Both the position numbers and the translations under genes were made by a program. From Cyanophora paradoxa CCMP329 (taxonomy: Eukaryota; Plantae; Glaucophyta): a stretch of 19,840 nucleotides of DNA. A model generated the notes under the pieces. It made no database searches, had not been told where the DNA came from, and saw only the letters and a program-made list of their open reading frames with translations. This document shows positions 1 through 19,840 of the stretch, piece after piece. Each line of letters opens with the position of its first letter. The stretch's first letter is position 1. The stretch covers positions 1 through 19,840 of the forward strand of contig QPMI01000389.1 of NCBI GenBank assembly GCA_004431415.1, read 5' to 3'.

Positions 1-107
1 TCCCCTGAGCTCTGAAGGTGCCTGCCGTTCGAATTTCTGGCAGCACGCTCGCTTGCTGGAGGCTGCGAGCAACCTAAAGCAACTTCACGACCGCGCGAGT
101 TAGCGAA

Positions 108-2467
108 ATGGCGCCCTCCCGCACTCGCCATGCCGCCGGCCGGCCGGTGGCCCCCTCACGTCCTGCCAAGCTAGACAACTGGGACGGCGTTGGCTACATC
201 TGCGTTTCTCCCAGTTAGATTTCCGATTGCTGCACGAGCTGCACTCACGCGCGCTTGCTGTGCGCAGCCAAGACCAATGTTTCTTCGCGTCTCCTGCTTG
301 CGCGGCGGTCCGGGGACGTGGACCAGCTAATTGCGACGTGCACGAGCAAGATAAACGAGTACCCGAGCAATCCGAAGGCGCTGTACATCCGCGCCTCTGC
401 GTATGTGAAGAAGGGGGACCTTGCGGCGGCGGTCGGGGACTACAACCGCCTCCTCGCCCTCGAGCCGGAGGACGTGAACGCTCTATACCACCGCGGCCAG
501 GCCTTTGAGAAGATCGGCGAGCTCGACAAGGCTCGCCCGCCCCCGCCATCGCCGCCCGGGGGCGCCCGTGACGCGCCGGCAGGCCATCGCCGACTTCACG
601 CGCGTGCTGCACCTCGAGCCCAACCACGTCAACGCCGCGTACGCCCGCGCCGCCTGCCAGAACCGCAAGGGAGACTACGAGAGCGCCATCCTCGACTACG
701 ACGCGGTCCGCCGGCCCCCGGCCCCGTCCCGCCGGCACCGACCGAAGGCGCGGGGCAGGCGCTGGCAAAGGACCAGGAGGGTGCGCACCTGCGGAAGGCC
801 CGCACGCCGCGCAGGCTGGCGCAGTCCCCGCTGGAGCCGGCGGTGTCGGCCCGGCCCGAGCCCTTCCTCGCGCGCGCCGCCTCGGCCAGCTCTGCGGGGC
901 CCTCTCCGGCGGCCTCCCCCATCCGTCCCCTGCCGACGTGGAGCTCGAACCCCGGAACTCCCACGTGCGGGCGCCCGGCAGCGTCGCGGGCGGGGAGTGA
1001 CGGGGCGGCAGGGAGGAGGTGGGGCGCGGGGCTGCGGCGCGGCGGGGCGGGGATGCGGCGCGGGCGGCGGAGCTGGTGAAGGAGGAGATTCGGCGCTCCA
1101 TCTCCCGCTCCATCCCTCAGCCCGAGCACCTCTCCTCCTTCCACCCGCCCGCCCGCCCCGCCCCGGGCCCCGCCTCGCCCCCCGAGCGCCCGGCGCCGGC
1201 CTCGGGTCGCGGGGCCTCGGGGGCGCGGGGGAGCGGGGCTAAGGGACCGGAAAAGGCGGAGGAGGCGGGGATGGGGGACGCGCACGAACTGGAGGCCGGC
1301 GCGCGCTCGGCGCGCTCGCTCGGCACCCCCTTGGCGGCGGCGGCAGCGGCAGCGGCGGCGGCGGCGGCGGCGGGGACGGGGCTGACGGCGGACGAGCACC
1401 ACGCGCGGGGGTTCGCGCTGCGGAAGCGGGGGGAGCTGGAGGAGGCGGTGGGGGAGTACAGCCGGGCGCTCGCGCTGGAGCCGGGCCACTTCAAGGCCCT
1501 CTTCAACCGCGGCTTCGCCCTCGACCGCCTCGGCCGCTTCGACGAGGCCATCCGCGTCCGCCCCGCCCCGCCCCGCCCCGCCCCCAGCCCCGGGCCGGCC
1601 TGAGGCGGGGCAGGACTACACGGCGGCGATCCGGGTGGACGGGCGGAACGCGTACGCGTACTACAACCGGGGCATCTCGCACGACCGGCGCGGGGACTAC
1701 GCGGCGGCGATCGAGGACTTCACGGCGGCGATCGAGCTGGAGCCGCAGAACGCCGACTTCTACCACAACCGCGGCTTCTCGTGCCGCAAGGCGGGGCTCT
1801 ACAAGGAGGCGATCGGGGACTACTCGCGGGCCGTGGCGCTGAACGGGCGCCACTTCAAGGCCCACTACAACCGCGCCTTCCTCTACGACAAGCTCGGCCA
1901 GTACTCCTCCGCCGTCGCCGACTACACCGCCGCCCTCCAGGCCCGCCCCGCCCCCGCCCCGCCCCGGCCCCGCGGCTGACGGGGCGCAGATCGACGGGAG
2001 CAACGTCAACGCGTACCACAACCGGGGCAGCGCGTACGACAAGCTGGGGCTGCTGGAGGAGGCGGTCGCGGACTTCACGCGGGTGCTGGAGCGGGACGGG
2101 CGCAACGCGTCGAGCTACAACTCGCGGGGCCTGGTGCTGGACAAGCTGGGGCGCCGGGAGCAGGCCCTCCGCGACTTCTCCACCGCCGTCCAGCTCGAGC
2201 CCCACAACGACATCTTCTACTACAACCGCGGCTTCTGCTACCGCAACATGCCCGCCCGCCCCCGCCCCCCGCGCCCCGCCCCGCCTGAGGCCGCCCCGGC
2301 AGGGAGGAGTACGAGCGGGCGATCGAGGACTACACGCGGGCGATCGAGCTGAACCCGAACAACGCGGCGGCGTACAACAACCGCGGATTCGTGCGCCGCA
2401 AGGCCGCCCTCTACGACCTCGCCATCCAGGGCCCGCCCCGCTCCCCTCCCGCCCCCTCCGCCCCCCG

Positions 2468-2498
<31 letters not shown>

Positions 2499-3256
2499 AG
2501 CCGCCCCCGCAGATTACTCCAGAGCGCTCGAGCTGAACGGCAACAACGTGAAGACGTACAACAACCGGGGCTACAGCTACGCCAAGAAGGGGTCCGCAGC
2601 GCGGGGCGGCCGGCGGAGCGCGGGGCGGCTGGCGTGACGGGGCGCAGGGACTACGAGCGGGCGATCGAGGACTACAACCGGGTGCTGGCGCTGGACCCGC
2701 AGAACGTGCACGCCTACCACAACCGCGGCATCTCCTACGAGAAGAAGGGGTCCGCCCGCCCCGCCCCCCCGCCGCGCCGCGGGGCGCTGAGGCGCCGGGC
2801 AGGGAGTACGCGGCGGCGATTGCGGACTTCTCGACGGTGATCCGGCTGGACCCGCAGAACGCGAACGCCTACTTCAACCGCGGCTCCGCCTACGACTCCG
2901 TCGGGGACTTCGACCGCGCCATCGCCGACTACTCCCGCGCCCTCGACCTCGACATCGCCTCCCGCCAGCGCCACGCCTCCGCCGACGCCCCCGGCCCCCG
3001 CCCCGCCCCGCCCCGCCCGCGGCCCCTCCCCCGCCCCGCGCGGCCCCTCCCCGCCCCGGCCCCGCCCGGCGCCCCCTCCGCTCTGCGACCAGTCTCCGCC
3101 GGCCAGGCGGCGCCAGCTCGCGGGGCTACGCCGCAGTCGGCTGCCCCCGCCCCCGCCACCTTCGCTCCGCAGCAGTACGGCAGCGAGCCCCCGCAGCGGC
3201 CGCCCTCCCGCTCTCGCTCCCCTATGCCCGCAGCGCCCTCCTCCCTCCGCCGATAG
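108..3256 (+). CDS. Multi-exon tetratricopeptide-repeat (TPR) protein
   Basis: Splicing introns 202-267, 531-582, 706-758, 965-1011, 1556-1613, 1941-1989, 2250-2302, 2431-2512, 2592-2647 and 2750-2802 gives one frame from ATG 108 to TAG 3254-3256. It contains many TPR units (e.g. NAYAYYNRGISHDRRGDYAAAIEDFTAAIELEP, NANAYFNRGSAYDSVGDFDRAIADYSRALDLD), an Ala-rich linker and a Pro-rich tail. The first exon and any intron in the tail are less certain. Confidence 0.9.
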
Positions 3257-3477
3257 CAGACCCTCTCCTTGCTCCCCATCCATCCCCCGCTGATTCTGTG
3301 TCCGCGTCCTGAGTTGCTTGCATTTTCCCATGGCCAAGGCACACCCGCGTTTGAGCGCGTACACGCGTACGCAGAGCGCCGCTTATGCGCGTGCATGTTA
3401 CAGATCTATAGCTAGACCCTCGGGCGCAAGCCGCCTCGAGCTCGCGCGCAAAAAAGCGGACGCCAGGCGCCATGGCC

Positions 3478-3482
3478 AAAAA
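3478..3482 (-). terminator. Pol III oligo(T) terminator after tRNA-like copy 1
   Basis: T5 on the minus strand, 8 nt after the discriminator base; a T5 sits at nearly the same spacing in copy 2. Confidence 0.6.
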
Positions 3483-3490
3483 GCATGTGA

Positions 3491-3565
3491 TAGCCCCGCG
3501 AGGACTCGAACCTCGCACCTCCGGCGGGTCGTGGAACCGGCGCTCTACCCATGAGCTACAGGGCT
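3491..3565 (-). tRNA. tRNA-like RNA with enlarged, non-canonical anticodon loop (isotype undetermined)
   Basis: AGCCCTG-TA-GCTC ATGGGTA GAGC-G-CCGGT TCCACGACCC GCCGG-AGGTG-CGAGG TTCGAGT CCTCG-CGGGGCT-A. Acceptor, D and T arms and the A and B boxes are intact; the anticodon loop is 10 nt. Confidence 0.75.
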
Positions 3566-3857
3566 TTCTGTCGGCGGAAGGCGTTCAGACGAATTCGAAG
3601 CTGGATCAGAGCGCAATTTGATCCGGCAAGTGACCGGGTTTGCCCCCCACCCCCCCGGGGACGAACGCCGCCGGGGTGCGCGATTCAAAACTCGCCCAAA
3701 CTACACCGGACCACCAGGGCTTGGAATTGCTGCTTGCTCGTCGCTTAGAGAGCATCTGCATACGACTTGCGGCGTCCGTGCTCAAGGGCGTCAAGGGCGG
3801 CAATTGTCCTGAGCGATTTGCCGCGGGAGTCCGTCTGCGCGAAAAGAGGCTGGAAAG

Positions 3858-6800
3858 ATGAATGTCCCGCGTGACGAGACGTTCTTGTGCGAGCGCCCTG
3901 TGCGCTAGGCGAGCGTTCGCTCTCACACTCACAAAACCCCCACGGGCAGTTTCCGCACAGTGTGTCGTGTGCTTGAGGGGATCGACAAGTCATCCAAGAG
4001 CGCAAATAAGAAGAAAGAGATGACGAGTCTCTTCGACAGCTATGGGGACCGCAAGAACATCTATCCGCTCATTCGCCTCATCCTTCCGCAGGCGCGGAGT
4101 CGCCTCTGCGCTCCGCGCGCTTCTCCTTGTGAATGCCAGCGCGCAGTTCGACTCGCAGCGCGGGGCGATGAACGTGAAGGAGGCGAAGCTGAAGGCCATG
4201 GTCATCCGCGTGTACGGCTTCAAGAAGTCGGACCGGCAGTACAAGATGATCGACGACCACAAGGCCGTCACCGTCGGCACGAAGCGGCGATACGTGCGCG
4301 CCGCTGCCCCGCCGCGCCGCGCCGAGGGCGGCGTGGGAGCGCGAGGCGAGCGCGGGGGCCGGGGCGCAGAAGAAGAACGTGGGGGATCTCGTGGAGGCGA
4401 TCTACGAGGCGATCAAGGACCGGGCGCCGAGCCAGTCCTCCGTGAGCGTCCGCGACGTCAACCAGTTCCTCGACGACCTCGCCACCAAGACCGACCAGCG
4501 CGCCCGGCCCCCGCCCCCGCCCCGCCCCGCGCCGCCCTGAGGCCCCGCGCCGGCAGGGACGAGCGCTTCCCCCTGATGAAGGCCTTCTGCATGCGGGCGA
4601 CGGCCGTCGAGCAGAAATGGCTCTTCAAGATCATCCTCAAGGGTGCCCCGCCCGCCCCCGTCCCCGCCCGCCGCGCGGGGCCCGGGGGCGAGGCCGGGGC
4701 GGGGGCGCACAGACCTGAAGATGGGGATGGGGGAGGACGCGGTGCTGCGGGCGTACCACGAGGATGCGCCGAAGCGGTTCAAGCTGCGGAGCGACCTGAA
4801 GCTGCTGTGCGAGGAGCTCTGGGACCGCAACGAGCGCTTCACGGGCCAGGACATAGAGCCGATGGTCCCCGTCGCCCCCATGCTCTCCGGCCGCACCATC
4901 GACTTCAAGGCCGTGCGCCCCGCCCCGCCGGGGCCGGCCCCGCGCGCGCCGAGCGAGGGGCGGGGGCGGGGGCAGGTGAAGGCGTGGCTGGGGCGGCGGG
5001 AGGGCGGGGTGGTGGTGGAGAGCAAGTACGACGGGGACCGCATCATGATCCACAAGCAGGACGACCGCGTCGAGCTCTACTCCCGGCCCGCCCTCGCCCC
5101 GCCCCGCGCCCCGGGGCGGCGCGGGGCGTGCAGCTGACGGGGCGCATGCGCAGGAACTGCCACGAGGCGAACTTCGAGACGGAGGGCTTCAAGCGGCGGC
5201 TGGCGGAGGCGGGCCTCGTCAAGGCCCGCTCCTGCGTCATCGACGGCGAGATGATGGTCTGGGACAACGTCAACGGCGTCTGGGTGCCCGCCCCCCGCGC
5301 CCCCGCCCCGCCCCGAGCACGCCCGCTCACGCGCCGTGCCGCAGGCCCCCTTCGCCTCCATCCGCGGCAAGGGCGCGCCCGCCTCTCCCGCCCCCCGCCT
5401 CCCCCCGGCGCCTGACGCACGCGGCAGAGAACTTCGACGGCCGGGGCACCCACGAGATGGTCTGTATCCTTTGCGCCGCCGCCGCTGTCGCGCGCCGCCT
5501 GCGCCGCGCCTCTCGGCTGCGGCCTCGACGGGGCGGCGGGCAGACATCGCGTTCGACCTGCTCTACGTGGACGGGGAGTCGCTGCTGGGGCGGCCCCTCC
5601 GCGAGCGCCGCGAGCGCCTCTGGCAGGTCCTCGAGGCCCGCCCCCGCCTCGTCGAGGCGCCGGACGTCGCCTGGGGCGGCCCGGGGCGCCCCAGCGTGGA
5701 CGACGTCGTCGACGCCTTCGACCGCACCGTGCGCGACGGCTTCGAGGGCCTCATCCTCAAGGACGCGGAGAGCGCGTACGAGCCGGCGGACCGGCGCGCC
5801 TGGGCCAAGATCAAGCCCGACTACATGGACGAGACGGCGACAGACCTCGACCTCGTCGTGCTGGGGGCCTACCTGGGGACGGGCGCCCGCTACCGCGGGG
5901 GCGACATCGCCGGCTTCCTCCTGGGGGTGTGCCGCCCCGCGAGCAACCCGCAGGAGCGACCCCGCCAGTTCCTTTCCTTCGCCAAGGTCGGCAGCGGCTT
6001 CAACGCCGCCGAGCTCACCGAGCTCCGCAACCTCCTCAAGCCCCACCTCAAGCCCGCCCCGCCCCCCCCGGCCCCTGCTCCGCCGGCGCCCCCTCGAGCC
6101 CCGCGCAGGCAGTACGACCACCGGAGCCCGCCGCCGGAGTGGTGGGCGGGGCGGGACTGGGCGCCCCGTGCGGACGACCGGCCGCGCTACTGGGTGGACC
6201 CGCGCGAGGCGAATGTGGTGATCGAGGTGCGCGCCTACGAGGTCATCGCCTGCCCGAGCGACCTCTACCGCGCCGAGGCGTACGCCCCCGCGCTCCGCCC
6301 CCCGCGCTCCTTCGCCGGCCCCGCGCCCACGGCGGGCAGCACGCTGCGCTTCCCCCGCTTCCAGCGGGTGCGGCGGGACAAGAGCTGGTGGGAGGCCATG
6401 GACCTCCGCAGTGCGCCCGCCCCGCCGCGCCGCGCCCCGCCGCGCCGCGCCTCGCGCGGGGCCGAGGGGGCGGGGCGGGGCAGTGCTGAAGCGGACGATG
6501 GAGGAGCGGCGGGCGGGGTCTTCCCCGGGACGGCGCGGGAGGCGCTGGATCGGGAGGAGGGCGGCGAGAGCGGAGGCGACGAGGCCGCCGCCGAGGAGGC
6601 CGCCGGCGACGCCGGCACGCAGGGGACCCAGGGCACGCAGGGCGGGGGCGGCGGCGCTGGGCGGGCCGCGGCGGCGAGGCCTCCCGCAAGAAGCGCAAGA
6701 AGGAGGCGGCGCCCCGCGGCCCCACCTCCGTGGTGCGCCCCGCCCGCCTCGCCCCGCCCCGCTCCGCGCCGCGCGGGACGAGCGGGGGCGCAGTCGGAGG

Positions 6801-8066
6801 CGCTGCTGCCGCACCTGCGCCCGACGGACGTCAGCGGCGTCGCGCGCTGCTCCTCCGCCCTCGAGGGCGCCTCCTTCGGTGCGCGCGCCTCGGGCGGCGC
6901 GGGGCGGGAGGGGGGCTCACGCGGCGCAGTGGTGTACGGGCAGCCGCCGGGGGCGAAGGCGGAGGCGGAGCGGCGAGTGGCGGCCCTGGGGGGCAAGCTG
7001 CTCTCGTCGGCGCACGGGCAGCACCCGCCCGACGCCGTCCTCCTCGCCGGCGGTGACGGTGTCCTCAAGGGTCCGCCCTTACGCGTGCCGCGCGCCGCCC
7101 CCCGGGGGGCGAGCGGGGCGCAGTGCCGTCGGTGGTGGGGCTGCTGGAGAGCCTGCGCCGCGGGGCGGCGAACACGCCCGACGTCGACGTGCTCCGGGCC
7201 TCGTGGCTCGAGGAGTGCGCCGCGGAGGGGCGCCGGGTGCCCCCGACGCACGCGCACATCGTGCGGGCCTCGGCGGCCACCGCGGCGCGGCTGCGGGAGG
7301 CCTTCGACCCCTTCGGGGACTCCTACACCGAGCCCACGGGCCCCGACGCCCTCCGCCCCGTGCCCGCCCCGCGCCCGCCCCCTCCTCTGCCGGGCCGCCC
7401 CGAGCGGCGCTGCAGATCCTCGCGCGGGTGCCGGACGACGAGCGGACGGTGCCGGTGGAGGAGCGGGAGGGGCTGGAGGCGCTCGAGGGGGAGTGGCGCA
7501 TGCGGCGGCTGCTCTTCGGGGCGGACTCTCCGCTCGACCAGGAGGCGCGAGATGCGCTTCTCTTCGCCGCCGGCAACTGCTTCCGCCTCCACGTCTTCTA
7601 CTTCCCCCAGTCCGCCCCCGCCCCGCCCCGCCCCGCCCCGCAATGGGCAAACGGGGCGGGGGGGCAGGGAGGGCGTGCGGGGCTCGCAGGTGCGGCTGAC
7701 GAAGGAGGTGGCGCTGGCGCGGGGCGCGCGCGTCGCCCCGCGCCTCTGCCCCGCCGTCACCCACATCGTCGTCGCCCCCGTGCGCCGGCCCCGCCCCGCC
7801 GGCCCCGCTCCCCCGCGAGAGAGCGTGCGCAGGAGGAGGCCGGGGCGGAGGAGGTGCTGGCGGGGCTGGTCGAGGAGCGGCGGGCGCTGCTGCGGGAGGA
7901 CCGCGGCGGGGTCCGCGTGCGCCCCGTGCTGCGCCCCGCGTACGTGCACGAGAGCGCTGAGGCGGCGGACGCGGAGCTCGACGAGGCGGCCCGCCCCGAC
8001 GCCCGCCTCCACACCTACAAGCTCGACCTCCCGGAGCCCGCCCCCGCGCACCCCGCCCCCGCCTAG
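3858..8066 (+). CDS. LIG4: DNA ligase IV (NHEJ ATP-dependent ligase with two C-terminal BRCT domains), about 20 exons
   Basis: Spliced N-terminus MNVPFRTVCRVLEGIDK..RLILPQFDSQRGAMNVKE; motif I ESKYDGDR; III IDGEMMVWD; IIIa YIAFDLLYVDG; IV EGLILKD; V WAKIKPDY; OB-fold DLDLVVLGAYLG..KVGSG..TLRFPRFQRVRRDK; BRCT DVLRASWLEEC; inter-BRCT FDPFGDSY; second BRCT VTHIVV; stop TAG 8064-8066. Two apparent 1-nt indels in the linker near 6515 and 6660. Confidence 0.95.
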
Positions 8067-8894
8067 CCCCCGACTCGAGCTCCCTCTCCGCGCCGAGTCT
8101 CCTCATGTACATGTCGCGGTCACCGGGTGACGCGCGAGTTGTACAGTTCAAGCTTGTACAGTACTCGAGGCCTATAGCTTAAATGTATAGTAGTATAGCA
8201 GCCTGCGCGGCCGCGGGCGGTCGCTGATCATGATCATCACTGATCCGGTCCGGAGTGCCCCCCACAGGCTCCCACCTGGCAAGTTACATGAGTTCCGACT
8301 CGGCGAAAAAGTTCCAAACTTCGGAATTCGAAAATGCCATATGGTGCCGCCCCGCCGGGCCCGGCCCCGGCGCCAAATTCCATGCCAGTAATCATTGAAT
8401 CATACTATGATATGCATGAGGCTCCGAGAGGCTCGAGCTCGCCGAGTCGAGCCTCGGAGGTTCCGGATTCACGGAGTTTCGACCATGGCCAACTTCAAGC
8501 TTAAGTGACTTGGCAGTTGCAATTGCAATTGCAAGCACAAATCATGCACTGCGGCAAAACTTTTGAATCGATTGGCCACGGTCTGGTCCGACTGGTCCGG
8601 CACTGCGGCAATCGCAACTCTCCGAGTGGCCAGGTGACCGGGGTCGCGGCTTATAGCTATAGCCTCGTAGCTCAGTGGCTATAAGCCTTGAAGGTCACAG
8701 TCCTCCTCAAGCCTTTCCCGGCCCGTGGCACCTAAAACTCAGCGCCCTCACCCTCTGCGTTGAGGGATCGGAACGGCAAGGAATGATGATGAGCCGCTGA
8801 GAGGCGCATCCGCATTCCCTTCCCCAACAAGCTGTCAGCTTGGGAGGGGAATCCAGATTGGGGGCCCACGCCTCGGTCTAGCTGAAGATCACGA

Positions 8895-9946
8895 TCAGAG
8901 GCGGGCGTGGCGGTCCGCGACGGCCCACGTCTCCACGAAGGCGTACCCCCCGGCGGCCCCGTCATCCTCCCCGCCGAATGCATCCTCCAGCGCCCCGTCG
9001 TCATCCTGCAGCGGCCCGATATCAGAAGGGCGGTTGGGGGCGGGTGGAAGGGCAGAGGATGATTTTTTTTGGTGTGTGTGTGTGTGTGTGTGGGGGGGGG
9101 GGGGGAAAGGGGGAAGGGCGGGGCGGGGGACGGGCGGGGGGGATGGGCGCGGAGGCGACCTCGAGGGGAAGTCGGAGCTCGCTAACGCCGTGAAGTTCGG
9201 GCCCCGGAAGAGGCGAGGGGGCAGGCTGACGAGGGCGCTCACTGCGCGATGCACGCAAACGTCAGAGCTCGGCCGCTGGCGTAACAGTGGACGAGGCTGT
9301 CAAAAATCTGCTCGAATACCATGTAACACACATCTGCTCGAATACCATGTAACAGCTCATCCGCGCCACCTTTAGCTTAGGACAGGAGCTGCAGATCTGA
9401 CCCGTGTCGCAGCGGAGGCGCCGCCGGCCCGGCGGTCCGGGCGCCGGCCTAGGCCTGAGGATTCGGAAGGGCGGCCGAGGCGGAGGAGCGGCGGGAGCTG
9501 AGCGAGGAGGCCGCGGAGGAGGAGACGGTGCGGGCGGTGCCCGTGGCGGTGGCGCTCGAGGCCGACGAGGCGGTCGAGCGCGCCGTGCTCGGCTCGCTCA
9601 CCGACGCCGCCCGCGGCCGCACCGCCCGCTCCCGCTGCTCCCGCTGCTCCTCCTTGATCTGGAAGACCATCGCCTGCACCCCGCGGCCACCCGTCGGCCC
9701 GGCGGCGGCGGCGGCGGAGGGGCCGGGGGCGGGAGGCGCGCACGCGGTGGTGCACGCAGGGCGTGCCCACACGTTAGTGTGCTTGAAAGTTAGAGTTTTC
9801 AAGCGCACCGATCTGGATTGCTGCCCGCGGAACAAGCAGTGAGCGTCGGGCGGCGGCCCGGATCAGTGCGCGGTGCGACGAAGCGAAGCCGCACCTGGAC
9901 CCTGGGCGCTCGCAGGTCGCGGTGCTGCCGTCTTTGTCGTATCCAT
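8895..9946 (-). CDS. Hypothetical spliced gene or pseudogene, structure unresolved
   Basis: Exon-like blocks bounded by the local intron style: ATG 9946 (MDTTKTAAP), AMVFQIKEEQREQRER..Ser-rich, and a last-exon-like DDDGALEDAFGGEDDGAAGGYAFVETW after a CTGAT..CTGCAG acceptor near 9006. No single clean frame and no recognisable family; it may extend to 8732. Confidence 0.3.
9072..9105. repeat. (GT)10 microsatellite followed by a G run
   Basis: Directly visible; probably intronic in the minus-strand hypothetical gene. Confidence 0.9.
9306..9354. repeat. Tandem duplication of ATCTGCTCGAATACCATGTAACA (23 nt, period 26)
   Basis: Exact copies at 9306-9328 and 9332-9354 separated by CAC. Confidence 0.95.
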
Positions 9947-10112
9947 CAGTAGCAGCGGCGAGCCCCCGGACGCCCCCGGATGGCGATCTTAATCGCGCAC
10001 CCCGGCGGGTCTCCGGGGAGGGGGGGGGGGGGGGGCAAACAGGATCACTTGTCCGATCAAATCGATATCGCGCTCTAGTCGATGTTCGTCTGAACGCCTT
10101 CCGCCGACAGAA

Positions 10113-10184
10113 AGCCCCATAGCTCATGGGTAGAGCGCCGGACGCACACACCGGAGGTGCGAGGTTCAAGTCCTCGTGGGGCTA
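10113..10184 (+). tRNA. tRNA-like RNA; nominal CAC anticodon but no U33 and a 31-39 A/A mismatch
   Basis: AGCCCCA-TA-GCTC ATGGGTA GAGC-G-CCGGA CGCACAC ACCGG-AGGTG-CGAGG TTCAAGT CCTCG-TGGGGCT-A; 72-nt cloverleaf with A and B boxes. Confidence 0.75.
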
Positions 10185-10193
10185 GCCGTCCAC

Positions 10194-10198
10194 TTTTT
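10194..10198 (+). terminator. Pol III oligo(T) terminator after tRNA-like copy 2
   Basis: TTTTT 9 nt after the discriminator base. Confidence 0.6.
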
Positions 10199-10767
10199 GC
10201 CGGGTGTCGGCGCGCGGCTCGCGGGGTTTGGCGCGGCGTGCGAGGCCGGCCGGCGGCTCGCGCTATAGCTAGCGCTCGAGCTCGACGGTCTAGATCCAGA
10301 TCTGTGCACGAACACGCGCATGCGCGGCGCTCTTCGTAAACGCGCTCGAACGCGGGCCCCGGGTGTGCCGGTGCCCTCGGCCGCGGGCACGCTCGCAACG
10401 CGCGCCGCGGGCGCACGCGGACGCGTACGGGACCTCCCAATGAAATGAAGAGGGATGAACTGCAGCCAGAGCGCTGCAGTTGCATGGTCGGTCCAAAAGA
10501 AGTCAATTGCAACCCCACCGGCGGTGTCCTTCCCGGGTTTTCCCGAGTGGGAACGCGCCCTCCCTTCCTTTTCCCTTCTAGTATCTATACTCTCTTTCTT
10601 CCCACTTTGACCTTCAAAAGTGGATAAAAATGTATGGTCGGCCGCGCGCGCAACCTTTTGGAAGACGGAGCGCACCCCCGGGCCGGCAGCTAGAGAACTG
10701 CAGCTGCTACCCGCTGCCATATTTTGACAGCCAGCGAGCGCCAGCGCTGCACTTTAGAGGCGGGGCG

Positions 10768-13700
10768 CTAGCCGGCGGCGGGGGCGAGGGCGGGGGCGGG
10801 GGCATCGGCGCGGGCCTCGGCGGCGGCGCGGCGAAGCCAGAGGGGGAGGGCGGGGCCGAGGGCGGCGGCGGCGGCGGCGCAGAGCTCCTCGAGGGGCTCG
10901 AGGACGACCCCGGGGGCGCCCCGGGCGAAGAGCTCGCGGGCGGCGGCGAAGAAGAGGGTCCCCTCGCACGCCGCCCGCGCCGCCGCGTCGGGGAGCTCCC
11001 CCGCGGCGGCGAGCTCGCGCCAGGCCGCCTCGTCGGCGCGCACCGCCTCGAGCCAGAGGGGCGCCAGGTCCTCCCCGGCCCCTCCTCCTCGAGGCGCGCC
11101 CCGCACGAGGCGAAGAGCCCGAGGGCCGCCGAGAGGAGCCGGCGGGGGCCCTCGGGGTCCGCCCCCGCGAGGCGCGCGCAGGCGGCGACGACCCGCGGGG
11201 CGTGGGGAGGGCGTGGATGGGCTCCGCGCGGGCGGCGGCGGCGACCTCGTTGGCGAGGGCGACGGCGCGCACGAGGGCCTCGTCCCCGCGCAGGGCGGCG
11301 AGGGCGGGGGCCCCGCGGGGCCCGCCCCAGGGCGGCGAGCTTGGCGAGGGCGAGCAGCGCCGAGCAGCGGGCGGGGTCGCGGCCCGGGGCGGGGCGGCCG
11401 TGGCGGCGAGGGCGGGGGCGGCCTCGTCGAGGCGGCCGGCCTGGAGGAGGAGGAGGGCGCGGAGGCCGGGGCGCGCGGCGGCGAGGCGCTCGACCTCGCC
11501 GGCGAGCTCGGGCTCGCGCGCCGCCTCCAGCAGCCGGCCCGTGCGGCCCGTGTCGGCGTAGAAGGCGAGGAGCGGGCCCGCGAAGTCGGGGCCCCGCCGG
11601 GCGAGGAGCTCCCGCAGGTGCGCGTCGGCCTGCTCGCGGGAGAGGAGCGGGGCGCCCTCCGAGCCGTCGCTCCCCGCCACGAGCAGCTCCGCGAGGGCCC
11701 GCAGGTCCCCCGTGCGCTCCGCCAGCGCCATCGCCCGCGCCGCGTCGCGGCAGGTGCGCCAGAGGGCGCGGACGAGGGCGGCGCGGGGCTGGGCGACGGG
11801 GGCGCCCTGGAGGGCGAGGGCGTCGAGGAGGACGGCGCCGAGCTCGGCGACGTGCCTCGCGAGCCCCTCGCGGTGCGCCCCGGGGCCCCACCGCCTCCAG
11901 CGCCCGCCCCACCAGCTGCTCCACCGCCCCGTCGCCCTGCGCCCCGCCCCCGCCCTCGCACCCCCGCCCCGCACCCACGCCCCCTGGCACGCGCACCACG
12001 CCGCCCCGCCCACGGCGGCAGGTACTCCGGCGAGGCGCCCGGCGGGTGCCTGGCCGGATGTCAGACGCGGGAAGGGCGGAGCGGGGCGGGGCGGGGCGGG
12101 CGCGGGGCGCACGAGAGCTCGTGGAGGATGGCGGAGGGGCGCAGGAGCGCCAGCGCGAAGCTGCCGCACCGTCGGCGCGGTGGCGGGCGGGGCGGGGCGG
12201 GGCGGGGCGGGGCACCTGTTGGCGGCGAAGGAGGCGGAGGGGGCGAGCTCGGGGCGGGCGTAGGGGTCGCGCTGGAGGCGGGGGAGGAGGGCGGCGAGGG
12301 CGGCCTCGAGGCGCGGGGCCTCGCTGTAGTAGACGTCGAAGGGGGAGACGGAGGCGGCCCAGTGCTCGAGGCGCCCCTGGACCGCCTCCTCGATCGCCTC
12401 CTCCACGAGCCGCAGCGGCGCCTCCGACTGCGAGCGCCCCGCCGCCGCCGCCGCCGCCAGCGTGTTCTGCACCGCCCGCCCCGCCACCGCCGCCCGCAGC
12501 CGCTGCCCCGTCTCCACCAGCCCCCTCCGCGTCTCCTCCGCTGCAGGGCGCTCAGCGGCGGGGCGGGGTCGGGGGCGGGGCGGGTGCGGACCGAGGGGCA
12601 GGGGCCGGAGGGCCTCAGCGAGGGCGTCGTGGCGTGCGAGGCGCTCGCGCAGGGCGCGCTCGAGCATGGGGCTCCCGCGGGGCGCGGGGCCGGCCCCCGC
12701 CCAGGCCTCGTCGGCGGCGGGCCGCTGGTGGGCGAGTGCGGCGTCGAGTGCGGCGGCGGAGCGGGCGAAGGCGGCGGGGTCGGCGTCGAGCTGGCGGCGG
12801 GCGAGGGCGCGGGCCGCCTCGACGCGCCCCTCCACCGCGAGCCGCAGCGCGTGCCCCAGCGCCCCTCCGCCTCCCCGCCCCCCGAACGAGGAGGCCGAGG
12901 GGAGGCCGGGGCGGGGGCGCGGGGGAGGGGGAGGGGGCGGCGGAGGGCGCGCGGGGCTCCTCGTAGAGGGAGGCGGCGCGCAGGAGGCCGCGGCGGGAGT
13001 GGAGGAGGGCGGGGCCGGCGCCCCCGGGGAGGGGCCCCGCCGCGAGGAAGGCGCCGGGCGCGCGGGGAGGAGCTCGCCGTCGGGGAGGACGCAGCACGAG
13101 GGGAGCAGCACGAAGGGCCGCGCCTCGGTCCCCGCCCGCCCCGCCACCAGCTGCAGCCGCGCCCCGGGCAGCTCCTCCGCCGGCAGCGCCCCCGCGGGGA
13201 GGTCGCGGCACCAGAGGGCGGCCCCCGGGGGCGGGAGGGAGCCGACGGCGGCGGGGTCGAGGGCGTGGAGGGAGAGGAGGGCTGGCCCGGGGGCCTCCAG
13301 CGCGTGCACGGCGAGCACGTGCAGCGCGCCCCCGACGAGCGCCGCGTCCGCCACCTGCACCGACGCCCACCGCCCCGCGTACTCCCCCGGCACCTCCGCC
13401 CGCAGCCGCGCTGCCAGGGGCGACTCCCCCGCGAACTGCGGCCGCCGCGAGCTCGGCGGGGGCGGGGAGGGAGGCGGGGGCGGGGACGCACGCGGGCGGG
13501 GCGTCGAGGCCGACGGTGTAGCGCTCGACGGTGGCCGCCTCGTCGCCCTTGAAGCAGAGCGCCTGCCCCCGCCCCGCCCGTCCGGCCCGCCGCGAGCGCC
13601 GCGACGGGCGAGGCCTGCGCGGGGCCGCGGCGGCCGCGGCGGAGGCTGCCGAGGAGGGCGCTGACGATGCCGGCGTGGCGGGCGAGGCGGGTCTGCTGGA

Positions 13701-14358
13701 GGGGCTGGAAGGGGTCGGCGGGGACGGCGAGCTGGATGAGGGCCCCGTCGCTGCACGCCACCAGCGCCCCCGACGGGAACCCCGCCACGCACTCCACCGT
13801 CGCCGACGCCCCCAGCTCCACGCTCCCGTCCTCGTACGAGAAGCCCGCGCGCAGCGGCCTGCCGCCCCTCAGCCGCCCTGCTCCCGCCAACGCGCGAGGA
13901 GCGCGCGTACCGCCGGAACAGGCGGAAGGTTCCTGCGGCCGTACAGGCGAGCATACCGAAGTCCGCTGCGCTCGAGCCGAGCGGGATTGTGGTGATTCGG
14001 CGATTGTAGCTGCGCGGGTGTGAGCGGCTGCGCGTGCAGTTGCCGAGCGAGCGCGGCGCGAGGCGCAGTCCCATCTCGCCATTCAAGCCGCCTCCCGTCT
14101 GCGCAAAGCGCACCTGCCTGCGTCTTCGCCCGGAAGCTCGTGGCTCACGACACTCTGCTGACCAGCGAGCGCTTTCCAGATGAACAGGCGGGGCGGTCCT
14201 ACAGATGAAGCTGCTGCTAGGAAGACATATGATGCAGACGTCTCCGGCGTGACGAAACCGCCGCACACGGCCGCATCGCCGAGAGTTGCGGCTACCGCCT
14301 CGCGCACGCTTGGAGGCAAGTCTGACGCTTGGACAACGTCGTAATGTGAGAGCTCCAT
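10768..14358 (-). CDS. NUP133: Nuclear pore complex protein Nup133, multi-exon
   Basis: Collinear peptides resembling Nup133 as recalled: MELSHYDVVQASDLPPSVREAV..RLFIWK (propeller start), ERALRERLARHDALAEAL, ETRRGLVETGQRLRAAV, SPFDVYYSEAPRLE, AMALAERTGDLRALAEL, FAGPLLAFYADTGRTGRLL, ALLALAKLAAL, LAPLWLEAVRADEAAW; stop at 10768-10770. Exon boundaries not fully traced. Confidence 0.85.
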
Positions 14359-14450
14359 CGCCGCAGAGAGAAGCTCTGCCGGTACCCCAGCCAAACCGGA
14401 GGAAGCTCTACCCCCGACTAGACTTTCGCAATCCGCCGCCCGCCGCAGCC

Positions 14451-16389
14451 ATGTTCTCCGCCCTCGGACGTGCGGCACGGGTGCGTCTTGCGATCCGGCT
14501 CGACCCTCCGCGGACGACGGGCGCCATAGCGGGTTGGCGGGCCGAATGGCGTAAGAGACGCCGCCCGGGGATCCCGTGGCGCCAAAGCCGGGCTCGCGAC
14601 CGGTATCGGGAGTACGCTGACGTCCCGGTCCTTTCCGTATGCTTTCTCGCAGTCCCTGCGCCCCGCCGGCGGCCTCAACATGCAGGCCGTCCGCCGGCTG
14701 AACCTGCACGAGCACGAGAGCCAGGAGCTCATGCGGGATTTCGGCATCAAAGTGCCGAAGGGCCAGGTCGCGAAGACGCCCGAGGAGGCGGAGAAGGCGG
14801 CCAAAGAGCTCAGTGCGCCCCACGCAATCTGCCCCACACGGGCCCCGACGGCCGACCGCGGACGCGTACGCAGACGTGCAGGACGTGGTCGTGAAGGCGC
14901 AAGTGCTGGCCGGCGGGCGTGGCCTCGGCAAGTTCACCAACGGCTTCCAGGGCGGCGTCCACATCTGCACGGAGTGCGGGGGGCGGAGGGGGCGGGGCGA
15001 GGGGCGGCGTGGCCGACGCGGGGCGGCGCAGGGCGAAGGACGCGAGGGAGATCGCGTCGAAGATGCTGGGCCAGCGGCTGGTGACGAAGCAGACGGGGGC
15101 GGAGGGGCGGCCGTGCAACAAGGTGTACGTCACGGAGCGCGTCTACCTGCGCAAGGAGTCCTACTTCGCGATCCTCATGGACCGCAAGCACGGCGGGCCC
15201 GTCCTCGTCGGCAGGCGCGGCCCCCGCCCCGCCGCCCCCGCCGCCCCTGAGGGCGCCCGGCAGCCCGCGCGGCGGCGTGGACATCGAGGGCGTCGCGGCG
15301 GCCACCCCGCACCTCATCTTCACCGTACGCGCCACGCGCTGCGGGCGGCGGCGGGCGGGTCCGGGGCGAGCGGGGCGGCGGGGCGCAGGAGCCGGTGGAC
15401 ATCACGAAGGGCCCGTCGAAGGAGCAGACGCTGCGCCTCGCCAAGGCCATGGGTTTCAGCGCCGCCTGCGTCCCCGCCGCCCAGGAGCAGATCGAGAAGC
15501 TCTACGCCCTCTTCATCAAGGTCCGCCCCGCCCCCGCCCCGCCCCGCGCCGCCCCCGCGGGCGTCGAGGCGGCGCGCAGTCGGACGCGACGCTGGTGGAG
15601 ATCAACCCGTTCGCTGAGACGCCCACCGGCGACGGTGCCCCCCGCCCGCCCCTGGACGCAGGGGCCGAACGCGGGGGCTGACGCGCGGGGGGCAGTACTG
15701 TGTGTGGACGCGAAGCTGAACTTCGACGACAACGCCGGCTTCCGGCAGAAGGAGGTCTTCGCGCGGCGGGACACCTCGCAGGAGGACGCCCGCGAGGTGC
15801 AGGCCGCCGAATTCGACCTCAACTACATCGGCCTGGACGGCAACATCGGGTGCCTCGTCAACGGGGCCGGCCTCGCGATGGCGACGATGGACATCATCAA
15901 GCTCTACGGCGGGAGCCCGGCGAACTTCCTCGACGTCGGGGGCGGCGCGAACGCGAAGCAGGTGACCGAGGCCTTCAAGATCCTCAACGCCGACCCCCGC
16001 GTCCAGGCCATCCTCGTCAACGTGCCCGCCCCGCCCCGCCCGCCCGCAGCCGCCGACGCGGCGGGGCGGGCGGGGGCCGGCAGATCTTCGGGGCATCATG
16101 CGGTGCGACATCATCGCGCAGGGGATCATCGAGGCCGCCTCCCAGGTCAAGATGCGCATCCCATCGTCGTCCGCCTCCAGGGCCCGCCCCCGCCCCGCCC
16201 CGCCCCGCGGCGGCGGCCAACTGGGGGCGCAGGGACGAACGTGGAGGCGGCGCGGGAGATGATCGGGAAGAGCAGCGTGCCGCTGGTGACCGAGTCGGAC
16301 CTGGACAAGGCGGCGCAGCTCTCCGTCGCCTCGCCGACATCCAGGCCAAGGCCGACGCCGCAGGCATCAAGGTCGCCTTCTCCCGGTAG
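14451..16389 (+). CDS. sucC: Succinyl-CoA ligase beta subunit, mitochondrial (ADP- vs GDP-forming not determined)
   Basis: Presequence-like [25 protein letters not shown], then [115 protein letters not shown]. Three 1-nt deletions near 16090, 16160 and 16327 must be corrected to keep the frame. Confidence 0.96.
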
Positions 16390-16650
16390 CCCCCTGGCTC
16401 CCCACCCCGCGCCGGCCCCCCCAGCCCGCCTCCCCCTGTAATATTGCACTTCTTTCCTTTCTCTCGGCGCTGTCTTTCTGGGGGGGGAAGGAGGCGGGGG
16501 GTGGGGAGGGGGCAAGGACCGGGTACGAGGGCGAACGCTTTGACGCACCAACTGACGCCGCCATGGCCTTCGTGCCCGCTGGCGCCGGCTCCGCACCGCG
16601 CGTCCAGCGCTGGACGCTCACCGCTCACCCGGTCAGGCGCTGCGATCGCG

Positions 16651-17651
16651 ATGGCGCAGCTCCAGCTGCAGCAGCCGTTCGACGCCGACGTCGCGCTGTC
16701 CGAGCAGCCCGAGGCCGCACCGCACGTTTGCGCCGAGTGACGCGCTGCTGGTACGAGCATCCGGCGACGATGTGCCGGTGCGGGAGGCCCTGGACCGGCG
16801 ATTCTCGTGCCGGTGCGCCGCGACTCGTCGCAGCGTTCACCGGAAGCGTCAGCCTGCGGGAGCTCGTTAGGCGCTCATCGAACGCGTTTCTGCGAGACCT
16901 CACTGAGATCGCTCGCCCGCAGGGCTTCGACGCGAGCCGGACGCGACGGCCGATCAGATCTTGAGCTGTCTGAAGGCAGGCCAGTTGGCGCCCTCCGCAT
17001 ACAACGAGCAGCCATTTCGGTTTGTTGTCGCTCTCAATGTGCGTCGCACAGCACGCGCCAGTGCTCGCATGCGCAGGCGCGAGGCGCGATGACGTTGACG
17101 TCGGCTGGCGCAGGGCGGGGAGGGCTGGGAGGGCATGCTGGCGAGCCTGATGCCGAAGAATCAGGAGAACGTGAAGAACGCCTCGGCGCTCGTCGCTGTG
17201 TGCGCCTGCAAGAACTTCCTCCACTCGGGGCCCGTCGGGCAGCCCAACGAGTGGCGCCGTGCGCCCGCCCGCCGAGCCACGCGGGGCGGCTCGGTGGGGC
17301 TCGAGGCGGGTGGCGGGGCGCAGGGTACGACGCGGGGGCGGCGGCGATGGCGCTCGAGCTGCGCGCAGCCTCCCTCGGCCTCGCCTCCCTCCAGGCGCGC
17401 CCCAGCCCGGCCCGCCCCGCGCGGCCGGGCCGTGCTCACGCGGGGCGGGGCAGATGGCGGGCTTCGAGGAGGGCGCCTCCGCCGGGCGGCCGGCATCCCC
17501 CACGACGCCGAGCCCATGGCCGTCGTCGCCATCGGCTACCCCGCGCCCCCAGGGGCCCGCAACGCCGCCCCCTCCCCACATCGCCTTCGGCGCCGGCCGC
17601 TGGGGCTCCCCCTCGAAGAACCCACAGAATGCAGTAGATGCGTTCGAGTAA
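16651..17651 (+). CDS. Nitroreductase-family flavoprotein (TdsD-like), intron-containing
   Basis: Motifs LRELVRRSS..F, DQILSCLKAGQLAPSAYNEQPFRFVV, YDAGAAAMALELRAASLGLASLQ/MAGF, GIPHDAEPMAVVAIGYP and IAFGAGRWG. Start and end are approximate and several indels are present. Confidence 0.85.
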
Positions 17652-17655
17652 ACTT

Positions 17656-19840
17656 CTAGATGAACGGGTTGTCAGCCGGCCCGGCAGCGTTCCCGCGGCA
17701 GCGGGAGCCGGCGGGGCGGGGCGGGGCGGGGCGGGGGCGGGGGCGGCGGGCGGGGCGGCATGCGGCGCCGGGTGGTGGCGTGCCCGCCAAATGCGGTGGC
17801 CTTCTCGTCGTCGCCGTAGAGGCAGGAGCCTGGGCGCGTGAGGGCGATGGCGACGCGGGGCGGGCGCGGGGCGCGGACGCGCACCCTCGACGTCCTGGTC
17901 CGGTCCTGCGGCTCCTCCTCGTGGCCCCCGTGCCCCGCCCGCCCGGCCCCGCCCCGCCCCAGCCTGCGCCATGGGCCGCCCCGCCGCCGGGCGCTCGTGC
18001 CCTCGCCTCGGGCGGCCGCTTGTCGCCCGGGCTGGGACAGGTGAGGAGGCGGAGGCGGAGGCGACGGCTGCGGCGCAAGGAGGGGAGGAGGGGGATGTCG
18101 GGGTGGGCGCGGGGGCTTGGGGCGGCGGGCGACGGCGGGGCCCGGACTGAGGGGGTGGAGGGAGGGATGAGCGGGGCTTGGGCGGCGGGGGCTGGGGCGG
18201 GGCACCTTCTGGAGGATGAAGGTGGAGAAGATCATGATGAAGGAGGTGATGGTGATGATCTCCGTCCAGAAGAACGAGGCGAAGTCCATCAGGCACCGAT
18301 GGGCGGCGCCAGGGGCGCCGAGTTGCGGAACATCGGCAGCGCGAAGGTCATGCCGGAGTAGACGATGAGCATGGGAGCTCGGCCTTGCGGTTGCGGTAGA
18401 TGGCGACGCGCGCCGCAGCGTGAACGCCACGATCGACACCGCCCACATCCGCAGATGATGAAGATCGGGTACATGATGAAGATCCTGCGCCCCGCTCGCC
18501 CCCCGCCCACGGCGCAGGCCCGGCGCGGCGGGGCGGGCGGGAGCGGACCGGTGCGGCGGACGGACATGTGGACGGACTTGGCGCCGGGGAGGAGCGGAGG
18601 AGGCGGCCGGGGTCGGCGGGTCGGGGAAGACGGCCTTGAAGCCGTTGACGAGCGGCTCTCGAGCACGAGGTTGAAGTCGGCGCGCCGCCCTCCAGCTCCG
18701 TCCGTGATGTCACCTGCGCCCCGCGTCGCCCCGCCCGCCCCGCCCGCGCCCCGCCGCCGCGCCCCGCGCGCCTGGAGCGTCATCAGCGAGGCGTAGTTGT
18801 CGAAGGGTAGTCGGTGTTGGAGCCGTTGAGGAGGCGCAGGTTCACCCGAAGTCGTCAGCAGCGTGTTCTTCCGTAGTTGATCACGATCGTGTTCCTGCGC
18901 CCCGCCTCAGCTCCCGCCGCCCGCCGCCACGCCGCCCCCGCACCGCCGAATATCGAATGACGAACGCTTTTCGAACTCTCCTTCTGCCGTCTATGATCCT
19001 GGGGTCGTAGTTGAAGATCTCGCCTCCTGCGCGGGTGAGGAGCGGGGTGAGAGGCGGAGGAGGAAGGGGGCGGGGGCCGGGGCGGCCAGGGTGATGCGCT
19101 GCGTGTCTGGTTGATCGTTTGGACGTTGAGGTAGATGGAGAAGGTCGAGTTGCCGCCGCCGCGGGTAGGAGACAGCATGAATGTCTTGAGTCTGCACCGC
19201 AACAGATTCACAGTCAGCTCGCTCTCCGTAATAATATCGCCAAAGACAAGACATGTCGCCCTTGGGGACTATCTCAAGCCCCAAGGTCTATCTGAGGAGG
19301 TCTACAAATTGAGACTTCTGACCCTCTTGAAATAGTTGAGGTAACCGCGAAGGCGATCAGGACCTGGATCGGCAGGTCAGGACAGTAGGGTTTCAATGCA
19401 TGGACGGAGGAGGCTTTCGCCACCCATACCGTTAAGGCGAAAGGCGCAGGTCGTCCCAGGTGGATCGCGAACACCGCCGCGGCGGCAGCCGCTTCCTGAT
19501 CTTCTTCACTTGCTCGTTCTCCAGGATCTTGTCGACGCCCTGCTGGATGCCGGCCTGGATCTGGCCGCCGACCTGCTGGAGCGGCTTCCCGACGAATTCC
19601 TGCAGCGGCTTTCCCACGAACTCCTGCAGAGGCTTCCCGAGCTTCTCTTTCATCTGCGGCAAGCAGGGCGCGTGATGTCAGCGAGCGCCGGTGGCCGAAG
19701 CGGCGGCCCGCGGCCGTCCGGCGCGGCAAGAGGCACGAGCGACCGCGCGCCATCCCGCATTTGGAGTCTATCACCAATGCAGCGCTGCTAGCCGCGGCCC
19801 GAGCGGCGCGGAGCAGGCTTGGCGGACGGGCGGCGGACGT
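17656..19840 (-). CDS. DUF4436-like membrane protein, 5' end probably outside the window; frame disrupted in this assembly
   Basis: YPFDNY (near 18795-18810), VHMSVRRT..IFIMYPIFII and LIVYSGMTFALPMFRNSAPLAPPIG/CLMDFASFFWTEIITITSFIMIF match the recalled DUF4436 pattern (FA.P..RN..P..PPIG...D...F.W). Multiple frame changes between 18300 and 19500. Confidence 0.7.
19567..19638 (-). repeat. Coding 24-bp tandem repeat x3 (GKPLQEFV-GKPLQEFV-GKPLQQVG)
   Basis: Visible in the minus-strand ORF 19432-19662; boundaries approximate. Confidence 0.8.

Follow-up and report, generated by a model that had tools for sequence, protein, structure and literature searches.

We identified, in the 19,840 nucleotides of Cyanophora paradoxa DNA analyzed here (the window), two members of a small gene family that may have kept the tRNA shape and given up the decoding loop. 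The explanation that we favor, at a probability of about one half, is that the family (three copies could be read, and there are probably four) descends from a tRNA-Val(CAC) gene, has an intact tRNA shape of the polymerase III type and has lost the architecture of the decoding loop. Part of this same explanation, and held at the same even odds, is that purifying selection has kept the body of the gene, with an anticodon loop that lacks decoding architecture. The window has a mean GC content of 73% (61-84% per kb) and looks like a stretch of a eukaryotic nuclear genome with short, GC-rich introns.

ARAGORN and Rfam each found exactly two tRNA-type elements in the whole window. Copy 1 (75 nt) occupies positions 3491-3565 on the minus strand, and copy 2, at the canonical length of 72 nt, occupies positions 10113-10184 on the plus strand. 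Both score above the Rfam gathering score for tRNA (49.3 and 51.4 bits, respectively, against 29). ARAGORN labeled copy 1 as tRNA-??? with (ccac) and copy 2 as tRNA-Val(cac), the latter with an A.A mismatch at 31-39 and a G at position 33. The cloverleaf is the minimum-energy fold of both copies, and each has the 7-bp acceptor stem, the D arm, the T arm and the conserved nucleotides of the elbow. All 20 stem pairs of the body are standard in the two copies. The pair A1-U72, previously read from the sequence in both, was confirmed and is accompanied in each by the discriminator A73. Also present in both are U8, A14, G18, G19, G26, A44, G45, T54, T55, C56 and A58; C61 is present as well, and the Levitt pair is unusual in joining U15 with G48.

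Both copies have the layout of a type 2 polymerase III gene, with internal A and B boxes and a run of at least four T residues shortly 3' of the gene. TAGCTCATGGG forms the A box, and the B box, at standard spacing from it, reads GGTTCGAGTCC in copy 1 and GGTTCAAGTCC in copy 2. Read from the sequence, a T5 run of the polymerase III terminator type lies at +9 to +13 after copy 1 (3478-3482, minus strand) and at +10 to +14 after copy 2 (10194-10198, plus strand). These runs stand at a matching distance although the trailers of the two genes no longer align. A second T run (T6) follows copy 1 at 3450-3455, and a terminator-like site with its T run occupies 3459-3471.

The anticodon arms depart from this regularity. 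In copy 1, 12 nt (TTCCACGACCCG / UUCCACGACCCG; 3525-3536, minus strand) stand between the CCGG strands at 3537-3540 and 3521-3524 and form a loop of 10 nt on a 5-bp stem or of 12 nt on 4 bp. The corresponding 9 nt of copy 2 (ACGCACACA; 10142-10150, plus strand) comprise A31, the loop C G CAC A C and A39, which gives a 7-nt loop with A37 but with G33 and the A.A mismatch. This A.A mismatch affects the fifth pair of the anticodon stem (31-39); copy 1 has U.G there, and the third copy, described below, has A.G. With C (copy 1) and G (copy 2) at position 33, both lack U33 in the standard register; the claim of an earlier, sequence-only reading that a proper U33 loop is missing from both therefore holds. 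A canonical decoding loop, defined by a length of 7 nt, U33, a purine at 37 and a 5-bp stem, is found in neither copy.

The sequence-only reading also held that the two loops are unrelated and of unequal length. They are of unequal length (12 versus 9 nt), but they share CAC at the standard positions 34-36 when counted from the 5' stem strand, as does the third copy, and MAFFT aligns copies 1 and 2 in this way. A tandem duplication, CCG-CCG, in the 3' strand of copy 1 is one way to read its 3 extra nt. With this possible duplication removed, 6 of the 9 loop columns differ, and the three identical columns are exactly the anticodon CAC. The chance that three identical columns out of nine are those of the anticodon is 1/84 (P = 0.012), and the chance of identity at three fixed columns, estimated from the composition of the loops, is 0.037. 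With CAC as the only shared loop columns and A73 kept, the claim that the anticodon is free of selection could not be sustained. The loss concerns the architecture of the loop (U33, 7 nt) and not the triplet. The arm of copy 2 (CCGGA-CGCACAC-ACCGG) differs from a canonical Val(CAC) arm by two substitutions, namely U33 to G and a change on one side of pair 31-39. The main identity elements of valine tRNAs are A35, C36 and A73, with G45 and G20 as minor elements (PMC9976931). A35, C36, A73 and the minor element G45 are found in all three copies; position 20 is U by the numbering used.

Both loop sequences were recovered letter for letter in contigs (not raw reads) of public sequencing runs. Contigs of a DNA run (X1), which may derive from the assembled strain itself, contain copy 1 with 0 differences and the exact loop of copy 2. 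The latter is also exact in contigs of two probable RNA runs (X15 and X17) from other studies. The unusual loops are therefore no assembly error. Nor do they conceal an intron: the ARAGORN intron search gave no model for either copy, and a spliced intron needs more than 3 extra nt. At lowered stringency, ARAGORN returned only spurious giant-intron calls elsewhere. About 5% of the tRNA genes of Cyanophora paradoxa carry introns, and all of these are canonical, according to a 2026 review (PMC13578239).

Outside the loop, the alignment of copies 1 and 2 revealed differences at 4/63 positions (6, 7, 57 and 66), just as the sequence-only reading had it, and every stem pair is kept. Position 6 is U in copy 1 and C in copy 2, making pair 6-67 U.G in the former and C-G in the latter; pair 7-66 is G-C in copy 1 and A-U in copy 2; and position 57 is G in copy 1 and A in copy 2. 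All of these differences are transitions, and they fall in three CpG dinucleotides (C6-G7, C56-G57 and C66-G67). When four random substitutions were drawn under a uniform null, all pairs were kept and a two-sided change was included in 0.6% of trials; the same outcome was obtained in 2.9% of trials with transitions only. Under a null of CpG transitions, 19% of trials left all pairs intact, and 6% did so with one two-sided change. Because all body differences are CpG transitions, the preservation of pairs is not significant under this mutation-biased null. The compensatory double change that had been proposed at 7-66 is thus real as a G-C versus A-U difference and consists of two CpG transitions, with G.U as the step between them. 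The pattern is suggestive, but its probability under the CpG null (P about 0.06) does not reach significance.

The comparison of the gene bodies with their surroundings speaks to constraint on the tRNA shape. Segment-wise alignment with shuffles placed each copy inside a duplicated unit, one at 3301-3690 around copy 1 (minus strand, about -125 to +190) and the other at 9988-10374 around copy 2 (plus strand), inverted relative to the first. Homology between the units extends over about 320 nt, with 72-87% identity in alignable islands, many indels and a trailer that can hardly be aligned; the alignable flanks diverge by 20-30%. Set against this flank divergence, 4/63 differences in the body give P values between 0.002 and 4e-6. 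The proposed conservation of the tRNA body (acceptor stem and elbow) is borne out accordingly, the body changing far more slowly than its flanks (P of 0.002 or less). Outside the A and B boxes the body differs at 3/41 positions (P = 0.004 at 25% divergence, and 0.024 to 0.0004 over the range of 20-30%). Conservation of these 41 non-box positions means that the constraint reaches beyond the promoter boxes. The loop, by comparison, changes at or above the flank rate (6/9 columns plus a 3-nt indel). Transcribed tRNA genes that are under purifying selection have been described as bearing a signature in which the body is conserved and the flanks are diverged (PMC13010820), and it is this signature that the sequences of copies 1 and 2 carry, except in the loop.

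One part of the flanks does not follow the signature. The 28-nt leaders of copy 1 (3566-3593, minus strand) and copy 2 (10085-10112, plus strand) are identical at 28/28 positions (z = 16.5 versus shuffles), which one would not expect next to a transcribed tRNA gene. They are part of an inverted repeat (I1) of 57 nt and 96% identity that covers the leader and the 5' half of the tRNA-like gene. Further upstream, a block at -122 to -105 (3668-3685 and 9991-10008 in the window) is identical at 18/18 positions, and downstream a block at +101 to +170 has 87% identity (z = 11.9). The conserved islands of unit 1 include a TCACTTGCCGGATCAAAT motif, and the upstream motif TCACTTG..GATCAAAT is conserved. 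About 80-95 nt upstream of the genes there is also a G homopolymer followed by CAAAC, with 16 G in copy 2 (10020-10035) and G7 T G6 in copy 1 (3643-3656). The reverse complement of the 18/18 block resembles tRNA positions 38-56 (17/20), and a downstream block, GCGGCGCTCT (about 3373-3384 and 10324-10333), is complementary to tRNA positions 21-30. In long folds these blocks pair with the tRNA part, but at z-scores of -1.2 and -0.7, and this pairing is possibly due to chance. Since the tRNA part does not stand alone but belongs to a duplicated unit (about 320 nt) whose leader is 28/28 identical, gene conversion and functions at the level of DNA have to be weighed as rival explanations.

The family extends beyond the window. 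By matching contigs of DNA run X1 to positions 3280-3730 at 80% likeness, we found a third copy on other contigs of the run, elsewhere in the genome and with different flanks. The body of this copy has C6-G67 and G7-C66, a state from which, judging by the sequences, both copy 1 (U6) and copy 2 (A7, U66 and A57) can be derived. The five body differences among the three copies all keep their pairs. The loop of the third copy (ATCCACGACCCG) is one letter from that of copy 1, and its trailer is like that of copy 1 for 34 nt, with two 1-nt gaps. Upstream, most of the leader has been lost and the motif TCACTTGCCGGATC has been kept. Furthermore, the summed depths require one unlisted 32-nt piece (3537-3568) of depth 150 that carries the C6/A7 of copy 2 and has its branch points at the first base of the loop and at -4. 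This piece is probably a fourth member of the family, and it could be an ordinary tRNA-Val(CAC) gene. The comparison draws on three readable copies and amounts, in effect, to one deep comparison.

Several of these observations could also come from plain tRNA-Val(CAC) pseudogenes in slow decay, the bodies of which were homogenized by recent gene conversion, either between the nearby inverted copies or from a functional paralogue, with only the hypermutable CpG sites having changed since. This origin would account for body differences that are all CpG transitions and for the defective loops of both copies. The 57-nt inverted repeat, at 96% over leader and 5' half, is a possible conversion tract, and the further copy with the 5' half of copy 2 suggested by the depth accounting could be a functional donor. 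A conversion tract over both halves of the gene should, however, have homogenized the 9-12 nt loop too, and two separate tracts ending exactly at the borders of the stem are unlikely. The dispersed third copy, with its different flanks and a body equal to the inferred ancestor, and the intact T5 run and boxes of all copies also argue against decay. We consider conversion among pseudogenes unlikely, with a chance of somewhat better than one in five.

The position of the genes bears on a second alternative. The tRNA-like genes are inverted, point outward and lie about 6.5 kb apart, with an ATP-dependent DNA ligase gene between them (4042-7700, plus strand; adenylation and C-terminal domains at 5336-7699, E = 1e-15 and 6e-11). 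To the right of the ligase gene there is a gene with a CoA-ligase domain (15395-16441, plus strand). Each faces the 3' end of a convergent neighbor, which is a plus-strand TPR-repeat gene for copy 1 and, for copy 2, a minus-strand gene at 10754-14266, where GC3 is up to 1.0. The TPR-repeat gene (1454-2940, plus strand) has at least 10 repeats of 102 nt (34 residues) with TPR-like spacing. It is broken by CCCCG-rich stretches that resemble short introns, and a run of about 30 C lies at 2464-2497; a Pfam search with one ORF piece of this gene gave no match. Because both tRNA-like genes are convergent with protein genes, the mRNAs of the latter may end at the conserved leader. Contigs of about 500 nt from probable RNA runs cross the tRNA-like genes at 10078-10600 on the side of copy 2 and at 3181-3571 on the side of copy 1, covering copy 2 from -35 or -19 to about +410. 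They stem from runs of the mRNA type and give neither the strand nor true RNA ends, and over copy 2 they are probably antisense 3' UTR of the neighbor and not support for a small RNA.

Such an arrangement would suit a role for the DNA and not for the RNA, with the genes bound by TFIIIC and TFIIIB as a boundary or acting as a roadblock to polymerase II at convergent gene ends, the RNA itself being irrelevant. Each copy faces the 3' end of a convergent gene, together the copies bracket the DNA ligase gene in inverted orientation, and their leaders are perfectly conserved. The RNA-run contigs, moreover, end 19-35 nt upstream of copy 2, about where TFIIIB is expected. Yet these contigs reveal no strand and no true RNA ends, and the third copy is without most of the leader. 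The conservation of the non-box positions (3/41, P = 0.004) and the pairing of the stems also weigh against a role of the DNA, as a protein-binding site alone needs neither. We regard a function of the DNA by itself as doubtful, and as less probable than conversion among pseudogenes.

The least probable explanation, in our estimate, is that copy 2 at least works as an odd tRNA-Val(CAC) and that copies 1 and 3 might be quadruplet or otherwise unusual decoders: copy 2 has the canonical length, a 7-nt loop, CAC, A37 and A73, the very high GC3 (up to 1.0) implies heavy use of GUG/GUC codons, and an alternative ARAGORN fold gives copies 1 and 3 an 8-nt loop (UU-CCAC-GA) with U33, in copy 1 with a purine after the anticodon, but copy 2 has G33 in place of the near-universal U33 and A.A at 31-39, copy 1 has a loop of 10-12 nt, and ARAGORN has no intron solution in an alga in which about 5% of tRNA genes have introns, all canonical (PMC13578239). 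The alternative fold of copy 1 has a C.C mismatch, no position 26 and an 8-nt variable region and is not the minimum-energy structure; we rejected the quadruplet-anticodon fold as its main fold on the mismatch, the missing position and the energy.

Returning to the explanation that we favor, a family with an intact tRNA shape and a lost decoding loop, expression would follow the route of ordinary tRNA genes. TFIIIC and TFIIIB would bind the intact A and B boxes, and polymerase III would initiate in the leader and terminate at the T5 run 9-14 nt past the gene. The ends of the transcript would then be trimmed by RNase P and RNase Z and CCA would be added. The predicted RNA is L-shaped. Its acceptor stem, D arm, T arm and elbow would be normal, and its anticodon arm would consist of a 4-5 bp stem and a 7-12 nt loop without U33. 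Such an RNA would be a poor or useless decoder because its anticodon loop lacks U33 and the standard architecture. Recognition by valyl-tRNA synthetase may still occur, because CAC (A35 and C36), A73 and G45 have been kept. Charging without decoding is, on these grounds, conceivable. The sequences, the three copies, the contrast in conservation of the body with the loop and flanks, and the intact boxes and terminators are observations, whereas transcription, processing, charging and any role of the RNA are inferences. One could go further and see in the family an endogenous, selected tRNA mimic that does not decode, still receives valine from valyl-tRNA synthetase and has a role outside the ribosome, as a cellular counterpart of the viral TLS-Val. 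We put the chances of this proposal at only slightly better than those of a working tRNA; the mimic might serve, for example, as a decoy for the synthetase, as a decoy for a sensor of uncharged tRNA or as an aminoacyl donor.

Cyanophora paradoxa is among the species of PlantRNA 2.0, in which a 'tRNA-like' class takes in pseudogenes or highly divergent tRNAs of unknown function (10.1101/2021.12.21.473619). Copies 1 and 2 agree with this class in being found by tRNA finders and in having a defect that bars their assignment as true tRNAs, and their family, though small, is real and belongs to a known kind of tRNA-like genes. The cloverleaf body, the internal promoter boxes and the defect that prevents a normal isotype call are common to the class and to the copies described here. 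In contrast with the class, the body is far less diverged than the flanks over three dispersed copies, and the defect is confined to the loop, with the anticodon triplet kept. A likeness also exists to the viral TLS-Val (e.g., that of TYMV) as non-decoding tRNA mimics with a CAC-type anticodon. The viral elements keep this anticodon, and usually an A discriminator, because ValRS reads them. However, they have a pseudoknotted acceptor and sit at the 3' end of an RNA genome, whereas the Cyanophora copies have a regular 7-bp acceptor helix in a stand-alone nuclear gene, and their valylation is putative.

Similarity to mascRNA and MEN-beta lies in the tRNA-shaped fold and the reduced anticodon arm; mascRNA is cut by RNase P and RNase Z and is a substrate of the CCA enzyme. 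The Rfam mascRNA model (RF01684) matched our copies at 26.4 and 22.1 bits, below its gathering score of 42.5. Unlike mascRNA, both have a complete D arm, boxes of their own and a T5 terminator, and there is no sign of a long upstream RNA on their own strand. Mobile origins were considered as well, since tRNA-derived SINEs and Helenus-type LTR elements likewise contain tRNA-derived sequence and polymerase III boxes and occur in several copies. A tRNA-derived SINE was rejected on the grounds that the homology begins about 125 nt upstream of the tRNA part, the terminator is directly 3', there is no tail and only 3-4 copies exist. A mobile element was rejected in that the two units share no LTR, terminal inverted repeat or target-site duplication.

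Beyond tRNA, permissive Rfam searches with the two units and with the window as a whole yielded only sub-threshold mascRNA and antisense matches. Pattern scans of metagenome contigs, prokaryote genomes and viral contigs returned no relatives; their matches were ordinary tRNAs and tRNA-like sets without relation to the family, and a phage tRNA-Ile was the one viral match. A look-up of other assemblies through the neighboring ORFs gave no match. The scans did bring up, as an observation in its own right, a set of tRNA-like genes in Alphaproteobacteria (Mesorhizobium, Shinella, Hyphomicrobiaceae and Metarhizobium) with a nearly constant body and G3.U70, the alanine mark. Most of them have an encoded CCA end. 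Between their CCGG strands, 6-10 wholly variable nt replace the anticodon loop, which is the Cyanophora pattern in bacteria. The set comprises loci L056, L061-L064, L070, L071, L073, L077, L079, L080, L084, L085 and L087 from prokaryote genomes, and loci of the same type from metagenomes (L002, L005, L012, L015, L022, L035, L037, L051 and L052).

If the copies are neither transcribed nor selected, they are ordinary decaying tRNA genes. Their main message would then be a warning that, in very GC-rich genomes, 'compensatory' changes say little about RNA structure when they fall at CpG sites. If the RNA is made and selected, on the other hand, the family would be a clean natural case in which the tRNA shape and the synthetase identity have been kept and decoding has been given up. 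Such a case would suggest that an early-branching alga uses tRNA-shaped RNA for something other than translation.

Follow-up and report, generated by a model that had tools for sequence, protein, structure and literature searches.

A 'tRNA-like' class already exists in PlantRNA for loci of the kind described here (bioRxiv 10.1101/2021.12.21.473619); in PlantRNA 2.0 it takes in tRNA pseudogenes or highly divergent tRNAs of unknown function. The loci of Cyanophora paradoxa considered below share with that class a match to the tRNA model, a full cloverleaf, A and B boxes, features that bar normal decoding, low copy number and a nuclear location. They differ from it in that the tRNA body is far better kept than the flanks across four loci, with the loop alone varying, and in that two of the members carry conserved patches on both sides. 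The kind -- tRNA-like genes -- is already known, while the particular family is apparently new.

Other described systems resemble these loci in part. Like tRNA-derived SINEs, they have a tRNA-derived Pol III promoter in dispersed copies; unlike them, the tRNA part is internal, beginning 131 nt inside the unit, its fold is kept, a T5 run comes directly after it, a tail is missing, target-site duplications do not rise above chance and the copies number only four, and a SINE was rejected as a candidate on these grounds. Cassandra-type miniature LTR retrotransposons carry a Pol III 5S cassette inside each LTR, and here too a Pol III promoter and terminator cassette sits in a discrete repeat of ~400 nt, ~130 nt from a 5' edge marked by TG; the cassette is nevertheless of tRNA type and not 5S, there are four copies only, and no paired direct repeat, PBS, PPT or target-site duplication accompanies it. 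The mascRNA and MEN-beta elements at the 3' ends of MALAT1 and NEAT1 likewise combine the shape of a tRNA and a non-functional anticodon arm with conserved sequence upstream of the RNase P site. Unlike them, the present loci have their own A and B boxes and T5 run, no long upstream RNA was seen, and the Rfam mascRNA model (RF01684) scores 22.1 and 26.4 bits where its threshold is 42.5. An analogy of this type, drawn when the sequence was read by itself, is not supported. Finally, in trypanosomatid snRNA and 7SL loci and in the plant tRNA-snoRNA dicistrons a tRNA-type promoter lies beside other conserved non-coding sequence, as it does here; in contrast to those tRNA-linked small RNA genes, neither flank holds a known small RNA, the orientation is the same instead of divergent, and a terminator stands between the tRNA-like part and the 3' block.

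The window -- the whole stretch of 19,840 nucleotides that was analysed -- contains two copies of the element, here called units A and B, each ~370-400 nt long, lying 6.3 kb apart in inverted orientation (Table 1). Pairwise alignment and BLASTN agree with the original reading of the sequence alone (below, the sequence-only reading), which had described two diverged, inverted intergenic copies with the same modular order. The best BLASTN match pairs 9982-10356 with 3696-3344 at 70% identity over 390 columns (E=2e-49), and local alignment extends the right end of the homology to about 10381/3326; the limits first proposed, 9991-10387 and 3327-3685, were close to these measured ends. Homology had also been seen to continue ~120 nt upstream and ~200 nt downstream of the tRNA-like part, and it does: compared with dinucleotide shuffles, z is 17 for the 5' module by itself and 14.6 for the 3' block by itself. 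The 130-180 nt outside the units are unrelated in A and B (z=0.7 and z=-0.1) while both of these outer parts of the unit are significant by themselves, and the unit therefore has sharp ends.

Table 1. Positions of the units, their parts, the putative RNA contigs and the adjacent genes in the 19,840-nt window.
Feature	Position	Strand	Equivalent in unit B	Basis or remark
Unit A	9982-10381	+		Full homology with unit B; BLASTN, local alignment and shuffles
Unit B	3326-3696	-		Full homology with unit A; BLASTN, local alignment and shuffles
Conserved 5' module	9982-10062	+	3696-3616	
Hairpin, invariant stem and variable loop	10000-10018	+		
G16 run	10020-10035	+		
Hairpin, invariant 7-nt loop	10042-10054	+		Two stem pairs changed on both sides
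GATCAAAT motif, Inr-like TCAAAT	10055-10062	+		Conserved in A and B
28-nt block abutting the tRNA-like 5' end	10085-10112	+	3566-3593 (-)	100% identical
tRNA-like gene A, 72 nt, read as Val(CAC)	10113-10184	+		ARAGORN; Rfam RF00005; motif scan; minimum-energy fold
tRNA-like gene B, 75 nt	3491-3565	-		ARAGORN; Rfam RF00005; minimum-energy fold
A box	10120-10130	+	at 3558	Consensus match in window only at the two copies
B box	10163-10173	+	at 3512	Consensus match in window only at the two copies
T5 run, Pol III terminator type	10194-10198	+		9 nt past discriminator of A
T5 and T6 runs of copy B	3478-3482 (T5), 3450-3455 (T6)	-		
Conserved 3' block	10263-10381	+	3440-3326	Patches of 7-10 identical bases
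Single contig, putative RNA run X4	10061-10590			
Single contig, putative RNA run X6	10062-10642			Depth 103; Illumina adapter at right end
g9581, DNA ligase	ATG near 3858	+		
g9584	stop near 10768	-		

The long-read assembly of C. paradoxa describes a genome of about 100 Mb with 67.6% GC (PMC6704402). Exons of the window are 100% identical to the gene models tig00001718_g9581.t1 and tig00001718_g9584.t1, whose identifiers have the form used for that assembly, and the pattern of GC by codon position agrees with the strands given for the ligase (+) and g9584 (-). The gap from the 3' end of a TPR gene to the start of the ligase is largely taken up by unit B, whose 5' module faces the ligase promoter; two convergent genes flank unit A, each with its 3' end towards it.

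At gathering level Rfam reports only two matches in the window, both to RF00005 and both running over model positions 1-71 of 71, with 51.4 bits for A and 49.3 for B against a gathering score of 29. ARAGORN likewise reports two tRNA-type genes, one at each of the same places, and the cloverleaf that it draws for both copies is also their minimum-energy fold, with stems of 7, 4, 5 and 5 bp, consensus T and D loops and the discriminator base. The core is thus an Rfam tRNA match, called tRNA-Val(CAC) by ARAGORN in copy A, and the suggestion of an undescribed ncRNA family is not supported, a match of this kind being one that the sequence-only reading had itself named as refuting it. The layout is that of a type 2 Pol III gene, with A and B boxes at tRNA spacing and at least four T just downstream; the T5 run that had been noted after the tRNA-like part is present in both copies, starting 8-9 nt downstream of discriminator A73. 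The four A/B substitutions outside the anticodon arm all preserve the structure: two of them turn pair 7-66 from A-U in A to G-C in B, another makes pair 6-67 C-G in A and U-G in B, and T-loop position 57, an A in copy A and a G in copy B, stays a purine. The anticodon arm itself is aberrant in both. Copy A has the loop CGCACAC, with G33, and an A31/A39 mismatch in the stem; copy B has three extra bases, giving a 10-nt loop or, in another register, one of 8 nt, and ARAGORN calls it ambiguously as Trp/Val, a reading that needs an 8-nt loop, four anticodon bases and a mismatched stem. The loop of a decoding elongator tRNA, with seven bases, U33 and purine 37, is found in neither. The sequence-only reading was right that the cloverleaf is kept while the anticodon loop is free to change, and its view that this part does not serve for decoding also gains weight: U33 is near-universal among elongator tRNAs, and because no copy has it, decoding is unlikely.

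Conservation between A and B is very uneven along the unit. The core, that is, the 28-nt block together with the tRNA body, is identical at 86 of 90 positions, compared with 161 of 289 in the rest of the unit (Fisher p=2e-14); given 70% identity, a perfect run of at least 33 would have p of about 0.001, and the near-identical tract measures 57 nt. From left to right, identity is 66-86% in the 5' module and 24% in the spacer at 10064-10084, is complete in the 28 nt next to the tRNA-like 5' end (as had been observed at the outset), and is then 93% in the 5' half of the tRNA, 38% plus a 3-nt indel in the anticodon loop, 94% in the 3' half of the tRNA, 36% in the trailer at 10185-10262 and 60-64% in the 3' block, where 10263-10340 gives 64%. 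The 28-nt block has no other occurrence in the window. Since the 3' block lies beyond the T run it is not within a Pol III transcript; in B it contains a TGTAA at 3402 (-), on the sense strand. A coding role for the 3' block was considered and rejected, as outside the tRNA part the reading frames of the two copies do not agree. The patchy conservation of the flanks probably marks promoter or transcript-end signals rather than pieces of a single composite RNA. For two conserved parts, the 5' module lying 50-130 nt upstream and the 3' block past the terminator, a simple Pol III gene offers no explanation, and the conservation of the tRNA body and 28-nt block could be due to gene conversion between the copies, instead of selection.

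The size of the family was determined from contigs of two independent DNA runs (X1 and X15) aligned to 9700-10650 at a likeness of at least 80%. Exactly four contigs cover the variable loop at 10143-10150 in X1, and the same four do so in X15; their depths in X1, 79, 79, 104 and 104, sum to the total of 366, with single-copy depth at about 79-93. This is a four-member family and not a high-copy repeat, and the term "multi-copy" in the sequence-only reading survives only in a weak sense: there is more than one copy, but exactly four contigs are found, each at about single-copy depth. Two of the four variants are copies A and B. The loops differ by substitutions and indels, the body at very few places. 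The third variant, read from fragments, has B's loop insertion and B's trailer; upstream, its TCACTTG motif runs straight into the six bases next to the tRNA, so that the 28-nt block is largely missing. In the fourth, also read from fragments, the loop has 7 nt and carries U32 and A33, and the 3' flank bears no relation to A's. Across the four variants position 33 is G, A or C and U33 occurs in none, CAC, purine 37 and A73 are present in all, and the loop has 7 nt in two members and three extra bases in the other two. At the same likeness of at least 80%, 10308-10467 and 10052-10083 are single-copy. A and B are read as a younger duplicate pair of a roughly 390-bp segment within this family, which is why they have flanks in common, ~130 nt upstream and 200 nt downstream.

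No further member of the family came from metagenome contigs scanned for exact matches to the D-arm half, nor from viral contigs scanned in the same way with that half, the T-arm half and the 28-nt block. These scans did lead to phage or bacterial tRNA arrays (L001 at 961-982, L002 at 1577-1598 and L003 at 2329-2352, the last with 25 tRNAs), in which a tRNA-His or tRNA-Ile has an exact 22-24-nt half in common with the tRNA-like gene, with unrelated flanks. These matches, each confined to one half of the tRNA, are taken as chance overlaps of the tRNA consensus, and the arrays were rejected as relatives. An antisense ORF spans the element; its translation, used as bait for spurious gene calls on other copies, found none; exact look-up of ten short ORFs around the element gave no match, and no contig matched the ligase ORF.

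The 5' module had been described as structured and as part of the precursor, and neither point is supported. The single-sequence folds of the 5' module with the tRNA-like part do not outdo those of shuffled sequence (z=+0.46 and z=-0.83). In the RNAalifold structure the G run is paired to some of the 28-nt block, by pairs that never vary. The two double-sided pair changes in the second hairpin have an estimated chance of roughly 0.05-0.1, and the pattern of this hairpin hints at a structured nucleic acid, something for which the model of a Pol III tRNA-like gene has no need. The words sampled from 9991-10387 are present at a share of 0.77-0.79 in all 11 putative RNA runs, from at least seven studies, runs whose assignment to RNA is a guess (none is on record as RNA) and whose contigs show neither strand nor small RNAs; this share fits the presence, in the putative RNA runs, of the part from about 10062 onward. 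The contigs of two of these runs, X4 and X6, begin at 10061/10062, within the conserved GATCAAAT motif and past both hairpins and the G run, all of which lie outside the part that they cover, and X6 shows no coverage at 9700-10050. Nothing here thus points to a precursor with the ~120-nt 5' module in it, and no support was found for the 5' module as part of an RNA. A drop in coverage next to the G16 run could be another cause of the contig start at 10061/10062, and the DNA run X15 also is without 10052-10083. The right end of the X6 contig lies 11 nt past a TGTAT. The segment 10062-10642 fits a plus-strand RNA that would start inside unit A and run through the tRNA-like part, a reading based on the Inr-like start, the absence of poly-T at the contig start and the end 11 nt past a rare TGTAT; the 3' UTR of g9584, a gene of the minus strand, is an equally good reading of it. 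Small RNAs that the tRNA-like part might serve, as had also been proposed, did not come to light: with Rfam at E up to 10, the flanks in 9700-10700 and 3000-4000 gave nothing credible besides the tRNA.

The RF00005 and ARAGORN cloverleafs, the A and B boxes, the T runs, the conservation of the core and the four variants are the grounds for reading these loci as a four-member family of Pol III-type tRNA-like genes derived from tRNA-Val(CAC), most likely non-decoding, with A and B as its younger duplicate pair. This is the preferred explanation, and it is given about an even chance of being correct. On this model, TFIIIC would bind the A and B boxes and position TFIIIB over the conserved 28-nt block, the likely site of TFIIIB, of the Pol III start and of the leader; Pol III would start a few bases upstream and stop at the T run; and RNase P and RNase Z would trim the transcript to a tRNA-shaped RNA of about 72-75 nt, most likely incapable of decoding. 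If the family is under selection, it would be a clean, small case of tRNA genes kept for their fold or promoter and not for decoding, in a deep-branching glaucophyte alga whose non-coding RNAs have been little studied, and with only four loci, few enough for knock-out or probing. In a further reading, to which a small chance is given, the product would be a selected, non-decoding tRNA-Val-shaped RNA that in A and B lies ~50 nt inside a longer transcript starting at TCAAAT, where it would act as an RNase P/Z processing signal or else as a charged RNA unused in translation.

The sharp ends of the homology on both sides, together with the unrelated contexts and opposite orientations of A and B, also suit the relic of a mobile element, such as a solo LTR or other non-autonomous element, that carried a tRNA-derived Pol III cassette and whose flanks are conserved because master copies needed them. 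Both units have TG at the left edge, and B has a CA end; a start (the Inr-like TCAAAT, where the putative RNA contig begins) and an end signal (B's TGTAA) within one unit make an LTR-like layout, and solo, old copies could have lost other marks of an LTR. A relic is nevertheless judged unlikely, though with an appreciable chance: only four variants are found at a likeness of at least 80%, each at single-copy depth, A is without the CA end, no PBS or PPT lies nearby, and no direct-repeat partner was found in the window. The scan for target-site duplications gave 5-7-nt matches in the number expected by chance and at non-equivalent alignment positions in A and B, and decay is non-uniform, both of which are in line with the sequence-only reading. 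Somewhat less probable is a view in which the copies are neutral duplicates of a dead tRNA-Val gene, their body and 28-nt block homogenised by gene conversion and not kept by function. The loops are aberrant and different in all four variants, the placing of A and B 6.3 kb apart and inverted favours conversion, and the near-identical tract is, at 57 nt, short. Conversion would however have had to spare a 10-nt loop in the middle of the tract and yet homogenise both tRNA halves, and to act also on two more copies elsewhere with unrelated flanks, and every change in the stems keeps the pairing. Should the loci prove to be decayed tRNA-Val copies or a transposon relic, they would matter mainly for annotation, being best filed as tRNA-like and not as tRNA-Val(CAC), and their conserved flanks would not amount to a new RNA class.

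A further rival is the idea of a composite ncRNA, in which a ~120-nt structured 5' module and the tRNA-like part would form one precursor split by RNase P and RNase Z, in the manner of MALAT1 and mascRNA. The 5' module is indeed conserved on its own (z=17), it has one short hairpin with two compensatory pairs and an invariant loop, the 28 nt ahead of the cleavage site are identical, and the mascRNA model matches weakly; but those matches, of 22-26 bits, stay below the threshold of 42.5, the module folds no better than shuffles, and all 11 putative RNA runs hold only the part from about 10062 onward. Type 2 Pol III promoters, moreover, start close to the tRNA and not 130 nt upstream, one member of the family is without most of the 28-nt block and another is without the common 3' flank, and a composite RNA is accordingly considered very improbable. 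The least probable of these readings is that A and the other copy whose loop has 7 nt are working tRNA-Val(CAC) genes in spite of the odd loop. All variants do keep CAC, purine 37 and A73, four copies would be a normal gene number for such a tRNA, and a decoder of GUG is needed, GTG making up 15 of the 36 Val codons in the confirmed exons; yet U33, near-universal in elongator tRNAs, is in no copy, position 33 is G, A or C depending on the copy, A has a mismatch at 31-39, and two copies have three extra loop bases.

Several other features of the window were noted in passing. A search by eye for a terminal inverted repeat of the units gave just an imperfect 7-9-nt match in GC-rich sequence, and this candidate was dropped. 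Just downstream of unit A, both DNA runs cover the ~145 nt at 10485-10629 at roughly 15-25x the depth of single-copy sequence; there are indel variants and, at 10564/10629, an opposite-strand joint, and the X6 contig ends just past the stretch. It probably represents a separate repeat, short interspersed or palindromic. The window has no AATAAA. TGTA[AT] occurs only nine times in the 19.8 kb, including 8184, 9322, 9348, 10631 and 16437 on the plus strand and 3402, 8288 and 17003 on the minus strand, several of them at or a little past the 3' end of a gene, with one each for the ligase and the succinyl-CoA ligase. UGUAA is the poly(A) signal in green algae, and by analogy TGTA[AT] may have this function in C. 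paradoxa. A perfect 10-bp inverted repeat at 8648-8687, in the AT-richer intergenic sequence of 8100-9000, encloses a 20-nt loop with an A-box-like TAGCTCAGTGG; neither ARAGORN nor Rfam calls a tRNA there. A motif of ~26 nt ending in ACCATGTAACA stands twice in tandem at 9300-9360, just upstream of a coding exon that starts near 9400, and T8, a (TG) repeat and a G14 run come one after another in the intergenic 9060-9106. The region of the TPR gene includes a C run of about 30 at 2470-2500, and repeats of the GCCCCGCCCC type recur in apparent introns.
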